DNA of 64,000 nucleotides from Planctomycetota bacterium (GTDB taxonomy: Bacteria > Planctomycetota > UBA8108 > SXIK01): contig OZ244999.1 in assembly GCA_965223265.1 (NCBI GenBank), positions 7,392,001 through 7,456,000 on the forward strand. Direction: 5' to 3'. Under the pieces are notes generated by a model, which was not told the origin of the DNA, searched no databases, and was given only the letters and a program-made list of their open reading frames with translations. This document shows, piece by piece, positions 1 through 64,000 of the stretch (positions within the stretch are counted from its first letter, which is position 1; the number at the start of each line of letters is the position of its first letter). Position numbers and translations under genes: made by a program.

Positions 1-3000
1 GCTGCGATGGCGGCGGCATCCCGAACATGGAGCGGAACTGGGTTGCGCCGCACGACTTCGCCACAGAGAGCGCCGCGATCGGCGAACTCTGGGACGACAT
101 CGACTACGGCCGCAGCGCCGCAGCAACCGGCCATGGCGCGCACGACCTCAGCCAGCTGTTCTTCGGCAGCGATGCCGCAGCATGGTACAGCTTACCGTCG
201 ATCGATCCCGATCTCGCCGACCAGCTCGATACCGATGGCGTCGACTTCGCAAGCATCATCGATTTCTTCGCGGACACCTTCGCCGGCACTGAGACGAGTC
301 CTCTGTCGCGCGTCAATGTCGTGGGTGCCGCCCAAACTTATGTCGAAAACGAAGGGAATAGCTCCGTTTGCGCCTGGTTAAACACCACGGCCAGCGGCGC
401 GATTCAAGTCTGGGTCAACGAGCAAATCGTTCTCAGCCATAGCGACTGCGGGAATGATCCCGACCGCGTCGCCATTCAGCTCGAGCCGGGAATCAACCGC
501 ATCACCGTGTTGTCGTGGCAGGGCGATGGGGCGTGGGACTTCACGGTCAGCTTGACCGATTTGGACGACGACAACCTGTTTCTCGCCAACTTCAATACGG
601 CTGAAACCGGCATCGCCTTTCTTGGGGCAGAACCCACAGCGCCGCCCGTCGCGAACCTCCTGCGGGTCGCTCGTGATATCGAAGGTTCGGATTCGTGCTC
701 GAGTGGCACCCTCACGGTTAGCCTAAAGGGGAACGGCCTCGGCGGCGGGACGACTACGCTCGCCGAGGTGTTTGACGTCAGTTCAGACCTCAACTTCTCG
801 ATCTCGAACGTTTCCTCTGGCGGTCAAGCGCAATCGTTCCCGGTTGGCGGCAGGGTCACGTGGGTCATCTCGTGGGGAGAACTCGATGTCGCGGACATCA
901 ACTCCAGCGGCGTCAGCTACCAGGTCTCGCTTCAGCGGGGCTCGATCGTCGAACCGCTCGGCTTCGTCAACGGCTGTTACCCGATCGTCGGGCTTCGGCG
1001 GCTGTCACGCGTCGACGTTCAGACAGGCCCGATCGGGATCTTCGACACCTCTCACGACATCGGTAGCTCTTCCGGTCTCGCGCTTGGGAGCGGAGAGTTC
1101 TCGTCGACCCTCGGCAACGACGGCATGCCCGGCACACTCGACGACGTCTACACGATTGACGCAGCGGGATCCGGCATCGGTGCGACCGGGGATGCATTTC
1201 ACTTCGCCTATCAGCGCCGCAGCGGTGAGTTCTCGCTGCGAACTCGCACCACGAGCTTGAGCTTCCCCCCCCTCGGCGGTTCGCGTGCCCGCTACGGCCT
1301 CATGGCGCGTCGCGACTGCAACCCGGACGCGCAATTCTCGATGGTGCACGCGAACCTTGAGACACTCGCCGGAGGCTTCCCCGGAGGCGATGGGGTGTAC
1401 TGGCTCTTTCGCCACGAAGACCAGATTGCCGCGAGCGTCGATGAACGTCAGAGCGTTCAGTTCCCGAAAGTGGGTGAACAACTAGAAAATCACCCCGAGT
1501 GGTTCCGTCTCGACCGCCGCGGCAACACTTTCTTTGGCTATGCCTCCAATGATGGCCTCGATTGGACGTTGGTGGGATCTAACACGTGGTACGGGCTCGA
1601 AGATAGCGATGAAGTGCTCATCGGCTTCGCGCTGACGCGCGAGTCTTCGTCAGCCCCAGGCCAGGTGATGTTCACCGAAGCCGCTCTCGGCGCGCCGCTA
1701 CCGGCAGAGATTTTCGACAACGAGATCGGCAACCCCGGCTTCGTCGTCCGCAGCGAATCCTTTGACTCGACGCCGGACGGCTCACTTCCCGCTGGCATGG
1801 TTCGGAGCTGCGCACCCAACGACTGCGAGGATACGAGTCAGCCGCCGCGAGTGGTGGACAAGCGATTACTCCTGATCTCTCAAGATGGTTTTAGCACCGC
1901 CAGTTCTGTCTTCTTCAGCGACCCCGTACCCATTCGTAGTGGGCAGCTGATCATCGAGTACACGCTGCGCCTGCAGCACACCGGCATCGTTGACGGCAAA
2001 GTCATCGGCGACCCTAATCCCGGCCATGGGATGACGATGACGGTGATCGCGGGTACGGACCCGACTCGAGTCGGCAGTGCTGCCGACGGGCTCGGCTATG
2101 CTGGAATCGGCGCTCCGAGCGTTGCCATCGAGGCGGACGCTTTCAGGTCCAAAGACGACGTCAACGAGGGGCTCGGTTCGCCGACGGACGACGGACTGTG
2201 GCATCTCGGCATCAACACGGGTGGAAACGCCCACTCGATCACCATCAGTAGCATAGCCCTGCCAGACCTTTTCGCCGCTGCAGGCGTGAGACACCGCGTC
2301 ATCCTGAACTCCGAAGGATTCGTGCAGGTGTTCGTCGCGCCCGGGGCAAACGGCGCGGGCGGCGGAGTCGAAGAAGATTTCATGCTCGCCGCAGAAGGCA
2401 ACACGGAGCCGCTAGCGACGGACGCAGAATCACTCGGAGTCGTAGGCTTCACTGGCAGCACGGCCGAGGACTCGTCGACCACCGGTGAAGTCGATGATGT
2501 TGTCATCACGTTCGTGCCATGCGACGACACACCTGAAATCGCAGCGATCGAAGAAATCAGTCGAGACGGCAACACGTTCACTCTCTCTGCGGCGGCGTCG
2601 AGCGCCGGTCAAAACGATGCGGCCGAGCCGCTCTCCTTTGCCTGGGATGTTTCGGGAACCGGCACGATCAACGGCGCTCGCAACGGAGAGACGGTGCAGC
2701 TCGTCGTCGGCGACGGGGAAGTTTTCCTCACCCTTACGGTCGACGATGGGCGCTGCACAAACCCAGCGGAGGCCGTGTTCGGCACAGCCACGCTGCTCCC
2801 AGGAGACGTGAATCAGGATTCCGATCTCGACATCTCAGACCCTGTGTCGCAGCTGAACTTCCTCTTCAGTTCAGGCGAATTGACCGATTGCTTCGTCGTG
2901 CCGAATTCTGTCCCGCCGCAGCTGACCAGTCTCGGCGTGACGGTCCTCGACTTCAATGGCGACGGGGAGAACGACATTTCGGATCCGGTCTCGAGCCTCA

Positions 3001-3101
3001 ACTACCTCTTTGCGGGACAAGGATTCCCGCCGCATGCACTTGGCGCCGACTGCGTCCGCATTCTGGGAAGCGGAGGGTGCGCGAACAACTGCGCACCGTG
3101 A
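1..3101 (+). CDS. Large secreted multidomain beta-sandwich protein (DUF1349-like and L-type lectin-like domains, PKD domain, C-terminal dockerin-like domain); 5' end probably outside the window
   Basis: ORF 27..3101 is open upstream to the window edge. It has the duplicated dockerin motifs GDVNQDSDLDISDPVSQLNFLF and DFNGDGENDISDPVSSLNYLF, PKD-like TLSAAASS..LSFAWDV..LTLTVDDG, and lectin-like SVAIEAD / VVGFTGST. Confidence 0.7.
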   Translation, partial: CDGGGIPNMERNWVAPHDFATESAAIGELWDDIDYGRSAAATGHGAHDLSQLFFGSDAAAWYSLPSIDPDLADQLDTDGVDFASIIDFFADTFAGTETSPLSRVNVVGAAQTYVENEGNSSVCAWLNTTASGAIQVWVNEQIVLSHSDCGNDPDRVAIQLEPGINRITVLSWQGDGAWDFTVSLTDLDDDNLFLANFNTAETGIAFLGAEPTAPPVANLLRVARDIEGSDSCSSGTLTVSLKGNGLGGGTTTLAEVFDVSSDLNFSISNVSSGGQAQSFPVGGRVTWVISWGELDVADINSSGVSYQVSLQRGSIVEPLGFVNGCYPIVGLRRLSRVDVQTGPIGIFDTSHDIGSSSGLALGSGEFSSTLGNDGMPGTLDDVYTIDAAGSGIGATGDAFHFAYQRRSGEFSLRTRTTSLSFPPLGGSRARYGLMARRDCNPDAQFSMVHANLETLAGGFPGGDGVYWLFRHEDQIAASVDERQSVQFPKVGEQLENHPEWFRLDRRGNTFFGYASNDGLDWTLVGSNTWYGLEDSDEVLIGFALTRESSSAPGQVMFTEAALGAPLPAEIFDNEIGNPGFVVRSESFDSTPDGSLPAGMVRSCAPNDCEDTSQPPRVVDKRLLLISQDGFSTASSVFFSDPVPIRSGQLIIEYTLRLQHTGIVDGKVIGDPNPGHGMTMTVIAGTDPTRVGSAADGLGYAGIGAPSVAIEADAFRSKDDVNEGLGSPTDDGLWHLGINTGGNAHSITISSIALPDLFAAAGVRHRVILNSEGFVQVFVAPGANGAGGGVEEDFMLAAEGNTEPLATDAESLGVVGFTGSTAEDSSTTGEVDDVVITFVPCDDTPEIAAIEEISRDGNTFTLSAAASSAGQNDAAEPLSFAWDVSGTGTINGARNGETVQLVVGDGEVFLTLTVDDGRCTNPAEAVFGTATLLPGDVNQDSDLDISDPVSQLNFLFSSGELTDCFVVPNSVPPQLTSLGVTVLDFNGDGENDISDPVSSLNYLFAGQGFPPHALGADCVRILGSGGCANNCAP

Positions 3102-3114
3102 AGTCCGGCAGCGC

Positions 3115-5673
3115 TCACACGTTCGCTGGCTCGCGGCTGTAGAGGCGGAACCCGATAACGGAAGCTGAGCGTTCCGCCAAATAACCCAAACGACTCGCGG
3201 CACGAAAGTGCCCCGAAGTGACGATGCTCCACGAACCGCCGCGGATGACTCGCGTGCCGACGCGCTCGTCGAACCACGTTTGTGTCCACTCGCGGACGGA
3301 CCCAGCCAAATCTCGCACTCCGTACGGGGAAGTATCACCGACAAACGACCCGACTGGTTCAGGCTGCGCACTCTCCTGACGCGAAAGCCCGCCCTTGACG
3401 AAGACCCAGTCGAAGTCGTCGCCCCAAGGATGGTACCGACCGTCGACGCCACGCGCCGCTTTCTCCCAGGCATCCTCCGGTGGTAACTCGTAGGGCCGCG
3501 AATCGAGTTCTGAACGCCACTGTGCGTAGGCCCGGGCCGACTCCCACGTCACCCCGAATACCGGACAGTTGATCTCAAAGCCAGGCGGGTAGAGTCGACG
3601 AATGTCGCCGGCAACCAGAGTGTCCACAGGTCGATGCGCGCCCTTCGAGAATTCGACGAACACCTCGTCGCCTTGGCGTGGAGTGTGGGCCTTAACATCC
3701 TCACCGTGCGCCGTCAGCGCATCGAGAAAAGCACAGTACTCATGCATTGTGACCGGAAATCGAGAGATGAAGAAATCACCGAGGAAAAGCCGCTCTTTCG
3801 GCGTCGACCCTGGAGCGTCGGCGTCGCCACCGGAGAAGAATTCGCCGCCTGGGATGTAAACGAAGCCGTCACCGATCTCCGAAGCCGTTCGCAGGCGGAC
3901 GCTACCGTGGTGCTCTTCGGAGCGGTCGATGAACACGGGATAGTCAACGTCGCGGTAGCCGTCCTTTTGGAGCACGACGAGGTACGATCCCATCGGCAGT
4001 TCGGCATTCAGCGGTGTTCGTTTCGAAAAGAGTGGCTCGCCCGTGACGAGTTGTCGGCCATCGCGTTCGTAGCGGTAGAGTGTCGCGTTCGCGTCCGGTG
4101 GATCGACCTCGAGAATCAGCCTGCCATCGCCCTTGAGTCGGTCGGCGTAGCGGCCGTCATCGTAGGCGAGAATCAAGTCGTGATAGAAGGTAGCCTCCTC
4201 ACTCCGCCGCTCCGACTCTGCCTTGAGGAATCGTTTCCAGTAGAGATCGGTCAACGCCGCGCGCGCCTCCTTCGACTTCGGATTCGTCTGCACGGCGGCA
4301 TTGAGAGTCGCGATCGCCCTAGACAGCGCGTTCGCGCCGTCGCTTTTGAGAGCTTCGATGCGATCCTCCGTGTCCCAGAGTGCACGCTTCTTTTCAACCG
4401 AATCGAACGGCGCAACCTGCTGTGCCTGTCGTCGCGCCTCGGCCTGCATCTCCGCTTGCTGCTCCTCAAGACGGTTGAATCGCGAGACATACCGCCGTCC
4501 TTCTCGGACTAGTTTGAGCGCCCCTTGTCGCCGGCGTTCATGGTCCCTGGTGCCTTCGATAAAACTCTGGAGGTCTTCCTGAAACTCACGTGCACTCGAA
4601 TGCCGCGACTCCGGATCGAACGAAAGCGCCTTCATGCAAATGGATTCAAGATCTGCTGGAATTCTCGTTCCCGGAGGAGCGACCTCGCTCGGAGCGCCGA
4701 TCTTTCCACCCCGCGCTGACGTAAGGATTTCTTGGACGTTTCGACCCGCATGCGGAGGCCGAAACGAAAGGCACTCGTACAGGACAGAGCCAAGACCAAA
4801 GACGTCAGTACGCTCGTCGATGCTCGCGGCGTCGCCGCGAGCCTGCTCGGGCGACAGGTACGCCGGAGTTCCCTGGACGACACCATCGATCGTCATAAGC
4901 CCGCTTTGACTTCTTGCGGTCTCCACCGGATCTTCACCGTAGAGCTCCCGGCTGTCGCTGTCGGCCGTGACGATCTTGGCGAGTCCCCAATCCATGACGA
5001 GCACTTCGCCGTAATCCCCCACCATGATGTTCTCTGGTTTGAGATCGCGATGGATCACGCCACGGACGTTGGCGTAATGCACACCCATGGCTGCTTGTTG
5101 CACGATCTGAGCCACACGGATCGGTGTGAACTCACGGCGAACCTCTGGGCGACCGATCGAAAGATGCTGCGCGACTTCCCGCAGCGTCCGCCCTTTCACT
5201 AACTTCATCGTGAAAAAGACGCGTCCCTGCTCATCGATTCCCATCTCATGAACCGGCGGGATATTGGGATGCTCGAGCTGGCCACAGACCTGCGCCTCCT
5301 CGACAAAGCGACTGAGGCGATCCGAGTCACTGCCCGATCCACGGCGGATGACTTTCATCGCCACCCAACGGTGGAGATCCGTGTCGTACGCCTTGAGCAC
5401 CTGTCCCATGCCGCCGCGCCCAATCTCGGATGCGACGCTGTACTTACGGTCTGGCTGTCCCGGACTTGGCGGCGCGTCGGCAGGCGGCGGCGGCGTGTCG
5501 AGCGAAACAGAACCGAGGGCATTCTGAACGAGGCTCAGGACGCTATAGGTACCGATCGTCGGCGCCGTCCCCTCCGGTGTCTCTTCAGCCGCGGCATCGG
5601 CACGAGCGGATCCGGCATCGAACGAATCGTCATCTCCCGAATTGTCGCGTTTCGGCGGTTTGGAATCCGTCAT
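3115..5673 (-). CDS. Ser/Thr protein kinase with PEGA-like segment and C-terminal FGE-sulfatase (SUMF1/EgtB/PvdO) domain
   Basis: Hanks kinase motifs IGRGGMGQV, VAMK, HRDLKPENIM, MDWGLAK, GTPAYLSPEQ; C-terminal CPVFGVTW, WEKAARG, DLAGSVREW, RGGSW, IGFRL. Confidence 0.93.
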   Translation of the reverse strand: MTDSKPPKRDNSGDDDSFDAGSARADAAAEETPEGTAPTIGTYSVLSLVQNALGSVSLDTPPPPADAPPSPGQPDRKYSVASEIGRGGMGQVLKAYDTDLHRWVAMKVIRRGSGSDSDRLSRFVEEAQVCGQLEHPNIPPVHEMGIDEQGRVFFTMKLVKGRTLREVAQHLSIGRPEVRREFTPIRVAQIVQQAAMGVHYANVRGVIHRDLKPENIMVGDYGEVLVMDWGLAKIVTADSDSRELYGEDPVETARSQSGLMTIDGVVQGTPAYLSPEQARGDAASIDERTDVFGLGSVLYECLSFRPPHAGRNVQEILTSARGGKIGAPSEVAPPGTRIPADLESICMKALSFDPESRHSSAREFQEDLQSFIEGTRDHERRRQGALKLVREGRRYVSRFNRLEEQQAEMQAEARRQAQQVAPFDSVEKKRALWDTEDRIEALKSDGANALSRAIATLNAAVQTNPKSKEARAALTDLYWKRFLKAESERRSEEATFYHDLILAYDDGRYADRLKGDGRLILEVDPPDANATLYRYERDGRQLVTGEPLFSKRTPLNAELPMGSYLVVLQKDGYRDVDYPVFIDRSEEHHGSVRLRTASEIGDGFVYIPGGEFFSGGDADAPGSTPKERLFLGDFFISRFPVTMHEYCAFLDALTAHGEDVKAHTPRQGDEVFVEFSKGAHRPVDTLVAGDIRRLYPPGFEINCPVFGVTWESARAYAQWRSELDSRPYELPPEDAWEKAARGVDGRYHPWGDDFDWVFVKGGLSRQESAQPEPVGSFVGDTSPYGVRDLAGSVREWTQTWFDERVGTRVIRGGSWSIVTSGHFRAASRLGYLAERSASVIGFRLYSREPANV

Positions 5674-5897
5674 ACGCCAGACCTTGCCTCCGTCCGCACT
5701 TCGCGCCGGGACCGCCGGCGTCTCGAAGCGAGACGCATGAGGAACCGATGAAGCGAAAGACAGGATGTCACAAAGCGGGGTGCACCGGCAAGCTCCGAGA
5801 GAGGCACGACCAGCTCACGACACCGCGATATCGAGACTGCTCAACAGGTAGGTTGGGATGTCGTATCGTCGCTGTTTTGTAGCTGTTCGCGGCGACT

Positions 5898-6485
5898 TCA
5901 GGCCTGGCGTAGAACCGCTTTGAGCTTTCGGGCCGCCCGTGATTCACGCATTCGGACTGCAGTTGCGGTGATGCCGAGTTCGGCTGCGATCTCAGGCGAC
6001 TTCTTGCCGGCAAAACGAAGCTCGATCACAAGGCGCTGCTCTTCCGGCAGCTGCGCGATCGCGTCCCGCAGGCGCTGTTTCATCTCGTCACGGACTACCT
6101 CTTCGACTGCAGGAGCTGCATCATCGACAGCACGCTCGGCAGCGTCGTTCATGCCGATCTGCGGCTTCTTGCGGCGCACAGCTCGCCCGATCTTGCGGCG
6201 CAGAATCGTTCGCAGCCACTGAAAAAACTCGGCCTCGGACTCGCCGCGAAACTGGGAGGCATCAAGCCAACCGCTTCGTAGCGCGCTTTGCATGACGTCC
6301 ATGCTGTCGACGAAATCACGGGCACGATCGTTTCGGGGCAAGAGTCGCCGAGCTAGAGCCATGAGCTCGGCACCTTCCTTCTCTTGATTAGCCAGGCGGG
6401 AAAAAATCTCTTGCCAGGCGTCCGATTCACCCGCGCGAGCATGCTGCAGCAAAGCCTTGAAGGACGATCGGCGAGGAGCGTTCAT
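5898..6485 (-). CDS. ECF-type sigma-70 factor (kinase-associated type)
   Basis: Sigma2-like DSMDVMQS..FRGESEAEFFQWLRTILRR and sigma4 HTH IAQLPEEQRLVIELR..EIAAELGIT..AVRMRESRA; upstream of and co-oriented with the kinase. Confidence 0.88.
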   Translation of the reverse strand: MNAPRRSSFKALLQHARAGESDAWQEIFSRLANQEKEGAELMALARRLLPRNDRARDFVDSMDVMQSALRSGWLDASQFRGESEAEFFQWLRTILRRKIGRAVRRKKPQIGMNDAAERAVDDAAPAVEEVVRDEMKQRLRDAIAQLPEEQRLVIELRFAGKKSPEIAAELGITATAVRMRESRAARKLKAVLRQA

Positions 6486-6534
6486 GAGAGACTCACGCGC
6501 AGAACGATGGAATGCGAATTAGCCAAACTCCAGT

Positions 6535-7521
6535 TCAGCCTCCAATCTGCGACATGGAGCGCGATGCTCGCACGAATTCGGGAGAGTTGATCTGGTGCCC
6601 CGGCTCCTTGTCCCAAACCGCGCGGCGCAAGACCTCGGCGATTTGCTTGTCAGTCGCGTCGCTCCGCACGAGACTGACAAGATCCGTCTCCTTGACCGAA
6701 AAAAGGCACGTTCGCAGTTTCCCGTCCGCGGTGAGTCGAATGCGGTTGCATTGTTCGCAGAACGGCTCGGTCACCGAGTTGATGAAACCGACTTTTCCAC
6801 CCACGCCATCGCCAAACACGTAGTCCCGTGCTGGAGCCGTCGACGACTGCGCTGGATCGGGGCGAAGAGGGTATGCGGCGTGAATGCGTTCTCGGATCTC
6901 CTTGCCGCTCATCATGACGTCTCGGCTCCAGGCGTTTTGCGCATCAAGCGGCATGAACTCGATGAAACGCACCTCGAACGAACGATTCCGCGCGAGCTCC
7001 GCGAAACGCAGAAGTTCATGATCGTTGACTGAGCGTAGGATCACCGCATTCACCTTGATCGGCCCCTCAAACCAACGCGCTGCGGCATCGAGCCCGCGGA
7101 GGACTTGCTCGAGTCCATCTCTCTTGGCCAGGCGCATGAAATTCTGACGAAGCAGCGAGTCAAGACTGACATTGATTCGCTTGAGGCCGGCAGCCGAGAG
7201 CTTCTCCGCACTTTGCTCGAGGAGTAGGCCGTTCGTTGTCAGCGAGATGTCGTCGACTCCATCGAGGCGCTCAAGGAGCGCGACCAGTCGATGAAGATCA
7301 CGCCGCAGAAGTGGTTCCCCACCGGTCAGCCGAATCCGGCGCACACCGAGTCCAGCGGCGATGCGTACAAGGCGGACGATCTCCTCGAACGTCAGCAGAC
7401 TGTCGCGCGGCAGCCACTCGAGCCCCTCTTCGGGCATGCAGTAGGTGCAGCGGAAGTTGCAACGATCCGTGACGGAGATCCGCAGGTTGTCGATCACCCG
7501 TCCATGTCGGTCTTGCAGCAT
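6535..7521 (-). CDS. moaA: GTP 3',8-cyclase MoaA
   Basis: LRISVTDRCNFRCTYCMP radical-SAM motif, LTGGEPLLR, FCEQCNRIRLTADGKLRTCLF, C-terminal MSQIGG; ATG at 7521 chosen as start. Confidence 0.97.
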   Translation of the reverse strand: MLQDRHGRVIDNLRISVTDRCNFRCTYCMPEEGLEWLPRDSLLTFEEIVRLVRIAAGLGVRRIRLTGGEPLLRRDLHRLVALLERLDGVDDISLTTNGLLLEQSAEKLSAAGLKRINVSLDSLLRQNFMRLAKRDGLEQVLRGLDAAARWFEGPIKVNAVILRSVNDHELLRFAELARNRSFEVRFIEFMPLDAQNAWSRDVMMSGKEIRERIHAAYPLRPDPAQSSTAPARDYVFGDGVGGKVGFINSVTEPFCEQCNRIRLTADGKLRTCLFSVKETDLVSLVRSDATDKQIAEVLRRAVWDKEPGHQINSPEFVRASRSMSQIGG

Positions 7522-7701
7522 TGGACTCAACGATTCGCGTTATCGGTTCGCCGTTGACCGCCGGGCGCACCGGCGGCTGAGATTTCAAGCGCTGGGGCGC
7601 CTGTCCCAGCGAGGCCCGTCATTGTAGCACGACCGGGCGGCGAACAGCGACAGGGGGAGAGGCTGGGCACGGGTGACATCCTATGTGCGAGCTGCTACTA
7701 T

Positions 7702-7718
7702 TGTGCAGTCAGTGCACA
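7702..7718. promoter_or_regulatory. Palindromic operator TGTGCA-N5-TGCACA upstream of the sigma54 activator (putative autoregulatory site)
   Basis: Perfect 6-5-6 palindrome tgtgca-gtcag-tgcaca between the divergent moaA and activator genes; a near copy lies at 10016-10032. Confidence 0.5.
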
Positions 7719-7766
7719 CATCCGCGGCAGTCGCCGCGACGCTCTTCTCCAAGCGAGAACCCTCTC

Positions 7767-9908
7767 GTGACTCCAAAAGGTACACCGGTCAACGAGGCCG
7801 CCGCGAACAACCCGCCCGAGATCCAGCTCGATAGCCGTTTGGCGATTCTGCAGGACATCAGCCTCGCCCTCAACTCGACGCTCGACCCCGACAAGCTGAC
7901 GGAGGTCATCTTGGACTCGTGCATTCGCTACACGGGGGCGACGACAGGCTCTCTCATTCTCACCGATGACAGCGACCTCCTGCGCATCGTCGCGGCCCGT
8001 GGACTAGGGGCCGACGTCGGCGAGGAAGTGACCCTGCGCATTGGTGAAGGCATCACGGGCTGGGTCGCCAAACATGCCAAGGCGATCAACGTGCCGGACG
8101 TTCGCCAGGACCGCCGCTACGTCATGGTGAAGGAGCACATTCGCAGCGAAGTCGCGGTGCCGATGGTGCTGAACAAGCGTGTCATTGGAGTTATCAGCGT
8201 CGATAGCACGCGGCCAGAAAACTTCGCCGAGGAAGACGTCAAGCTTCTCGTCATCGTTGCGACCCAGGCAGCCCAGATCCTCGAGAATGCGCGAGCGTAT
8301 GAGGATCTGCGGCGCCGCACGCGGCAGGACGAAACCATGCTCGAAATCAGCCAAGTGCTCGGCTCGGCGCTCGATTTCGAGGAGCTCTTTCAGCAGGTGA
8401 TGGCGATCCTCTCGCGGCGCTCTGGCATGACCCGAGGCCTGCTTGTTCTCTCACAGCCGGAGTCGCGCGAGCTCGCCATCGAAGTTGCGTTCGGGCTCAC
8501 GTCCGAGGAGATCGCCAAGGGGCGCTACCAAGAAGGAGAGGGCATCATCGGTCGCGTATTTCGCACCGGAAAGCCCGTCGGCGTCAGGGACATCCGTCGC
8601 GAACCGGCTTTCCTGGGCCGCACTGGAGCCATTGTGCCGCGAGACGAGCCGCTCTCGTTTCTTGCCTGCCCTATCGTTCTCGACGGGACGCCCGCCGGCG
8701 TCTTCGGCGTCGAGAAGGTTTTCACCGGCGACGATGAGCTCAATGAAGACCTCGGATTCCTAGAGATCGTCGTGAGCACCCTCTCTCAGGCCGTCAAAAT
8801 CTACCGTGAGGTCGCCAGACAAAAAGAAAAGTTGATTCAAGAGAACGAGCTGCTGCGCGAGGAACTCGGCTGGCGCTACCAGTTCGACAACATGGTCGGC
8901 AACAGCCCGGCAATACAAAAAGTCTTCTCCTTGGTCAGCAGCGTCGCGAGGACCCGTTCGACCGTGCTCATTCTGGGCGAGAGCGGCACTGGCAAGGAGC
9001 TGATCGCCCACGCGATTCACTACAACAGCCCTCGCGCCGAGAGACCTTTCGTGCGCGTCAACTGTGCAGCAATTCCTGAAAACCTCCTCGAACCTGAACT
9101 CTTCGGGCACGTCAAAGGCGCGTTTACCGGAGCGACCGCGAACCGTAAAGGAAAGTTCGTCATGGCAGACGGTGGGACGATCTTTCTCGACGAGATCGGA
9201 GACATGAGCCCACTTCTGCAGGCCAAGATTCTGCGCGTCCTTCAGGAACGCGAAGTCGAGGTGATTGGCAGTGAAGAGACCGTCAAAGTCGACGTCCGCG
9301 TGATCGCAGCGACTCATCAAAACCTGGAAGATCTGATCGCGGCGGGTCAGTTTCGCGAGGATCTTTACTATCGCCTCAACGTCGTGCAGATCGTCCTACC
9401 TCCGCTGCGCGAGCGCCCTGAGGACATTCGACTATTGATCGAACACTTCCTCGAAAAGTTCCGCCGCGAGCATGACCTTCCCGAGCTCGAGCTCACCAGC
9501 GAGTCCATGCGCTACCTCTTGCGCCACGACTGGCCAGGGAATGTCCGTGAGCTCGAAAACGTTGTCGAGCGTGCGGCAGTCGTCAGCCAAGCGGGGCTGA
9601 TCCGCGCCGAAGATCTTCCAGAACTGTCGCGCCTCGCGGCGCGGCCGGCAGGCGGCGGCTACGCCAGCTCGCAGCCGACTTCCCTCGAGGAAGCCCTGCG
9701 AGCGTTCCTTGGCGGTCGCTTCGGCAGCCGGCCGCAGAACGGGACGGTCTGGGACGAAACCATGCGCCGGGTCGAGGGCCAGCTGCTCAAGTTCGCCCTC
9801 GAGCAATCGGGCGGAGTGCAGCTCAAGGCCGCCGACCTGCTCGGCATCCACCGCAACACGCTGCGCAAGAAGTTGACCAGCGCCAACGACGAGCCTGCCG
9901 AGCGCTAA
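7767..9908 (+). CDS. Sigma54-dependent enhancer-binding protein, GAF-GAF-AAA-Fis HTH (NifA/FhlA-like architecture)
   Basis: Two GAF domains, GESGTGKEL, ELFGHVKGAFTGA, FLDEIGDM, FREDLYYRL, WPGNVRELEN, HTH KAADLLGIHRNTLRKK; GTG at 7767 is a more plausible start than 7683. Confidence 0.95.
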   Translation: MTPKGTPVNEAAANNPPEIQLDSRLAILQDISLALNSTLDPDKLTEVILDSCIRYTGATTGSLILTDDSDLLRIVAARGLGADVGEEVTLRIGEGITGWVAKHAKAINVPDVRQDRRYVMVKEHIRSEVAVPMVLNKRVIGVISVDSTRPENFAEEDVKLLVIVATQAAQILENARAYEDLRRRTRQDETMLEISQVLGSALDFEELFQQVMAILSRRSGMTRGLLVLSQPESRELAIEVAFGLTSEEIAKGRYQEGEGIIGRVFRTGKPVGVRDIRREPAFLGRTGAIVPRDEPLSFLACPIVLDGTPAGVFGVEKVFTGDDELNEDLGFLEIVVSTLSQAVKIYREVARQKEKLIQENELLREELGWRYQFDNMVGNSPAIQKVFSLVSSVARTRSTVLILGESGTGKELIAHAIHYNSPRAERPFVRVNCAAIPENLLEPELFGHVKGAFTGATANRKGKFVMADGGTIFLDEIGDMSPLLQAKILRVLQEREVEVIGSEETVKVDVRVIAATHQNLEDLIAAGQFREDLYYRLNVVQIVLPPLRERPEDIRLLIEHFLEKFRREHDLPELELTSESMRYLLRHDWPGNVRELENVVERAAVVSQAGLIRAEDLPELSRLAARPAGGGYASSQPTSLEEALRAFLGGRFGSRPQNGTVWDETMRRVEGQLLKFALEQSGGVQLKAADLLGIHRNTLRKKLTSANDEPAER

Positions 9909-10015
9909 CAGCCCGCTCGTGGCGCTGGCCGGCAGCGGTGGTGCGCCAAGGCGTGCGAAGACGCGTGGCCAGAAGCGATCGCTCTGCCTCTTTTTTATGC
10001 AGAGAGACCTATCCG

Positions 10016-10032
10016 AGTGCATTTTCCGCACA
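10016..10032. promoter_or_regulatory. Putative enhancer (UAS) aGTGCA-N5-cGCACA
   Basis: Matches the 7702-7718 palindrome at 10 of 12 arm positions; lies about 125-140 bp upstream of a -24/-12 box. Confidence 0.45.
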
Positions 10033-10154
10033 CTTATTGAGCGCCCACGGGCGCTCCGGCGAGAGCGTCCGTCAACTGCACCAACGTTGTAAGCCGTTGC
10101 CAGGCAATGCAGAACAGCCCTGACGAAACGTCTTCCTGGGGGCCCGGTAGCGCG

Positions 10155-10170
10155 TGGCCCCCACTTTGCT
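10155..10170 (+). promoter_or_regulatory. Sigma54 -24/-12 promoter
   Basis: TGGCCCCCACTTTGCT = TGG-N10-GC with TTGCT at -12. Confidence 0.65.
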
Positions 10171-10180
10171 ATATCGAGCC

Positions 10181-10282
10181 CCAACGTCTTAGTGCAGGGA
10201 ATCGTCAGCAAGGACCCCACCAGTTTTGACGGTCCCTTTGGAAGCTCTCCCCGAACTCTGTGCGCAGGGTGCGGGGTTTTTT
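10181..10282 (+). ncRNA. Candidate sigma54-dependent small RNA (~100 nt)
   Basis: Starts about 12 nt after the -12 box. It has a stem-loop (10196-10207 pairing with 10227-10237) and ends in a GC hairpin plus T6. No credible coding gene lies on this strand. Confidence 0.55.
10249..10282 (+). terminator. Rho-independent terminator
   Basis: ccccg-a-actctg-tgcg-cagggt-g-cgggg followed by tttttt. Confidence 0.8.
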
Positions 10283-10316
10283 ATTGGATCCCGAAGGCGC
10301 TGCCGTGTTCGCAGTG

Positions 10317-10500
10317 CTGCCCGCCTGAAAAAGTCATTCGGCTGAGAAACCGGCCTCTTCACGCCCAGATCGGCCGCGGCGAGCCTCGCCGTGTATATCT
10401 TATAGAAGAGGGCTCGGAGATTACCTACGTTCGCCGCGACCGATCTGGACGCGAAGCGACCAGTTTTCAGCTCGAGCACTTTTTCGGGCGGGCTGCTAAG
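10317..10500. mobile_element. MITE-like palindromic element, copy 1 (~180 bp)
   Basis: Terminal inverted repeats c(t)gcccgcctgaaaaagt / actttttcgggcgggctg; internal IR ccagatcggccgcggcga / tcgccgcgaccgatctgg; near-identical copy at 17338-17520. Confidence 0.75.
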
Positions 10501-11416
10501 CCGGGAGGAGGCCGAGTCTTTGCCCAATCAGGTACATGCCGAGCATGTGAGGCAAAAGAACGGCCAGCGCCAGAATCGGAAACGCCTGCGACGACCGAAT
10601 CCCCAGCACCTGGGGATAGAAGCGCAGACTGAGCACCGAGTAGACGAGCAGAACAGCCAAAGCACTGATGAGCATGCCTGGCTTCGTTCTGACGTAGGAT
10701 TCAAAAGCAGGGAAGAGTTCGTCGCTCGCCGCCAGTGATTCCGCCGGGCTGCCCAGATAGACCATGAAGAGCGCCATGGCTCCGAGCGTCAGCAGCGTCG
10801 AAAAGGTCAACGTCTCGGTCAAAAAGACGGCTTTCACCGACTTGCGAAACGAGGTCTCTTTCACGAAGGTGAAAATCGTTGCCAGCCAGACCAGGATGCT
10901 CTGCACAAACGAGTGTGACAACAGACCGAGGAAAGCCACCAGCACGACGCGGGGAACCGGCAGCCCGAAGAGGCTCTTGGTCGTGACTTGGTGAACAACG
11001 TTGGACCAGGCGTTCGGCAGGTTACCGAACGTGTTTTCGCCACTGGCTCCCTGCTCTTCCAATGGTCGCGGCTCTGGGGGCTCCTCCGGGACGAATTTTA
11101 AGTTGCCCGGATTGAGATGCTCCGCCCGGTCCATCGTGCCCTGTTCCCAGGCGTCACGCCCGAGCGGCGGGAGGTAGATCGTCTCACCGTAATGCAGCTG
11201 ATGGCTCGACGGCAGCCATGGGTTGTGGCGCCGGATTTCGGGCCACAGCAGACCGTTGCCGTACTCGCGCTCAGCGATCGAGAACAGAGTGTCGCCGTGC
11301 TGCACTTGATAATTGCGCCCGCTCGCCCTTGCACCCACCGACGAAGGGCCTGGCTCGCAGGCAACGAGAAAGAGGGTTGAAAGGAAGCTCAAAGTGAGGA
11401 GTCGCATTTCGTTCAT
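10496..11416 (-). CDS. LysM-domain lipoprotein with C-terminal multi-TM domain
   Basis: Lipobox LFLVAC, LysM YQVQHGDTLFSIAEREYG..LHYGETIYLP, about 4 hydrophobic helices at the C-terminus. Confidence 0.8.
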   Translation of the reverse strand: MNEMRLLTLSFLSTLFLVACEPGPSSVGARASGRNYQVQHGDTLFSIAEREYGNGLLWPEIRRHNPWLPSSHQLHYGETIYLPPLGRDAWEQGTMDRAEHLNPGNLKFVPEEPPEPRPLEEQGASGENTFGNLPNAWSNVVHQVTTKSLFGLPVPRVVLVAFLGLLSHSFVQSILVWLATIFTFVKETSFRKSVKAVFLTETLTFSTLLTLGAMALFMVYLGSPAESLAASDELFPAFESYVRTKPGMLISALAVLLVYSVLSLRFYPQVLGIRSSQAFPILALAVLLPHMLGMYLIGQRLGLLPA

Positions 11417-11658
11417 GTCCGTTGACAGATCGGCGGTTCACCCTTCGAATCGGAAGATGCTGACCGATAATTGAGCCAAAACCGAAAGATTGACCTGCAG
11501 GGCGCCGCCGGAAGCATTACCGGAAACATTCTCGCCGCTTGCGGCGCCGGCCCCGGGAATCTTTGACGAAGACTCGCGCCGCTGGAGGTAGCGTGGTACC
11601 TTCGCGGCCGCGGAATATCGCCACCACTGCTTCAAAGAGCGTAGAACCTGTAGACGCT

Positions 11659-12198
11659 ATGAATCGACCTGCACGCGTCCTGCTGGCAGCGGGAGCCGAT
11701 CGGCCTGGAATCGTCGACCGAATCTCCGGCGTCGTCTTCGATCAGGGCTGCAATCTGGAGGACTCCCGCATGTCGCTGCTGGGCGGCGAATTCGCGCTCA
11801 TGATGCTCATCACCGGCAGCGAGGCACAACTCGACGCGGTCAAGCGAGGAGTCGGCGAGATCGCGGCAGAAATCCAACTAACGACACAGTGGAAATCAAC
11901 GCACACCGAAGGTGATCGTGATCGCCTCCGTGGCGTGCCGTACACGGTGCACGCAATCGCGATGGATCACCCAGGAATCGTGCATAAGATCGTCCATGAG
12001 CTCGCGAAGGACGGCGGCAACGTGCTGCGGCTCGACACATCGCTGGTCCCGGCGCCGACAACCGGCACGCCAATGTTCTCGCTGCGGTTGGACGTCGAGC
12101 TGCCGACCGACGTCGCCTTGGCTTCTGTGAGAAACCAACTCGAGCAACTTGGAGCGCAGGAGAATATCGACATCGAATTGCGTGTCGCCGACGCTTAG
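11659..12198 (+). CDS. gcvR: ACT-domain glycine cleavage system repressor (GcvR-like)
   Basis: GADRPGIV..GCNLEDSRMSLLGGEFALMM and second ACT MDHPGIVHKI; ATG at 11659. Confidence 0.85.
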   Translation: MNRPARVLLAAGADRPGIVDRISGVVFDQGCNLEDSRMSLLGGEFALMMLITGSEAQLDAVKRGVGEIAAEIQLTTQWKSTHTEGDRDRLRGVPYTVHAIAMDHPGIVHKIVHELAKDGGNVLRLDTSLVPAPTTGTPMFSLRLDVELPTDVALASVRNQLEQLGAQENIDIELRVADA

Positions 12199-12308
12199 CC
12201 TTGTCGCGAGATCAGTAGCGATCTCACCTCAGGTCGACCGATCGAGCGCACCGTCGTTCATGTCCTCGGCGTGCTCTCCCCCAAGGAAACCCTCTCTGTG
12301 ACCTGCGA

Positions 12309-12761
12309 TTGATGGAAGTTTGGAATTTCCTCAAACAAATCGAGCCCCGCTTCTATCAAGAACGCCATCTCGGACTGGATCTCTATCAAAGCGGCATCGG
12401 CGGTTGTGTCGTCGCCGTGTTGGCTGTCGCTTCGATCGTGGTCTTTCTTCTCGCTATCTTTCACGTGATCCCGGTAAAGAAACACGTTGTGGTACTTCTC
12501 GTCAGCCTGGGGAGCGTTTCAATGCTGATCGGCGCACTCGCGACGTACTGGCATGCGACACACTTGGACGCGCTTCTCGTCAGGCTAGCTCAACTGCCAG
12601 GGAGCGAACCCACGACCAACGGACACCACGCCGCTCTGGCCGCCCTACCGCTGGTTGTGGGTGGCGCGACGTTGCTTGCGGATATCTGTGGCTGCCTCTA
12701 CATGGCGGCATTCTGGGGCAGCAACGTTCTGCAGAAACAGCAGCGGCGCGCACGTCGGTGA
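12309..12761 (+). CDS. Hypothetical membrane protein (about 3 TM helices)
   Basis: Three hydrophobic segments; fills the gap between gcvR and rpiB. Confidence 0.6.
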   Translation: MMEVWNFLKQIEPRFYQERHLGLDLYQSGIGGCVVAVLAVASIVVFLLAIFHVIPVKKHVVVLLVSLGSVSMLIGALATYWHATHLDALLVRLAQLPGSEPTTNGHHAALAALPLVVGGATLLADICGCLYMAAFWGSNVLQKQQRRARR

Positions 12762-12821
12762 CGATGGCACAAGGTGTCAAGGAGATCGAACCGTGACGCC
12801 GCCCCGCGTCCTGCAGCAGGC

Positions 12822-13301
12822 CTACTGACCCGCACCGCCGAGCTGGCGAGCTTCGATCTGCTGGATTCGCGCGAGCCGGCGTGCGTATCGAGTCTCTTGC
12901 GAGAACTCAGCCGCAACGAACCGTTCCACCACCTCACGGGCGAGCTCACTGCCGATGATCCGGCTGCCTAGACAGAGGATATTCAGATCGTCGTGCTCGA
13001 CCCCTTGGTGCGCCGAGTAAGTATCGTGACACGCCGATGCACGCGCGCCGACGACCTTGTTCGCCGCAACGCTCATTCCAACCGCGCTGCCGCAGACCAA
13101 AATGCCGCGGGCCACGCCCCCAGCTGCGATATCCGCAACGACGCCGTTCGCGACGCGCTCGGCAAAACCGGGATAGTCACAAGGAGTCTCTGCGTCTTTG
13201 GTGCCGTGATCCTCCACTTCGTGACCGAGCTCGGACAAACGCTGCTTTAACGACTGCTTCAAATAGAATCCGGCGTGATCTGCGCCCAGGTGGATTTTCA
13301 C
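12822..13301 (-). CDS. rpiB: Ribose-5-phosphate isomerase B (RpiB/LacA/LacB family)
   Basis: IHLGADHAG, DYP, RGILVCGSAVGMSVAANKV, HQGVEHDDLNILCLGSR; GTG start at 13301. Confidence 0.92.
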   Translation of the reverse strand: MKIHLGADHAGFYLKQSLKQRLSELGHEVEDHGTKDAETPCDYPGFAERVANGVVADIAAGGVARGILVCGSAVGMSVAANKVVGARASACHDTYSAHQGVEHDDLNILCLGSRIIGSELAREVVERFVAAEFSQETRYARRLARIQQIEARQLGGAGQ

Positions 13302-13620
13302 GTCTGGTTCCCCTGATCCTCGGTCGGTGGCTCGCGAGTGGTCGCTATCTGACTCAGCGCTCGGGGGCGCGATGGTGAAGACAGGGTGGATAGCATAACG
13401 GTTTCCAAGGGAGGGACAACCCGGCTCCGTCGCCAAGGATCGCACGCTGTCGGCCCGAGTTGCCGCGGCGAACGAACCGCGCGACGCGAGGGTCTCAGCC
13501 GCCTGCGCAGCGTGCCCCCCAGGCAGCGCGGTTTCTGGCTGGTGCGCGCTGCGTCAAACCCCTAAAATGCTGCGTTTGCAGTCTCCTCGCTGGAACTCTT
13601 TTCTCACAAGGGCCGAAGCC

Positions 13621-14418
13621 ATGCACATTGTTCGATTCCTCGACCGTACCGGCAACGAGCGCTACGGAGAGCGCGTCGACGCAAACTCCGCCAAGGTGAT
13701 CGAAGGCGACCTCTATGGCAGCTATCGCGTCACCGACGAGACGTCAACCATCGAGAAACTCTTGGCACCGGTCGTGCCGCGCATCATTCTTTGCATCGGC
13801 CTCAACTACAGACAACATGCCGAAGAGGGGGGCGCCGCGATTCCCGAGTATCCCGTTCTTTTCATCAAGAATCCAGCAGCGCTGCAAAACCCGGGGGACG
13901 AGGTCGTCGTGCCCAAGATCGAGCCCGTCGAAGTCGATTATGAGTGTGAGCTCGCTGTGGTCATCGGTAAGGCGGCCAAAAATGTCGCCAAGAGCGATGC
14001 TCTCTCTCACGTCTTGGGCTACACGTGTGCCAACGACGTCTCCGGACGCAATTGGCAGTCGAAAAAGGGCGGCGGCCAGTGGTGCCGCGGGAAATCGTTC
14101 GACACGTTCTTTCCGCTCGGCCCGGACCTTGTGACGCCAGACGAAATCACGAATCCGAATGATCTCAAGATCAAGACTGTCCTCAACGGCGAGACGATGC
14201 AGGACTGGACGACTTCGGACATGATTTTTGACGTGCCGACTCTGATCAGCTTCCTCAGCCAGGGAACGACCCTGCTGCCTGGCACCGTGATCTCGACCGG
14301 CACTCCTCAGGGCGTCGGCTTCGCGCGCAAACCTCCAGTGTTCCTCAAAGGCGGCGATACCGTCTCCATCGAGATCGACCGAATCGGGACACTCACCAAT
14401 CCGGTCGTCGCTGAGTGA
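13621..14418 (+). CDS. Fumarylacetoacetate hydrolase family protein
   Basis: CIGLNYRQH, VDYECELAVVIGK, GYTCANDVSGR, GKSFDTF.PLGP, TGTPQGVG. Confidence 0.95.
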   Translation: MHIVRFLDRTGNERYGERVDANSAKVIEGDLYGSYRVTDETSTIEKLLAPVVPRIILCIGLNYRQHAEEGGAAIPEYPVLFIKNPAALQNPGDEVVVPKIEPVEVDYECELAVVIGKAAKNVAKSDALSHVLGYTCANDVSGRNWQSKKGGGQWCRGKSFDTFFPLGPDLVTPDEITNPNDLKIKTVLNGETMQDWTTSDMIFDVPTLISFLSQGTTLLPGTVISTGTPQGVGFARKPPVFLKGGDTVSIEIDRIGTLTNPVVAE

Positions 14419-14589
14419 CACGACGGAAAGGCTGACGCCGATTTCGCAGCGGGCGATTCGCCTGGGAACGCCGAAATCGATTTGGCTGACCGGCGCTTTT
14501 GCGCTACCGTGACACATCGGTGTGAACCGGAATCTTCGTGTTCCCACCGCCTGAAACAGGCACCTAACAAAACTCCACGGGAGGAATCC

Positions 14590-15900
14590 ATGAGCGAGGT
14601 CAGTCGCAGATCATTTATCAAGACGTCGGCGGCGGTCGGTGCTGCCGCGGGAATCGGCGTCGCTGGCGTCGGCAAGAGCTACGCTGCCAACGAGACAATT
14701 CGTGCCGGCGTAATCGGGATTCGCGGCCGAGGCAGGTCACACATCGGCGGCTTCAACGGCCTCCCGGGTGTCGACGTCGTCGCGATTTGTGATGTCGACC
14801 GACGCGAGCTCAGCCGCAGAGTCAAAGAGCTCGACGAGAAGGGGCAGAAGACGCCTGAAACCTTCGTCGACATGCGAGAGCTCTTCGAGCGCAAGGACGT
14901 TGACGTCGTCGGCATCGCGACGCCGAACCACTGGCACTCCCTTTGTGGCATTTGGGCGATGCAATCGGGCAAGGACATTTACGTCGAGAAACCCTGCTCG
15001 CACAATGTCTTCGAAGGTCGGCAGCTCGTGCATGCCGCTCGCAAGTACCAGCGCGTCTGCCAGCACGGAACCCAGATCCGCAGCTCGCCCGCGGTGCAAG
15101 AAGGCATTCAACTTCTTCGCGACGGCGTCATCGGAGAGGTCTACATGGCGAAGGGTCTCTGCTACAAATGGCGTAACACCATCCAGAAGACCCCGGAGCA
15201 GCCGGCGCCGAGCGAGGTCAACTACGATCTGTGGCTCGGACCCGCTCCGACACGTCCGTACAGTCGCAACCGTTTCCACTACAACTGGCACTGGCACTGG
15301 GACTACGGCAACGGAGACATCGGCAACCAAGGCGTGCACCAAATGGATGTTGCCCGCTGGGGCCTGGGCGTTGGGTTGCCGAAAAAGGCGCAGGCTATGG
15401 GCGGCCACTTCATGTTCGACGATGACCAAGAAACGCCCAACACGATCCTCGCGTCGTTCGAGTATCCCGAAGAACAGAAGATGCTCGTCTTCGAGACGCG
15501 CCACTGGATCACCAACAACGAGAACGTTGGCGGCAGGCCCAACGGCGCCATCGGCAACGTCTTCTACGGCTCGGAAGGCATCATGATCATGCCGAACTAC
15601 TCGACCTACAAGGTCTTCATCGGCCGCGATCACGAGCCTGGTCCAACGCGCAGCGAGAGCGGCAGCCACTTCGGCAACTTCATCGACGCAGTGCGGGCGC
15701 GCGATCCGCAGCAATTGAGCGCAGACGTCGAAGAAGGGCACAAATCGTCCGCCCTTTGCCACCTGGCCAACGTCGCTTACCGCATGGGGCGAACGATCAG
15801 TTTTGATCCCGAAAGCGAGCAGGTGGTTGGTGACATGGAAGCCAACGCGCTTCTGACGCGCAACTATCGCTCACCGTTCGTGGTTCCCGAGATCTCGTAG
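14590..15900 (+). CDS. Tat-exported Gfo/Idh/MocA family oxidoreductase
   Basis: SRRSFIK twin-arginine signal, GVIGIRGRG, IATPNHWH, YVEKP; SD gagga before ATG 14590. Confidence 0.93.
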   Translation: MSEVSRRSFIKTSAAVGAAAGIGVAGVGKSYAANETIRAGVIGIRGRGRSHIGGFNGLPGVDVVAICDVDRRELSRRVKELDEKGQKTPETFVDMRELFERKDVDVVGIATPNHWHSLCGIWAMQSGKDIYVEKPCSHNVFEGRQLVHAARKYQRVCQHGTQIRSSPAVQEGIQLLRDGVIGEVYMAKGLCYKWRNTIQKTPEQPAPSEVNYDLWLGPAPTRPYSRNRFHYNWHWHWDYGNGDIGNQGVHQMDVARWGLGVGLPKKAQAMGGHFMFDDDQETPNTILASFEYPEEQKMLVFETRHWITNNENVGGRPNGAIGNVFYGSEGIMIMPNYSTYKVFIGRDHEPGPTRSESGSHFGNFIDAVRARDPQQLSADVEEGHKSSALCHLANVAYRMGRTISFDPESEQVVGDMEANALLTRNYRSPFVVPEIS

Positions 15901-16058
15901 ACGATCTCGACCTTCGAACCAAAGAGTTTGGTGCTGGGTGTTCGACGGTTCGCCGCCAGTGGCAATCGCCGAACACCCACCTCCTCCGACTCTTCTCCGG
16001 TTGACAGACTGCGATCGACGCACCGCTGCTCGCTCGGCAAGGCTGTCAAACTGAGACC

Positions 16059-17279
16059 CTAGGAGGACAGCGTTCGCACAGCTTCCGCCGGGACAAAGCC
16101 GTCTGCGGACCCAGCCGTCGCAGCGGCGAAACGCTCGTAGTCCTCGCGCTGCGGCGCTGGGACACCGGCGCGCGGAAAGCGCTCGGCGTAATTGAAAGCG
16201 AACTCAAACTCGAGCTCAGCGTTCGTCGGCGCCGCGCCGAAGACGCGCTTCCAGACGTCCGGCGGCTCCATGCACAGGTAGATCACGGGACGCTGCGGCG
16301 CCGGCCGCAGGCGCGTGCCCAGCTGCTCGACGACGTGGCGGTACATTGCGACGCGCATCGGCCGCAAGTAGTGGAACTTGCCGTCAGCGGCACGAGTGAA
16401 CTCTCCGGAGCGCAGCGTGGAGCGGGGAAAACGCGCCGCCATCGTTGCTTTCATCTCAGGCGGAAATCGGAGCGTCCCCAGGCTGATCCAGGCGATCCGC
16501 TGCGACGGAACCGCCGCCAACAACCTCTCGACGAGATCACGATACGCCTCTTCCCAGCCGTCGAAGTAGATCATAGGGTCGAGGTGAAAACCGATCGGGT
16601 ATCCACTCTCGGCGAGGCGCCGAGCGGCCTCAAGTCGCGCCTCAAGGGGTGCGGTTTTGAACTCTTCTCGACGCACGATCTCTGGCGGATTGAGCGACCA
16701 CGAGACCACCGTGCTCTCCCCAGCATCCATGTCCAAAAGGTGATCGATATTGTCAGTTTTCGTCTTCAACTCGAGGACGCCATTCTCGAGCCCGCGAAAA
16801 AACGGCACCATGTGACGCGTCGATTCTCCGAGCGGATCGAGAAGCAAGCTGTCGGCGAGCTCACCGGTGCCTATGCGAAAGAGCCGCGCCGGCGCCGTCG
16901 CTACCGTCGCCGCGATCTCCGCCTGCAAATCCTCGACGTTCCCGAAGAGTGTCAGGTGTGGGCTGTTCATGTAGAACTGCAGGATGCAGTATGTGCACTC
17001 CATCGCACAGTTGTTCGCCTCAGCAAGCGTGTGGAGATTGCAGCAGGCGTAGCTCGACTTCCACCCCTGACAGAGCTTCATGGCGCGGCCTTGGTAGCGA
17101 CGCAGCAAGAGGAGACGTTTGCCCTCGGTCAGCGGCAGCTGGCGCGTTGAGGCAGCAAGGCTCTCTGTCGCTTCAACGCTGACGGGAATGCCGCCCGCGT
17201 TGCGGCGTACGTTCGCCGCTAGCCTGGTGTGCTCCACTTGCGGATCGATCACGATGCGTGATAGGGATGGTTCAATCAT
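16059..17279 (-). CDS. Spore-photoproduct-lyase-like radical SAM protein
   Basis: NCAMECTYCILQ (CxxxCxxC), RIGTGELADSL, LELKTK, VVSWSLNP, IGFHLDPMI, YLCME. Confidence 0.85.
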   Translation of the reverse strand: MIEPSLSRIVIDPQVEHTRLAANVRRNAGGIPVSVEATESLAASTRQLPLTEGKRLLLLRRYQGRAMKLCQGWKSSYACCNLHTLAEANNCAMECTYCILQFYMNSPHLTLFGNVEDLQAEIAATVATAPARLFRIGTGELADSLLLDPLGESTRHMVPFFRGLENGVLELKTKTDNIDHLLDMDAGESTVVSWSLNPPEIVRREEFKTAPLEARLEAARRLAESGYPIGFHLDPMIYFDGWEEAYRDLVERLLAAVPSQRIAWISLGTLRFPPEMKATMAARFPRSTLRSGEFTRAADGKFHYLRPMRVAMYRHVVEQLGTRLRPAPQRPVIYLCMEPPDVWKRVFGAAPTNAELEFEFAFNYAERFPRAGVPAPQREDYERFAAATAGSADGFVPAEAVRTLSS

Positions 17280-17337
17280 TGGCAGCAGAAAAAAAAGAGT
17301 GACCTGCGGACAGCGTCGCCGGACGGCCCTGACCTGA

Positions 17338-17520
17338 CAGCCCGCCTGAAAAAGTCATTAGGCCGAGAAACTGGCCTCTTCACGCCCAGATCGGCCGCGG
17401 CGAGCCTCGCCGTGTATATCTTATAGAAGAGGGCTCGGAGATTACCTACGTTCGCCGCGGCCGATCTGGACGCGAAGCGATCAGTTTTCGACTCGAAGCA
17501 CTTTTCAACGGGCTGCTAAG
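17338..17520. mobile_element. MITE-like palindromic element, copy 2
   Basis: Near-identical to 10317-10500; begins cagcccgcctgaaaaagt, ends ..cgggctgctaag and is followed by a second ctaag. Confidence 0.75.
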
Positions 17521-17540
17521 CTAAGGGACGAGAAGCGCTA

Positions 17541-18506
17541 CTATAGCAGGTCATAGAAACCTTTGAAGAACTCTTCGTTTCGAGCCAGCTCTTCTCGAAA
17601 TCGGGACATGCTGTCGGCGTCCTCGAGATCCGCGATGAGTCGGACACCAGGCCGCTCGAGGGTGGGATCCCACTCCACACGCACCGGCACATCAAAACGA
17701 AGGCCAGCGCTGAGCTCGGCGAGCCGTCCACGATAGCGCGTCAGTTCAGGGTAGCGCCGCTCGCGCAGCGCCGCGAGAACCGCGTTGCCCGCCTCCGGGC
17801 TGTCGCCGCCGCAATCGTCGGCGCGACAAGCTGCGGCGAGCACTGCCTCAGGGGAAACACTCTCGCTATGCGCGATTTCGTCCAGGAGCTCGGCAGCCTC
17901 GGCGACCTCGTTCAGCGTCCAGCCGTATCGGCGCGCGGCCGAGATGAACCCGTGTGCTGCACCAGCAGGGAGACGAAAAAAACTTCGAGCGCGGCGCAGT
18001 GACAGCCCGCGTTCCTCGACGTATGCCTGAACCTCCACAGGCAGGTCTAGGAGCTTCAAGTGGGATTGGTAAAGCTCCTTCGATCGCCGGAGTCCTAGCA
18101 AGCGAAGCTTTTCGGTGATGATTCGTTCAGCGTCGAGCTGGGCATCGGAAAGCAATTGCCGAATGACACGCGCAATCTCGATCACTCCCCAGCGCTCGTT
18201 GTCCTCAAGAAACAGGTCCCAAAGCTCCTCACGTGTCGCGGCGCCGCGGAGTACGAAACAGGGGAGTCGTTCCTGCGTCGGTGGCGCGAGCCGGTAGCGC
18301 CCCCAGCCTGAAAGCAGATGGAACACGCCTGCGGCCGTCGGATCTTCACGCACGAACAGCGGGCTCGACACTCCGCGGCGCGCGATCGAATCCGCAAGCT
18401 CCCGAGGATAGTCTTCGCGCACCCGAAAGGATGAATCTGAAGTCGAGAGCTCGGAGCGCAGCAGCCAAATGCACTCCGGCGTTTCATTCAAGCGTTGATG
18501 CATCAT
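17541..18506 (-). CDS. ParB/Srx-like N-terminal domain protein
   Basis: ELADSIARRGVSSPLFV..HLLSGWGR resembles the ParB-N fold, followed by a helical region LKLLDLPVEVQ; co-oriented upstream of the SPL-like gene; start uncertain. Confidence 0.6.
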   Translation of the reverse strand: MMHQRLNETPECIWLLRSELSTSDSSFRVREDYPRELADSIARRGVSSPLFVREDPTAAGVFHLLSGWGRYRLAPPTQERLPCFVLRGAATREELWDLFLEDNERWGVIEIARVIRQLLSDAQLDAERIITEKLRLLGLRRSKELYQSHLKLLDLPVEVQAYVEERGLSLRRARSFFRLPAGAAHGFISAARRYGWTLNEVAEAAELLDEIAHSESVSPEAVLAAACRADDCGGDSPEAGNAVLAALRERRYPELTRYRGRLAELSAGLRFDVPVRVEWDPTLERPGVRLIADLEDADSMSRFREELARNEEFFKGFYDLL

Positions 18507-18528
18507 TCTGGCTAAGATAACCGAGAAC

Positions 18529-19428
18529 ATGAGCACTCAAGACCACCATGATTTCAAAAACCACGCCATCGTCATCGGCTGCGGCTACCTCGGAGTGCGG
18601 GTCGCGCGCGTCCTCCAAGCTCGGGGACACAAGGTCGACGGGACGTCCCGGCGACAGGCACGCTTCGAAGAGTTCGAGCGGCAAGGCATTCGAGGACTGC
18701 AAGTCGATTTCGCGACCGGAAACGACGGTGCGCTCTTCGAGCACCCCTACGGACCAGCGATTTACGCTGTCGCGCCGGGCGCCGACGGCGACGACACACT
18801 AGTTTTTCGCGACACCGTTCTGCGCCTCATCGACCGCTGGCACGCCGCCCCACCGGCACGGTTCCTACTCATCTCGTCGACCGGTGTCTACTCCCAAAAC
18901 AGCGGCGAATGGGTCGACGAAACCAGTACGTGTGACCCGGAGTCCGAACGCTACCGAAGAATCCTTGAAGGCGAAACGGCGGTGCTCTCGGCAGCTCGGC
19001 AGGGCTTTCCCGGCATGGTCCTGCGACTTGGGGGGATCTACGGTCCGAATCGTTCTCCGGTCGACTGGGTTCGAGACGACGCCTGGCGGCGACGACTCGA
19101 GGGCGGCGCCGCGAACGCCTTCATGAATTGGATTCACGTTGACGATGCTGCAGCCGCGATCGCCCTGGCCGCGGAACGAGGTGCTGCCGGCGCAATCTAT
19201 CTCATCGTGGACGATGAGCCTGTGCGCCGATGCCATTTCTACGCCGAGGCATGTCGTCTCGCAGGCGTCCCAGGGCTCTCCCTCACAGACGATCCGCGAC
19301 GCCTGTCGAAACGATGCTCGAACCGCCGAACGCGTGAGGAGCTCGGTTTTCAGCCGCAGTTCGCAAATTACCGCGAGGGACTCGCAGCGCTCGCGAGCCA
19401 AGACTCGTCACCGGTTGACCGCCATTGA
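18529..19428 (+). CDS. NAD-dependent epimerase/dehydratase (atypical SDR, YeeZ-like)
   Basis: IGCGYLG, ISSTGVY, LRLGGIYGP, NWIHVDD. Confidence 0.88.
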   Translation: MSTQDHHDFKNHAIVIGCGYLGVRVARVLQARGHKVDGTSRRQARFEEFERQGIRGLQVDFATGNDGALFEHPYGPAIYAVAPGADGDDTLVFRDTVLRLIDRWHAAPPARFLLISSTGVYSQNSGEWVDETSTCDPESERYRRILEGETAVLSAARQGFPGMVLRLGGIYGPNRSPVDWVRDDAWRRRLEGGAANAFMNWIHVDDAAAAIALAAERGAAGAIYLIVDDEPVRRCHFYAEACRLAGVPGLSLTDDPRRLSKRCSNRRTREELGFQPQFANYREGLAALASQDSSPVDRH

Positions 19429-20621
19429 ATACGAACGACTCTACGCGAGACAGAGACTCGGCTCTCGACTACTTTGCCGCCCGCGCCGATGATCTGTGCG
19501 ATCTCGTGAGCGAGCTCGCACACTTCGACACCCCGTCTCACGACGCCGACCAAATCAGCCGTTTCGTCGATTGCCTTGCGGCGCACCTGTCGGCAGCCGG
19601 CCTCTCCTGCGAGATCATCGCGGATCGTGGTGGTCCGCATCTCTACGCGCGTAAAGCTCCACTTCAGGTTGCCGAGGCGGCGCGGGACCGTCCCGCGGTA
19701 GTGCTCATCGGACACTCCGACACCGTTTGGCCGCGGGGTGAAGCCGAACGGCGGCCACCCACGGTGCGCAGCGGACACCTCTTCGGACCCGGTGTCTACG
19801 ACATGCGCGCCGGCCTCGCTCTGATCGTTGCCGTCGCGCGTTACCTGCGCGATGCGGCGGTAGAGCTGTCGTCCCCGCTGGACGTCTTTATCGGCGCCGA
19901 CGAAGAACTTGGAAGCCCTACAGCGAAACCGCACATGAAGAGACTCTGTGCGCAACAGTCTACGGCGCTAGTTCTCGAGCCTCCGACCGCCGCGGGCGAT
20001 CTCAAAGCAACGCGCAAGGGCGTCGGGCTCTACACGCTCGAGGTGATCGGCCTCGAGGCCCATGCGGGCGCAGAGCCGGAGAAAGGCGCCAGCGCGATAC
20101 ATGAACTTGTCAGCCACATCGCTGACCTTTCCCGATTGGCAGATCCGTCCCGAGGGATCACCGTCAACGTTGGCAAGATCGCGGGTGGGACCGCCTCGAA
20201 CGTCGTCGCTGGTCGAGCAGTTTGCGGCGTCGATTTTCGCTTTGACCATGAAGAGGATGGCGATGCAATTGACGCCAAAATGCGTACGCTCGCTGCACGC
20301 GACGCGCGCTGCCGTATCGAAGTTCGCGGCGAGATCATCTTTCCTCCGCTCGAGGCAACTCCACGCAATCAACGCGCAGCGCAGCGGGCTCTCGACGTCG
20401 CCCGTCGACTTGGATTGGTGCTGGGTGTCGGACACTCGGGCGGCGGCAGCGACGGATCGTATCTGTCGCAGATCGGGCTGGCAGTCGTCGACGGTCTCGG
20501 TGTGGATGGCGGTGGAGCCCACGCGCAGAACGAACATATCGTGCTCGAGCGTTTACCGATTCGTGCTGCACACTTGGCTGAACTCGTCATAGCTCTCTCG
20601 GAAGATCCCGTGGTAACATGA
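19425..20621 (+). CDS. M20 family metallopeptidase (carboxypeptidase G2-like)
   Basis: GHSDTVW, GPGVYDM, DEELGS, AHAG, GGGSDG, GAHAQNE. Confidence 0.92.
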   Translation: MNTNDSTRDRDSALDYFAARADDLCDLVSELAHFDTPSHDADQISRFVDCLAAHLSAAGLSCEIIADRGGPHLYARKAPLQVAEAARDRPAVVLIGHSDTVWPRGEAERRPPTVRSGHLFGPGVYDMRAGLALIVAVARYLRDAAVELSSPLDVFIGADEELGSPTAKPHMKRLCAQQSTALVLEPPTAAGDLKATRKGVGLYTLEVIGLEAHAGAEPEKGASAIHELVSHIADLSRLADPSRGITVNVGKIAGGTASNVVAGRAVCGVDFRFDHEEDGDAIDAKMRTLAARDARCRIEVRGEIIFPPLEATPRNQRAAQRALDVARRLGLVLGVGHSGGGSDGSYLSQIGLAVVDGLGVDGGGAHAQNEHIVLERLPIRAAHLAELVIALSEDPVVT

Positions 20622-20905
20622 TCGACATCGAGCCAACGCGGCCAAGTGAGGAAGAGAGTATGGGGATCTTTCGTCGCGGCCAGATCACACCACCGCGCCG
20701 TTTTCGCATCAAAGTTGTGACCAGCGACGGAACCGAACTCTATTGGCACAAAAACGGTCGACTCCACACCGTCGAAGAGGACGTCGCCGACATCTTCGTA
20801 GCGAAGTTCAACCCGGCTCTGTTTGAAATACTGCCGGACGGCAGTATGACGTCTCCGGGCCCAGACTCGATGCGGATCGATCGCTTGAGTAAGGAGCCGG
20901 TCTGA
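20618..20905 (+). CDS. Small hypothetical protein (95 aa), translationally coupled
   Basis: ATGA overlap with the M20 stop and TGATG overlap with the polX start; protein-like composition. Confidence 0.65.
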   Translation: MIDIEPTRPSEEESMGIFRRGQITPPRRFRIKVVTSDGTELYWHKNGRLHTVEEDVADIFVAKFNPALFEILPDGSMTSPGPDSMRIDRLSKEPV

Positions 20906-22671
20906 TGCCGAGGGATCGCACCCGGGGGTCGGCGACCGCGACCTCTGAAGTGGTGTCGAATTCGCGCATCGCAGGCGTTCTCTTCGAGCTCGCTGACGTC
21001 CTCGAAGTCAGTGGCGTCGACAGTTTTCGCGTGCGAGCCTATCGTTCGGCGGCCCGTCAAATCGAGAACTACGGCCAGCCGGTGTGCGAGCTCGCAGCCG
21101 GAGAAGGCATTCCTGCGCTGAAGAAAATCCCGTCGATCGGGGACAGCATGGCGAAAAAGATCCTGGAGATTTGCCGCACCGGGACGCTTGAGGCGCTCAC
21201 GCAGGCACGGCAGGAAACGCCCTACGAATTGACCGACCTACTTGGCATCGAGGGTCTCGGACCGAAGAAACTGCATATCCTCCACGCGCAGCTTGGCGTT
21301 CAAAACCTGGACGACCTGGAGCGGAGACTGCAGCAAGGGGAGGTTGCAGCTTTAGCCGGCTTCGGCAAGAAAACCGAAGCGAAGCTCCTGCACTCGATCG
21401 AGTTTTTTCGTCGTCGACTCGGCCGATGTCGTCGCGCGGACATCGAACCTATCGCCCTCGCGCTGCGCGACTCGTTGGCGCAGCTGAAGACGATCGAACG
21501 TGTCGAGATCGCAGGCAGCTTTCGGCGTGGGAAGGACACCATCGGCGACCTCGACATCCTCTGCGCAACAAGGGACCCGGCGGCGGTGATGACGTCGATT
21601 ACGGCGTTCCCCGAGCTGGCCGAGGTCATCGTCAGTGGCCCGACGAAGACATCGGTACGTCTCGACAACGGACTGCAGGTCGACGTGCGAGCGGTCGAGC
21701 CTGCCGCATTCGGCGCCGCGCTTCACTACTTCACGGGGTCGAAGGAGCACAACGTTGTGGTTCGCTCGATCGCGAAAGATGCGGGACTCAAGGTCAACGA
21801 GTACGGAGTGTTCCGCGGCGACGAGAGGATCGCCGGCGCAACCGAAGAGGAGATCTTTGGTGCCTTGGACCTCGAGTACGTTCGACCCGAGCTGCGCGAA
21901 GATCGGGGCGAATTCGAGGCGGCACGAAGTTCCACGCTGCCCGAGGCGCTCGAAGTCGAGGACATCCTTGGAGATCTCCAGATGCACTCGACGGCCAGTG
22001 ATGGCAAGAACAGCGTTGAGGAGATGGCGCGCGCCGCCAAAGAAGTCGGGCGCACCTACATCGCGATCACGGATCATTCGAAAGCAGTCACCGTAGCGAA
22101 TGGACTCGACGACGAGCGCATGCGTGCACACGCCGACGCGATTCGGCGCGTCAAGGTGCCTGGCATTCGAGTACTCGCCTCGGTCGAGGTCGACATCATG
22201 AAGGATGGTACACTCGATCTTGAGTCGACAACGCTGCGCGACCTCGACCTTGTGGTGGCGAGCGTTCACAGCCACATGAGCCTGCCCGCCGCCGAGCAGA
22301 CTTCGCGCATCCTTCGAGCCGTTGAGAGCGGACTGATTCACATTCTCGCACACCCCACGGGACGACTCTTGCAGCAGCGAGAACCGTTCCCGTTCGACGT
22401 GCAGGCGGTCATCAAAGCGTGTGTTCGGCATCGCGTCGCGCTCGAAATCAATGCCCATCCCGCACGACTCGATCTTGACGACGTCAACGCGCGCATGGCG
22501 CGCGACCTTGGCGCGCAGCTTGTGATTTCAACTGACGCGCATCGCGCCGAAGATCTCGCACTGATGCGCTTTGGTGTCACCGTGGCACGCCGCGCATGGC
22601 TGACGCGCGAGCACGTCCTCAACACGCGTCCGGTGGAAGAGTTCCTGGAGTGGTTTCGAGTTGACGACTGA
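20905..22671 (+). CDS. polX: DNA polymerase X / PHP 3'-5' exonuclease
   Basis: FRVRAY, GLGPKK, AGSFRRGKDTIGDLD, YFTGSKEHN, PHP motifs DLQMHSTASDG, ITDHS, HPTGR, STDAH. Confidence 0.96.
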   Translation: MPRDRTRGSATATSEVVSNSRIAGVLFELADVLEVSGVDSFRVRAYRSAARQIENYGQPVCELAAGEGIPALKKIPSIGDSMAKKILEICRTGTLEALTQARQETPYELTDLLGIEGLGPKKLHILHAQLGVQNLDDLERRLQQGEVAALAGFGKKTEAKLLHSIEFFRRRLGRCRRADIEPIALALRDSLAQLKTIERVEIAGSFRRGKDTIGDLDILCATRDPAAVMTSITAFPELAEVIVSGPTKTSVRLDNGLQVDVRAVEPAAFGAALHYFTGSKEHNVVVRSIAKDAGLKVNEYGVFRGDERIAGATEEEIFGALDLEYVRPELREDRGEFEAARSSTLPEALEVEDILGDLQMHSTASDGKNSVEEMARAAKEVGRTYIAITDHSKAVTVANGLDDERMRAHADAIRRVKVPGIRVLASVEVDIMKDGTLDLESTTLRDLDLVVASVHSHMSLPAAEQTSRILRAVESGLIHILAHPTGRLLQQREPFPFDVQAVIKACVRHRVALEINAHPARLDLDDVNARMARDLGAQLVISTDAHRAEDLALMRFGVTVARRAWLTREHVLNTRPVEEFLEWFRVDD

Positions 22672-22707
22672 TTCGACCGTTGAGGCCTCCCATCGTTCAT
22701 CGACTTC

Positions 22708-23352
22708 GTGTCCGCAGCGGACGGAAGCTGCCCCGCGCGGATCGCAGTGGCGAACCTAGTGCAACCGCGTCATACTGAATTCGGTCCGATTGATTCGAAT
22801 TCGCGTGGAGGCTCTCCTGTGCCAACGACCCGTGGCACCACAACCGAACGACGCTCGAGCTTGCTCGTCGCCGCAACGGTGGTCGTCGCTCTCGGCGCCC
22901 TCGGGGTGTCGCTCGTGCGCATGAAGCGACAAGCTGCAAACACACCCGCTGCGACCTCACCGCTCGGCGCAATCCCAGCCGCCACCGCACACCCCGGCGC
23001 ATCGCTGCCGGATATGAGTCAGCTGCAAAGCGTTGCCCACCGCGTCGTGGCTGCGTGGCGAGAGTCGGGTGAGGCGCCCACGCACCTGAGCGGTCTGCCA
23101 CCCGATCGTGAGAGCGAGCTCGCGCCACCCGGTTCCCCAGCTACTCTCGACCCGCCGCTCGATCCATGGGGCCGCGAATACATCTTGCACCGCCACCAAA
23201 GCGGCGACCGCACCGTTCTTTCTCTGATCACTCTGGGCGCGGACGGCGTTCCAGATGGCCAGGATCGAAACCGCGATCTATGGATCGAGATCGACCTCGA
23301 CTCGTACAACGCTGGAGACGACGGTCGCGAGCCGCCATCTGCGCACGAATGA
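22708..23352 (+). CDS. Membrane-anchored protein with GspG/T2SSG-like C-terminal motif
   Basis: One TM helix, then LDPWGREY..LITLGADGVPDGQDRNRDL, similar to the GspG C-terminus; start uncertain. Confidence 0.6.
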   Translation: MSAADGSCPARIAVANLVQPRHTEFGPIDSNSRGGSPVPTTRGTTTERRSSLLVAATVVVALGALGVSLVRMKRQAANTPAATSPLGAIPAATAHPGASLPDMSQLQSVAHRVVAAWRESGEAPTHLSGLPPDRESELAPPGSPATLDPPLDPWGREYILHRHQSGDRTVLSLITLGADGVPDGQDRNRDLWIEIDLDSYNAGDDGREPPSAHE

Positions 23353-23402
23353 GTAGGACAGCGGCCTGATTTCCTGCATCCGAAGATCACGAGGTCACGA
23401 GC

Positions 23403-25133
23403 TCATGAGTCGTCCTGTGGCGCCGCGCCATGATGACTCGCTTCTTCACCGGCGGCAGTCGGCTCGAAGATCAGAATGTGCTGGTGCGGCAGAAAAGTCT
23501 TCGTCTCCAGCCATCGGAACCCTAGAGCTTCCAGTTCGGCGATCGCTTGCAGCTGGGTCATGCGGTGCAGCGGTTTGATGCGTACGGTCGGGTCCTCACC
23601 ACGATACTCGACAAGGACCAAGCGCCCGGGGCAATCACTACTGCGACCCGGCCGGAGTGCCTGCCGCACCTTAGGCATCACACTGCCAGGATCCGACAGC
23701 TCGTGATAGACGTCGACCATGAGCACGAGGTGAACGCCGAAACTCGGGAGCTGCGGATCCTCTTCGCGCGCCAGAATCGGCACAATGTTCTCGACCCCGT
23801 CTCTTCGGGCCCGCTGCTTCAGGCGATCCAACATCTCCTTCTGGATATCAACTGCGAGAACCTTTCCCGTCGGCCCGACGTGTTTCGCCAGCCGCAGTGA
23901 AAAGTAGCCGACCCCGGCACCGAGGTCGACGACGGTGGCTCCGGTCGGGATAGCAAGAGCTTCGATCACCTTGTCGGGCTGCTCCTCGGCTTCACGTTCG
24001 TCCCGCACAAGCCAATCGGCGCCGTGAAAGCTCATGAACCGGGCGACTTGGCGGCCGCGGAAAAACCCAGCTGCCGGCGCAACACCACTCACCAAACCGG
24101 TGTCTCCTGGACCGAGATGTGCCGCGGCAACAGGCCAACGCGGCGGCAGCTCAACGCTGATCGCGTCCATCGACGTCGGGTGATTGCCGAACTGCACGGC
24201 GCGCGCGACGATCACGTCGAGCAGCGAGGTCGCGTCCGATTCGTCGGACGACCCAACGTCGACATGCGACGCGTCCGCCGAACGCGCGAGCGACGACGAC
24301 CGGGCAGCGAGCTCGAGTGCTAACACGGTGACGCGGCCGCGACCACGCGGCGACGTCCACAGCGCCGGCGGCCTGAGTGCCGGCGAGAGCGCGATAGGGT
24401 GTGATCCCGACGAGCTGGATCCCGCAGCATCAGAATCGAGAGAGTTGGGCTCCAGGCCGACCGCAAGCACACGACCGCGTCCGAGCGCCACCGATCGGGT
24501 CGCCGTCAGGCGAGCGCCGTCTGCCAAGAAATGCGTGATGCATTGCGTCACCGGATGCGTCTGGTCGAGCACCGCGACGGCAACCGCACCCGGCCGCGCC
24601 GCGGGCTTCCATTTCACCGGCTGATCGCTGCGCCCGATCAATCGCGAGTACGCCGCCAGCTCGGGGAAGGCGCTGGCCGCGCCGCCGACCGCCAGCAGGT
24701 GCCCACCGGCGCTGACGTAACCGCTGAGTGTTGCGACGAACTCTTCAGCATTGGCAGCGAACGCGCGACAGTCCTCACCGCCGACCAAAAGTGCGTCGAT
24801 GCGGTCGGCGGCCGGCTCGAGCGTTTGACGGTACCCCGACAGGACACGGGTGCGGCCTGCCAGCGTAGCTGCCGTCAGCTCAACCACTCGACCGGCGAGC
24901 CGCTGCGTCGCACGGTCGGTCGACGAGAAGTGAGCCACGACGAGCGCTCGCAAGCCAGCTCGTTCGGCCGGCGGGTTGACGGCATGAGCGCTACCTACGG
25001 GCGCGATCGTCAGCAGCCAGATGAGCCCTAATAGCCGCGGCGGTCGGGAAGCCGACCACAAGAGCTTCGCCGTGCTCCGCAGGCCCGAAAGGCGGCGATC
25101 GCAATCGTTCAAGGGAACACCGAACGTGAGCAT
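23403..25133 (-). CDS. ThuA-like domain fused to a class I SAM-dependent methyltransferase
   Basis: YVSAGGHLLAV, DQTHPVT and WTSPRGRGRV are ThuA-like; FFRGRQVARFM..ADWL..REAEEQP, VVDLGAGVGYF, MVDVYHE mark the methyltransferase. Confidence 0.75.
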   Translation of the reverse strand: MLTFGVPLNDCDRRLSGLRSTAKLLWSASRPPRLLGLIWLLTIAPVGSAHAVNPPAERAGLRALVVAHFSSTDRATQRLAGRVVELTAATLAGRTRVLSGYRQTLEPAADRIDALLVGGEDCRAFAANAEEFVATLSGYVSAGGHLLAVGGAASAFPELAAYSRLIGRSDQPVKWKPAARPGAVAVAVLDQTHPVTQCITHFLADGARLTATRSVALGRGRVLAVGLEPNSLDSDAAGSSSSGSHPIALSPALRPPALWTSPRGRGRVTVLALELAARSSSLARSADASHVDVGSSDESDATSLLDVIVARAVQFGNHPTSMDAISVELPPRWPVAAAHLGPGDTGLVSGVAPAAGFFRGRQVARFMSFHGADWLVRDEREAEEQPDKVIEALAIPTGATVVDLGAGVGYFSLRLAKHVGPTGKVLAVDIQKEMLDRLKQRARRDGVENIVPILAREEDPQLPSFGVHLVLMVDVYHELSDPGSVMPKVRQALRPGRSSDCPGRLVLVEYRGEDPTVRIKPLHRMTQLQAIAELEALGFRWLETKTFLPHQHILIFEPTAAGEEASHHGAAPQDDS

Positions 25134-25220
25134 TGCCGACGAAGCTCAAACTTCGCTGATTGCAGGCGGCGCACGCGGCTAACTCGCCCCTCGGCGCGCA
25201 GCACTACGGATGTTGGATCT

Positions 25221-25616
25221 CTATTCGGACGAAGATCCGTTCCAGTCCGGCGAGGATTGCGGTTGCCCTTCCCACCAATCGCGCCAGGTGCCCGCATAGT
25301 TCTTCACCCAATCTGCGGCCGCGGCTTCAGAACCGATATCGCGGCCGCACTCCTTGCTGAGGAAATACTTGTGTTTCTCGATTTCCCGCAGCTGATGCTC
25401 TGTGTCCCACTGCATCTTCTTGCGTCGCCACGCCTGAGCCACGCCGGACTCCCAGCTCTCGAGAGTCTCTTCGACACTCACCTCACGTTTAAGCTCGAGC
25501 GCGAGGTAAAAACGATGCTCCTGGATCGCACGCCGTTCGGAGAGCCAAAACCCATGAAGTAAGCGATGCGAGAGAAATTCGTCGTCCACTTGTTGATTGA
25601 CAGCGCGGGTAGTCAA
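25221..25616 (-). CDS. Small protein with two DUF4032-like repeats
   Basis: IQEHRFYLALELKREVSVEETLESW and IEKHKYFLSKECGRDIGSEAAAADWV. Confidence 0.65.
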   Translation of the reverse strand: MTTRAVNQQVDDEFLSHRLLHGFWLSERRAIQEHRFYLALELKREVSVEETLESWESGVAQAWRRKKMQWDTEHQLREIEKHKYFLSKECGRDIGSEAAAADWVKNYAGTWRDWWEGQPQSSPDWNGSSSE

Positions 25617-26037
25617 ACCGGGGAAACAGCTCGTGTTGTGACGGTCGGTCGAAACCGAAAGTTGCCGGAGGAGACGAACTCAACCTTCACTCTGCTTTCG
25701 AGAGAAACGACCGTGAAACTTGAGAACAAGGTTCTTCTCCAAAAGGACATGCCGATTCCTGGGAGGTGAACTCAACGCGATTTGCCGCTCCTGGCCGGCG
25801 TCCAACAGCCAACGGAAACCGTTTCGACTGACGGTCGCAGCTCCTCTCGAGCGCCCGAGAACGTGCTGCACTCAGCGCTACGGAGGTGACGCTTCGGCAC
25901 CAGCGAAGAAAACCGAACCGGCAAAGGTATTGTAACAGGAAACGTTTGAAGTCGACACCGCTTCCGGTTTTTTTCGGCGCGTGTTATCGGGCGGTCATGG
26001 GTGCAAGCCAATGCGAACGGCGGGCTCCGGCGCCCTG

Positions 26038-26835
26038 TCAGTCTGTCGACGAACCCCGAGGCGTGAACGTCTCGGTGAGTGGTGGCAATCGCGGGTTCGC
26101 CTGAGCGAAAAGCGTCAGGCTCGGCGCGGTGTCCACGTCCATGGTCGCGAGATCGCGCGTTCCCCACGACGGCTCGCAGCTGACCACCGCCCCCGCCTCC
26201 GCGGCGATGAGCACTCCTGCCGCGATGTCCCACGGATGCGCGCGGCAATAGCAGGCGACGAACGTCCCTTTGGCCAAATATGCCAGATTGACGATGAGGC
26301 TTCCCAAAATCCGCTGCTTCGCTGGAGTGTCGACGAAGTAGTGACGGTTGCAGCTCGACGTCGTCGCGATCGTCGTGAGCGACGAGTATTCCACCGCATC
26401 TGAGGTGCGGATCGAGACGCCATTGAGCGTCGCACCACTGTCGCGTTTGGCGTGGAACATCTCATCCAGCACGGGAAAGTAGATCCAGCCTTCTGCCACT
26501 CCGCGCGCATCACAGCGAGCCAGCGTCGGACCCCAGTAGGCAACCCCCTGAGTGAAATTCGTTGTACCGTCAATCGGGTCCAGAAGCCAATAGCGGCCAG
26601 ACGACCGCTTGACGTTTCCGTGTTCCTCGCCCAGAAAGCTGTCGTCCGGATAGTGCTCGGAGAGATACTTGAAGATCCGTGCCTCGCTCTCGACATCGTA
26701 CTTCGTGACAACGGTGCGCCCGTATCCGGCGTCGGCCTTGACGTCGATCTCGGAGTCACGCAGACTTTCGTATCCTTCGAGTTGGAAGCGTCCAACCTCT
26801 CTGAGCAGCTCAGCTATGGAGTCCGCTCTTTCCAT
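26038..26835 (-). CDS. Inositol monophosphatase family protein
   Basis: FLGEE, WLLDPIDGTTNF, PWDIAAGVLIAAEAG; SD gaggtg before ATG 26835. Confidence 0.93.
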   Translation of the reverse strand: MERADSIAELLREVGRFQLEGYESLRDSEIDVKADAGYGRTVVTKYDVESEARIFKYLSEHYPDDSFLGEEHGNVKRSSGRYWLLDPIDGTTNFTQGVAYWGPTLARCDARGVAEGWIYFPVLDEMFHAKRDSGATLNGVSIRTSDAVEYSSLTTIATTSSCNRHYFVDTPAKQRILGSLIVNLAYLAKGTFVACYCRAHPWDIAAGVLIAAEAGAVVSCEPSWGTRDLATMDVDTAPSLTLFAQANPRLPPLTETFTPRGSSTD

Positions 26836-26930
26836 GTGCACCTCGTTGAGTTGATCATAAGACGCCGGGACACTACCGCCTGAGAAACGCACTGGCTTCT
26901 CTCGCGTGCCCGATCCAGGGCATCCCATTC

Positions 26931-28763
26931 CTACTTTCGGTACTGCAGCTCGTAGAGTCGCGCGTAGATCCCACCTCGAGCCATGAGATCGGCATGTCGA
27001 CCGGACTCACGGATCTCGCCCTTGTGGAGTACAACGATACGATCGGCCCTTCGGATGGTCGACAATCGGTGCGCAATGACGATCGCCGTACGGTTTTCGA
27101 GAACTTTCTCGAGCGCGTCCTGGATCAACACTTCCGTTTCAGTGTCGACGTTCGCAGTGGCTTCGTCCAATACGAGAAAATCAGGTCCGTGCGCCAGTAC
27201 ACGCGCGAACGAAAGCAGCTGCTTTTCTCCTACCGAAAGCTCGCCTCCACGCTCGGCGAGCACATGCTCATATCCCGCCGGTAGCCTCTCGATGAATCGC
27301 TGCGCGTTGACGTGAACAGCGGCGCTCTCGATGTCCGCGTCGGTGATTGCTTCGTTGCCCAACCGGATGTTGTCGCGCACCGAGCGGGAGAACAGGAATA
27401 CGTCTTGAAGAACGATGCCGATTCTGCGCCGAAGATCACGCTTGGAGTAGGCTCGCACATCGAAGCCGTCGAGCGAAATGCTCCCTCGCTGCACGTCGTA
27501 AAGCCGGGTCAGCAGATTCACGATGGTGCTCTTACCGGCGCCGGTGGCACCAACGATGGCCACGACCTCCCCTGGCGCGACGTCAAAGCTGATGTCGCGG
27601 AGGACGAAGTCGTCGTCGCGGTACGCAAACCATACGTTTTCAAAACGCACACGACCGCTCAGTTTCTTCGGTAACGCATCGTCGCTCGGCGAACGTTTCA
27701 TTCCCGGCTGCGTGTCCAAGATCCCGAAAACCCTCTCGGCGGCGGCCATGGCCGATTGCAAAATGTTGTAGCGTTCCGCCATGTCGCGGATCGGCTGAAA
27801 GAAGCGCCCGAGGAAAACCCAGAAGAGGTAGAACTCGCCCCAACTAAGAGAACCGGCGTCAATCATTCCGCCGCCCATCCAAATGATCGCGACGAGCGTG
27901 AGCGTGCTGAGCAGCTCAACAGACGGAAAGTACAAGGCATATGCGTTCACCGTGCGTAGGAACGTCGTCAGATAGCGTTGGTTGATGTCACTGTATCGCT
28001 GCGCGGCTGCCTCCTGTCGATCAAAGAGCTGGATCACATTCATACCTTGAATCGACTCTTGGGTGTAGGCGTTCAGCTGCGAGAGGTGACGCCGCTGATC
28101 GCGATAGTAATCGCGTGCTTTGCTGCGGAATATGAACGTCGCCAAGAGCAGAAACGGCACGACCGCAAGTGTGACCAACGCCAGCTGGACGTTCTTCATG
28201 ACGAGCGCAACTGCGATGCCGATCAAGATCAACACGTCCGCAACAAACGTCACCACGCCGCTGGCCAGCAGCTCATTGAGCGCTTCGATGTCGCTCGTAA
28301 TCCGCGTCACGAGTCGTCCCACTGGGTTGCGGTCGTAGAAGGAAAGCGGTAGGCGTTGGAGATGGCGAAAAAGCTCCATACGCAGGTCAAGCATGACCAG
28401 CTGTCCGATCTTCGCCATCGAGTAGGCCTGTATGAACCGAAAGACGATGAGGGCGACTGAAGTGGCGACAAAAACGCCGCCGAGGAAGAGGAGCTGGCGA
28501 AAGTTCGCAGCCGATTCTTCAGGCGTCGAAGCCTCTGCACGGATGCTTGTCGCGAGCGGACCATCGATCGCGATCTGGCCGATGAATGGTCCGACGATGC
28601 TGAGGGCAGTGACGACCAGGATCAGCGCGAGCGTGCCCAAGATGCGCAGTTTGTAGGGTGCAGCGTAGCGCAAGAGCCTCGCCATGAGGTGGCGATCGAA
28701 GGCTTTGCCAACATGCACGTCGTCGTGCAGGAAGTCATCTGAACTGGAAGAGTGCTGGCTCAT
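26931..28763 (-). CDS. ABC exporter TMD-NBD half (MdlB/YheH-like)
   Basis: GATGAGKST, LSVGEKQL, LDEATANVD; N-terminal TM domain. Confidence 0.95.
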   Translation of the reverse strand: MSQHSSSSDDFLHDDVHVGKAFDRHLMARLLRYAAPYKLRILGTLALILVVTALSIVGPFIGQIAIDGPLATSIRAEASTPEESAANFRQLLFLGGVFVATSVALIVFRFIQAYSMAKIGQLVMLDLRMELFRHLQRLPLSFYDRNPVGRLVTRITSDIEALNELLASGVVTFVADVLILIGIAVALVMKNVQLALVTLAVVPFLLLATFIFRSKARDYYRDQRRHLSQLNAYTQESIQGMNVIQLFDRQEAAAQRYSDINQRYLTTFLRTVNAYALYFPSVELLSTLTLVAIIWMGGGMIDAGSLSWGEFYLFWVFLGRFFQPIRDMAERYNILQSAMAAAERVFGILDTQPGMKRSPSDDALPKKLSGRVRFENVWFAYRDDDFVLRDISFDVAPGEVVAIVGATGAGKSTIVNLLTRLYDVQRGSISLDGFDVRAYSKRDLRRRIGIVLQDVFLFSRSVRDNIRLGNEAITDADIESAAVHVNAQRFIERLPAGYEHVLAERGGELSVGEKQLLSFARVLAHGPDFLVLDEATANVDTETEVLIQDALEKVLENRTAIVIAHRLSTIRRADRIVVLHKGEIRESGRHADLMARGGIYARLYELQYRK

Positions 28764-28768
28764 CGCTG

Positions 28769-30514
28769 CTACATGCTCTCCAGTTCGTCTGAGATCAGCT
28801 GCAAGCGGTACATTTCGGCGTAGATGCCATCCAGCCGCACAAGCTCTTCGTGATCGCCCTGCTCGGCGATGCGCCCGTCGTCGAGCACGTAGATGCGATC
28901 GGCGCTGCGGATACTGGAGATCCGGTGCGACACGACGAGCGTCGTGAGCCCCTCGGTGTAGCGCCGCAAGTTCTGGAGGATTTCCTCCTCGGTCTCGGTG
29001 TCAACGGCCGAGAGAGCGTCGTCGAGAATCAGGATCCGGGGCTGAATGATGAGAGCGCGCGCCAACGCCGCACGTTGCCGTTGGCCTCCGGAAAGCGTCA
29101 CCCCCCGCTCCCCGACGCGCTCTTCGAAGCGGCTCGGAAAGCCGTCGATATCTACGGCGAGTCGGGTCAGTTCCGCAGCGGCCCTCACCCTGTCCATGTC
29201 GACCTCGTCACACCCGAACGCGATGTTGCGGCTGATCGTCTGGGAGAAGAGGAAACTCTCTTGCGGCACGAATCCGATGGCTCGGCGCAGATCAGAGAGC
29301 GGCAGATCGTTGACGTCACGCCCGTCGACGCGAACGGCCCCAACCGGCACGGGGTAGATGCGGGGAATCATGCTCAGGAGCGTTGATTTCCCTGAGCCTG
29401 TGCGGCCGATGATGGCGACGCTCTCGCCGCTCTGCACGTCGAGATCGATGCCGTGAAGGACTTCCTTCTGCCCGTACGAGAACGAAAGGTTTCTGATCGA
29501 GATCGCGCCGTCGACGTCCTGCTTCACGAGAGGCCCGGCGGAAGCGCCGTCGACGACGCGCGGTTTGTGCGCAAGCAGGCTGCGCAAGCGATCAACGCTC
29601 GCACTGCCGCGCTGGTACTGGTTCACGACCCAGCCAATCGACAGCATTGGCCAGAGCAGCGATAGCAAATAGCCGGTGAACTTGACGAGGTCATCAAGGT
29701 TCAGCGTGCCGTTCAGGATCATGACGCCGCCAACAAGAAGGATAAAAATCTGCCCCAGGTCGCCGACACCGCCGATGATCGGGTGCATCCAGGCGGAATA
29801 CATCGCGGCGCGGAGATTCTCAGAGTAGTACTTGCGCGCCGCGCGCCCGAATCGTTCGGTCTCTTTGTGTTCGAGTCCGAACGACTTAACGACACGCACG
29901 CCCGCGAAATCCTCCTGAGCGTGCGAACTCAGTTGCGATAGCGTCTCCTGCGCCTTGAGCATCTGAGCATGAACTCGAGGGCCGATGAGGCGCACCGAGA
30001 TCGTGAGCAGACTGAGCGGCAGCAGGACCACCAGCGTCAGCACCCAGCTGAGCGACACCATGAGCGGTATGGCCACGAGGAGCATGAAGAACGTGCTCAC
30101 GGAGTACATCACCACCGGCCCGATGATGACGCGTGTACGATCGACGTCGGATGACATGCGCGCCATGAGATCGCCCGTATGGGTCGTCTTGAAAAACAGC
30201 GCGTCGAGCCCCTGAACATGCCGAAAAATGTGGTTGCGCAGATCAAACTCGGCCCGCCGCGACGCACCGATCGTCAGTGAGCGCGTCGCGTAGAGCGTCA
30301 CCGCACGCACCACAGCGCAGACAAGAACCCAGCTGACGATCGTCTTGAGCTCGCCGGTAACGCGCCCTTGCTCTTGAAGGCTACCGACAGCCTCCCCCGT
30401 AAAATAGGGAATCCCGAGGTGCGCGACGATCGACACAGGCTGCAGGAGAATCCCCGCTGTGTAGTGTGGCCAGTACGGGTGGCAGTAGGGATACAGAAAG
30501 CGGAGTGCCTGCAT
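28769..30514 (-). CDS. ABC exporter TMD-NBD half (MdlA/YheI-like)
   Basis: GRTGSGKST, LSGGQRQR, degenerate Walker B LDDALSAVD; heterodimer partner of the adjacent gene. Confidence 0.95.
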   Translation of the reverse strand: MQALRFLYPYCHPYWPHYTAGILLQPVSIVAHLGIPYFTGEAVGSLQEQGRVTGELKTIVSWVLVCAVVRAVTLYATRSLTIGASRRAEFDLRNHIFRHVQGLDALFFKTTHTGDLMARMSSDVDRTRVIIGPVVMYSVSTFFMLLVAIPLMVSLSWVLTLVVLLPLSLLTISVRLIGPRVHAQMLKAQETLSQLSSHAQEDFAGVRVVKSFGLEHKETERFGRAARKYYSENLRAAMYSAWMHPIIGGVGDLGQIFILLVGGVMILNGTLNLDDLVKFTGYLLSLLWPMLSIGWVVNQYQRGSASVDRLRSLLAHKPRVVDGASAGPLVKQDVDGAISIRNLSFSYGQKEVLHGIDLDVQSGESVAIIGRTGSGKSTLLSMIPRIYPVPVGAVRVDGRDVNDLPLSDLRRAIGFVPQESFLFSQTISRNIAFGCDEVDMDRVRAAAELTRLAVDIDGFPSRFEERVGERGVTLSGGQRQRAALARALIIQPRILILDDALSAVDTETEEEILQNLRRYTEGLTTLVVSHRISSIRSADRIYVLDDGRIAEQGDHEELVRLDGIYAEMYRLQLISDELESM

Positions 30515-30744
30515 GCGAACGGCGGGTCTTTCGGTTACGAGTGGAGACGAAGGCGTCGTGCAAGGCCTCGATCGTGTATCGAAACGACGGATTCTAAGAG
30601 AGTAAGTAGCCGCAAGCAAACGACATTAGTCAGGCTCGAACAGGATCTCCGGCACAGGTCCTGTCCTTTCAAGCGCATGCGAGATTCGTTAGAATGCTGC
30701 GCTGACTGCGCCGAGTCATCCCATCCCCGCCAAGGAGCGAACGC

Positions 30745-32076
30745 ATGTCCCTGAGCCTGCGCATTCGACTGTCCATCATGATGTTCCTGCAGTACTTCAT
30801 CTGGGGAGCATGGTTCGTCACCATGGGCACGTACATGCTGGACTCCGAATCCGGCCTGGCCTTCGAGCTTGGTCACGTCGGTCGCGCCTACAATGCGGCC
30901 CCCGTCGCAGCGATCATTTCGCCATTCATTGTCGGCCTGATCGCAGATCGCTTTTTTGCCACACAGTGGATTCTCGGTTTTCTGCATCTCGCCGGTGGCG
31001 CCTTCATGTTTTGGCTTTCGACTCTCACACAAGGCACGGCGTTTGGCATGTTTTGGCTGGTGCTCATGGGGCACACGCTCGTCTACATGCCGACGCTGGC
31101 TCTGACGAACTCGCTATCGTTTCGTCAGATGACAGACCCTTCACGTGAGTTTCCGCCGATACGGGTTCTCGGCACTCTCGGTTGGATCGCGTCGAGCGGC
31201 TTGGCCGGCATACTGATCGTGACGGCCTCCGGCGGCATAACACTCGACATCCCATGGCTCTTCGGAGACGTCAGCGGTCAGAGTGGGGAACGAACGAGTT
31301 ATCCGATGAAGATCGCGGCGATCTCCAGCATTGTCATGGGACTCTACTGCTTCTCACTTCCCCACACTCCCCCTGCACGGCGTGAGGGCAAGGTTTCTCT
31401 AAGAGAAATCGTTGGCTGGGACGCACTGAAAATGATGAAGGACGCTCCTTTCGCCGTCTTTGTCATCGGCTCATTTCTGATCTGTTGGCCGCTGCAGTTC
31501 TACTATGCCGGAGCAAACGCCTTCCTGAATAGCTTTGGAGGCGCTGGCATGGAGCAGTTGCCGCCTTTCGAAAACGCCGCGACAAAGCAGACTTTGGGAC
31601 AGTGGTCCGAACTCGTCTTCATGCTGATCATGCCATGGTTTTTCGTCCGCCTTGGTGTCAAGAAGATGCTCCTTTTCGGCATGTTGGCGTGGGTGATCCG
31701 ATACGTCCTTTTCGCTTACGGTGATTCGACGCCGTCGAAGGTGTGGATGCTCTATGGCGGGATCCTTCTTCACGGCATCTGTTACGACTTCTTCTTCGTC
31801 ACGGGACAAATCTATGTCGATAAGAAAGCCCCGGACCACATTCGCGCTTCTGCTCAGGGATTCATAACGTTTGTCACGATCGGTCTCGGGCTTTTCATAG
31901 GATCTGAAATCTTTGCTGCCCTGGGTTCAGGAGTTCAAGCGCTTGATGTAGCCAAGCGGTGGTATTGGATATGGATCATTCCGGCAGCACACGCTTTCGT
32001 CGTGCTGCTCTTGTTCGCCTGGGCTTTTCGTCCTCGAGACGCAGACGCGCCGACCGACGCTTCGACGCAACCTTAG
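30745..32076 (+). CDS. Nucleoside:H+ symporter family MFS permease (NupG/XapB/YegT-like)
   Basis: MMFLQYFIWGAW, FPPIRVLGTLGW, GQWSE, LHGICYDFFFVTGQIYVD. Confidence 0.92.
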   Translation: MSLSLRIRLSIMMFLQYFIWGAWFVTMGTYMLDSESGLAFELGHVGRAYNAAPVAAIISPFIVGLIADRFFATQWILGFLHLAGGAFMFWLSTLTQGTAFGMFWLVLMGHTLVYMPTLALTNSLSFRQMTDPSREFPPIRVLGTLGWIASSGLAGILIVTASGGITLDIPWLFGDVSGQSGERTSYPMKIAAISSIVMGLYCFSLPHTPPARREGKVSLREIVGWDALKMMKDAPFAVFVIGSFLICWPLQFYYAGANAFLNSFGGAGMEQLPPFENAATKQTLGQWSELVFMLIMPWFFVRLGVKKMLLFGMLAWVIRYVLFAYGDSTPSKVWMLYGGILLHGICYDFFFVTGQIYVDKKAPDHIRASAQGFITFVTIGLGLFIGSEIFAALGSGVQALDVAKRWYWIWIIPAAHAFVVLLLFAWAFRPRDADAPTDASTQP

Positions 32077-32088
32077 GAACTCCTTTCG

Positions 32089-33204
32089 ATGCCCCTGATT
32101 AGAGACTACGAAGCAACGTGGGAACTCTACGAAACCTGCGCCAAGGCCAATCTTGTCATGGCGCGCATCGGATACAGCGACCAGGATCAGATCCAAGCCA
32201 TCGTGCGCGGCGCGGCGCGCTTTGCCGCCGACCACGCGATCAAGAGTCTGCCGATCGGCATCTTCGCGACCGTGGGGCATTACATCATGCAGCAGCTCCC
32301 TCGCTACCTCATGGCCGATCACGTGCTCCCTTCGGTCGGCGGGGACCCCGTCGAATATCGTCGCCGTCTCTTTCGCAACGTTCGCTTGTCGACGAACTTC
32401 ATGGAGATCCTCACCGACCCGGCCGATAGCGACTTCGGCTCGGTCTACGTCACCCATCACTACGACCATGGCCACCACACCCTGCCTGGCGGCAAGAGGT
32501 CGCAAAACGAACTTCTGCGTGACACCGAGTTCATCGCTCACTTTTCGAGCGTCATGTTCGACGACACGCACTCTCCATTCGAGGCAAACCTGGAGAACTC
32601 TCTCGACTACAAGCGCTTCCTCGATGAAAACGGCAGCCGCAAGGTACTCGAGGGCTGCCTCGAGGAAGTCGGCGCTGCCGGTCTCGGTAAGAGTGGAACG
32701 GCCTTCACCGACCCGACTCAAATCGAGACCTACCTCGAAAAGACAGGGTTCGAGCTCGTCGTCCCCAACATCGGCACCGAGTCAATTCACGCCAAACCCG
32801 TCGGTGTGCAGTGGGACATCCTCGAAGAGCTGACACGGCGTGGCGTCGGCCACCATTTGATCGTGCACGGATTCTCTTCAATTCGCACCCTCGACGCCGC
32901 ACAGCAGCAGCGACTCGGAGAGCTCGGAGTCGTCGGCATGAACGCATGGAGCTATATTCCACAAACCGTCGGCCGACGACTCTTGGAGCGCGCAGAACTC
33001 ATCCGCAAGCACCACGATGATGCGAAAGGGTTTCCCGTCGACTTTGACGCTGATGGCCAGCCCAAGTATGAGCCATCAGACGATGCAAACGTCTTTTTCG
33101 GGCCACTTCTCGACCAGGTGCGTGACTTGAAAATCAAGCTCATCGCGGCGGGGGTCTACGATATTCTCGAAAACCTCGGCTACGCGCGACTCGGAAACAT
33201 ATAG
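32089..33204 (+). CDS. Divergent class II fructose/tagatose-bisphosphate aldolase-like protein
   Basis: HYDHG, SSVMFDDTHSPFEANL, LEGCLEEVG, FTDP, TGFELVVPNIGT, LIVHGFSS. Confidence 0.75.
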   Translation: MPLIRDYEATWELYETCAKANLVMARIGYSDQDQIQAIVRGAARFAADHAIKSLPIGIFATVGHYIMQQLPRYLMADHVLPSVGGDPVEYRRRLFRNVRLSTNFMEILTDPADSDFGSVYVTHHYDHGHHTLPGGKRSQNELLRDTEFIAHFSSVMFDDTHSPFEANLENSLDYKRFLDENGSRKVLEGCLEEVGAAGLGKSGTAFTDPTQIETYLEKTGFELVVPNIGTESIHAKPVGVQWDILEELTRRGVGHHLIVHGFSSIRTLDAAQQQRLGELGVVGMNAWSYIPQTVGRRLLERAELIRKHHDDAKGFPVDFDADGQPKYEPSDDANVFFGPLLDQVRDLKIKLIAAGVYDILENLGYARLGNI

Positions 33205-33208
33205 CTCC

Positions 33209-34201
33209 TCACTCGTCGACAAGTTCGATCGTCACATCGAGTCGCTTTGCCAACAGTCGCAGCAGCGGGTGAAACGTGTAGTCGTCGAGCGCAAAGGCAC
33301 GGGCGTAGTTCGCAATCGCACGGCACCGATCTCCGGCGCCAGTTGCCGCAAGAGCACGCAGATAGTGGAGCCACGATTCCGCGGCGACCGCGTCCCCAAG
33401 TTTTTCGAGCACCGACGTCGCCTTTCCGTCGCGTCCGCGCACCATCAGGCTAAACGCGGCCAGTAGTTCCAAACGCGGTGTGCGCCACGTCTCGTCTGCT
33501 CCTTTGAAGCCATGCAGCTGCTCGACACGAGCATGCTCGCCGGCGAAGAATGCTGCATCGACGGCCGTCTGCCACTCCGCCTTCGACGCGGGATCCGGCG
33601 ACACGGACTTGGCCGAAGACGGTGCAGAATCGCTCGCTGTCTTGGCCGCCGCTGCTGAAGCGGCCGCATCGTCGCCGCGGATCTCCGCTTCCAGATCGGG
33701 GGCGGAGAGAAAACGGAAGTGGACGTCCAAGGCGGCGCTGCGTCCACCAGCGCTATGAAGCCGCGCGTCGAACAGCGCCAGGATGCGACCGACCGCCGAC
33801 GCGTTCCAGTAGGTACCGCGCGACACCTTAAGGCTGGTCGCCGCAGCGGTGGTCTCGAACTCAATCAGCTGAGCCAACGTCTCGCCGAGCGGGTTGCGCG
33901 CGGCGACAACACCTTCCAGCGCCTCCCGGGCGTCGACGAGCCGTCCGACGTCGTAGAGGATCAGAGCACGGAACAGATCCGTGACTCGCTCGTTGCCTTT
34001 AGATCCAACCCGCTCGAGTGCTTCGAGCGCGTCGTCGGTTCGCCCGAGCTCAGCGTAGGCGCGGGCCAGAGGGTAGAGCGCTTCGACGGAGTCGGACCTG
34101 CGCTGAAGAGCTGATTCGAAAAGCTCACGAGCACGCTGAGGATGGCCGTGAAGTAATGCTGTGTGGCCGCGTTTCACTGCCTTTTCAGCTGCAAACCACA
34201 T
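33209..34201 (-). CDS. Tetratricopeptide repeat protein
   Basis: ALYPLARAYAELGRTDDALEAL and HYLRALAATGAGDRCRAIANYARA repeats. Confidence 0.75.
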   Translation of the reverse strand: MWFAAEKAVKRGHTALLHGHPQRARELFESALQRRSDSVEALYPLARAYAELGRTDDALEALERVGSKGNERVTDLFRALILYDVGRLVDAREALEGVVAARNPLGETLAQLIEFETTAAATSLKVSRGTYWNASAVGRILALFDARLHSAGGRSAALDVHFRFLSAPDLEAEIRGDDAAASAAAAKTASDSAPSSAKSVSPDPASKAEWQTAVDAAFFAGEHARVEQLHGFKGADETWRTPRLELLAAFSLMVRGRDGKATSVLEKLGDAVAAESWLHYLRALAATGAGDRCRAIANYARAFALDDYTFHPLLRLLAKRLDVTIELVDE

Positions 34202-34351
34202 CAGGATCTTCCAACCACGTCGTTCTCTTCAACTTCAACGGCTGTCAACTCAAGCCACACTCGATGATATCGGTCGCCTTCTTCCAGGGCTGGAAGAAAT
34301 CGCGCTAAGAATCACCGCACTCTATTGCATGCTCGTATCTTGGCCACGGGA

Positions 34352-35332
34352 CTACGGTCGTATCACCGACTCGCCCGACCAGGCCTCATAGACACGGATA
34401 ACGTCCTCTCGATCGACGAATTCCCGGTAAGCCAGTCGCATCTCGAACGAGAATTCCCGGTCCTTCTGGTAGCGACGTTGAAGCAGAACAAAATCCCAGG
34501 CAGGATTGCGACCGCCACCGCCCGTCGGCGACTGCGCGAATCGAACTTCGCCGCCGCGCGCCGGCTGCTTGAACATGAAGATGACCGCCTTGCCGTGAAA
34601 TAGCCCGTAGTAGAACGGGTAGACGTAGTCGTAGTTCGAGCGGCCCGTGACGAGCGTGAGCGGCATACCCTCGTCGTGAGCGAGATCGCGTCCGCCCTGA
34701 TGGGCGTGGGAAGCAAGTTCCCCGTGCCGCGGCGAATGATGGTTGATCCAGCGCGGTTTGGCGTCCTGTTGACCGCGGCGAGTCGCGATGAAATGAATGC
34801 CGCGATTCTTCGGCGACTGAATGTAGGAGGCGAAGAAAAGTCCGATGTAGCCGTGCTTCTGCCAGGCATCCCCGCGCGGTGTGCAGCGTACCGTTAAGTC
34901 GATCGCATCGGGTGCAGCTACCGTGTAGAGGAGCGTCGTCTCTAGCGGCCAATGCTGCGTCCGTTCTTGATGCAGCTCGACGCTATACTCTCCGAACCGC
35001 CGCAACTTCATGGGGCTGCGGCGAGGCTCAAAGATGTCCCAGCCGTAGCTCGAAGCGTTGCCGCTGAAGATGTGCTCGAAATTAAGACCTGAGTAACTCG
35101 GTACGAAAACACTACGTCCCTCTGGTCCGACACTGAGCTCGGCGACGCCGCTGTAGCCACGTCGATGGGATGGCGCGTAGGCGCCGTTATCAACGATCAC
35201 AACGCGCAAGTCACCGCGACGTAGCGTCAAAAGCTTCGCTGCTTCATCCTCGGCCGCAAGCGCGATCGATGCCAGAACGCCTGCGAAGACGCACGCCGCG
35301 TCGACGCCGAAAAACTTCACTCGTCGCCGCAT
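34352..35332 (-). CDS. Secreted hypothetical protein (beta-rich, possibly galactose-mutarotase-like)
   Basis: N-terminal signal peptide (..IALAAED) and aromatic-rich beta composition; the fold is a guess. Confidence 0.65.
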   Translation of the reverse strand: MRRRVKFFGVDAACVFAGVLASIALAAEDEAAKLLTLRRGDLRVVIVDNGAYAPSHRRGYSGVAELSVGPEGRSVFVPSYSGLNFEHIFSGNASSYGWDIFEPRRSPMKLRRFGEYSVELHQERTQHWPLETTLLYTVAAPDAIDLTVRCTPRGDAWQKHGYIGLFFASYIQSPKNRGIHFIATRRGQQDAKPRWINHHSPRHGELASHAHQGGRDLAHDEGMPLTLVTGRSNYDYVYPFYYGLFHGKAVIFMFKQPARGGEVRFAQSPTGGGGRNPAWDFVLLQRRYQKDREFSFEMRLAYREFVDREDVIRVYEAWSGESVIRP

Positions 35333-35829
35333 ATACGCTCCTTCTCACTCGGTTCGAGATCAACTCCACGCGCGCATCGGTGACGTGCAGAAGCACTCCT
35401 TGCGTCGCGGCAACTCGAGACAGTCGACAAGCCCCGATGCGGAATGATCGCTCGAAAAGAGTCGGCTTACGCGCGCATCCGCGTTCGATTCTTCACGTCG
35501 CAAAGCTACGCCGCACGCCACACTTGTGACGTTCGTTCGGACGAAATGCACGCTCAAAAACGGGGAGCTTTCATGGTCGCGTTGCCTCAGGCGAGGATCA
35601 ACAAAAACCCGCCGCCACGCCGCCGCGGCTCCTCGCACCCACCCCTGCGGCCATAGATGTCGCCGGGGGAGATCGAGCTGGGAGCTCGAAAACCCTAAAA
35701 AATAAGGGGAAAAAGTGGCTTCAACGCTTGACTCTGCGCCCCCGAACGCATTAATTATCAAACCCAATTATCGGCCCCCCAACGGAGGGGGAATGAGGAG
35801 TCACTGCCCTGAAGAGAAAAGGAGTTCTC

Positions 35830-36156
35830 ATGGCAAAGGCAAAGACCGCTGCTGCGAAACCACCCACCAAGTCCGAGATTCAGTCCCAGATCGCTGATTC
35901 GACCGGGCTGACCAAGAAGGAGGTTTCGTCGGTGTTCGACGCTCTGGCGGAAGTGATCGGTAAGAACCTGGGCCGCCGCGGCCCCAAGGTCTTTACGATC
36001 CCAGGCCTGGTAAAGTTCAAAGTGATCCACAAAAAGGCCACCAAGGCCCGCAAGGGGATCAACCCGTTCACCGGTGAGGAGACGATGTTTAAGGCCAAGC
36101 CAGCACGCAACGTCGTCAAGGCTCAGCCTCTCAAAGCTGTGAAGGATATGGTTTAA
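35830..36156 (+). CDS. HU family (DNABII) DNA-binding protein
   Basis: TKSEI..IADSTGLTKKEV, KARKGINPFTGEE..KAKPA; strong SD aaggag. Confidence 0.95.
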   Translation: MAKAKTAAAKPPTKSEIQSQIADSTGLTKKEVSSVFDALAEVIGKNLGRRGPKVFTIPGLVKFKVIHKKATKARKGINPFTGEETMFKAKPARNVVKAQPLKAVKDMV

Positions 36157-36637
36157 CGCCCCTGTTCTTCACGCAAGGTTGCCGGCGAGGAATCCGCAGT
36201 TAACAGCCCCCTTTGGTGCGGGGGTGCTGACGAACGCGGTTCCTCTGTCCCCGCCTTGGAAGAACGTAAACTCTTCCGCACTCGCGGGAGAGGAGCAACT
36301 TGCTCAGAGGTGCTATTCGGACAGGTTCACCTGTCCGTCGCGAGACGTGCTGTGGCGCTCAGGCTGCTACGGTCAAACGCCGTTGCTTATTCGATCATTC
36401 GAGCAATCGGCATTGACCTCAAGCTGCCGCCGACCGGGTGTCACAGCGCGCCTCACCCCGAGGAGGATGATCGTCTGCTAGGCGATCCGTCGCACTGGCC
36501 GCGGGATCGGTGGGGTCCCACGTGCGGCTTGACACGTGCGTGCAGGATGTCGAGTTACCGGCCGACCGGTTAGCCGAACTTGCCGCTGCAACGTACCCTT
36601 ATCTGGACTAACGACGGATTCCCATCAGGGCAGAAAC

Positions 36638-38191
36638 ATGATCCGACTCCAAGGACTCAAGGGCTGCTGCGAAGGTGACGCCTTCCAGTTCGATGTCGAC
36701 GAGATTACGCTCGGGCGTAGTTCGACATGCGACGTCGTCGTCGACGATGCGAGTTGTTCGCGTCAGCACGCGACCATCCGCCGCAGCGAATCAGAGTATC
36801 GGATCAGCGACCTTGGGAGCACGAATGGAATCAAGGTCAACGGGGCCAAGGTCGAAGAGGCGTCACTCAACTACGGCGATCGATTCTCGATCGGACGCAA
36901 TCTCTTCATCTTTCTCGCCAACATTCCTACCGACGAAGACGACGACTCCGATCTCGGGGTTGAAGACTTAATTGAAGTCGAGGCGGCGGAGAATCGCCTG
37001 ACGAAAAACCTCACCGGACTGACGCAAGTCATCTCGGTGGGGAACGCACCATCGGTGTCAGCAGCAGAGCTAGAGATGCTGCAGAAAACTCACCAACAGA
37101 TGCACTTCGTCTATCGAGTCAGCCGTGCACTCAACAGCACACTAGACCGCGACGAACTCCTGGCCCTCGTCTGCGACTACATCTTCGAAGAGTTCGCGAA
37201 CGTAGAACGGGTGTCAATCTTCCTGGCGTCGCCTACCGACCCATCAAGGTTGTCGGAGTGCAGCTGCGTCTCGAGAGGGAAACGCCCGTCACGCCCCGTC
37301 AGCCGGGCCGTTCTCGACCGGGTCAAGAGAGAGCGAGCCGGAATCCTCGCCGGCAACGCTGCAGACGACGAACGATTCGCCACCTCGGACAGCATCCATC
37401 GATTGGACCTGCGGGCGCTCATGTGCGTGCCACTGTTGATCGGAGCGAAGTTTCTCGGCGCCATCTACGCGGAGAACTGTTCGAAAATTCACTGCTTCGT
37501 CAAATCAGAGCTGGAGCTCTTCACGGTCCTCGCCAACCAGGCCGCTGCCGCGATCGGTAACGCCCTCCTCTACGAGGAAATCCAAGTTTCGTTCTTCGAG
37601 ACCGTCCGCAGTCTCGGAAACGCGCTCGAGGCCAAGGACAAGTACACTCGCGGTCACAGTGAGCGCGTCGCGCGCTTTGCTGTGGGCATCGGTCACCACC
37701 TCGGTTACGACCAAAAACGTCTACAGACTTTACAGGTCGCTGCTGAACTCCATGACATCGGCAAGATCGCGATCGACGAAAGCATCATAGGGAAGGACGG
37801 CAAACTCACCGACGCCGAGTTCGATGTTATGAAGAAGCATCCAGAACTAGGCGTTGAGATCTTGCGACCTATTCGCTTCCTCAAGGACGCTCTGCCGATC
37901 ATCTTGCACCACCACGAGCGTTTCAACGGGAAGGGATATCCCGAAGGCCTCACGGGAGACGAGATTCCTGAGGAAGCCCGCGTTCTCAACCTCGCGGACG
38001 CCTTCGATGCGATGACGACCAAACGCCCCTACAACACACCTGCGACCATGGCGGAAGCAATCGCGCGCTGCAATTCAGAAGCAGGTGACAGCTTCGACCC
38101 ACGGTGCGTCGATGCGTTCGTTCGCTTCCTCGACGGCGAAGAGGAAACGACGATTCTCCGAGGTTCGGTCAAGCTGGCGCACGAGACATAA
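36638..38191 (+). CDS. FHA-GAF-HD-GYP cyclic-dinucleotide phosphodiesterase
   Basis: FHA LGRS..SRQHA..DLGSTNG; GAF LMCVPL; YTRGHSERV, LHDIGK, HHERFNGKGYP, ADAFDAM. Confidence 0.93.
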   Translation: MIRLQGLKGCCEGDAFQFDVDEITLGRSSTCDVVVDDASCSRQHATIRRSESEYRISDLGSTNGIKVNGAKVEEASLNYGDRFSIGRNLFIFLANIPTDEDDDSDLGVEDLIEVEAAENRLTKNLTGLTQVISVGNAPSVSAAELEMLQKTHQQMHFVYRVSRALNSTLDRDELLALVCDYIFEEFANVERVSIFLASPTDPSRLSECSCVSRGKRPSRPVSRAVLDRVKRERAGILAGNAADDERFATSDSIHRLDLRALMCVPLLIGAKFLGAIYAENCSKIHCFVKSELELFTVLANQAAAAIGNALLYEEIQVSFFETVRSLGNALEAKDKYTRGHSERVARFAVGIGHHLGYDQKRLQTLQVAAELHDIGKIAIDESIIGKDGKLTDAEFDVMKKHPELGVEILRPIRFLKDALPIILHHHERFNGKGYPEGLTGDEIPEEARVLNLADAFDAMTTKRPYNTPATMAEAIARCNSEAGDSFDPRCVDAFVRFLDGEEETTILRGSVKLAHET

Positions 38192-38265
38192 CCTCGAAAG
38201 GGCCAACAAGACCGGCAACCTGAGGCGCCGACTCGAGTCGCGGGGGGCGCTAGCAGGCTGACATG

Positions 38266-38664
38266 TCAGTCAGTCGTCGTCGGTAGACCGCGCCGTACCC
38301 AACCTGGAAAAGTCACGTTCCCCGCCTGATCCAGCTCAGCGTCGTAACCGCCGCGCATGTCGACGACGTTCGAATAGCCCTCGTGCTGCAGCGCCTGTAC
38401 CGCCTTCATTGAGCGCCCGCCGCGCAGACAACCCACGATTAACTTTGAATCCACAGGAAACTGAGCCTTCATCGCATCAAGAAAGCCCGGGTTCGGCACG
38501 AGACCGGGTCCGTTCGGATTGCGATCAAGGAGCGGGACATTCACCGCTCCCGGCACATGACCCGCGGCGAATTCCTCTTGTGATCGGACGTCAACATAGT
38601 GATAGCCCTCGCCTGTCTCGAGGAGCCGCTGAGCTTCTTCCGGATCGATGCGTTCGACTTGCAT
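38266..38664 (-). CDS. Rhodanese-like domain protein
   Basis: VDVRSQEEFAAGHVPGAVN, CLRGGRS, MRGG. Confidence 0.92.
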   Translation of the reverse strand: MQVERIDPEEAQRLLETGEGYHYVDVRSQEEFAAGHVPGAVNVPLLDRNPNGPGLVPNPGFLDAMKAQFPVDSKLIVGCLRGGRSMKAVQALQHEGYSNVVDMRGGYDAELDQAGNVTFPGWVRRGLPTTTD

Positions 38665-38804
38665 GAGTGATTCCGTGGGAGTTGCGTTCGATTGACCGTT
38701 CAATGAACCGGGGGAAAAAGATTACCGAAAAAACAGGGGAAACGCGACGATCGCAACTGACATTCTTCGCCGTTGCTGCGTACCAATCTCGCGGCTGAGG
38801 TTCA

Positions 38805-39941
38805 CTAGCGCTGGTAAATCGGCAGATATCGATACTCGACGGCGAGAGCAAGAATCGCCAGCGACGTTGTATACGCGTATCCAGCTTCGCGTTCGTGAAC
38901 CCCTGGCGGCAACCTCCAACTACCATCTGGTAGCTGCTTTTCCAGCAGCAACGGTTGAACACGCCGCTGCCAGTCCTTCCAGAACGAGCCGCCGAGTTGA
39001 TACATCGCCTGCTGTGTATAGTACGCACTGTAATAGAAAAAGGGGGTCTTAAACTGCAGCGGATTCTTCAGTAGCCAGTCGCCTGCTCGGAGGGAGGCTT
39101 CACTGCGAAACTCGCCGCAGAGTTCGAGGGCAAGGATCCCGGTGCCGCTCATCGCTGGGTTCGGCTTCTTTCCCTGCAGTGGATCGTACACAAATCCGCC
39201 TGACGGGATCGCACAGCGCTGCACATAGGCGATAGCGTTTTGAATGCTCGACGCCGGCACCTCGACACCCGCGTCCTGTGCGGCTCTGAGCGCAAGGATT
39301 TGCCATCCGGTCACCGATAGATCAGCCTGGTCTGTCGTCGGTGTATAGCGCCAGCCGCCGGTGTAGGCAGGATCCTTCGGCAGACTCTGAGCCTTGAGAA
39401 TGACTTCGACCGCGTCGGTGTGGACACGCCTGAGCAGCTCGAAGCCTGGGCGGTCTTCGGGGATCAGACCGACCACTTCGCCAAGCACGAGTGTGGCGAT
39501 GCCGTGTTCGTACATCGGCCCGTGAGACGTGTCTTGCTCGCGGATCAACATGCCCTGATGTCGACTTTGAAGGAGGAATCGGATCGAACCGGCGATCGTC
39601 TCGCCATAGGGTCCGCGCAGCGGTTCGTGACCGGCAGCAAGAAACGCCAAGGTCGCAAGGCCGACGATCCCGGTGTTCTTTCCTTCTTCGCCGTAGTTAG
39701 AAAGCCAACTGCCGTCGGGTAGTTGAGCGCCTCTGAGATAGGCGAGGCCGCGGTCGATCGCCGCGGAAGTCGGTGACGGTTGATAGACCTCCTTCGGGTC
39801 GATCACTTCGGCGGATTCGCCCTCCGAAGCTCGCGGATCTTGGCAGTATAGGTCCGGCGCCAGTCGAGATGCCAACGTCACGCTCGTGATCAGTAGAACG
39901 GACCACCTGACGGCGGGGCGGCTCTTCGCTGGCTCGTGCAT
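38805..39941 (-). CDS. Prenyltransferase/squalene-cyclase repeat protein
   Basis: QW-type repeats QLPDGSW (x2), MYEHGIATL, GGWRY..DLSVTGW. Confidence 0.85.
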   Translation of the reverse strand: MHEPAKSRPAVRWSVLLITSVTLASRLAPDLYCQDPRASEGESAEVIDPKEVYQPSPTSAAIDRGLAYLRGAQLPDGSWLSNYGEEGKNTGIVGLATLAFLAAGHEPLRGPYGETIAGSIRFLLQSRHQGMLIREQDTSHGPMYEHGIATLVLGEVVGLIPEDRPGFELLRRVHTDAVEVILKAQSLPKDPAYTGGWRYTPTTDQADLSVTGWQILALRAAQDAGVEVPASSIQNAIAYVQRCAIPSGGFVYDPLQGKKPNPAMSGTGILALELCGEFRSEASLRAGDWLLKNPLQFKTPFFYYSAYYTQQAMYQLGGSFWKDWQRRVQPLLLEKQLPDGSWRLPPGVHEREAGYAYTTSLAILALAVEYRYLPIYQR

Positions 39942-39980
39942 GATTCTCTTGGTCTCAACGTGGCGAGTCCATGAACGCGA

Positions 39981-42900
39981 TCATGGACGGAGTTTAGCGA
40001 CCGCCTCCAAGTAAGCTCGAACCAACTCACGGAACCGCGTCGGGTAAGCCAGATCAGCGTACACCCCGCGAGCGCGAAACCGAACGGTCTGATCGCTTGC
40101 TTCACCGCGGGTCTGAGCTGCCCAGAGACGATCGTCAACGGCGGCGTCAAATGTGGTTGGATCGAATAGCTGGACTTGAGCCTGGGCTCGGACCGCTTGT
40201 GCTGCCTCTGCAAGTGAGCGCACGGCGCGCTCCTGCGCCGCTCTCGCCTCGCTCGTACGACCCGACTGCAGCGATCTCGCCGCAGCCGCCATCGCCGCGC
40301 GGGATTCCTCCAGCGCCTGACGCCCGTTCCCTGGCCGCCCGCCCTCTTCGGCACGAGACAGTGCGGCGAGCGCGCCGCTTTCTATGGCCTCGAGCGTTTT
40401 CATCAGAGCCTCGAGAGCGGTATCGACCGCCTGAAACTGCTCATCGAGTTCGTCCACCGCCAGTCGCCCGCTGGACGCCGCAGCGGTGTGTAGGGTCGAC
40501 TCCGCGTCAACCTGGGTTTTCCGAAGCCGCCGCGTCGCGCCGTGGGCCTGCAGGTAGGGTGCCGCCACCTGCGGCAGCGCGGCAGCAAGACGAAAACCGT
40601 GGCGCGTCAGCCGTAAAGCTATCTCGTCGCCTTGCGACTTGAGGAGCCTCTGCAGCTCCGCGCCACGCCGTAGTTCGCTCAACGCAGTCGCGCTCAATTT
40701 CTCCGCCCCCCAGTCATGACTCGCGAGCTCCCGATGCAGGCCCGTCTGAGCGCCGCGAAGCTCTGCCACGTCGCTTTGGATTTCCGTCAGGCGAACGACA
40801 AGTTCAGAGAGCTCCTCAAGCGATGGCATCTGCGATTCCAGCCGCTCGAGAATTTCCTCCTGCTGCTTCCTGAGTGCGTCGAGCGACTCCGCGGAGGCGT
40901 CACCTTGCGCTTCCAGGTCGGCAAGCAGGTCGCTGATGCGACGCTCCAACTCTTGGATCTCTTGCAGGCGCGCAATGCGTGCCGCGAGCTCTTCCGCCAA
41001 CTTGTCGCGCTCGTCCACGGTGTCTTGATCTGCCGCGTCCTCGTCGCCGTCCGGCAGCGCGCTGTCATCCTGGCCTTCACCCGCGGGAGACGACGCCTCG
41101 CCAAGACTCGCAAGCGCGGCGTCAAGCTGGCGACGTCCGGCCTCAAACGCGCCCACCGCAGCTTGGCGATCGCCCGCCTCTCCAGCAGCGACCGCGTGCA
41201 AGAAGTGCCCCTTCGCGGCCTCGAGCGATTCGACGACGGCAGCGAGGAAAGTTCGCTGCACACTCCTGGCTCGAAGCTCAGGAATCGCCGAACTCAATCG
41301 TTCAGCTAAGCGTTTCGCCGCCGAGACGATCTCTTCCAAGGGCCATTCGGCGGCCGCGGCGTCGTGTCGCTCGCCAGACGCTTCCGCGTTCGCCGCGGCG
41401 ACATCAGCAACGCTCAGCGTCGCCGCAATAGCGTCCATGCGCTGACTCGCTTGCCGCGCGAACGCCGCAGCTTGTGCATAGAGGTCAGGGACGGACGCCG
41501 AAGCAGCCGCGATCGCCACCTCGAGTCGCCGCGATGCCGTGAGCAACTCGGAGTGTCGTAGACGCTCAAGCTGGGCTGAAGCCCTGGCGAGGAGTCGACG
41601 CTTTGTGGTCCCGGCGACAGTACTCGGTGAACCGATCTCGCTCTCGCCGTGGATGCGACGAGCGACAGCACCAACGTCGGCGCGGATCAGTTCGTGCTCG
41701 TAGAACAAACGCGACGCCGTTTCGCCGCCGCCCGGCGCTGCCGCGCGTGCATGAACTTCGATCTCCTCAGCATGCTTCGTCTCACGCGCAGCCAGTCTCC
41801 GGAGTCGGCTGGCTGCACTCATGCGCTGCGAGAGTAGCCATTCACGGGCTCGCAACGCGTCCGCAAGCCCGTGTCGACGCAGATGGCTCAAGCGGGCCGC
41901 GGCACGATCCATCGCCGACGCAGCGCGGCTGGCTGCAGCAACCGTACGCCTCTTTTCGGATTCGTCGCGATGCTGCGAACTCAGTGCGGCAGCAGCTTCA
42001 GTCGCCTCGTCCATCGATGTCCGCGCGACGTCGAGAGCGTCCTGGCTCTGCTGGCGAGCTGTGACAGCTACTTCGTCGTCGAGAGAAGCGATGACCCCCT
42101 TGGCCAAGAGACGTTCTGCGGCCGCCAGCGCCCGGCGCAGCTCATTCTGTGTCCGCGCCTGAAGCCGGAGCTCATGCTCCTTCCAAAGCGACGTCTCCCC
42201 AAGGCGCACCGCCAAGCGCTCCTCGTCCGCAACGATCTCATCGAGAAGACCAATGATGAGACCAAGCTGTCGCGACGGTGCGGTGTCGACGTACGCCTTG
42301 AGAAGAGTTGAGGCGCGTTCGGCCACGCGGTTCGTTTCGGCCGCATGGCGATGCGATTCCTGCTGCAGTTGCGCCAAGATCTCTGCAATCGCGGTCAACT
42401 CCGCAACCGTCTCGACGTCGCCTCGACGAAGGTCCTGTCGAAGCTCGATTTCAGCCTGCACCTCGACTAGCGCCGAGGCAATCGCCGCCGCGGTCACACC
42501 GCCCGACGTCTCACCCGGGGAACCGGCCGTTTCGGCGGAACCACCTCGACTCAGAGACGCGACCAGCGCGTCCAAGCGTCGTCGTACCCAATCCTCGGAC
42601 TCGCGTCGATCGTGAACGTCCGCAACGCGCGCTCGTGCTCGCACCTCAAGCTTGCTGAGATCGTCAAGGGCCCAACCAACCGCGCCCTCGATCTGGCGTA
42701 AGTGACTGACGTTGGCCGTGTCAGCGTCGGTCTCGGGCTCGCCGCTCGCCGGTGCCGCGTCTGGCAACACGATGTCTCGCACACGACGAAAGAGGGCCCC
42801 AGTCGATCCGGCCAGGGTTCCACCGACGGCGGAGAGGCGCTCAAGACCTTCGCCCCAGCGAGCGACCTCCTCCGCCATGTGTTGCAGACGCGCGGTCGTT

Positions 42901-45101
42901 GTGGCTGAGGCGTGGTGAGCGCCGCGCGGACGTCCCTGTCGATCGGCTTCCAGCTTCGCCACGTGGTCACGATAGAACTGGTGGAGTCGGCGTGAACGTT
43001 CCATGGCGTCTTCTATCTCTTCTGCGAGTTGCAACGCCGTCACGTCCGCCCAGTCCTGCTCGATCGCCACTCCGACGGCACGGTATTGCTCCATGACGCT
43101 AGCCGGTATCGCGACGGCGCCGGCTGAGGCGTCGGTGCGAACGTTCGTCTGCTGTTGGAGAGCCGCCAGGCGTGCGCCGAGGGAACGCGTCAGTGGTCGC
43201 ACCCGGTGCATGAGGCTATCGCTTAGAAGAGCCAAGAAACGTCGTGAAGGAGTGGCGACCGGGATCGATCGAGCAAGATCCTCCAGCTGCGCTCCGCTTC
43301 GCATGCAGCGCGCCGCGATATCGTCGACGCGAGAAATCAAACGCCCGAGGACCTCAGCGGTGACGTCGGTGCTCTGGGCACCCACCCTCGAGGCAAGACC
43401 AAGCTCTGGCAAGCGCGTCCACTCGGACACCGTGTCGCGTAGCGACAACTCGAGATCGCGAAGAGACGCTAGCCAGTCGTCACCTTCTGGCGCAGAGCCG
43501 GCAAGCGAAACCAGTAGTCGGCACGCGGAAACCGTGGCAGTTTGCCCCAGCAAGTCCTCAATCTGTAGATCAAGCACAACGATGTCGCCGGGCTCGAGCT
43601 CTTGCGCCGCCAGGTCGAGTTGATGCGGCACTTCGATCAGGCGCGCCGGAGGGCGTGCCTCTTCGTTGCGCGCCGCGGCGTTCGCCGCGCTGTCGGAATA
43701 GACTTCGACAACGCGCGCCGCGCGAGACCTGTTGGCGAGACGAATGTGAGCTCGAACCGACGCGATTCCGACGTCGTCTTGGGCTCGGACCTCCAGCTGT
43801 AGTCGGCTCGTCGGCTCGACTTCGAGCTCTGCCTGCCGCGGCCAAAGGAGAGCGACCGTTGGTGGGTCATCAGTCAATGTCTCCACCGGATAGCGCTGCC
43901 CCCAAGAATTGGTGACGCCATCTGCCCCTTCGAGTAGCAAATCGTACGAGTCGAGGTCACGGTCGAGGGTGAACGCATCGAAGCGCACCGTCCCGGCGTG
44001 GATTCGCCCTGAGAGTGTAGCGGCGGCCGCGTCAGCTTCATCGCCCGCTCGATGCAGGCGCAAGACCGCTACGCGCAGCAATGCGTCCGATTCGACTTCG
44101 AGTGTAACCCGCGTCGCCGCCAAAGCACGTAGTCCACCGTCAGCACTCTCCTTCACCACCGGCTCCGCACGTCCTGTGTACGCTGGTAGTTGATAGATAA
44201 AACGGAACTGACTCGGTGCGGGCGGAGGGCGTGCCGCGAGGGTGTACCACTGACTGACGAAATCCCCGGCCCGCACTCGGTAGTGAACGTCCCCACTCAA
44301 GGCGGGAAGCTCCCAACGCGCCCACGTCCCTCCATCCGCCCGAACAAGATCCGCAGTCATCTCTGCCACTTCAGTGCGGTCGCCGTACCTCAAGGTGAGC
44401 AGTGCTTGCTGGGCCCGACCGCGATTCAGCCCAGCCCGAATCACCGGCGTCGAACCGATCGCAAAGCTTCGGCTACCAGGAAACACGACGAGGTGGACAC
44501 TGGAAGGTCGAGGTAGATCGCTCGTCGGTTGGAGAAAACGTGCCGCTAACGCGCCGAACGTTGAGGGTGCGAGGCCGGCCCAGGCAACCACCACGACAGC
44601 GACGGCGGCAGCCACCGCGACCGAGCGATACGATCGTTTCCATGGGAGTCGCGACGCTGGGTCGAGGCGCTCAACTCTCTCGACGACGAACCGCTCCAAA
44701 TTCGAAAGGAGCACAGACGAGTAACGCTGTCTTTCCTCTGCCGACGACGCCCCAAGGCCGAACGTTGTACGGACGGCCTCGGTGAGCTCAGGCGTCAACT
44801 CGTCCAGACGCTGCGCGACGTGACGCCAGCGGAGACGATGGAGCGTGAAGCCGACAGCGAAAGCTAAAGAGACGACGAACACGGCCACGGTTGACAAAGT
44901 CAAGGCCATGCGCGCGACCACCGGGAGAAGCAGGTAACGATCAAGGAGCAGGGCGCCGACAAAGAAGAGCAGCGAGACGCTCAGGCACAAACCGAACGCG
45001 AACGAGGCACGCTGCCAAATCAATCGCCACCGAAATTGCTTCAAGAGCTGCTCGGCCTCGTGGTCGAGCTTCCAAACAGCTTCGCTACGGCTCTCAGGCA
45101 T
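39981..45101 (-). CDS. Very large membrane-anchored coiled-coil protein (DUF4175-like)
   Basis: Three N-terminal TM helices, Ig-like YRVRAGD, P.YTG, DDPPTV, AQDDVGI, long helical C-terminus, terminal YP.RFRELVRAY. Confidence 0.75.
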   Translation of the reverse strand: MPESRSEAVWKLDHEAEQLLKQFRWRLIWQRASFAFGLCLSVSLLFFVGALLLDRYLLLPVVARMALTLSTVAVFVVSLAFAVGFTLHRLRWRHVAQRLDELTPELTEAVRTTFGLGASSAEERQRYSSVLLSNLERFVVERVERLDPASRLPWKRSYRSVAVAAAVAVVVVAWAGLAPSTFGALAARFLQPTSDLPRPSSVHLVVFPGSRSFAIGSTPVIRAGLNRGRAQQALLTLRYGDRTEVAEMTADLVRADGGTWARWELPALSGDVHYRVRAGDFVSQWYTLAARPPPAPSQFRFIYQLPAYTGRAEPVVKESADGGLRALAATRVTLEVESDALLRVAVLRLHRAGDEADAAAATLSGRIHAGTVRFDAFTLDRDLDSYDLLLEGADGVTNSWGQRYPVETLTDDPPTVALLWPRQAELEVEPTSRLQLEVRAQDDVGIASVRAHIRLANRSRAARVVEVYSDSAANAAARNEEARPPARLIEVPHQLDLAAQELEPGDIVVLDLQIEDLLGQTATVSACRLLVSLAGSAPEGDDWLASLRDLELSLRDTVSEWTRLPELGLASRVGAQSTDVTAEVLGRLISRVDDIAARCMRSGAQLEDLARSIPVATPSRRFLALLSDSLMHRVRPLTRSLGARLAALQQQTNVRTDASAGAVAIPASVMEQYRAVGVAIEQDWADVTALQLAEEIEDAMERSRRLHQFYRDHVAKLEADRQGRPRGAHHASATTTARLQHMAEEVARWGEGLERLSAVGGTLAGSTGALFRRVRDIVLPDAAPASGEPETDADTANVSHLRQIEGAVGWALDDLSKLEVRARARVADVHDRRESEDWVRRRLDALVASLSRGGSAETAGSPGETSGGVTAAAIASALVEVQAEIELRQDLRRGDVETVAELTAIAEILAQLQQESHRHAAETNRVAERASTLLKAYVDTAPSRQLGLIIGLLDEIVADEERLAVRLGETSLWKEHELRLQARTQNELRRALAAAERLLAKGVIASLDDEVAVTARQQSQDALDVARTSMDEATEAAAALSSQHRDESEKRRTVAAASRAASAMDRAAARLSHLRRHGLADALRAREWLLSQRMSAASRLRRLAARETKHAEEIEVHARAAAPGGGETASRLFYEHELIRADVGAVARRIHGESEIGSPSTVAGTTKRRLLARASAQLERLRHSELLTASRRLEVAIAAASASVPDLYAQAAAFARQASQRMDAIAATLSVADVAAANAEASGERHDAAAAEWPLEEIVSAAKRLAERLSSAIPELRARSVQRTFLAAVVESLEAAKGHFLHAVAAGEAGDRQAAVGAFEAGRRQLDAALASLGEASSPAGEGQDDSALPDGDEDAADQDTVDERDKLAEELAARIARLQEIQELERRISDLLADLEAQGDASAESLDALRKQQEEILERLESQMPSLEELSELVVRLTEIQSDVAELRGAQTGLHRELASHDWGAEKLSATALSELRRGAELQRLLKSQGDEIALRLTRHGFRLAAALPQVAAPYLQAHGATRRLRKTQVDAESTLHTAAASSGRLAVDELDEQFQAVDTALEALMKTLEAIESGALAALSRAEEGGRPGNGRQALEESRAAMAAAARSLQSGRTSEARAAQERAVRSLAEAAQAVRAQAQVQLFDPTTFDAAVDDRLWAAQTRGEASDQTVRFRARGVYADLAYPTRFRELVRAYLEAVAKLRP

Positions 45102-45447
45102 CACAGTCCTCGACACGTCCCGCTGCGGGATCCCGTCGCGCCTTCGCCGGCGCCTCACCTCGCGTAACCGCGTTCACTCCGCGGCCAAAGTGAGCCCTTG
45201 TCATTCGCGTCGAACTGCGAGCGAAGCGCGAGACAGAGAACATCGAGGCTTGCGGCATGGGGGCAGATACGTTTTGTGTGTTCCGCAACGGTCGGCGACG
45301 GGTGCCGCCGCGCTCGGCGCATCCCACATTATCGCCGCCTCGCGCTCAAAGATCGCAGCGAAAACGCCCGGAACGCGACTCCGGACAGCGAATCTCGGAC
45401 CACACCAACTGCTCGTCCCGGACAGGCACACGGACCGATCGGTCCAC

Positions 45448-46866
45448 TCACTCGGCTCGACTCCACTGCACAAGGTAGAACGCGTCGGTTTGCGTTCGCA
45501 GCGGATCCAGACACAGGGCAGAGTCGCGAAAACAAGCGGCTGGGAGGCGCTTCGTAGCCCAAGTCGAGGTGTACGGCATGAGATCCGGGTGCGCCGATGC
45601 AAACGCCTGCGACACAGCCTCGTTTTCGTCATGAAGAAACGAACACGTCGCGTACGCTAGACGCCCCCCCGGTTTGACCAGGGGAAGGAAGCGCTCCAGA
45701 ATGGAGCGCTGTAGGAGCGCGAAACGGGCAACATCTTTCGCCTGGTATCGAAGCTTTAGGTCGGGGTTGCGGCGAAGGGTCCCGAACCCACTGCACGGGG
45801 CGTCGACCAAGACCAGGTCCGCCGCGGGCACGTCCTCCGGCAGCGGTCCCTGCGGATCGATGCAGCGCATCTCGATCATGTCGCGGACTCCAGCTTCCGA
45901 AGCTCGCCGTTCGAGCTCTTCGAGCTTCCGCGACAAGACGTCACACGCAATGAGCCGCGTCCGGCTCCAAACGCCGAGCGGATCGTCGGAGCTCCTGTCA
46001 CCAAACAACGTGTCCGCGAGTGCGAGCGTCTTGCCACCCGCACCAGCGCACGCCTCGACGATGGTCATACCCAGCTCTGCATCCAGCGCGCAAGCGACGA
46101 TTTGACTGCCTTCGTCTGCGACCTCTACCCAAGCCTCACGGCTGGCTCGTGTACCCGTGAGGTTTCGCCGCGTCGCCAAGCGCAGGCCCGCAGGGCTCCA
46201 AGGAGTCAACTGCACTTCAATGCCCAGCTCTGACTCAAGATGCTCTCGTACCGTCTCCCGCTTGACGACGCGGCGGTTGACCCGCAAGTCGACCGTTGCC
46301 GACTGTGCCAGACGCGCCGCAAGCTCCCGTGCCTGCCCCGCACCGATCCATCGAATCAGCCGTTCAGCCAGCCAAGGCGGCAGAGACATCTCTGCTGCCT
46401 GCCGCTCGGCGGACTCGCTCGGCCAGTCATGATCGGTGAACGGACATTCACTCCACCGCGGCGCAGCGATCAGAGCCCGAGCCGCACGCTCGTCTGCGGC
46501 GCACGGCCAGACGACGCCACGCGCCGCTGACAGGGTGTCGCTCCATTCCCACGGGAAGAGGCCGTCAGCCGCGAGAGCAAGTACCTCGCACAGGGCTTTG
46601 ACTCGCGGTGACGGGCTTGCACTCTGCGGGCCAGTGTCGAGCTCCAATTCACCGCGCTGGCTCACTGCCGCGACGCGGGCGGACGCACGGGGAAAATGCC
46701 GCAGCCACGCGTAAGCCGCGTCGCCGAGAAAGCGCCGCTCGCGACTACCGAGAAAGCGCCGCGCCCGGTAGAAACGCCCGAGTCGCGCGTCCGCAGGATA
46801 GTTGCCCGGCGCCATCAATGTCTCGATGAGCTCCAACGCGATACCGAGGAGCGATTCCTGCTTCAT
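45448..46866 (-). CDS. RsmB/NOP family RNA m5C methyltransferase
   Basis: DEGSQ, CAGAGGKTL, VLVDAPCSG.GTLRRNPD, YATCS..ENE. Confidence 0.92.
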   Translation of the reverse strand: MKQESLLGIALELIETLMAPGNYPADARLGRFYRARRFLGSRERRFLGDAAYAWLRHFPRASARVAAVSQRGELELDTGPQSASPSPRVKALCEVLALAADGLFPWEWSDTLSAARGVVWPCAADERAARALIAAPRWSECPFTDHDWPSESAERQAAEMSLPPWLAERLIRWIGAGQARELAARLAQSATVDLRVNRRVVKRETVREHLESELGIEVQLTPWSPAGLRLATRRNLTGTRASREAWVEVADEGSQIVACALDAELGMTIVEACAGAGGKTLALADTLFGDRSSDDPLGVWSRTRLIACDVLSRKLEELERRASEAGVRDMIEMRCIDPQGPLPEDVPAADLVLVDAPCSGFGTLRRNPDLKLRYQAKDVARFALLQRSILERFLPLVKPGGRLAYATCSFLHDENEAVSQAFASAHPDLMPYTSTWATKRLPAACFRDSALCLDPLRTQTDAFYLVQWSRAE

Positions 46867-47179
46867 TCGGGTGATTCCTGCGATCAAAGAAACTGCCGCC
46901 CCGTGTACCACCGCTGGGTCAAGGGTCCCGGATTATCTGCACTCTCCTGCTTTTGGGCAAGTTGTTGTCAAACCCAAAGACAAAGTTGCGCGGCTCTTCC
47001 AGATCTGGGCACTCTTTTGGCACGAAATCGGCAGGAGGGGTCGCCCGCGGCACGGGATGTTACACTTTTCGGGCCAAGAAAACGCCCCGAGGTCCCAGGT
47101 GGGTCAACTCAGACGCCCACGCGTGCCTCCTCGAGCGAGGCGGTACGGATTGCTAGGAAATCCGGTCGGGAAAGAGAGA

Positions 47180-48073
47180 GTGGACGAGTTTACAGGGTCG
47201 AAAACGGCAGTCTTCAAAAAGGGACTTGTCGACAACTTCACGCTCGACAAGAAAATCCCCACGCTCCTCGTCTTGAGAGGCGCGGAGACGGGACTGCGTA
47301 TCGCCGTCAAACAGTCGCGCGTCACCCTCGGGCGCACGATCGATGCAGATATCGTCCTGAACGACCGCTTGATCTCGCGGCAGCACGCTGAGCTCACGAT
47401 CGACGCTGAGTCCGGGGTCTACCGCCTCGTCGATCTCGGCAGCACGAACGGAACATTCGTCAATGATCGTGTCATCGACTGTTGTGACCTTACCGACGGC
47501 GACAAGATCTTTGTCGGATCAACCATTCTGAAGTTCGTACTCGAAGACGAAGTCGATAGCGCGTCCGGCGAACTGTTCGACAAACTGATGTTCGAAGACG
47601 ACCTCACTGGTCTCGTAGTTCGCCGGCGCTTCGACAACGATCTACGCGTGCATCTGCAGTCGGCTCGTGCTCTTGGCAAGAGCATATCTCTTCTGATGAT
47701 GGATATGGACGGACTCAAGGCGATCAACGACACGCACGGACACCAAGTCGGAGCATTCGTCATCGCTGAGACTGGGAAGAAGATCGGTTCCATCTGCAAC
47801 GAGCTGGGGCAGGCTTGTCGCTATGGTGGCGACGAATTCATCGCCTACCTTCTCGAAGTCACCAAGGACGAAGCGGCTGGCGTCGCGGAACGTGTTTGTG
47901 AGGCCGTGCGCGCTCACTCGCTCCAATTCAACGATCTTGAACTCTACGTTTCCATCTCGATTGGCGTGGCAACGTTTCCCGAAGATGCTACAACGGTAGA
48001 AACGTTGACCAAGGCGGCAGACGCGGCCCTCTACCGCGCTAAAGGTGCTGGCCGCGACAGGGTCTCCACTTGA
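47180..48073 (+). CDS. FHA-domain diguanylate cyclase
   Basis: FHA LGR..ISRQHA..DLGSTNGT; DDLTGL, RYGGDEF intact, ADAALYRAK; GTG start at 47180. Confidence 0.93.
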   Translation: MDEFTGSKTAVFKKGLVDNFTLDKKIPTLLVLRGAETGLRIAVKQSRVTLGRTIDADIVLNDRLISRQHAELTIDAESGVYRLVDLGSTNGTFVNDRVIDCCDLTDGDKIFVGSTILKFVLEDEVDSASGELFDKLMFEDDLTGLVVRRRFDNDLRVHLQSARALGKSISLLMMDMDGLKAINDTHGHQVGAFVIAETGKKIGSICNELGQACRYGGDEFIAYLLEVTKDEAAGVAERVCEAVRAHSLQFNDLELYVSISIGVATFPEDATTVETLTKAADAALYRAKGAGRDRVST

Positions 48074-48138
48074 TGATCCGTGCTCCATTGAACGCTTCAC
48101 ATGGTAGCGCCAGCCTAGCATGAAAATTGTGACATCGG

Positions 48139-49167
48139 ATGGCCAAGTTCGAGCGATGTGAACGCTTCGTCAGTTGCGACTGGGGTACGTCTCATCTGCG
48201 GACAAGGCTTGTCGAACGCGAGCCTCTGCGCATCGCCGCTGAGGTGAGCTCCACCGACGGCGCCGCTGCTTTGCAGGAGCGCGCGCTCGCCGACGTCGAG
48301 GCTGAAGGCGGCGAGCTACATCAGCAGCGCGCGAGAATCTACGCCAAGACGTTAGCTCAACAAGTCAGGAATCTCGCCGAGGATTATGGTAACGAAATCA
48401 CTCGGCTGCCAGTGGTCGTCTCAGGCATGGCAACGTCGACCATCGGCTGGCACGACGTGCCCTACGCCACCACCCCGTTTCGCCTTGACGGGTGCGGCCT
48501 CGAAACCCTCGAGCTGACAGCGAGCAGCGAAGTCTCGAACCCGGTGCTACTGGTTTCTGGAGTGGCGTCCAGCCGTGACGTGCTGCGCGGAGAGGAGACA
48601 GAGGCTCTCGGCATCCTGGCAGATGAGGTTTACCAGGATCTGCAACAAGACGCGACTCTGATTCTGCCGGGAACGCACGCCAAACATCTGCGCCTTGTTG
48701 ATAGAGCCTGCATCGGTTTTCGCACTTACATGACTGGAGAGTTGTTCAGCCTCCTCGCGGAGCACTCGGTGCTCAGGCACACGATCAATGCTGCAGCCCT
48801 GGTGAGTGCATGGCAGCAATCGTCGCAGCTGGTGGAGGCGTTTCAGCTCGGCGTGCAGCGAGGCGCGGCCGAGCCACTAACGCATATCCTCTTCTCGGTG
48901 CGTGCCGAGTGTGTCCTCGGCGAGCGTGATCTCGACGGCAGCGCCGCGTATCTCAGCGGACTGATCATCGGTCATGAAGTCGCGGACCTCGCAAGACGTG
49001 GGGTCGAGCCTCTTGTTTTCGCACCGCCGCCTCGTTTACGAGACTCCTATGCACTCGCCTGCGCGGCGCTGGCGCTCGAAAACCGGGCCCGATTCGTCAG
49101 CGAGGAGGTCATGCGACTCGCGGCGGCACGCGGTCAGCTTCTCATTCTCGATGCGGCCACCGCGTAG
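48139..49167 (+). CDS. dgoK: 2-dehydro-3-deoxygalactonokinase
   Basis: CDWGTSHLR, SGM..STIGW, DVLRGEETE, LPGTHAKH, FRTYMTGELF, YLSGLIIGHE. Confidence 0.92.
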   Translation: MAKFERCERFVSCDWGTSHLRTRLVEREPLRIAAEVSSTDGAAALQERALADVEAEGGELHQQRARIYAKTLAQQVRNLAEDYGNEITRLPVVVSGMATSTIGWHDVPYATTPFRLDGCGLETLELTASSEVSNPVLLVSGVASSRDVLRGEETEALGILADEVYQDLQQDATLILPGTHAKHLRLVDRACIGFRTYMTGELFSLLAEHSVLRHTINAAALVSAWQQSSQLVEAFQLGVQRGAAEPLTHILFSVRAECVLGERDLDGSAAYLSGLIIGHEVADLARRGVEPLVFAPPPRLRDSYALACAALALENRARFVSEEVMRLAAARGQLLILDAATA

Positions 49168-49194
49168 AGCCGTCTGCCAACCCAGCGAAAATGG

Positions 49195-49905
49195 TCATCG
49201 CGTCGCCTCAGACATCGAGCGCACCACCAGGCATCGACGCTCGAGATCGAAGGCATAGATCGCAGTCGCGGCGTTCGGAGCAGTGTCAGTGTCGGTGACT
49301 CGCAAGACGGGCAATCCGTCACGCAGCTCAACGTGGAGAACGTTGTCCGCAAGCTCAATGACAAACGGAGTGGTGGCGTGGAGTGCGGAGCTCGGGTCAT
49401 CCGCGATCAGGCGCAATCGAAATTCGCCGCGCATAGAAACCGCTTCGACGACGAGCGCAGCTGCAGCGTGACGAGCAGCGTCGTCGTCGACTCGCCCGGT
49501 CGGCGTGACAGGCCCAGACACGTTGAAGACCGCGGCGTTCGGCACCATTTCGACAAAACGGCCGTCCGCAGCGAAGACGAAAAGGTGCGGCAGCGGCGTG
49601 ACGCGATGAATCTCTTTGGCTCGGACGACATGGTACTCAGCGCCATCGGGACCCGCCACGACACCGTAGGGTAAACCGAACGCCTCGACTCGATCGTCGT
49701 AGGTGAAGTCTCTGGCGAAGTGGCGACGCAGATTGACGCACAGAAGAGCATAGAGAGCTTCAGCTCGCTTCCCGTCTGGACCGGCCAGCTCTTCGACGTG
49801 TCGCGTGCGGGTCCGCTGTCGATACATCTGGGCACCAGCGGCCGCAGCAAAAGCTCCACCGATGATCAAAACAACGATCAATGGTCCGACGAGGCGACGA
49901 GTCAC
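49195..49905 (-). CDS. Hypothetical protein with N-terminal TM/signal helix
   Basis: Hydrophobic N-terminus; no recognised domain. Confidence 0.55.
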   Translation of the reverse strand: MTRRLVGPLIVVLIIGGAFAAAAGAQMYRQRTRTRHVEELAGPDGKRAEALYALLCVNLRRHFARDFTYDDRVEAFGLPYGVVAGPDGAEYHVVRAKEIHRVTPLPHLFVFAADGRFVEMVPNAAVFNVSGPVTPTGRVDDDAARHAAAALVVEAVSMRGEFRLRLIADDPSSALHATTPFVIELADNVLHVELRDGLPVLRVTDTDTAPNAATAIYAFDLERRCLVVRSMSEATR

Positions 49906-50149
49906 AGTGCGAAAGCGTGGTCAGTTCAACGCGGCCGAATCAGAACCTGATCCTGCTCCGCTCCGGCCGCAGAAATCAGTTGGACGAGCAACAAGGAAGC
50001 TCCAAAGGTAACAGGTCGTGTGGTCCAGCCGAACGACTTTCTCTTGTCTCGGTCGCCTCGCCACTCATTCCAGGATCCGAAGCCCGTGCGCGTGATCCCA
50101 ACGCGTGCAAAAAATGGCCTGCGAGGGCGGCGAATTGTGCCGCGTTTGC

Positions 50150-50219
50150 GTGGGAGTGTGGGTGGGAGTGTGGGTGGGAGTGTGGGTGGGAGTGTGGGTG
50201 GGAGTGTGGGTGGGAGTGG
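50150..50219 (+). repeat. 12-nt tandem repeat (GTGGGAGTGTGG) x5 plus partial
   Basis: Read directly from the sequence. Confidence 0.95.
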
Positions 50220-50221
50220 AC

Positions 50222-50335
50222 GTGTCCGGTACGCTTCTGACTCGGTATCGGTATCTGCCTCTGACTCTGACTCCGTATCCGTATCCGCCTCTGCCTCTGG
50301 CTCTGACTCCGTATCTGTTTCCGTATCTGTCTCGT
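50222..50335 (+). repeat. Left flank of cassette A: 36-bp direct repeat followed by degenerate 6-nt-period TCYGNN repeats
   Basis: gtgtccggtacgcttctgactcggtatcggtatctg (50222-50257) recurs at 50961-50996; then tctgac/tccgta/tctgcc units. Confidence 0.9.
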
Positions 50336-50339
50336 CGTC

Positions 50340-50370
50340 AAAACCCGCCGCGCGAAGTGCTGCACGGCGG
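50340..50370 (-). terminator. Hairpin/terminator after four-helix-bundle gene A
   Basis: Minus strand ccgccgtgc..gcgcggcgg-gtttt; conserved behind copy C (about 59290-59321). Confidence 0.55.
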
Positions 50371-50385
50371 ACCAAGGTTTCCGCG

Positions 50386-50709
50386 TCAGCGCGTCAGTTT
50401 CCAGAGCATTGCCTGCAGCCGATCGATGTCCGCAAGCACCGCAGTTGTCTCCACTGCATCGACGTAGCCCCACGCCTCAGCAACGCGCAGAGCCGTCCGC
50501 ACCTCCTCGGCGCTGCCCGAAGCAATGCGCCAAAGATGGCCGCGGTCACGACCCTGACGCCGATTGCCCTCGCCGAGGTTGAGTGCCACTGAAGAACCCG
50601 CGTCGCGCAGCTGAGCGGCCAGCTTTGAGTCGTGACGACGGATGCTCGAGACAAGGGGACGCAGCTGACGAACGATGCCAAAAGTGTGATCCAGAGCAAG
50701 AAAGCTCAT
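50386..50709 (-). CDS. Four helix bundle protein (Avd / 23S rRNA IVS-like), copy A, 107 aa
   Basis: QLRDAGSSVALNLGEG..RIASGSAEEV matches the QxRRA.xSxxxNIAEG..IARGSxxE family signature; ATG at 50709. Confidence 0.9.
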   Translation of the reverse strand: MSFLALDHTFGIVRQLRPLVSSIRRHDSKLAAQLRDAGSSVALNLGEGNRRQGRDRGHLWRIASGSAEEVRTALRVAEAWGYVDAVETTAVLADIDRLQAMLWKLTR

Positions 50710-50754
50710 GTGTGACTCCGGTAACGGCTGAGCGACCTGTCGCCGACGCCCGAC

Positions 50755-50878
50755 GCGGCGGCGTTTCACTGCCGCCAACCGAACGAGAGACGGGGTCAAG
50801 GGCGCGAAGCGCCGAGCGCAGCGAGGGCACCCTTGAGGCCGGCTCTCGTTCGGTTACGATCGACACAATCGCCGCCGC
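50755..50878 (-). other. Conserved nested-hairpin leader of cassette A
   Basis: Invariant 41-nt core at 50796-50836; stems aaccgaacgagag/ctctcgttcggtt and gcggcggcg/cgccgccgc. Confidence 0.85.
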
Positions 50879-50948
50879 ACGCACGCCATAGCAACCCGCC
50901 GCTTCTCTGCCTGCCTCCGACTCGATCTCCGATTCCGCCTCGGAATGC

Positions 50949-51116
50949 GTGGGCGTGGGAGTGTCCGGTACGCTTCTGACTCGGTATCGGTATCTGGCTC
51001 TGACCCGTGTCTCCGTATCTGCCTCTGACTCTGACTCCGTATCCGTATCCGTATCTGCCTCTGACTCTGACTCCGTATCTGTTTCCGCCTCTGCCTCTGA
51101 ACAGAGGCGGATACGG
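50949..51116 (+). repeat. Right flank of cassette A: second 36-bp direct repeat plus 6-nt-period repeats ending in an inverted copy
   Basis: 50961-50996 is identical to 50222-50257; the tract ends in cagaggcggatacgga, complementary to the repeat units. Confidence 0.88.
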
Positions 51117-51151
51117 ACGCCGGGGACGCAGTCGGGACCGGCTCGTTTCGT

Positions 51152-53677
51152 TCACGGCAGATGGGCGCGGCTGCGGATCAACCACTCCACTAGCAGGATT
51201 CCAAGCACGAGTGACAGCAGCAGTAAAGGGGAATCCCACGCCGTCATGGTTTCGGTGTGGGCGGCGACGCGTGAGTCGCGGTGCCACAATTCGCCACACT
51301 CGTCGGCACGGCTGAGGGGCAGAAAGACGCCGTCGGTCAAGGTGGCGAGCTCCTTGAGAAGTGTGGCATTGCAGCTGAGATCTGAGGACTCGGGGTCATC
51401 TTCCGGGACGACCACAAAGGACACGGTCGCACGCTCCTTCGCTGCGTCGTAGCCAGGCACCGTGGCAGGATCGATGGCCGCATGGAATTCGCGCGCTGCG
51501 AGGGTGTTTTTCTCATCCCCATTCACCCTCGCAGGCTCGCCGTTGCCTACGGACTCGAGTAGCCGCTGCGCGGAAACACGGCCTCGATACCGATGCCCGC
51601 CGCGTTCGACGGGTGCCAGCGTGACGCGCAGCCGCGGAGCTCCGGCGGCACTGGTCGTCGCCGCGTCGACCGTGCTGGCCGTGAGCAGGGCGGTGATGCG
51701 GTCGACGTTCGCCGCGGTGACGTCGTCCTTCAAGACGGTCTCGATCGTGATGTCTTCGTTCGACTCGTAGATCGTCTCGCTAGCGCCAAGGCGCAGCGCA
51801 TCGTCTTCTTCACTCAGCTCGGAGAGCACCGCAAATCGCACAAGTTGCTCCCAGAACCGGGTGTGCAGTCGGTCTCCAATGCGATAACGCCATCGCCAGG
51901 TTGAATCGATTCCGAGATAGATCACGCGACCCGCACCGATGTCGCGGGTCACGAGAACCGCGCCTCGCGAATGCACGAATTCGCGAGCTCGCGCGGCGCG
52001 ATTTCGAACGCCCGCCGCAAACGAGTCGAATCCTCTCAACTTCTTCACATCCCGCACGGCTACGCTCGCCAGGACCTCGGCTCCCTCGACAACACCGTCA
52101 ACCGGTGAAAGCCATAGATGGGCTGGGAGAAGCTCCCACAACTCGACGTTGCGTTCGCGATCGGTCAGAAGGCGTGTGATGGGAGATCTTTCGCCAGCAG
52201 GTGTCAACTCGAGGCTCAACCCCTCGCGCGCGGTCACGAAGCCAAGCTGCGTCGACGGCAGCGGATCGACGGGTCGGATCGGTAGTAGATCAGCCAGCGG
52301 CGTTGCGAGCCACGCGTATGGCATGTGCTGCGGTCCCGCCAACAACATCAGGGTGCCGCCGCGCTCAGTGACGAAGTCGTTGAGTAGTCTTTTCAGCTCT
52401 CGCGACATCACGTCGGGTGACACGTCACCGAGGATCAAGAGCGTGTGCTCGAACAGCCCCTCTCGCGTGGTGGGAAATTCCGGCGGCAACACGTCGTTCG
52501 GTGCCGCTGCGAGCAAAAGCGTCTCGGCGTCAAAGCGTTCATCGCGCTGCCAGCGAGCCCGAAGATAGCGCCAGTCCCATCGCGGTCGACCCTCCAGATA
52601 GAGGACTCGCGCTGGGCCTTCCACCACGTCGACCCACAGTTCACGCGTGTTGTTGTCGGCGGTGATCTCCCCGGGCTCCGCCGGCACACTGACGACAAAC
52701 TTCTTACGACCTGCCGCGCCAGGATCGAATGCAACCGATACGCCCATTGTTCCACCCCCGTCGGGCACGGTCAGTCTCTGTTCGAAGATCGTTTCGTCCT
52801 CACGTCGCACGATCACATCCAGAGGAGTGCCTGCGTCAAACCCATTAACTCTGAGAGTCACATGCGCCTTGACGCTCTCACCGACCAAGAGACGGCGATC
52901 AGCGTCGATCCGGAGTAGGTCGACGTCCCGAGGCGGATCGATCGGCCCCACGCCAATGGCAGCAACCGGCGCGTTGAGCGCCGCAATGCGTTCGAAGGCT
53001 GCAGCAAGATCGTCAGGCGAGTGATGCCTGCCGTCGGTGACAAGCAACACGCCGGCAAGTCGCCGCCGATCTGCGAGCCGCATCAGCTCCGCGGCCAAAG
53101 GGGAGCCGAGATGCGTCCCCCCCGCCGCCCGCAGTGAATCCATCGCAGCCTGCTGCTCGGCCGCGTTGTCGCCGGGAAGCGGTGTGACATGGTCGGCGAG
53201 GGCGTAGAACTCTACATCGAAATCCCTCACCAGATCCTGCCACCAGCGCGTCGTAAAGAGTCGACGTGCGCGCTCGAGGCGCGTTGATCGACGCACGCGC
53301 TCGAGGACGACACGACTGGATTCGTCGATGTCGTGCTCGGACGCCGCGAGCTTTTCGGTCGGCAGATACTCCAGCACGGCCGCCTCACCGCGCACGGCGG
53401 CAGACGATTGCTGCGGATCGGTGAGGCCGAAGCTGGCGGAGGCGTCGAGCATCACCGCCAGAGTTGAGTGTTCGACTCGCCGCCGCTCACGCTGCCAACT
53501 CGGATTGGCGAGCAACGTGACGACGACAGCAATGAGCACGAGACGCGTCCCCGTGATGGCGATCGCGACTCCAGCGCCGCTAGCCCGCCGCTCACGCCCA
53601 CCCAGCGAGTATGCCAAACCCGCGGCACAGGCGAGCAGGACAACTACCCACTGAAGGCTCAGACCGGGGTCACTCAT
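51152..53677 (-). CDS. vWA-domain membrane protein with GATase-like domain (MoxR-associated)
   Basis: MIDAS VMLDASASF, LVTDG, IGVG, VLYLEGRPRWDWRYL, DSTWRWR, C-terminal EWLIR TM. Confidence 0.85.
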   Translation of the reverse strand: MSDPGLSLQWVVVLLACAAGLAYSLGGRERRASGAGVAIAITGTRLVLIAVVVTLLANPSWQRERRRVEHSTLAVMLDASASFGLTDPQQSSAAVRGEAAVLEYLPTEKLAASEHDIDESSRVVLERVRRSTRLERARRLFTTRWWQDLVRDFDVEFYALADHVTPLPGDNAAEQQAAMDSLRAAGGTHLGSPLAAELMRLADRRRLAGVLLVTDGRHHSPDDLAAAFERIAALNAPVAAIGVGPIDPPRDVDLLRIDADRRLLVGESVKAHVTLRVNGFDAGTPLDVIVRREDETIFEQRLTVPDGGGTMGVSVAFDPGAAGRKKFVVSVPAEPGEITADNNTRELWVDVVEGPARVLYLEGRPRWDWRYLRARWQRDERFDAETLLLAAAPNDVLPPEFPTTREGLFEHTLLILGDVSPDVMSRELKRLLNDFVTERGGTLMLLAGPQHMPYAWLATPLADLLPIRPVDPLPSTQLGFVTAREGLSLELTPAGERSPITRLLTDRERNVELWELLPAHLWLSPVDGVVEGAEVLASVAVRDVKKLRGFDSFAAGVRNRAARAREFVHSRGAVLVTRDIGAGRVIYLGIDSTWRWRYRIGDRLHTRFWEQLVRFAVLSELSEEDDALRLGASETIYESNEDITIETVLKDDVTAANVDRITALLTASTVDAATTSAAGAPRLRVTLAPVERGGHRYRGRVSAQRLLESVGNGEPARVNGDEKNTLAAREFHAAIDPATVPGYDAAKERATVSFVVVPEDDPESSDLSCNATLLKELATLTDGVFLPLSRADECGELWHRDSRVAAHTETMTAWDSPLLLLSLVLGILLVEWLIRSRAHLP

Positions 53678-53981
53678 TGAACTGATATAGGGTCTTCCGT
53701 ATCAAGAGGTCGCCGCGACAGCTCCTGGCCCGCCGCTCCCATCGCGGCGATGAATATCCTCTGGAAAAGAATGGAGACATTATCGTCACTTGCGTCTATG
53801 CAAGGCTATCATCTCTCCGACAAACGGCCGATCACATCATGAGACGGCTATTCGTGGCGACGATATACCTGCGCGGTGGAGACTCGATGCCGGCGAGTTC
53901 TCGGCCGACTGACAGCGCTGCGGGCAGCGAATTCACGGACGAAACACCGGTGAACCGAACGCGAGGAGGAGCCCCTATCAG

Positions 53982-56900
53982 GTGACTGCGTCCAAACCGA
54001 ATACTCTTGCGGCTCTCCTGACGACGCAGTTTCTCGGCGCGTTCAACGACAACGCCTGGAAGATGGTGGCGATTCTTCTCGGCACCCGCGTCGCAAGCGA
54101 CGCGGACCGTCTCGCCGAGAGCAGTCGGCAGTGGACGCTTGCATTCGTCGCCTTCAGCGTGCCATACCTGATTCTATCGCTTCCCGCGGGATCGTTGGCA
54201 GACCGCGTCAGCAAGCGTACTGTGCTGATTGTGGCCAAAGCGGTCGAGATGGCACTCATGATCGCGGGGCTGGCTGTCCTCGTCTTGGCGCCGAATGAGC
54301 CGTGGCTTCTCCTTGGCATCCTCGCCTGCATGGGGGCGCAGTCGGCACTTCTTGGACCCGCAAAGTACGGCATCGTGCCAGAACTCGTGCCGCACTCGCG
54401 GCTCTCGTCGGCGAACGGACAAATCGAGCTCTGGACCTTTGCGGCGATCGTTCTCGGCACTGCGGGAGGTGGCGTCCTTCTCGATCTCAGCGAGACTGCC
54501 ACCGACGGAGTGTGGCTCGTCGGCATCGCCCTTGTGGTTCTAGCCGCCGTCGGACTCGCCGCCTCGCGTCGCGTACCGCACGTTCCAGCGGTCGGCAGCC
54601 GTGAACCACTCGTCGCGACCGTCCACGGTGCATGGAATTCCATTCGTTCCGAACGCATTCTCTGGCTGACCGTTCTAGGGCTCACATTCTATTGGGGAAT
54701 CATTTCGCTTGTCGGTCAAGTGATCGGCATCTACGTGCAGAACGATCTCAAAGCGACGGACGCGCAGGCCGGACTACCGCTGGCGATCTTCGGTGTCGGT
54801 GTCGGTGTCGGCAGCCTGTTCGCCGGGCACTTTTCGCGCGGCAAGGTCGAGTCGGGACTGATCCCATTTGGTGCCCTTGGCCTGGCAACGACACTCGTGC
54901 TCATGGGAAATCTGCCGCCCGAGTCCGTCAGCACGATGCTGCCGTGGGCCTTCGCGATGGGGTTTGCGAGCGGACTCATGATTGTGCCGCTCAACGCACT
55001 CCTGCAGTGGCGCTCACCGGAGAATCGTCGCGGCGCGATTATCGCGCTGTCGAACGTCTTCGTATCGGTCGGCATCATCGCGGGCTCCTTGAGCTCCAAC
55101 CTCCTATCAGCCTGGGGCAACACGGCGAGCTCGAGCATTCTGAGCGCCGGCGTCCTCACCGTCATCGGGTCTCTTTGGTCGCTCTGGATCCTACCAAGCG
55201 CGTTTCTTCGCCTGCTCCTGCTCCTCCTGACGAACACGCTCTACCGACTCAAGATTCTCGGACGGGCTAATGTGCCCGAAACCGGTGGCGCACTTCTCGT
55301 CCCGAACCACGTCTCGTTCGCCGACGGTTTGTTTCTCATCGCCAGTGTCGATCGGCCGATTCGATTCATCGTCGACGCGAACTACTTCCATCATCCAGTG
55401 CTTAAGCCGTTCATGAAGTCGCTTGGAGCCATCCCAATCACGGCAGCAGGCGGCCCACGGGTGGTCTTGCGTGCGCTCCGTGACGCAGGGGAATACTTGG
55501 AGCAAGGGCACCTGGTGTGCATCTTCGCCGAGGGACAAATTACGCGCACCGGCATGCTGCTCCCGTTTCGCCGCGGACTCGAGCGCATCGTCAAAGGCCG
55601 GAATGTGCCCATCATTCCGGTCCACCTTGATGGCGCCTGGGGCAGCGTCTTTAGCCGCTCGGGCGGGCGCTTCTTGCTGAAGATTCCGCAACGAGTCCCG
55701 TATCCGATCACGGTGACGTTCGGGGAAACCCTCGACCCAGGCACGAGGGTCGCAGATATCAGACGGTCCGTGCACGAGCTCAGCGAAGTCGCGTGGCGCA
55801 GTCGCACCTCAGAGCGGCGTCCACTGCACCATTCCTACATCAAGCGCGCGCGGCGCCGCCCGCTGCGACTAATCTTCGCGGATGCAACGAAGCCGAAAGT
55901 GACTGGGTTCGCTTCCCTGGTCGGAGCCATCGCCTTGGCTCGAGCACTACGCCGACACTGGCCCGGAAGCGAACGCGTTGGTATTCTTCTGCCCTCGTCG
56001 GTCGCTGGAGCGTTGACCAACATCGCTGCGACCATGGCTGGAAAAACCAGCGTCAACCTAAACTTCACCACCGGACAGTCAAGCTTCGAGTCAGCGATTC
56101 GCCAGTCGGGACTGAAAAGCGTAGTGACGAGTCGACAGATGCTGGAGAAGGTCCAGCTGACAATTCCAGAAGGCGTCACCACAGTGTGGTTAGAAGATGT
56201 TCACAAGAACATCGGCGTCGGGGCCAAATTGTTTGCCTTCATGATTGCTGCGTTGGCACCGACGCGTGTCGTCGAGCGCGCATGCGGATCTGAGAAGAAG
56301 ATCACCGGCGGCGACACGGTAACGATCATCTTTAGCAGCGGCAGTACCGGAGAACCAAAGGGCGTTATGCTCACCCACGCGAACATCGATGCGAACGTCG
56401 AAGGCGTCGCCCAAGTGACCCGTGTCAACGCCGACGATTGTTTGATCGGACTCCTTCCTCTATTCCACTCATTCGGATACATGGCGCTCTGGTTCGCGGC
56501 GAATCGCCGTCTAGCGACCGTGTTTCATCCCAACCCGTTGGACGCCGGCATGGTGGGCGAGCTCGTCCACCGCTACAGCGTCTCGCTCCTGATCGCCACC
56601 CCAACCTTCCTGCAGCTCTACCTACGGCGCTGCACGCCGGCCCAGTTCGGCTCACTGAGGCTTGTACTGGTCGGCGCAGAAAAGCTATCTGACCGTTTGG
56701 CGCTGGCTTTCGAAGAACAGTTCGGCATCCGTCCCGTAGAGGGCTACGGAGCGACGGAGTGCTCGCCGGCGATCACGGTGAGCGCAGGAGACTATCGCGC
56801 CCCAGGTTTCTTCCAGCCTGGCTCGCGCCGTGGATCTGTGGGCCAACCGCTACCCGGCGTGGCTGTCCGTATCGTAAACCCTGACAGCCGAGAAGAACTG

Positions 56901-57413
56901 CCTTTCGGCGAAGCAGGGTTGATCCTCGTCAAGGGTCCCAACGTCATGCAGGGCTATCTGGGACGCGACGACCTGACCGAAGAGGCGATGAAGGATGGCT
57001 GGTACGTCACAGGTGACATCGGGGTGATGGACGAAGACGGCTTTCTTCGCATCACGGATCGCCTCTCTCGGTTTTCGAAGATTGGTGGAGAGATGGTCCC
57101 GCACGGACGCGTCGAGGCCGCCCTCCAAGAAGCTGCCGGAGAGGACATGCAGGTCTTCGCTGTGACGTCCATCGTCGACGATCGAAAGGGTGAAAAACTC
57201 ATCGTACTCCACACCCTCGACGAAGACCGGATTCCGAAGATCGTTGAACAGCTCGCTCAAGCGGGGCTCCCGAATCTGTTTGTGCCACGGCCGGACCAGT
57301 TCCTCAAGGTTGAAACCCTCCCCGTGTTGGGCACGGGCAAGCTCGATCTACGTGCGATCAAGACCATCGCCGAGGAGGCGTTCGCGCCGTCGACAGCCGC
57401 GGGCGATCGTTAG
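53982..57413 (+). CDS. aas: Acyl-ACP--phospholipid O-acyltransferase / acyl-ACP synthetase fused to an LplT-like MFS domain
   Basis: TQFLGAFNDN MFS start, PlsC NHVSFAD and FAEG, AMP-binding FSSGSTGEPKGV, EGYGATE, DRLSRFSKIGGEMV. Confidence 0.93.
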   Translation: MTASKPNTLAALLTTQFLGAFNDNAWKMVAILLGTRVASDADRLAESSRQWTLAFVAFSVPYLILSLPAGSLADRVSKRTVLIVAKAVEMALMIAGLAVLVLAPNEPWLLLGILACMGAQSALLGPAKYGIVPELVPHSRLSSANGQIELWTFAAIVLGTAGGGVLLDLSETATDGVWLVGIALVVLAAVGLAASRRVPHVPAVGSREPLVATVHGAWNSIRSERILWLTVLGLTFYWGIISLVGQVIGIYVQNDLKATDAQAGLPLAIFGVGVGVGSLFAGHFSRGKVESGLIPFGALGLATTLVLMGNLPPESVSTMLPWAFAMGFASGLMIVPLNALLQWRSPENRRGAIIALSNVFVSVGIIAGSLSSNLLSAWGNTASSSILSAGVLTVIGSLWSLWILPSAFLRLLLLLLTNTLYRLKILGRANVPETGGALLVPNHVSFADGLFLIASVDRPIRFIVDANYFHHPVLKPFMKSLGAIPITAAGGPRVVLRALRDAGEYLEQGHLVCIFAEGQITRTGMLLPFRRGLERIVKGRNVPIIPVHLDGAWGSVFSRSGGRFLLKIPQRVPYPITVTFGETLDPGTRVADIRRSVHELSEVAWRSRTSERRPLHHSYIKRARRRPLRLIFADATKPKVTGFASLVGAIALARALRRHWPGSERVGILLPSSVAGALTNIAATMAGKTSVNLNFTTGQSSFESAIRQSGLKSVVTSRQMLEKVQLTIPEGVTTVWLEDVHKNIGVGAKLFAFMIAALAPTRVVERACGSEKKITGGDTVTIIFSSGSTGEPKGVMLTHANIDANVEGVAQVTRVNADDCLIGLLPLFHSFGYMALWFAANRRLATVFHPNPLDAGMVGELVHRYSVSLLIATPTFLQLYLRRCTPAQFGSLRLVLVGAEKLSDRLALAFEEQFGIRPVEGYGATECSPAITVSAGDYRAPGFFQPGSRRGSVGQPLPGVAVRIVNPDSREELPFGEAGLILVKGPNVMQGYLGRDDLTEEAMKDGWYVTGDIGVMDEDGFLRITDRLSRFSKIGGEMVPHGRVEAALQEAAGEDMQVFAVTSIVDDRKGEKLIVLHTLDEDRIPKIVEQLAQAGLPNLFVPRPDQFLKVETLPVLGTGKLDLRAIKTIAEEAFAPSTAAGDR

Positions 57414-57481
57414 CGCCAGCTGGAATTTGGCCATTCGGCGCGCCAAGGCGGTAAGCGCTGCGCGTGCGCGTGGGCGTGGGA

Positions 57482-57521
57482 GTGAGAGCGGTGTGAGAGC
57501 GGTGTGAGAGCGGTGTGAGAG
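57482..57521 (+). repeat. 11-nt tandem repeat (GTGAGAGCGGT) x3 plus partial
   Basis: Read directly from the sequence. Confidence 0.9.
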
Positions 57522-57710
57522 TCGGCGTGGGCGATCGCGTGGCGCGTGGGGTTTCCTAAACTAGCGGGTGCACGCCGAGGCTGTGAATCTTTTGGGACGT
57601 GCCCTCGAAACTTACGGTCACGGTCCGGACGACACACGTCACCGTGTGCCGTCCGCTCTTGCGAGAGCGAGAGGGGGAGTCCGTGTGGGAGTGGGAGGGG
57701 GAGTGGGAGG

Positions 57711-58348
57711 GGGAGTCCGTGTGGGAGTCCGTGTGGGAGGGGGTGCGCGCCTCTTCAACGTGGCAGGCACACGCCGTGTGCCGTCCGGCCTTGTCGGCGT
57801 GCGCGTCGGCCGTTCCCGTGGGTGTGGGAGTCCGTGTGGGAGTCCGTGTGGGAGGGGGTGCGCGCCTCTTCAACGTGGCAGGCACACGCCGTGTGCCGTC
57901 CGGCCTTGTCGGCGTGCGCGTCGGCCGTTCCCGTGGGTGTGGGAGTCCGTGTGGGAGTCCGTGTGGGAGGGGGTGCGCGCCTCTTCAACGTGGCAGGCAC
58001 ACGCCGTGTGCCGTCCGGCCTTGTCGGCGTGCGCGTCGGCCGTTCCCGTGGGTGTGGGAGTCCGTGTGGGAGTCCGTGTGGGAGGGGGTGCGCGCCTCTT
58101 CAACGTGGCAGGCACACGCCGTGTGCCGTCCGGCCTTGTCGGCGTGCGCGTCGGCCGTTCCCGTGGGTGTGGGAGTCCGTGTGGGAGTCCGTGTGGGAGG
58201 GGGTGCGCGCCTCTTCAACGTGGCAGGCACACGCCGTGTGCCGTCCGGCCTTGTCGGCGTGCGCGTCGGCCGTTCCCGTGGGTGTGGGAGTCCGTGTGGG
58301 AGTCCGTGTGGGAGTCCGTGTGGGAGTCCGTGTGGGAGTCCGTGTGGG
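57711..58348 (+). repeat. Tandem array of 5 identical 115-bp units, ending in (GTGTGGGAGTCC) x5
   Basis: ctcttcaacg recurs at 57751, 57866, 57981, 58096 and 58211; each unit has 12-mers plus the palindrome ggcacac-gcc-gtgtgcc. Confidence 0.95.
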
Positions 58349-58363
58349 TTGGGGTCACCGTAC

Positions 58364-58484
58364 GGCGGCGGTCTTGTCGAGCTTACGCGGTGCTCAGAAC
58401 TGTCAAGGGTGCCCTCGCTGCGCTCGGCGCTTCGCGCCCTTGACAGTTCCTCCGCTCCGCGTTGGGGGGTGGAGTACCGCCGCC
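58364..58484 (+). other. Conserved nested-hairpin leader of cassette B
   Basis: Invariant 41-nt core at 58403-58443; stems gaactg/cagttc, acgcgg/ccgcgt, ggcggcggt/accgccgcc. Confidence 0.85.
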
Positions 58485-58526
58485 CGGATGCGGCGGGCTC
58501 TTGACTCACCGTTTCGGAGGTCTCTC

Positions 58527-58850
58527 ATGCGCTTCATCGCTCTCGATGTCAGTCTCGGTTTGATTCGCGATTTGCGGGCTCCACTGCTGCGGCTTCGGAG
58601 GCTTGATCCCGATCTCCATCGGCAGATTCGGCGGGCTGCTTCTTCGGTCGCGCTCAATCTCTCCGAGGGTGCCGAGCGCGCTGGGAAAGACCGGCTGCAC
58701 CTCTACCGCGTTGCGCGCGGCAGTGCCCGGGAGGTCGAGACTGCCCTGCAGCTCTCTGTGGCCTGGGGCGATCTCAAGTGCGAAGACGTCTCAGCGCCTC
58801 TCCAGACCCTCGATCGACTCCTAGCTCTTCTCAGCGGCCTCACGCGCTGA
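58527..58850 (+). CDS. Four helix bundle protein, copy B, 107 aa
   Basis: SD ggagg, ATG at 58527; QIRRAASSVALNLSEG..RVARGSAREV. Confidence 0.9.
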   Translation: MRFIALDVSLGLIRDLRAPLLRLRRLDPDLHRQIRRAASSVALNLSEGAERAGKDRLHLYRVARGSAREVETALQLSVAWGDLKCEDVSAPLQTLDRLLALLSGLTR

Positions 58851-58862
58851 GCGAGACTACTG

Positions 58863-58890
58863 AGCGCCCGCTACTTTCGTAGCGGGCGCT
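58863..58890 (+). terminator. 12-bp perfect hairpin after gene B
   Basis: agcgcccgctac-tttc-gtagcgggcgct; no T-tract follows. Confidence 0.55.
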
Positions 58891-58915
58891 GCTCACGGCG
58901 ACTTCTGGATCTGAT

Positions 58916-59290
58916 TCTGACTCTGTCATCTGGTTCTGTATTTCTATCCGTCTCTGATTCTGTCCCGACAGTTGCATAAGTTTTCGCAGGAAGGGCTCAG
59001 AAACCCTTTCCCTGAGGTTCGATCGGCAGTCGAAGGACGTCGCGGCGGACCTCACGTTTGGTGAGGTTGACGGTGTGCCGTGTTCCCTCTCGCCCACGCA
59101 CACCCACACGCAAACGCACACGCAAACTCTCACTCAACCGCAATCGCGCACGGTCTTAAGGCGCGTCTCTTTTGCAACGTTGGGGTCTGACTCTGTAATC
59201 TGGTTCTGTATCTCTATCCGCCATCCGTCTCTGATTCTGTCTCTGACTCCGGTTCCGTCCCCGTCTCTCCCTCTGCCTCTCCCCCACCTC
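58916..59290 (+). repeat. Low-complexity spacer between B and C with a duplicated ~50-bp 6-nt-period block
   Basis: tctgactctgt(c/a)atctggttctgtat(t/c)tctatccg..tctctgattctgtc at 58916-58964 and 59186-59241. Confidence 0.8.
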
Positions 59291-59337
59291 AAAACCCGCC
59301 GCGCCAAAAAAAGCACGGCGGCCCCAAGACCCAAAGC

Positions 59338-59661
59338 TCAGCGCGTCAGCTTCCAAAGCATCGCCTGCAGCTCGTCGATGTCCGCAAGCACCGAAGCTGT
59401 CTCCTGCGCATCGACGTAGCCCCAAGCCTCAGCAACACGGAGCGCCGTACGCACCTCTTCGGCACTGCCTGAAGCGACACGCCAAAGGTGCCCGCGGTCA
59501 CGACCAGAGCGCCGATTGCCCTCGCCCAAATTCAGCGCCACGGAGGACCCCGCGTCGCGCAGCTGAGCGGCAAGCTTCGAGTCGTGACGACGCACACGCG
59601 AGACAAGCGGACGCAACTGACGAACGATACCAACAGAGTGATCCAAAGCGAGAAAGCCCAT
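59338..59661 (-). CDS. Four helix bundle protein, copy C, 107 aa
   Basis: Differs from copy A at 11 of 107 residues (counted by eye); same family signature. Confidence 0.9.
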   Translation of the reverse strand: MGFLALDHSVGIVRQLRPLVSRVRRHDSKLAAQLRDAGSSVALNLGEGNRRSGRDRGHLWRVASGSAEEVRTALRVAEAWGYVDAQETASVLADIDELQAMLWKLTR

Positions 59662-59710
59662 GAGCGACTCCAGTCAACCGGTTGAGTGAAACTCTCGCCG
59701 CACGCCCGAC

Positions 59711-59834
59711 GCGGCGGCGTTTCACCCCCGCCAACGGAAGCAGAGTCGGGGTCAAGGGCGCGAAGCGCCGAGCGCAGCGAGGGCACCCTTGAGGCCGGCT
59801 CTGCTTCGGTTACGCTCGACAATACCGCCGCCGC
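59711..59834 (-). other. Conserved nested-hairpin leader of cassette C
   Basis: Invariant core at 59752-59792; stems gaagcagag/ctctgcttc and gcggcggcg/cgccgccgc. Confidence 0.85.
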
Positions 59835-59860
59835 AAACGCCCCTTGGCGGCACACCTCTT

Positions 59861-59992
59861 CTCTGCTTCTGTCTCTGCTTCTGTCTCTGCTTCTGTCTCT
59901 GCTTCTGTCTCTGCTTCTGTCTCTGCTTCTGTCTCTGCTTCTGTCTCTGCTTCTGTCTCTGCTTCTGTCTCTGCTTCTGTCTCTGCTTCTGT
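59861..59992 (+). repeat. Perfect 12-nt tandem repeat (CTCTGCTTCTGT) x11
   Basis: Read directly from the sequence. Confidence 0.97.
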
Positions 59993-60104
59993 CTCTGTCT
60001 CCGACTCACTAGGCGTCGACGTCTGCTTGACCTCTGAATCGCGGTGAACTCCGCAGGTCAGACGGGCGCGAATGGCTGCCAGACTCGCTAGACCCAAGGA
60101 CAGG

Positions 60105-62387
60105 TCACGATGACGGATTCGGCGGCACCAACAGCCGACTACACGCGAGCTCGCACACCAACAGGATCAGCACCGCGCCGATCAAGAACGGCCAGTACTC
60201 TTGCCGGGCCGCCGCATCGACACTCACCTCGAGCGGCGTGTTCACGTTCGTCTCAACCTCGAAACCCGCAGCCTCTCGAATCGTTCTTAGCGCGTCGTCG
60301 GCGACTCGCTCGAGTCTCGACTCCGCGACTGGAAAATTCACGGCGTACCACTCGACCGCGTCTACATCGCCGAGCTCACCACCGAGGTGCGCAGCATAAA
60401 AACCCGGCGTCGCGGTGGCATTCACTCGCCCGATGAGGCGCCCTGACTCGAACTCTATTTCGAGCGCAAGCTTGGTGCCGTTCGGGTCAACGACATAGGA
60501 GGCTTCCGCACGTCGATGGGCGCTCAAGTCGAATCGCAGTGGCTCTCCGCAGGTCACATGTCGCCCAGCAAACGACCGGTGAGCAGCATGACGAACGACT
60601 TGGTGCAGTAGCGGCAGGAAGAGCGGGGTGCGCGGCAGCGGCGTCTCTAGCGGCTCAGGTGCCGACGCGAACAGAATCACCCGGCCGTCACCGTACTCCT
60701 TCTCGATCAGCCACGGACTCACTTCACCGCCGTGCGAGTTGCTGATGAGCCGTTTGGCATCAGATCTAACCTCTTCGAAGACCGTCCAGCGCAGCACCGA
60801 GACACGGTCCAGATCGCCCTGGTCCGGAGGCGTGAAGGGTGCGAGGGCAGGGTGCTCATCTGCTTCGAGTCGAAGATACCCGCTGCCACCTCCGTCCGCC
60901 TCGACACGACGCGCCAAACGCGCCGGCAGGAAACTACTCTGACGCCGAAATGCGAGCCGGTTCCACGTCTGGCGCGGCAGCTGGCCACCGCAAAACAAGA
61001 TCAAGCCACCGCCGCGACGAACAAACTCCTGCAAACGCAACATCGACGTCCGATCGAGCGTCGGCAAGTCGCAGACGACAACGACGTCGTGTCGGTCTAT
61101 GTCATCCGTCTCTAACGTCGCCGCGAATTCATGACGCAAAGCCGTCGCCGCATGTTCGGCAGCAGAGCCGTTCTCTCCAGGGCGCAGAGCCAGTTCGACG
61201 TACCGGGCAGTACCGATCTCCCGCGGCGTCGTTCCAACCACCAGAACAGAAATCGCGTCGCGGACTAGGAACAATTCGTGACGCCGATTGTCAGCAGCCA
61301 AAGCATCACCGGGAAGCTCAGCGACCAACCGAGTGACACCGCCGGCGTCGAACACGCTTTCGACGGTAGCGACACCGCGGCCTGCTGTGTCGACTGCGAC
61401 GGCCAAGTTCGACAGTTCTTTGATGTTCGTCGCGAGTCGGACACGGAGCGTGTCGCCCGCAGCCGCCCCACCAATCTGCGGTGTCGATTGAGGAAGTGCA
61501 GCCGCAGAACCTGAGCCAGCCGATGGCACCCTAGTCGACGATCGCGCCACACCGACCGTCAACTCGGTCGGTGTGGCTGCCGTCGCAGCCAGGAGTGGGG
61601 TGGACAGGTTCCACAAGAAGTGATTCGTCGCCGTCGAGGCGCCGCAGTCGATGACTCGAAGCGTAGCGAGCGGCAGCCCCTTGCTCTCGAGCTGCGCCTT
61701 CAGAAGCCTCCACTCCGAGACACGCGTCTCGTCGATCACGTTCTCCGCCAGGTCCGAGAAGACCCAGATCTCACGCTTGTCGGACGTTAGAGCACTGAGA
61801 TGAATGGACGCCTCTTCAACCGCGTCGAGCAGCGAGAAGGTAGGCCCATCAGCCGTCAAACGAGCGATGTGATCCCGCGCCTGCTCGCTGCTGACGACCG
61901 CCGTCGGAGGCCGCTGGCCGACTCCCTCCTCCGCGATCCGACCCGCACCGCTGGCCGCGAGCACGACGACCTGATCGAAGGGAGTCAACGATGCGAGGAC
62001 GTCGACGGCTCCACTCCGGGCGCGTTCGAAGCTTGTCGTACCGCTGTCGCTGTCGACGCATGTCATGCTCAGGGACGTGTCGATCACAACAAGCACGCCT
62101 CGAGTGTTTCGAGTCGAGGCAGTTGAGTTTTTGGCGAACGGCCGCATGACGGCGAGAACGACGAATAGGATGATGAGAGTTCGGATCCCGAGTAGGAGAG
62201 CTTCGAGAAGCCGCAATCTCTTGGCGTGACGGCGATGCGCTTGTAGTAAGAACCGAAAGGTCGGCCACGAGACGACGGGAGCGTGATAGCGTCGAAGGAT
62301 GAAAAAGAGCGCCGGAACGAGAACGAAAAGCAGGCACGGAAGGAGGTAGGAATTCTCGAATCGCATCGCCATCAGTTCAAACGTCAC
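60105..62387 (-). CDS. BatA-domain / vWA membrane protein (MoxR-associated)
   Basis: N-terminal BatA double TM (WPTFRFL..LLLGIRTL..RP), MIDAS IDTSLSM, FSDL, C-terminal TM YWPFL. Confidence 0.85.
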   Translation of the reverse strand: MTFELMAMRFENSYLLPCLLFVLVPALFFILRRYHAPVVSWPTFRFLLQAHRRHAKRLRLLEALLLGIRTLIILFVVLAVMRPFAKNSTASTRNTRGVLVVIDTSLSMTCVDSDSGTTSFERARSGAVDVLASLTPFDQVVVLAASGAGRIAEEGVGQRPPTAVVSSEQARDHIARLTADGPTFSLLDAVEEASIHLSALTSDKREIWVFSDLAENVIDETRVSEWRLLKAQLESKGLPLATLRVIDCGASTATNHFLWNLSTPLLAATAATPTELTVGVARSSTRVPSAGSGSAAALPQSTPQIGGAAAGDTLRVRLATNIKELSNLAVAVDTAGRGVATVESVFDAGGVTRLVAELPGDALAADNRRHELFLVRDAISVLVVGTTPREIGTARYVELALRPGENGSAAEHAATALRHEFAATLETDDIDRHDVVVVCDLPTLDRTSMLRLQEFVRRGGGLILFCGGQLPRQTWNRLAFRRQSSFLPARLARRVEADGGGSGYLRLEADEHPALAPFTPPDQGDLDRVSVLRWTVFEEVRSDAKRLISNSHGGEVSPWLIEKEYGDGRVILFASAPEPLETPLPRTPLFLPLLHQVVRHAAHRSFAGRHVTCGEPLRFDLSAHRRAEASYVVDPNGTKLALEIEFESGRLIGRVNATATPGFYAAHLGGELGDVDAVEWYAVNFPVAESRLERVADDALRTIREAAGFEVETNVNTPLEVSVDAAARQEYWPFLIGAVLILLVCELACSRLLVPPNPSS

Positions 62388-62434
62388 GCATAGAGATGAG
62401 TCGGCGGCAACGGGACCGTCAAGAGCACACCAAG

Positions 62435-63352
62435 TCAGCGCAAAGCCTGACGAGTTCGGCCTCCGCCGCGTTTTCGCAGCGCAAGGTAGCTGGACAGGGC
62501 GGCTTCAAACGGTTCGCTAGTCCAAACGGGAACGTAGTCGGCAGTTGCCGCCAAACAACCTCGTCGCAGCGCGTCCCGGTGTGCCTCAAGCTGCTCGCGA
62601 TACCAATGCGAAACCTGACGCGCGTCGAGTCGCAGCTGGATCCCCGGGGCCTCGGGGTCACAGAATCGTGCCGTGCCTTGAACGGGCAAAGTCTGCTCGC
62701 TAGGAGACATCACGTGAAAGACGATCGCCTCCCAACCGCGGTGACGCAAATCGGTCAGCGCTCGAATCAGTGGTCCCGCTTCCTCGATGAGGTCGGAAAG
62801 GACAATCGCTAGGCTCCGGCGGCGCAAACGTGATGCAACTTCTTGGAGTGCATCCGCGACTCTCGTCTCACCGTCCGGCGTCGCGTTCTCGAGTGTTTGA
62901 AAAATGGTGTTCAAATGCTGCGCCGTCGATTTTGGCGGCAAGAAGGAACGAACTCCTGTGTCGACCAGAGCGGCCCCCACCGCATCTCCTTGGCGCCGCA
63001 GCAAGAACCCGAGGGCAGCGGCTAAACACGAGGCATAGCGAAAGCGTGACAGTTCACCGGTTGGGAACCCCATAGAAGCGGAGGCATCGACGACCAGTAC
63101 GGCGCGTACATTGGTCTCGGCTTCGTATTCTTTGAGATAGTATCGATCGGTGCGTGCGAAAGTGCGCCAATCGATTTTCCGAATCTCGTCCCCAGGAACA
63201 TAGGGTCGATGGGCAGCGAACTCAGTGGACGAACCCCGTGCAGGGCTGAAGTGCACGCCGTTGAGAAACCCTTCGACAAGCGTCCGTGCAACAAGATCGA
63301 GCCGACCGAGCCGGCTAACAACAAGCGGATCTAAGAATTCGTGTGTCGCCAC
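62435..63352 (-). CDS. DUF58 domain protein
   Basis: GSSTEFAAHRPYVPGDEIRKIDW, KEYEAETN, VDASASM. Confidence 0.93.
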   Translation of the reverse strand: MATHEFLDPLVVSRLGRLDLVARTLVEGFLNGVHFSPARGSSTEFAAHRPYVPGDEIRKIDWRTFARTDRYYLKEYEAETNVRAVLVVDASASMGFPTGELSRFRYASCLAAALGFLLRRQGDAVGAALVDTGVRSFLPPKSTAQHLNTIFQTLENATPDGETRVADALQEVASRLRRRSLAIVLSDLIEEAGPLIRALTDLRHRGWEAIVFHVMSPSEQTLPVQGTARFCDPEAPGIQLRLDARQVSHWYREQLEAHRDALRRGCLAATADYVPVWTSEPFEAALSSYLALRKRGGGRTRQALR

Positions 63353-63503
63353 GGTAACCGGTTGGCCTCAGGCAGACGTCCCTGCGCCGATCGCTGTTGT
63401 CTCAGGCCACTGCACAAGGAACAGTCGTGAATCTTTCGATGCAATCGTCTCTCTCGCCGTAAACTCGTCCGACCGGGCGGGCGCGAAATGGCCAAACGCG
63501 AGA

Positions 63504-64000
63504 CTAAATATTCGACTCCCGGCTCAAATCGTCGAGCAAACGCCTCAGAATCGCACCCGCACCCATATCTTCAGCCTCTGCATTGAAATTGGTCACAAGT
63601 CGGTGCTCGAGAACTGGCAATGCGAGCGCTTCGATGTCTTCCGTCGCGACGTGAACACGACCATGGAGCAACGCGCGCACCTTGGCGCAGTGAATAAGAC
63701 TCTTCGCGGCACGCGGACCGACTCCCCATGAAACGTATTCACGCACGTAGTCCGGAGCACCGACCTGTTCTGGTCGCGTGCCACGAACAAGCCGCAGCGC
63801 GAAGTCATAAACGTGATCACCAACAGGAACGAGTGGAGCCAATGATTGGATCGAAAGAATCTGCTCGGCATCGAGCACTTGGCTCACCTCAATCGTGTCG
63901 GGATCTTTGGTTTGCTTCATGATCTCGAGCTCTTCGTCTTCGCTCGGATATCCCAAACGCAGCCCGAGCAGGAAACGATCGAGCTGCGCTTCGGGCAAGT
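63504..64000 (-). CDS. moxR: MoxR family AAA+ ATPase (C-terminal part, truncated by the window)
   Basis: LPEAQLDRFL, GYPSEDEE, WGVGPRA, ALPVLEHR; directly upstream of DUF58. Confidence 0.92.
   Translation of the reverse strand, partial: LPEAQLDRFLLGLRLGYPSEDEELEIMKQTKDPDTIEVSQVLDAEQILSIQSLAPLVPVGDHVYDFALRLVRGTRPEQVGAPDYVREYVSWGVGPRAAKSLIHCAKVRALLHGRVHVATEDIEALALPVLEHRLVTNFNAEAEDMGAGAILRRLLDDLSRESNI

What the first reader, a model, noticed from the sequence alone, without database searches (positions are those of the whole stretch)
50150..59992. Repeated cassette: structured leader + 107-aa four-helix-bundle gene + simple-repeat flanks (candidate undescribed element)
Seen: three 324-nt genes (A 50386-50709 -, B 58527-58850 +, C 59338-59661 -) share one layout: simple repeats, then a ~125-nt nested hairpin about 45-50 nt before the ATG, then the gene, a 3' hairpin and more simple repeats. 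By eye A and C are about 90% identical and B and C about 50% identical at protein level, yet the 41-nt hairpin core is identical in all three. Tandem simple repeats were noticed nowhere else in the 64 kb. Known: this fold family includes DGR accessory protein Avd (binds nucleic acid and RT) and 23S-IVS proteins; the function of stand-alone copies is unknown. Inference: a minimal, probably non-autonomous mobile or regulatory unit in which the protein binds its cognate structured nucleic acid and whose spread is linked to repeat generation or repeat-mediated recombination.
Basis: partly seen in the sequence, partly recalled or inferred. Interest (0 to 1): 0.9.

Follow-up and report, generated by a model that had tools for sequence, protein, structure and literature searches.

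The report
Multicopy four-helix-bundle gene cassette family
The three small genes belong to a family of about 36 inserted copies of one compact unit (a folded RNA leader plus a gene of the enigmatic "23S rRNA intervening-sequence / Avd-like" protein family) lodged in strand-polarised six-base repeat arrays, which offers a tractable way to ask what these proteins do.

Summary
The 9.18-Mb genome carries 36 intact and at least 5 decayed copies of a ~0.55-kb cassette. Each has a ~127-nt structured leader, a 107-aa PF05635/TIGR02436 gene and a GC-rich 3' hairpin. There are two subfamilies about 50% identical in protein; 34 of 36 intact genes carry the 41-nt core.

- **Insertions.** A related genus keeps the same five-gene synteny with spacers of 32 nt and -23 nt, against 1,246 and 2,691 nt here.
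- **RNA leader.** The hairpin shows compensatory changes and sense-strand G.U pairs in both subfamilies. It therefore most likely acts as RNA, not as a DNA recombination site.
- **Arrays.** The simple repeats are not private to the cassette: about 300 hexamer-period arrays exist genome-wide. They are strongly enriched at cassettes, co-occur with these genes across genomes and phyla, flank the cassettes as direct repeats, and are polarised relative to replication.
- **Selection.** The paralogs are under purifying selection (dN/dS about 0.13).
- **Target use.** A 2.67-kb serine-recombinase element uses the leader core as its integration site.

Protein-leader binding and the route of spread remain untested. 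This scan has noted repeat-flanked cassettes of this gene family in many other genomes. My literature searches found no description.

The parts
50150..50333 (.). Arrays downstream of gene A: (GTGGGAGTGTGG)x5.8 at 50150-50218 and TCTGNN-type hexamers at 50236-50333
   Evidence: TRF; sequence
50340..50375 (-). GC-rich 3' hairpin after gene A (no T-run)
   Evidence: sequence; aligned with all copies; no consensus terminator found in the B/C region scanned
50386..50709 (-). Gene A, type I four-helix-bundle protein (107 aa)
50751..50878 (-). Structured leader of A (core 50796-50836)
   Evidence: model R1 hit at G000:C1:7442751-7442878, 131 bits; core
50975..51100 (.). Hexamer arrays upstream of A (TCTGNN on + strand)
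   Evidence: TRF
57703..58314 (+). 115-bp tandem unit x5.3, each a REP-like hairpin (GGCACACGCCGTGTGCC) plus G/T-rich hexamers
   Evidence: TRF; sequence; the same unit lies upstream of other type II copies
58282..58348 (+). (GTGTGGGAGTCC)x5.6 array abutting leader B
   Evidence: TRF
58362..58487 (+). Structured leader of B (core 58403-58443)
   Evidence: R1 hit at G000:C1:7450362-7450487, 136.7 bits; core
58527..58850 (+). Gene B, type II four-helix-bundle protein (107 aa)
58862..58890 (+). GC-rich 3' hairpin after gene B
   Evidence: sequence; alignment
58953..59185 (.). Independent ~230-bp MITE-like repeat between B and C, with imperfect terminal inverted repeats and an internal C/A-rich hexamer array
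   Evidence: blastn (many dispersed copies at 75-98% identity); sequence
59292..59326 (-). GC-rich 3' hairpin after gene C
   Evidence: sequence; alignment
59338..59661 (-). Gene C, type I four-helix-bundle protein (107 aa)
59707..59834 (-). Structured leader of C (core 59752-59792)
   Evidence: R1 hit at G000:C1:7451707-7451834, 134 bits; core
59860..59997 (.). Perfect (TCTCTGCTTCTG)x11.5 array upstream of C; the same 12-mer precedes 6 type I copies
   Evidence: TRF

Best explanation
A, B and C are copies of a proliferated, recombinase-less gene cassette of the 23S-IVS-protein / Avd-fold family (PF05635). Each ~0.55-kb unit has a ~127-nt leader hairpin, a 107-aa four-helix-bundle gene and a 3' hairpin. 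The units are insertions into intergenic DNA, always within or beside a genome-wide system of replication-polarised hexamer arrays and REP hairpins. SHOWN: copy number and two subfamilies; empty orthologous sites; a leader structure with covariation that is read on the sense strand; purifying selection on the protein; association with arrays at three levels; fixed orientation of each subfamily relative to the arrays and to replication. INFERRED: the leader works as RNA. It is a long RNase III-type stem that processes or gates translation of a cassette mRNA made largely by read-through. In the Myxococcota relatives the base of this stem sequesters the Shine-Dalgarno sequence. Its invariant apical loop is the probable docking site for the encoded Avd-like oligomer, giving autoregulation. 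Spread does not use the leader. It uses the surrounding arrays and REPs, either by replication-coupled strand-specific insertion (a single RAYT-type Y1 transposase is present) or by ectopic recombination between arrays.
For: Copy family: 36 intact genes and 5 fragments. The core precedes 34 of 36 intact genes at -121 to -143. Unit length is 540-580 bp.

Insertion: G001 keeps the order [236-aa gene]<-[841-aa gene]<-[X]-><-[Y]. Its spacers are 32 nt and a 23-nt overlap, against 1,246 and 2,691 nt here, and it has no arrays there.

Patchy distribution: PF05635 is found in 6 of 40 relatives and in 0 of 3 same-family genomes.

Leader structure: 34 pairs with 96.6% of cells paired. 12 pairs change on both sides. 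The covariation score is 0.265, against 0.105 for shuffles (0 of 500 reach it) and 0.074 or less for slid controls.

Sense strand: G.U versus A.C cells are 47:6 (type I), 36:3 (type II) and 24:1 (G007). Yet type I lies on the leading strand in 16 of 17 copies and type II on the lagging strand in 15 of 19.

Same leader upstream of PF05635 genes in G007 and G021.

SD sequestration in relatives: 22 of 31 evaluated loci pair the SD with a partner more than 50 nt upstream. Perfect CTCCTTTCGG...CCGAAAGGAG arms are visible.

Selection: dN/dS is 0.14 (type I) and 0.13 (type II) at dS about 0.5.

Fold: AF2 pLDDT 96.5 with four helices. TM-score is 0.80-0.90 to 2RLD/2GSC and 0.83-0.86 to Avd in 4DWL and the DGR ribonucleoprotein 8UB7.

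Arrays: 33 of 36 cassettes have an array within 600 bp. 61 arrays lie within 1 kb of the genes against 3.1 expected. 39 of 57 related loci in other phyla have arrays, at 0.49 per kb against 0.03 per kb in control loci. Genome-level co-occurrence is 4 of 6 versus 4 of 34 (Fisher p 0.0095; kin are not independent).

Polarity: arrays read R on the leading strand in 67 of 85 cases and M in 69 of 83. Long ORFs are 51% leading.

RAYT and REPs: one Y1_Tnp gene flanked by REP arrays; 319 GTAG-REPs; REPs abut type II cassettes.
Against: No expression data exist, so a transcript, its ends and any processing are unproven. No sigma-70-like promoter or canonical terminator was found; this fits read-through but proves nothing. 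In this genome the SD is not consistently sequestered: long-range pairing appears in only 10 of 36 MFE folds, and there is no shuffled control. Full-length leader homologues occur in 8 of 100 metagenome contigs searched without any four-helix-bundle gene. The hairpin is therefore not strictly a cis partner of the protein. At dS about 0.5, with 36 of 41 copies intact, the family could equally be a long-kept host gene family. Upstream neighbours are co-oriented in only 17 of 28 scorable cases (p 0.35, crude ORF proxy), so read-through is not general. No target duplication or terminal repeats of the cassette itself were identified. Covariation rests on about three lineages of paralogs, so the independent events are few.
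Confidence: 0.5

Rival explanations
1. The hairpin is a single-stranded DNA site and the cassette is a palindrome-associated (IS200/IS605- or REP/RAYT-type) or attC-like element. It would be cut and pasted at the replication fork by a trans-acting HUH or integron enzyme.
For: There is strong replication-strand polarity of cassettes and arrays. One RAYT-like gene and 319 GTAG-REPs are present. Direct REPs flank one type II subfamily. The loop motif also occurs in attC-like contexts ending in GTTAGGC in metagenomes. A serine-recombinase element does use the core as a DNA site.
Against: G.U pairs are on the gene-sense strand in both subfamilies, although the subfamilies have opposite replication orientation. 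The hairpin is internal to the unit, not terminal. No integron integrase scores above cut-off; the best hit is 96 bits against 265. Five copies with a split leader still keep intact genes.
Confidence: 0.13
2. This is an ordinary host multigene family, for example an RNA or nucleoid chaperone or a defence accessory. It expanded by duplication and is kept for dosage or diversity, and the arrays are unrelated intergenic microsatellites.
For: dN/dS is about 0.13 with old divergence (dS about 0.5), and 36 of 41 copies are intact. Two conserved subfamilies often occur as convergent I/II pairs (7 pairs). PF05635 genes were reported in cas loci (passage read in PMC3936711).
Against: Empty orthologous sites and absence from all 3 same-family genomes argue against it. 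Copies sit at contig ends in other assemblies. Decayed and internally deleted copies exist. The enrichment near arrays and the genome-level co-occurrence are hard to explain if the arrays are unrelated.
Confidence: 0.17
3. This is an IVS-type element in the strict sense: the gene lies in the loop of a long stem made by inverted flanking arms, and RNase III excises the whole unit from a host transcript. That is the reading given for repeat-armed cassettes elsewhere in this scan.
For: The gene family matches. The scan's earlier follow-ups report inverted arrays around relatives. In the 7 convergent pairs the two leaders are themselves inverted repeats (74% over 196 nt) that bracket both genes. 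L148 has strongly inverted arrays.
Against: In 0 of 36 cassettes here is the inverted similarity of the flanks stronger than the direct one; 22 are direct and 14 show none. Among close relatives the split is 8 inverted, 7 direct and 23 none, of 38. None of the cassettes lies in the single 23S rRNA gene.
Confidence: 0.1
4. This is a retroelement accessory. The Avd-like protein would work with a reverse transcriptase in trans, and the hexamer arrays would be its templated products.
For: The protein has the Avd fold. Four identical RT genes are present. Arrays and genes co-occur across genomes.
Against: The RTs are 435-aa proteins that I read as group II intron maturase type from the sequence; no family scan was run. 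They lie far from any cassette. No TR/VR pair was looked for, and the arrays vary at fixed hexamer positions in a way that does not look like adenine mutagenesis (by eye). Many relatives' contigs show no RT nearby, but this was not searched systematically.
Confidence: 0.05

Closest known systems
ORF-bearing intervening sequences (IVS) of 23S rRNA, e.g. the 428-nt Coxiella burnetii IVS encoding S23p (PMC4990558, abstract read)
   Same: The protein family is the same (PF05635/TIGR02436). Both are small selfish units built of one gene plus a long RNase III-type stem, horizontally acquired and with a patchy distribution.
   Different: The cassette here is not in rRNA. The stem precedes the gene instead of enclosing it. 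There are 36 copies in two subfamilies under purifying selection, whereas the Coxiella ORF is reported as decaying. The cassettes are embedded in polar hexamer arrays.
Avd, the accessory protein of diversity-generating retroelements (4DWL; DGR RNP 8UB7; PF05635 link in passages of PMC10053308 read)
   Same: It shares the four-helix-bundle fold (TM-score 0.83-0.86). Avd is bound to structured RNA in the solved ribonucleoprotein entry, which fits a structured nucleic acid next to the gene here.
   Different: There is no adjacent RT. No template or variable repeats were identified. Sequence identity is about 10%, and phmmer against the PDB finds only 2GSC.
REP/RAYT systems and IS200/IS605 single-strand transposons (properties recalled, no paper read)
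   Same: Both involve hairpin repeats dispersed in intergenic DNA, orientation bias relative to replication, and one Y1 transposase gene flanked by REP arrays.
   Different: The cassette carries a protein gene unrelated to HUH enzymes. Its hairpin has an RNA-type strand signature. REPs abut only a subset of type II copies.
RNase III-processed or SD-sequestering mRNA leaders such as the phage lambda N leader (recalled)
   Same: Both have a long leader stem just upstream of the start codon. In relatives the SD lies in the 3' base of the stem.
   Different: The element is multicopy and mobile. The apical loop is conserved across families of bacteria. Processing has not been shown.

Membership tests
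PF05635 / TIGR02436 four-helix-bundle (23S rRNA IVS protein) family | Profile match above the curated cut-off | tested here: met
   PF05635 scores 50-55 bits against a cut-off of 33.8 for A, B and C. TIGR02436 scores 52-58 bits against a cut-off of 24 for B and C.
PF05635 / TIGR02436 four-helix-bundle (23S rRNA IVS protein) family | Four-helix up-down bundle like 2GSC/2RLD | tested here: met
   The AF2 model has pLDDT 96.5 with helices at 2-26, 28-50, 53-80 and 85-106. Foldseek TM-score is 0.80-0.90 to 2RLD and 2GSC.
PF05635 / TIGR02436 four-helix-bundle (23S rRNA IVS protein) family | Motif GxxRxxxSxxxNxxE (as quoted in PMC3936711) | tested here: inconclusive
   S40-x3-N44-x2-E47 and R35 are invariant in alignment A1. 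The leading G is absent, and the R-to-S spacing is one residue longer when counted from S40.
23S rRNA intervening sequence (IVS) | Located inside a 23S rRNA helix | tested here: not met
   The single LSU gene is at G000:C1:2007925-2010917. The nearest cassette is about 31 kb away.
23S rRNA intervening sequence (IVS) | ORF enclosed by inverted terminal arms that form the excision stem | tested here: not met
   Of 36 cassettes, 0 have flanks that are more inverted than direct; 22 are direct and 14 show none.
23S rRNA intervening sequence (IVS) | Excision by RNase III | not testable with these tools
   No RNA runs were listed.
DGR Avd | Adjacent DGR-type reverse transcriptase with template/variable repeats | tested here: not met
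   The only RVT_1 hits are 4 identical copies at 1.90, 3.42, 3.52 and 5.91 Mb, none next to a cassette. TR/VR pairs were not searched.
Integron gene cassette (attC + IntI) | Integron integrase in the genome | tested here: not met
   The best TIGR02249 segment scores 96 bits against a cut-off of 265, and the IntI-specific middle part is unmatched.
REP/RAYT or IS200/IS605-type non-autonomous element | Y1 (HUH) transposase present and hairpins at both element ends on one strand | tested here: inconclusive
   One Y1_Tnp gene scores 27.3 bits against a cut-off of 23. Same-strand GTAG-REPs flank the subfamily at 4592886, 5649696, 5662681 and 6172892, but most cassettes lack them. Cleavage sites were not tested.
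Any Rfam RNA family | Covariance-model match to the leader | tested here: not met
   There were 0 hits at gathering score in the window. Only a chance-level snoRNA hit (E 1.8) appeared in 57300-60100. Only 2 tRNAs were found in 20 metagenome loci.

The most novel reading that the evidence does not exclude
The four-helix-bundle protein is the trans-acting factor of a previously unrecognised, replication-polarised repeat system. Like Avd with its RT, it would act as an adaptor that brings a host or mobile enzyme to structured nucleic acid. The ~300 bipartite hexamer arrays, most of them gene-less, would be the system's non-autonomous members or footprints. This would explain why arrays and these genes co-occur across phyla.
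Probability: 0.15. Interest if true: 0.9.

Novelty: new variant of a known kind. Interest (0 to 1): 0.75.

Why it matters
PF05635 proteins are widespread: they occur in 23S rRNA intervening sequences, as DGR Avd and in cas loci. Outside DGRs they have no known function. This genome offers a natural experiment. It has 36 selected copies in two subfamilies, a conserved RNA element to test for binding and processing, defined empty sites, split-leader alleles made by a serine-recombinase element, and a strand-polar array system that travels with the genes. If the link between protein, leader and arrays is mechanistic, it would define a new kind of bacterial repeat or mobile system. It would also explain rRNA intervening sequences as one special case.

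Tried and rejected
Rfam: no family matches the leader.

Integron reading: no integron integrase scores above cut-off.

DGR reading: the only RT genes are 4 identical copies far from the cassettes.

IVS-style inverted arms: tested and not found here. They are mixed among close relatives.

Read-through from a co-oriented upstream gene: 17 of 28 scorable cases (8 of 36 had no scorable neighbour), not significant. The ORF proxy is crude and includes spurious repeat ORFs.

Consensus promoter/terminator scan of 58250-59900: 0 and 0.

Expression: no RNA holder was listed.

Exact core (3 or fewer mismatches) in 40 relatives: 0 of 40. This is uninformative because no genome of the same genus is held.

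Loop-motif scans of metagenome and viral contigs returned at least 120 and 27 contigs. Roughly a hundred chance hits are expected by my own rough estimate. Only 1 of 147 loci holds a four-helix-bundle gene, and 8 of the first 100 match the whole leader model. The remaining 47 loci were not searched with the model.

Literature: four searches found no description of non-rRNA PF05635 cassettes with repeat arrays. Supplements were closed and might hold relevant tables.

A possible alternative pairing of the P1 3' strand with a downstream GCGGCGG was seen by eye in A3 but was not counted.

I did not run complex prediction, because I make no claim that needs it.


Full report
**1. Observation.**
The three genes are open 107-codon frames. 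All three match PF05635, and B and C, the two scanned, match TIGR02436. A/C are 89.7% and B/C 51.4% identical in protein. The 41-nt core is identical in all three. Arrays of 6- or 12-nt period flank each gene, and elsewhere in the window TRF finds only weak short rows. A GC-rich hairpin follows each stop codon.

**2. Genome-wide picture.**
The window is G000:C1:7392001-7456000 of a single 9.18-Mb contig with 60.8% G+C. tblastn finds 36 intact genes and 5 fragments, and the Pfam search agrees with 36 hits over the cut-off. The genes fall into type I (A/C-like, 17 copies) and type II (B-like, 19 copies). Identity is 81-100% within a type and about 50% between types.

The core, allowing 6 or fewer mismatches, occurs 39 times. 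It starts 121-143 nt before the ATG of 34 of 36 intact genes, on the same strand. The two exceptions have a deleted or diverged leader. The five other cores lie in decayed cassettes, for example an internal deletion at 8664830 and a frameshifted copy at 1008786.

Homology between copies spans 540-580 bp. Seven loci hold a convergent type I / type II pair, B and C being one of them. No same-type pairs occur.

**3. The cassettes are insertions.**
In G001 (same family, 4 contigs, no PF05635 gene) the neighbours of all three cassettes are syntenic:

| Site | G001 | G000 (this genome) |
|---|---|---|
| Between the 841-aa gene and the 236-aa gene (holds A) | 32 nt | 1,246 nt |
| Between convergent genes X and Y (holds B and C) | 23-nt overlap | 2,691 nt |

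G001 has no arrays at either site. PF05635 was found in 6 of 40 relatives and in none of the 3 same-family genomes. In G007 and G017 many copies sit at contig ends, which is typical of unresolved repeats.

**4. The leader is a conserved structure, read on the sense strand.**
I aligned 27 leaders from this genome with 8 from G007, which belongs to another family of the same order (A3). RNAalifold gives a nested hairpin of four helices, P1 to P4.

On 34 pairs, 96.6% of cells are paired and 12 pairs change on both sides. The covariation score is 0.265. Shuffles average 0.105 (0 of 500 reach the observed value), and slid controls reach 0.074 or less. The caveat is that the sequences are paralogs from about three lineages.

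G.U pairs greatly outnumber A.C cells: 47:6 in type I, 36:3 in type II and 24:1 in G007. Types I and II lie on opposite strands relative to replication (section 6). A structure selected on the gene-sense strand in both is therefore best explained as RNA.

A covariance model (R1) finds the leader in only one of 150 sampled genomes of the phylum, G021. Both hits there lie just upstream of PF05635 genes.

In the closest relatives from other phyla, mostly Myxococcota MAGs, the leader is a different long hairpin. Its 5' base is an anti-Shine-Dalgarno sequence. In MFE folds the SD pairs with a partner more than 50 nt upstream in 22 of 31 evaluated loci; 5 further loci had no recognisable SD. In this genome that holds for only 10 of 36.

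**5. The hairpin also exists alone.**
The 18-nt loop motif occurs in many metagenome and viral contigs, often as the loop of unrelated hairpins or in attC-like contexts. Of the first 100 loci, 8 match the whole 127-position model, with compensatory P1 sequences. Only 1 of all 147 loci holds a four-helix-bundle gene. The neighbours there include a relaxase-like, an integrase-like and transposase-like ORFs; I judged this by eye from N-terminal sequence, with no family scan. The hairpin is therefore a module that is not strictly tied to the gene.

**6. Arrays.**
TRF finds 489 merged arrays genome-wide, 299 of them with a period that is a multiple of 6 (34 kb). Of these, 61 lie within 1 kb of a cassette or fragment, against 3.1 expected. 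33 of 36 cassettes have an array within 600 bp.

Two main classes recur: NNCRGA ("R"; its complement is "Y") and C/A-rich CNNNCG-like ("M"; its complement is "K"). Stand-alone bipartite R-then-M arrays are common.

The syntax is fixed. Type I reads R ... leader-gene-hairpin-R-M. Type II reads K (with REP hairpins)-leader-gene-hairpin-REP or Y. The flanks are direct repeats in 22 of 36 cassettes and inverted-dominant in 0 of 36.

From cumulative GC skew the origin is near 7.95 Mb and the terminus near 3.52 Mb. The leading strand reads R in 67 of 85 R/Y arrays and M in 69 of 83 M/K arrays. Type I genes are on the leading strand in 16 of 17 copies and type II on the lagging strand in 15 of 19. 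Frames of 500 or more codons are 51% leading.

The association also holds elsewhere:
- 39 of 57 related loci outside G007 carry hexamer-period arrays, at 0.49 per kb. Control loci have 0.03 per kb (21 of 147 loci).
- Among 40 relatives, (NNCRGA)x6 arrays occur in 4 of 6 genomes with PF05635 and in 4 of 34 without. Kin are not independent, and several of these assemblies are fragmented.

**7. Protein.**
dN/dS among paralogs is 0.14 for type I (136 pairs) and 0.13 for type II (171 pairs), with mean dS about 0.5. The AF2 model is a confident four-helix bundle. Its closest structures are 2RLD and 2GSC, followed by Avd in 8UB7 and 4DWL (TM-score 0.83-0.86). By sequence only 2GSC is found.

**8. Candidate trans factors.**
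- Four identical RT genes, which I read as group II intron type.
- One RAYT-like Y1 transposase flanked by REP arrays, and 319 GTAG-REPs, 67% of them on the leading strand.
- No integron integrase.
- A single 23S rRNA gene without a cassette.

**9. A serine-recombinase element targets the leader.**
Five type II cassettes, and a sixth that is decayed, have a 2,670-bp element inserted at the GT just 5' of CAAGGG in the core. The left arm of the leader lies on the far side of the element. The element encodes a 696-aa large serine recombinase with Resolvase, Recombinase and Zn_ribbon_recom domains.

The element copies are 99.9-100% identical, while the flanking cassette parts are 79-96% identical. 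The insertions are therefore recent and independent, and the conserved core serves as the element's attachment site. Type I leaders have CT, not GT, at that position.

**10. Reading.**
The data support a proliferated, selected, recombinase-less cassette of the IVS-protein family whose leader acts as RNA. Its insertion and persistence are coupled to a polar array/REP system. Protein-leader binding, RNase III processing and the actual mobilisation route are inferences.

Earlier follow-ups in this scan describe repeat-armed cassettes of the same gene family in many genomes. This genome differs in having direct, polar arrays and a leader placed before the gene rather than around it.

**11. Literature.**
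I read the abstract of PMC4990558 and passages of PMC3936711 and PMC10053308. I saw search listings only for the rest. None describes such cassettes.

Noticed in passing
G000:C1:2581249-2583918 (L359); also about 6779130-6781799, 7186468-7189137, 8597855-8600524, 8979590-8982259 and 8835385-8838123: A 2,670-bp element encodes a 696-aa large serine recombinase (Resolvase + Recombinase + Zn ribbon). It is inserted at the same GT inside the leader of 5-6 type II cassettes. The element copies are 99.9-100% identical, while the flanking cassette parts are 79-96% identical. The leader core therefore serves as its attachment site.
   Followed up: yes
window 58953-59185: A ~230-bp MITE-like repeat has imperfect 13-bp terminal inverted repeats (CCCGACAGTTGCA / TGCAACGTTGGGG) and an internal C/A-rich hexamer array. 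Many copies are dispersed in the genome. Similar ends bound stand-alone M arrays.
   Followed up: partly
whole genome G000 (ori about 7.95 Mb, ter about 3.52 Mb): About 300 hexamer-period arrays, often bipartite (NNCRGA)n then (CNNNCG)n, are oriented with replication in about 80% of cases. Long ORFs show no strand bias (51%).
   Followed up: partly
window 57703-58314; L116:1794-2340: Tandem units of a REP-like hairpin plus G/T-rich hexamers form a 115-bp period, x5.3. The same kind of REP-plus-hexamer array lies directly downstream of the genome's single RAYT-like gene (L116:1120-1767).
   Followed up: partly
L213, L236, L246, L275, L194, L224, L273, L274 (metagenome contigs): The loop motif CCCTCGCTNCGCTCGGCG sits in hairpins that end in GCGTTAGGC-like words, which resembles integron attC sites. 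This was not tested with an attC model.
   Followed up: no
G000:C1:4913460-4913800 (leader of the copy at 4913137): A ~170-bp insertion with inverted ends (AGCCTGTTGAAAAAG ... CTTTTTCAACGGGCT) and a possible TTAAC duplication splits the 5' arm of a type I leader. It looks like another small MITE.
   Followed up: no
L091:1810-1900 (G005): A single PF05635 gene is preceded by (CGGACT)n and then a perfect ~31-bp-arm palindrome. The 3' arm of the palindrome contains the Shine-Dalgarno sequence.
   Followed up: no
G000:C1:96878-97699, 2249231-2250052, 3519399-3520220, 3569525-3570346: Four identical copies of a 316-aa tyrosine recombinase, and four identical RT genes that I read as group II intron type (1.90, 3.42, 3.52 and 5.91 Mb), point to other recently active mobile elements.
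   Followed up: no

What the first reader, a model, noticed from the sequence alone, without database searches (positions are those of the whole stretch)
58403..58443. Invariant 41-nt core forms a branched structure with two GNA triloops on the non-coding strand, suggesting an ssDNA signal
Seen: TCAAGGGTGCCCTCGCTGCGCTCGGCGCTTCGCGCCCTTGA at 58403-58443, and its reverse complement at 50796-50836 and 59752-59792. On the template strand it folds as TCAAGGG/CCCTTGA closing two mini-hairpins, GCGC-GAA-GCGC and CC-GA-GC-GCA-GC-GA-GG (tandem G.A mismatch). Known: d(GCGNAGC) triloops and tandem sheared G.A pairs are exceptionally stable in DNA specifically. From memory (to be verified), CCGAGCGCAGCGAG also occurs in the ColE1/pBR322 primosome-assembly region. 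Inference: the element is read as folded ssDNA (nicking, priming or recombination site) rather than as an mRNA leader.
Basis: partly seen in the sequence, partly recalled or inferred. Interest (0 to 1): 0.8.

Follow-up and report, generated by a model that had tools for sequence, protein, structure and literature searches.

The report
Conserved three-way hairpin cap before small genes
The 41-base motif is the branched tip of a long hairpin that sits in front of every one of about 38 small four-helix-bundle genes in this genome; the same tip also caps other hairpin elements in many bacterial phyla, but the evidence favours folding on the gene's own strand, not the opposite strand.

Summary
The 41-nt core is exact at 58403-58443(+), 50796-50836(-) and 59752-59792(-); none is expected by chance. 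The genome holds 39 copies at <=6 mismatches.

The branched fold is supported. On 72 distinct cores the three-way junction pairs 98.8% of cells, with compensatory changes in two helices. The thermodynamic alternative fails.

The core caps a ~140-nt hairpin 80-91 nt upstream of PF05635 four-helix-bundle (4HB) genes. It matches no Rfam family, and I found no paper holding its sequence.

GNA loops on the non-coding strand are the majority state, not a rule: 42/55 and 37/55.

The strand inference fails for the whole hairpin. Arm wobble pairs favour the mRNA strand 147:37 in four 4HB-linked lineages, and that strand folds better in 45/45 hairpins as RNA.

The same module caps integron attC sites, with the GNA version on the recombining bottom strand. 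It also caps many gene-less hairpins.

Best reading: an orientation-independent hairpin cap, used here in an mRNA leader. Earlier notes of this scan described 4HB cassettes on other DNA, but not this cap.

The parts
58403..58443 (+). 41-nt core (three-way-junction cap), subfamily B copy
   Evidence: Exact match; junction model supported by covariation.
50796..50836 (-). 41-nt core, subfamily A copy
   Evidence: Exact match.
59752..59792 (-). 41-nt core, subfamily A copy
   Evidence: Exact match.
58356..58493 (+). Whole leader hairpin B: outer GC-rich stem, middle stem, core at the apex
   Evidence: Covariance-model match G000:C1:7450356-7450493, 143.6 bits; fold; compensatory changes between subfamilies in the middle stem.
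50744..50884 (-). Whole leader hairpin A
   Evidence: Model match G000:C1:7442744-7442884, 152.7 bits.
59700..59840 (-). Whole leader hairpin A
   Evidence: Model match G000:C1:7451700-7451840, 152.5 bits.
58527..58850 (+). 107-aa four-helix-bundle gene B; its ATG lies 83 nt after the core
   Evidence: PF05635 E=3.7e-13; TIGR02436 E=7.1e-14.
50386..50709 (-). 107-aa four-helix-bundle gene A
   Evidence: PF05635 E=3.5e-14; TIGR02436.
59338..59661 (-). 107-aa four-helix-bundle gene A
   Evidence: PF05635 E=8.5e-15; TIGR02436.
58282..58348 (+). 12-nt tandem array (GTGTGGGAGTCC x5.6) directly upstream of hairpin B
   Evidence: TRF; sequence.
59860..59997 (-). 12-nt tandem array (CAGAGACAGAAG x11.5) directly upstream of hairpin A
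   Evidence: TRF; sequence.
50975..51100 (-). Hexamer-based array upstream of the solo cassette A; about 100 nt of it recurs as a direct repeat downstream of the gene (about 50225-50335)
   Evidence: TRF; sequences.
58864..58889 (+). Perfect 10-bp hairpin just after gene B; no T-run follows it
   Evidence: Sequence; no terminator-like site called by the scan.

Best explanation
The 41-nt core is a conserved three-way-junction cap at the tip of a ~140-nt hairpin that forms the 5' leader of each small four-helix-bundle (4HB) gene cassette. In these cassettes the hairpin most likely works as RNA on the gene's own strand.

Inferred mechanism: the cassette lies downstream of a host gene and has no recognisable promoter, so the hairpin is transcribed. 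Its roughly 24 bp of nearly continuous helix then acts as a processing, stability or insulation element. Double-strand-specific cleavage by an RNase III-type enzyme is my preferred mechanism. It would parallel the 23S rRNA intervening sequences in which this protein family was first found, and it would separate the 4HB message from read-through transcripts.

The cap itself appears to be an orientation-independent structural module that closes and nucleates long hairpins. The same module caps integron attC sites and many gene-less hairpins in other phyla.

Shown here: the structure, its covariation, the strand asymmetry, the fixed position before the gene, and the distribution. Inferred: transcription through the hairpin, cleavage, and any effect on expression.
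For: (1) Position. 38 PF05635 matches in the genome. Nearly every one of the 39 cores lies 80-91 nt upstream on the same strand.

(2) Other lineages. 13 of 63 genome-contig loci have a 4HB ORF on the same strand just downstream. They come from three MAGs labelled Planctomycetota, Polyangiaceae and 'bacterium'.

(3) Structure. Middle-stem pairs switch compensatorily between subfamilies A and B. The junction model pairs 98.8% of cells, with 29 both-side-changed cells against 4.7 in shuffles.

(4) Strand, by arm oppositions. G.U-type on the mRNA strand versus on the other strand: own 97:24, G007 33:10, Polyangiaceae 13:2, Co_bin 4:1. Hairpins in other contexts give 43:44.

(5) Strand, by energy. 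The whole-hairpin RNA minimum free energy is lower on the mRNA strand in 29/29, 11/11, 3/3 and 2/2 of these lineages, by 11-13 kcal/mol. The same computation picks the known functional (bottom) strand in 14/14 module-bearing attC sites with RNA parameters and 12/14 with DNA parameters.

(6) No sigma-70-like promoter in 57400-60110. The cassette block lies downstream of two convergent genes. In relative G001, a homologue of the AMP-binding/MFS gene (65% identity) and a more distant BatA-like gene (32% identity, orthology uncertain) also converge, less than 50 nt apart.
Against: - No RNA data exist for this organism, so transcription of the hairpin is not shown.
- The junction alone is computed to be more stable on the opposite strand.
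- On the mRNA strand of the window's own copy a different fold is predicted to win, -22.4 against -10.2 kcal/mol.
- Part of the mRNA-strand advantage is compositional. Shuffled sense sequence also folds better, and the z-score is slightly better for the antisense strand (-4.04 against -3.07).
- The four 4HB-linked lineages share ancestry and are not independent.
- A first, stricter wobble count showed only 56:39, and a within-genome paralogue test was inconclusive.
- In two MAG loci the same hairpin lies antisense to, and about 130 nt upstream of, an IS30-type transposase gene. Outside these lineages I found no 4HB gene beside most copies: 1 of 65 by my HMM and 0 of 23 downstream ORFs by Pfam.
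- DNA-level events cluster at the core: five insertions of a serine-recombinase element exactly at its 5' edge, plus several truncations.
- Subfamilies A and B show opposite, near-complete orientation biases relative to replication. An RNA-only model does not explain this.
Confidence: 0.45

Rival explanations
1. The hairpin is a structure-specific DNA site. It is extruded as a hairpin or cruciform from single-stranded or supercoiled DNA and is used for recombination or movement of the 4HB cassette, as integron attC sites are. The cap nucleates and stabilises the fold.
For: - The same module sits at the tip (variable terminal structure) of some attC sites in gammaproteobacterial cassette arrays. 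An integron integrase is present in 3 of 4 of those genomes.
- Published attC biology matches the purine-rich, GAA-type loops and the asymmetry in folding energy (PMC5027507, passages).
- Rearrangement breakpoints and five serine-recombinase insertions lie at the core.
- The cassette block is an insertion relative to G001.
- The subfamily-specific replication-orientation bias (A 17/17 co-directional, B 17/21 head-on) points to a DNA-level process.
- With DNA parameters one strand is also favoured: sense in 26/29 own copies.
Against: - No integron integrase over the cut-off in this genome.
- Copies are dispersed, not arrayed.
- There is no terminal RYYYAAC/GTTRRRY box. The stem continues beyond the AAC/GTT pair, and subfamily B lacks AAC.
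- The hairpin lies wholly inside the repeated unit, not at a junction.
- The favoured strand is the gene's sense strand, the opposite of attC.
- No cognate recombinase was identified.
Confidence: 0.25
2. One reading: the non-coding strand folds as ssDNA with two GNA triloops and a tandem G.A pair, and serves as a nicking or priming signal of the ssi / primosome-assembly type.
For: - GNA in 42/55 (loop a) and 37/55 (loop b) cores, with all four middle bases seen.
- The junction is more stable on that strand.
- 13/14 identity of hairpin a to ColE1 1330-1343, where the difference falls on the loop's middle base.
Against: - Loop exceptions include ATG, ACG, AGG, GTC and 4-nt loops.
- Arm wobble pairs and whole-hairpin energy favour the other strand.
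- The core has no orientation bias relative to replication (22:17).
- The sites are 39 chromosomal intergenic positions, not origins.
- Nearest-neighbour folding does not return the junction as the minimum-energy fold on either strand.
- The ColE1 match is short and was found post hoc.
Confidence: 0.07
3. The cap has no sequence-specific function. It is a selfish or neutral palindromic module that spreads between hairpin elements by recombination and horizontal transfer, and is kept uniform within genomes by gene conversion.
For: - It occurs in at least four unrelated contexts, in both orientations relative to neighbouring genes.
- In attC arrays only some sites carry it.
- One relative (G021) has lost the tip of hairpin a.
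- Copies within the genome are near-identical while the arms differ.
Against: - Compensatory changes keep all helices paired.
- The loops keep their flanking bases while the middle base varies.
- Exact 25-nt degenerate matches in MAGs labelled as at least eight phyla suggest constraint beyond drift.
Confidence: 0.15
4. The primary role is as a double-stranded DNA attachment site (attB) for site-specific recombinases such as the 702-aa large serine recombinase element.
For: - Five identical ~2.7-kb inserts abut T1 of the core. Their ORF has Resolvase, Recombinase and Zn_ribbon_recom domains.
- An intact copy has the same mismatched arms as a filled one, which looks like an empty site and a filled site.
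Against: - Only 5 of 39 copies are occupied.
- Stem covariation is not needed for a dsDNA site.
- This looks like a parasite exploiting a conserved multicopy target.
Confidence: 0.05

Closest known systems
Variable terminal structure (VTS) of integron attC sites
   Same: - It is the tip of a long imperfect hairpin.
- It has purine-rich GAA-type triloops on one strand and an asymmetry in folding energy between the strands.
- Branched tips are known in chromosomal integrons (PMC5027507, passages read).
- The very same sequence module is present in attC tips of gammaproteobacterial arrays.
   Different: - This genome has no integron integrase, no cassette array and no terminal R box.
- The hairpin precedes rather than follows its gene.
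- The more stable strand is the coding strand, not the bottom strand.
ORF-bearing intervening sequences (IVS) of 23S rRNA (Coxiella, Leptospira; S23p / PF05635)
   Same: - It carries a gene of the same protein family next to a long stem that would be a double-strand RNase substrate.
- It behaves as a small selfish cassette.
- Source: PMC4990558, abstract seen in the search listing; the rest is from my own knowledge.
   Different: - It is not inside an rRNA gene.
- The stem is a self-contained hairpin 5' of the ORF, not a pairing of the two ends around the ORF.
- It has a conserved three-way cap and flanking hexamer arrays.
d(GCGNAGC)-type GNA mini-hairpins and tandem sheared G.A pairs
   Same: On the non-coding strand, hairpin a reads CC-GA-GC-GNA-GC-GA-GG and hairpin b reads C-GNA-G in most cores. 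The exceptional stability of such DNA hairpins is recalled knowledge, not tested here.
   Different: - 13/55 and 18/55 cores break the rule.
- The standard energy models used here do not reproduce the fold.
- Arm asymmetry points to the other strand.
REP/BIME-type and other intergenic palindromic repeats
   Same: - It is a multicopy intergenic hairpin found between convergent genes.
- Gene-less copies exist in many genomes.
- It is a target for insertion elements.
   Different: - It is much longer, with a branched conserved apex and variable, covarying arms.
- In this genome it is tied one-to-one to a gene.
- No link to a RAYT gene was tested.
ColE1/pMB1 primosome-assembly (PriA n') region
   Same: 13 of 14 nt of hairpin a match ColE1 1330-1343.
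   Different: - It is a short match only, without the closing C-G pair in ColE1.
- It is not at an origin.
- It has no replication-strand bias.
- The function of that ColE1 stretch is recalled, not checked here.

Membership tests
Integron attC site | Terminal inverse-core/core boxes (RYYYAAC ... GTTRRRY) forming the base of the hairpin | tested here: not met
   Subfamily A and G007 copies have GTAAC...GTTG about 20 nt from the core, but the stem continues with a 9-bp GC helix beyond it. Subfamily B has TAC, not AAC.
Integron attC site | Occurs in same-orientation cassette arrays next to an integron integrase | tested here: not met
   Copies are dispersed over the chromosome. The best TIGR02249 match is 96 bits against a cut-off of 265. 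By contrast, type-2 loci in other genomes do meet this feature.
Integron attC site | Bottom strand (antisense to the cassette ORFs) folds more stably and carries purine-rich unpaired parts | tested here: inconclusive
   The apex is more stable on the antisense strand, but the whole hairpin is more stable on the sense strand: 26/29 with DNA parameters, 29/29 with RNA parameters.
Single-strand initiation / primosome-assembly site | Supports priming on ssDNA | not testable with these tools
   Needs an M13 ssi assay or a PriA binding assay.
Single-strand initiation / primosome-assembly site | Consistent orientation with respect to the replication fork or an origin | tested here: not met
   22 copies co-directional and 17 head-on, using origin and terminus inferred from GC skew.
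Any Rfam RNA family | Covariance-model match at or near the gathering score | tested here: not met
   0 matches at gathering over the window. Only two chance microRNA hits at E<=1 in 50300-60200, neither on the motif. Only tRNAs in 18 foreign loci. 0 hits at E<=0.1 in 6 further loci.
ORF-bearing 23S rRNA intervening sequence | Inserted in helix 25 or 45 of a 23S rRNA gene | tested here: not met
   The window copies lie between protein-coding genes. No rRNA match in the window.
ORF-bearing 23S rRNA intervening sequence | Carries a PF05635 ORF | tested here: met
ORF-bearing 23S rRNA intervening sequence | Excised from the transcript by RNase III at a long stem | not testable with these tools
   No RNA runs are listed for this organism.
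GNA-triloop DNA mini-hairpin | Loop G-N-A closed by C-G, with G and A fixed and the middle base free | tested here: inconclusive
   On the antisense strand, loop a is GNA in 42/55 cores (middle base G 21, A 10, T 7, C 4 as read on the sense strand) and loop b in 37/55. Exceptions exist in both loops.

The most novel reading that the evidence does not exclude
The three-way junction is a portable, orientation-independent hairpin-capping module. It has been exchanged between unrelated hairpin elements in at least eight phyla: integron attC sites, four-helix-bundle cassette leaders, IS-linked hairpins and gene-less palindromes. It could be a tiny selfish element that invades hairpin tips, or a fold nucleator read by a conserved host factor. 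If so, this would link the puzzling 23S-IVS protein family to structure-specific DNA recombination sites.
Probability: 0.25. Interest if true: 0.8.

Novelty: new variant of a known kind. Interest (0 to 1): 0.62.

Why it matters
The four-helix-bundle / 23S-IVS protein family is widespread, multicopy and functionally unexplained. Here each gene carries a defined, strongly conserved nucleic-acid structure that can be synthesised and tested for cleavage, protein binding and effects on expression.

The same cap in integron attC tips and in many gene-less hairpins suggests a shared structural solution for folding long palindromes. It gives a concrete sequence handle (a 25-nt degenerate pattern) for finding such elements in metagenomes.

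The exact integration of a large serine recombinase at the cap's edge also offers a natural attB/attP pair.

Tried and rejected
- **Rfam.** Four searches found nothing on the motif.
- **RNA evidence.** No RNA holder was listed for this stretch, so I did not lay reads.
- **First wobble count.** It required isolated mismatches and gave 56:39. The within-genome paralogue test was inconclusive, because truncated and recombinant copies add noise. The full count replaced both.
- **Nearest-neighbour folding.** Folding the 47-nt core region as RNA and as DNA on both strands did not return the covariation-supported junction as the minimum-energy fold. Folding of 156 nt on both strands was likewise not decisive.
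- **RNAalifold interior fold.** Its consensus for the core interior was rejected by counting.
- **Hexamer-array polarity.** I looked for a fixed G/C polarity of hexamer arrays relative to replication and found none: 91 against 88 arrays far from cassettes, 26 against 32 near them.
- **Upstream gene orientation.** Crude gene calling gave 23 co-oriented and 16 opposed, 5 of the latter being the recombinase insert. The caller missed at least one real gene, so I give this little weight.
- **Retro-element idea.** The genome has only four identical RT genes, none beside a cassette.
- **Integron idea for this genome.** No integrase over the cut-off.
- **4HB genes in genomes with gene-less hairpins.** 12 4HB loci from four of five genomes searched showed no significant match to model R1.
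- **Downstream ORFs in metagenome junction loci.** 0 of 23 were PF05635. My own HMM found a 4HB ORF next to 1 of 65 junction loci. That HMM was built from this lineage's proteins and may miss distant members.
- **Promoter and terminator scan.** Nothing was called. The consensus may not fit this phylum.
- **Taxonomic reach of model R1.** The order holds only 21 genomes, and 38 of 41 genomes searched (G000 included) had no match. The wide distribution therefore rests on exact-pattern scans that fix most of P1 and hairpin a. Conservation of those positions cannot be read from those sets.
- **Papers.** For PMC5027507 I read found passages only. For PMC10910872 I read one figure-legend passage. PMC4990558 and the other listed papers I saw only as search listings with abstract starts. 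I did not ask for supplements.
- **Not in print.** This claim rests on (six 16-mers, 0 papers; family names).
Full report
**Observation.** The 41-nt string is present exactly at 58403-58443(+), 50796-50836(-) and 59752-59792(-), with no match in 100 shuffles. The window lies in a 9.18-Mb, 60.8% G+C single-contig genome. That genome holds 34 copies at <=3 mismatches, against 0 for the reversed control pattern, and 39 copies at <=6 mismatches.

**Immediate context.**
- Almost every copy lies 80-91 nt upstream, on the same strand, of a 107-aa ORF. The three window ORFs match PF05635 (23S rRNA intervening-sequence protein) and TIGR02436 (four-helix-bundle protein).
- The genome has 38 PF05635 matches, essentially one per core.
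- There are two subfamilies. A proteins begin MSFLALDH or MGFLALDH; B proteins begin MRFIALDV. They share the invariant core but have different arms.
- The core is the apex of a ~140-nt hairpin with an outer GC-rich stem, a middle stem and a 7-bp closing stem. Middle-stem pairs change compensatorily between A and B, for example columns 49/125, 50/124, 53/121 and 62-64/110-112.
- Every copy is preceded by tandem arrays based on 6-nt units.
- The solo cassette at 50386-51100(-) is flanked by direct repeats of such an array.
- Many copies form convergent A-> <-B pairs.
- In relative G001, a homologue of the AMP-binding/MFS gene (65% identity) and a more distant BatA-like gene (32% identity) also converge, less than 50 nt apart. 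If that site is orthologous, the 2.7-kb block of arrays and cassettes in the window is an insertion.

**Structure of the core.** I built covariance model R1 from 22 own copies, leaving the core interior unpaired.
- Among 40 relatives, R1 found 12 copies in G007 (same order, another family), 1 copy in G021 (same class) and none in the other 38.
- In those copies hairpin b gains a base pair that covaries: CGC/GCG here, CGAC/GTCG in G007, CGCC/GGCG in G021. The G021 copy has lost 8 nt from the tip of hairpin a.
- I aligned 72 distinct cores from pattern scans. The three-way-junction model pairs 98.8% of cells. Both-side changes occur at 6-38 (2 rows), 7-37 (13 rows) and 28-34 (14 rows). No shuffle out of 500 reached the observed pairing or covariation score.
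- The alternative fold returned by RNAalifold and by minimum-energy folding fails at 9-35 (38 of 72 unpaired), 10-34 (48 of 55) and 18-23 (43 of 72).
One caveat applies: the scans fixed most of P1 and hairpin a, so only the R positions, their partners and hairpin b could vary.

**Distribution.**
- An exact scan of species-representative genomes with TCAAGRRTNCCCTCGCTNNGCTCGG gave 63 loci. The MAGs are labelled Acidobacteriota (several orders), Planctomycetota, Myxococcota, Thermodesulfobacteriota, Beta- and Gammaproteobacteria, Lentisphaeria, Hydrogenedentota and Brocadiaceae, plus one 'Halobacteria'.
- I saw four contexts:
  1. Leaders of 4HB genes: 13 of the 63 loci, from three MAGs, always on the same strand.
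  2. Long hairpins with no 4HB gene found beside them, the majority. By my HMM, 1 of 65 metagenome junction loci has a 4HB ORF nearby. 0 of 23 downstream ORFs are PF05635. 12 4HB loci in four of five genomes searched show no match to R1.
  3. Two loci where the hairpin lies about 130 nt upstream of, and antisense to, an IS30-type transposase gene.
  4. Gammaproteobacterial loci in which the module sits at the tip of integron attC sites.

**The attC context.**
- Repeats of the form TAAC-AAATCACTCCTGCCGAC ... GGCAGAGTTCAACC-GTTA recur every 0.4-1.3 kb in one orientation.
- ORFs run on the same strand and end at each repeat.
- An integron integrase scores over the family cut-off in 3 of the 4 genomes.
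- Only some sites in an array carry the module. There the connectivity is permuted: helix b is open and P1 is closed by a second hairpin of the same TC-GC-loop-GC-TC type.
- On the coding (top) strand the module reads as on the 4HB sense strand, so the bottom strand carries the GNA / G.A version.
- Nivina et al. 2016 (PMC5027507, passages read) make three relevant statements. Only the bottom strand is efficiently recombined as folded ssDNA. Most mobile-integron attC sites have 5'-GAA-3' as the bottom-strand terminal loop. The bottom strand folds 2.12 kcal/mol better on average.
- My computation agrees for these sites: the bottom strand is more stable in 12 of 14 (DNA parameters) and 14 of 14 (RNA parameters).

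I used 55 unique junction cores from the scan that left loop a free.
- Loop a reads G-N-A on the non-coding strand in 42, with all four middle bases. It reads A-N-A in 5 and something else in 8.
- Loop b reads G-N-A in 37 of 55. The rest include ATG, GTG, AAA, ATT, TGA and 4-nt loops.
- GNA is therefore the preferred state but not a rule. Relatedness of the copies inflates the majority.

**Which strand?**
- For the junction alone, the covariation-supported structure has lower computed energy on the non-coding strand in 72 of 72 cores (RNA parameters, mean -2.8 kcal/mol) and 71 of 72 (DNA parameters, -0.9).
- For the whole hairpin the opposite holds wherever a 4HB gene follows. As RNA the sense strand is more stable in 29/29 own copies, 11/11 G007, 3/3 Polyangiaceae and 2/2 Co_bin copies, by 11-13 kcal/mol. 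With DNA parameters it is more stable in 26/29 own copies.
- I also counted transition-type oppositions in the arms. G.U on the sense strand versus on the antisense strand is 97:24, 33:10, 13:2 and 4:1 in these four lineages, but 43:44 in the other contexts.
- Part of this is compositional: shuffled sense sequence also folds better, and the z-scores are -3.07 (sense) and -4.04 (antisense). The lineages also share ancestry.
- Even so, the sign is constant although the arm sequences differ.

**Other DNA-level tests.**
- Relative to replication (origin about 7.94 Mb and terminus about 3.54 Mb by cumulative GC skew), the core is co-directional 22 times and head-on 17 times.
- This genome has no integron integrase over the cut-off.
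- The four RT genes lie elsewhere.
- No sigma-70-like promoter or intrinsic terminator is called in 57400-60110.
- No RNA runs are listed.

**DNA-level events at the core.**
- Five copies have an identical ~2.72-kb insert between the left arm and T1 of the core. The junctions are ...TG|TGAAGTCGAGCAC... and ...CCCGTGG|TCAAGGG.
- The insert's 702-aa ORF has Resolvase, Recombinase and Zn_ribbon_recom domains.
- An intact copy has the same mismatched arms as a filled one, which looks like an empty site and a filled site.
- Other copies are truncated or altered exactly at the core's 3' edge.
- Subfamily A is co-directional with replication in 17 of 17 copies, and subfamily B is head-on in 17 of 21. 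I cannot explain this.

**Interpretation.**
- The observation and the fold are confirmed.
- The module appears in both orientations relative to the strand that is favoured or known to act. In attC sites the GNA version lies on the active bottom strand. In 4HB leaders the pyrimidine version lies on the favoured strand. In the IS30 loci it lies antisense to the gene.
- I therefore read it as a structural cap for long hairpins rather than a strand-specific signal.
- For the cassettes in this window, the fixed position before the ORF, the lack of a recognisable promoter and the arm asymmetry make a sense-strand RNA leader the most likely working form (0.45). Double-strand-specific processing, as for 23S rRNA intervening sequences, is my preferred mechanism; this step is inferred.
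- A structure-specific DNA role like that of attC remains a serious rival (0.25). It is the only model that speaks to the rearrangements and the replication bias.
- The specific ssi / priming reading on the non-coding strand is unlikely (0.07).

**Novelty.**
- The motif matches no Rfam family.
- None of six 16-mers of it occurs in the searchable papers.
- Searches by family name found no description of such a leader.
- Earlier notes of this scan describe hexamer-armed 4HB cassettes in other genomes, and the cassette layout in this window. I found none that reports this cap outside this genome, its covariation, its presence in attC tips or the recombinase insertions. Those notes are AI leads. 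I tested only the cassette layout and the existence of gene-less hairpins.

Noticed in passing
Genome G000:C1 near 2583920, 6781800, 7189139, 8597813 and 8979548 (outside the window); locus L126: Five identical ~2.72-kb elements are inserted exactly between the left hairpin arm and base 1 of the core. Each encodes a 702-aa large serine recombinase (Resolvase, Recombinase and Zn_ribbon_recom domains). An intact copy at 8372035 has the same mismatched arms as the filled copy at 8979548.
   Followed up: partly
Whole genome G000; window copies 50796(-), 58403(+), 59752(-): Subfamily A cassettes are co-directional with replication in 17 of 17 copies, and subfamily B cassettes are head-on in 17 of 21 (origin and terminus from GC skew). 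I have no explanation.
   Followed up: partly
window 57620-58348: Five near-identical 115-bp tandem units lie directly upstream of cassette B. Each holds GGGAGTCCGTGT repeats and a palindrome gtggcaggcacacgccgtgtgccgtcc (REP-like). Earlier notes of this scan also flagged it.
   Followed up: no
window 58890-59330: Between the two convergent 4HB genes lie TCTGAY-type hexamers (the complement of the A-side arrays), a CACGCA/AAACGC array and a unique ~130-nt stretch. The downstream flanks therefore also consist of hexamer arrays.
   Followed up: no
L096 (record titled 'uncultured Halobacteria archaeon'): This contig carries a bacterial-type integron attC array with the module. No integron integrase was found in that genome (G042). 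The contig may be mis-binned.
   Followed up: no
L104 and L108 (MAGs labelled Hydrogenedentota and Pirellulaceae): The same capped hairpin, with conserved flanks of more than 100 nt, lies about 130 nt upstream of and antisense to an IS30-type transposase (HTH_38 + rve). In L104 an IS110-family transposase ends about 125 nt away on the other side.
   Followed up: partly
L140, L164, L174, L239, L243, L066, L089 (metagenome and Acidobacteria loci): Gene-less capped hairpins share further conserved modules on both sides: upstream ...ctagccaggtaaacctgaaagcttccggagcgc..., downstream ...gggcgatgggcggacgggtgggctccggactccggg... These contain complementary CCGGAGC/GCTCCGG segments, which hints at a larger structured element of at least 250 nt. 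Three of these loci (L164, L174, L243), with three related ones, gave no Rfam match at E<=0.1.
   Followed up: partly
L079, L083, L090, L091, L074 (Thermodesulfobacteriota / delta MAGs): Hairpin a (CCC-TC-GC-TTC-GC-TC-GGG), preceded by TCAAGAG, occurs inside a different multicopy repeat bounded by GTCGTTGCGAGGG...CCCTCGCAATGAC.
   Followed up: no
Genome G000:C1 906376, 7190494, 8370685: Three A-type copies have the 3' strand of the closing stem replaced: ...GCGCC TTCTGAGAGTGACCGC(G/A)C CCCG... instead of ...GCGCC CTTGAC CCCG... They keep an intact downstream 4HB gene, or a near-intact one at 906376.
   Followed up: no
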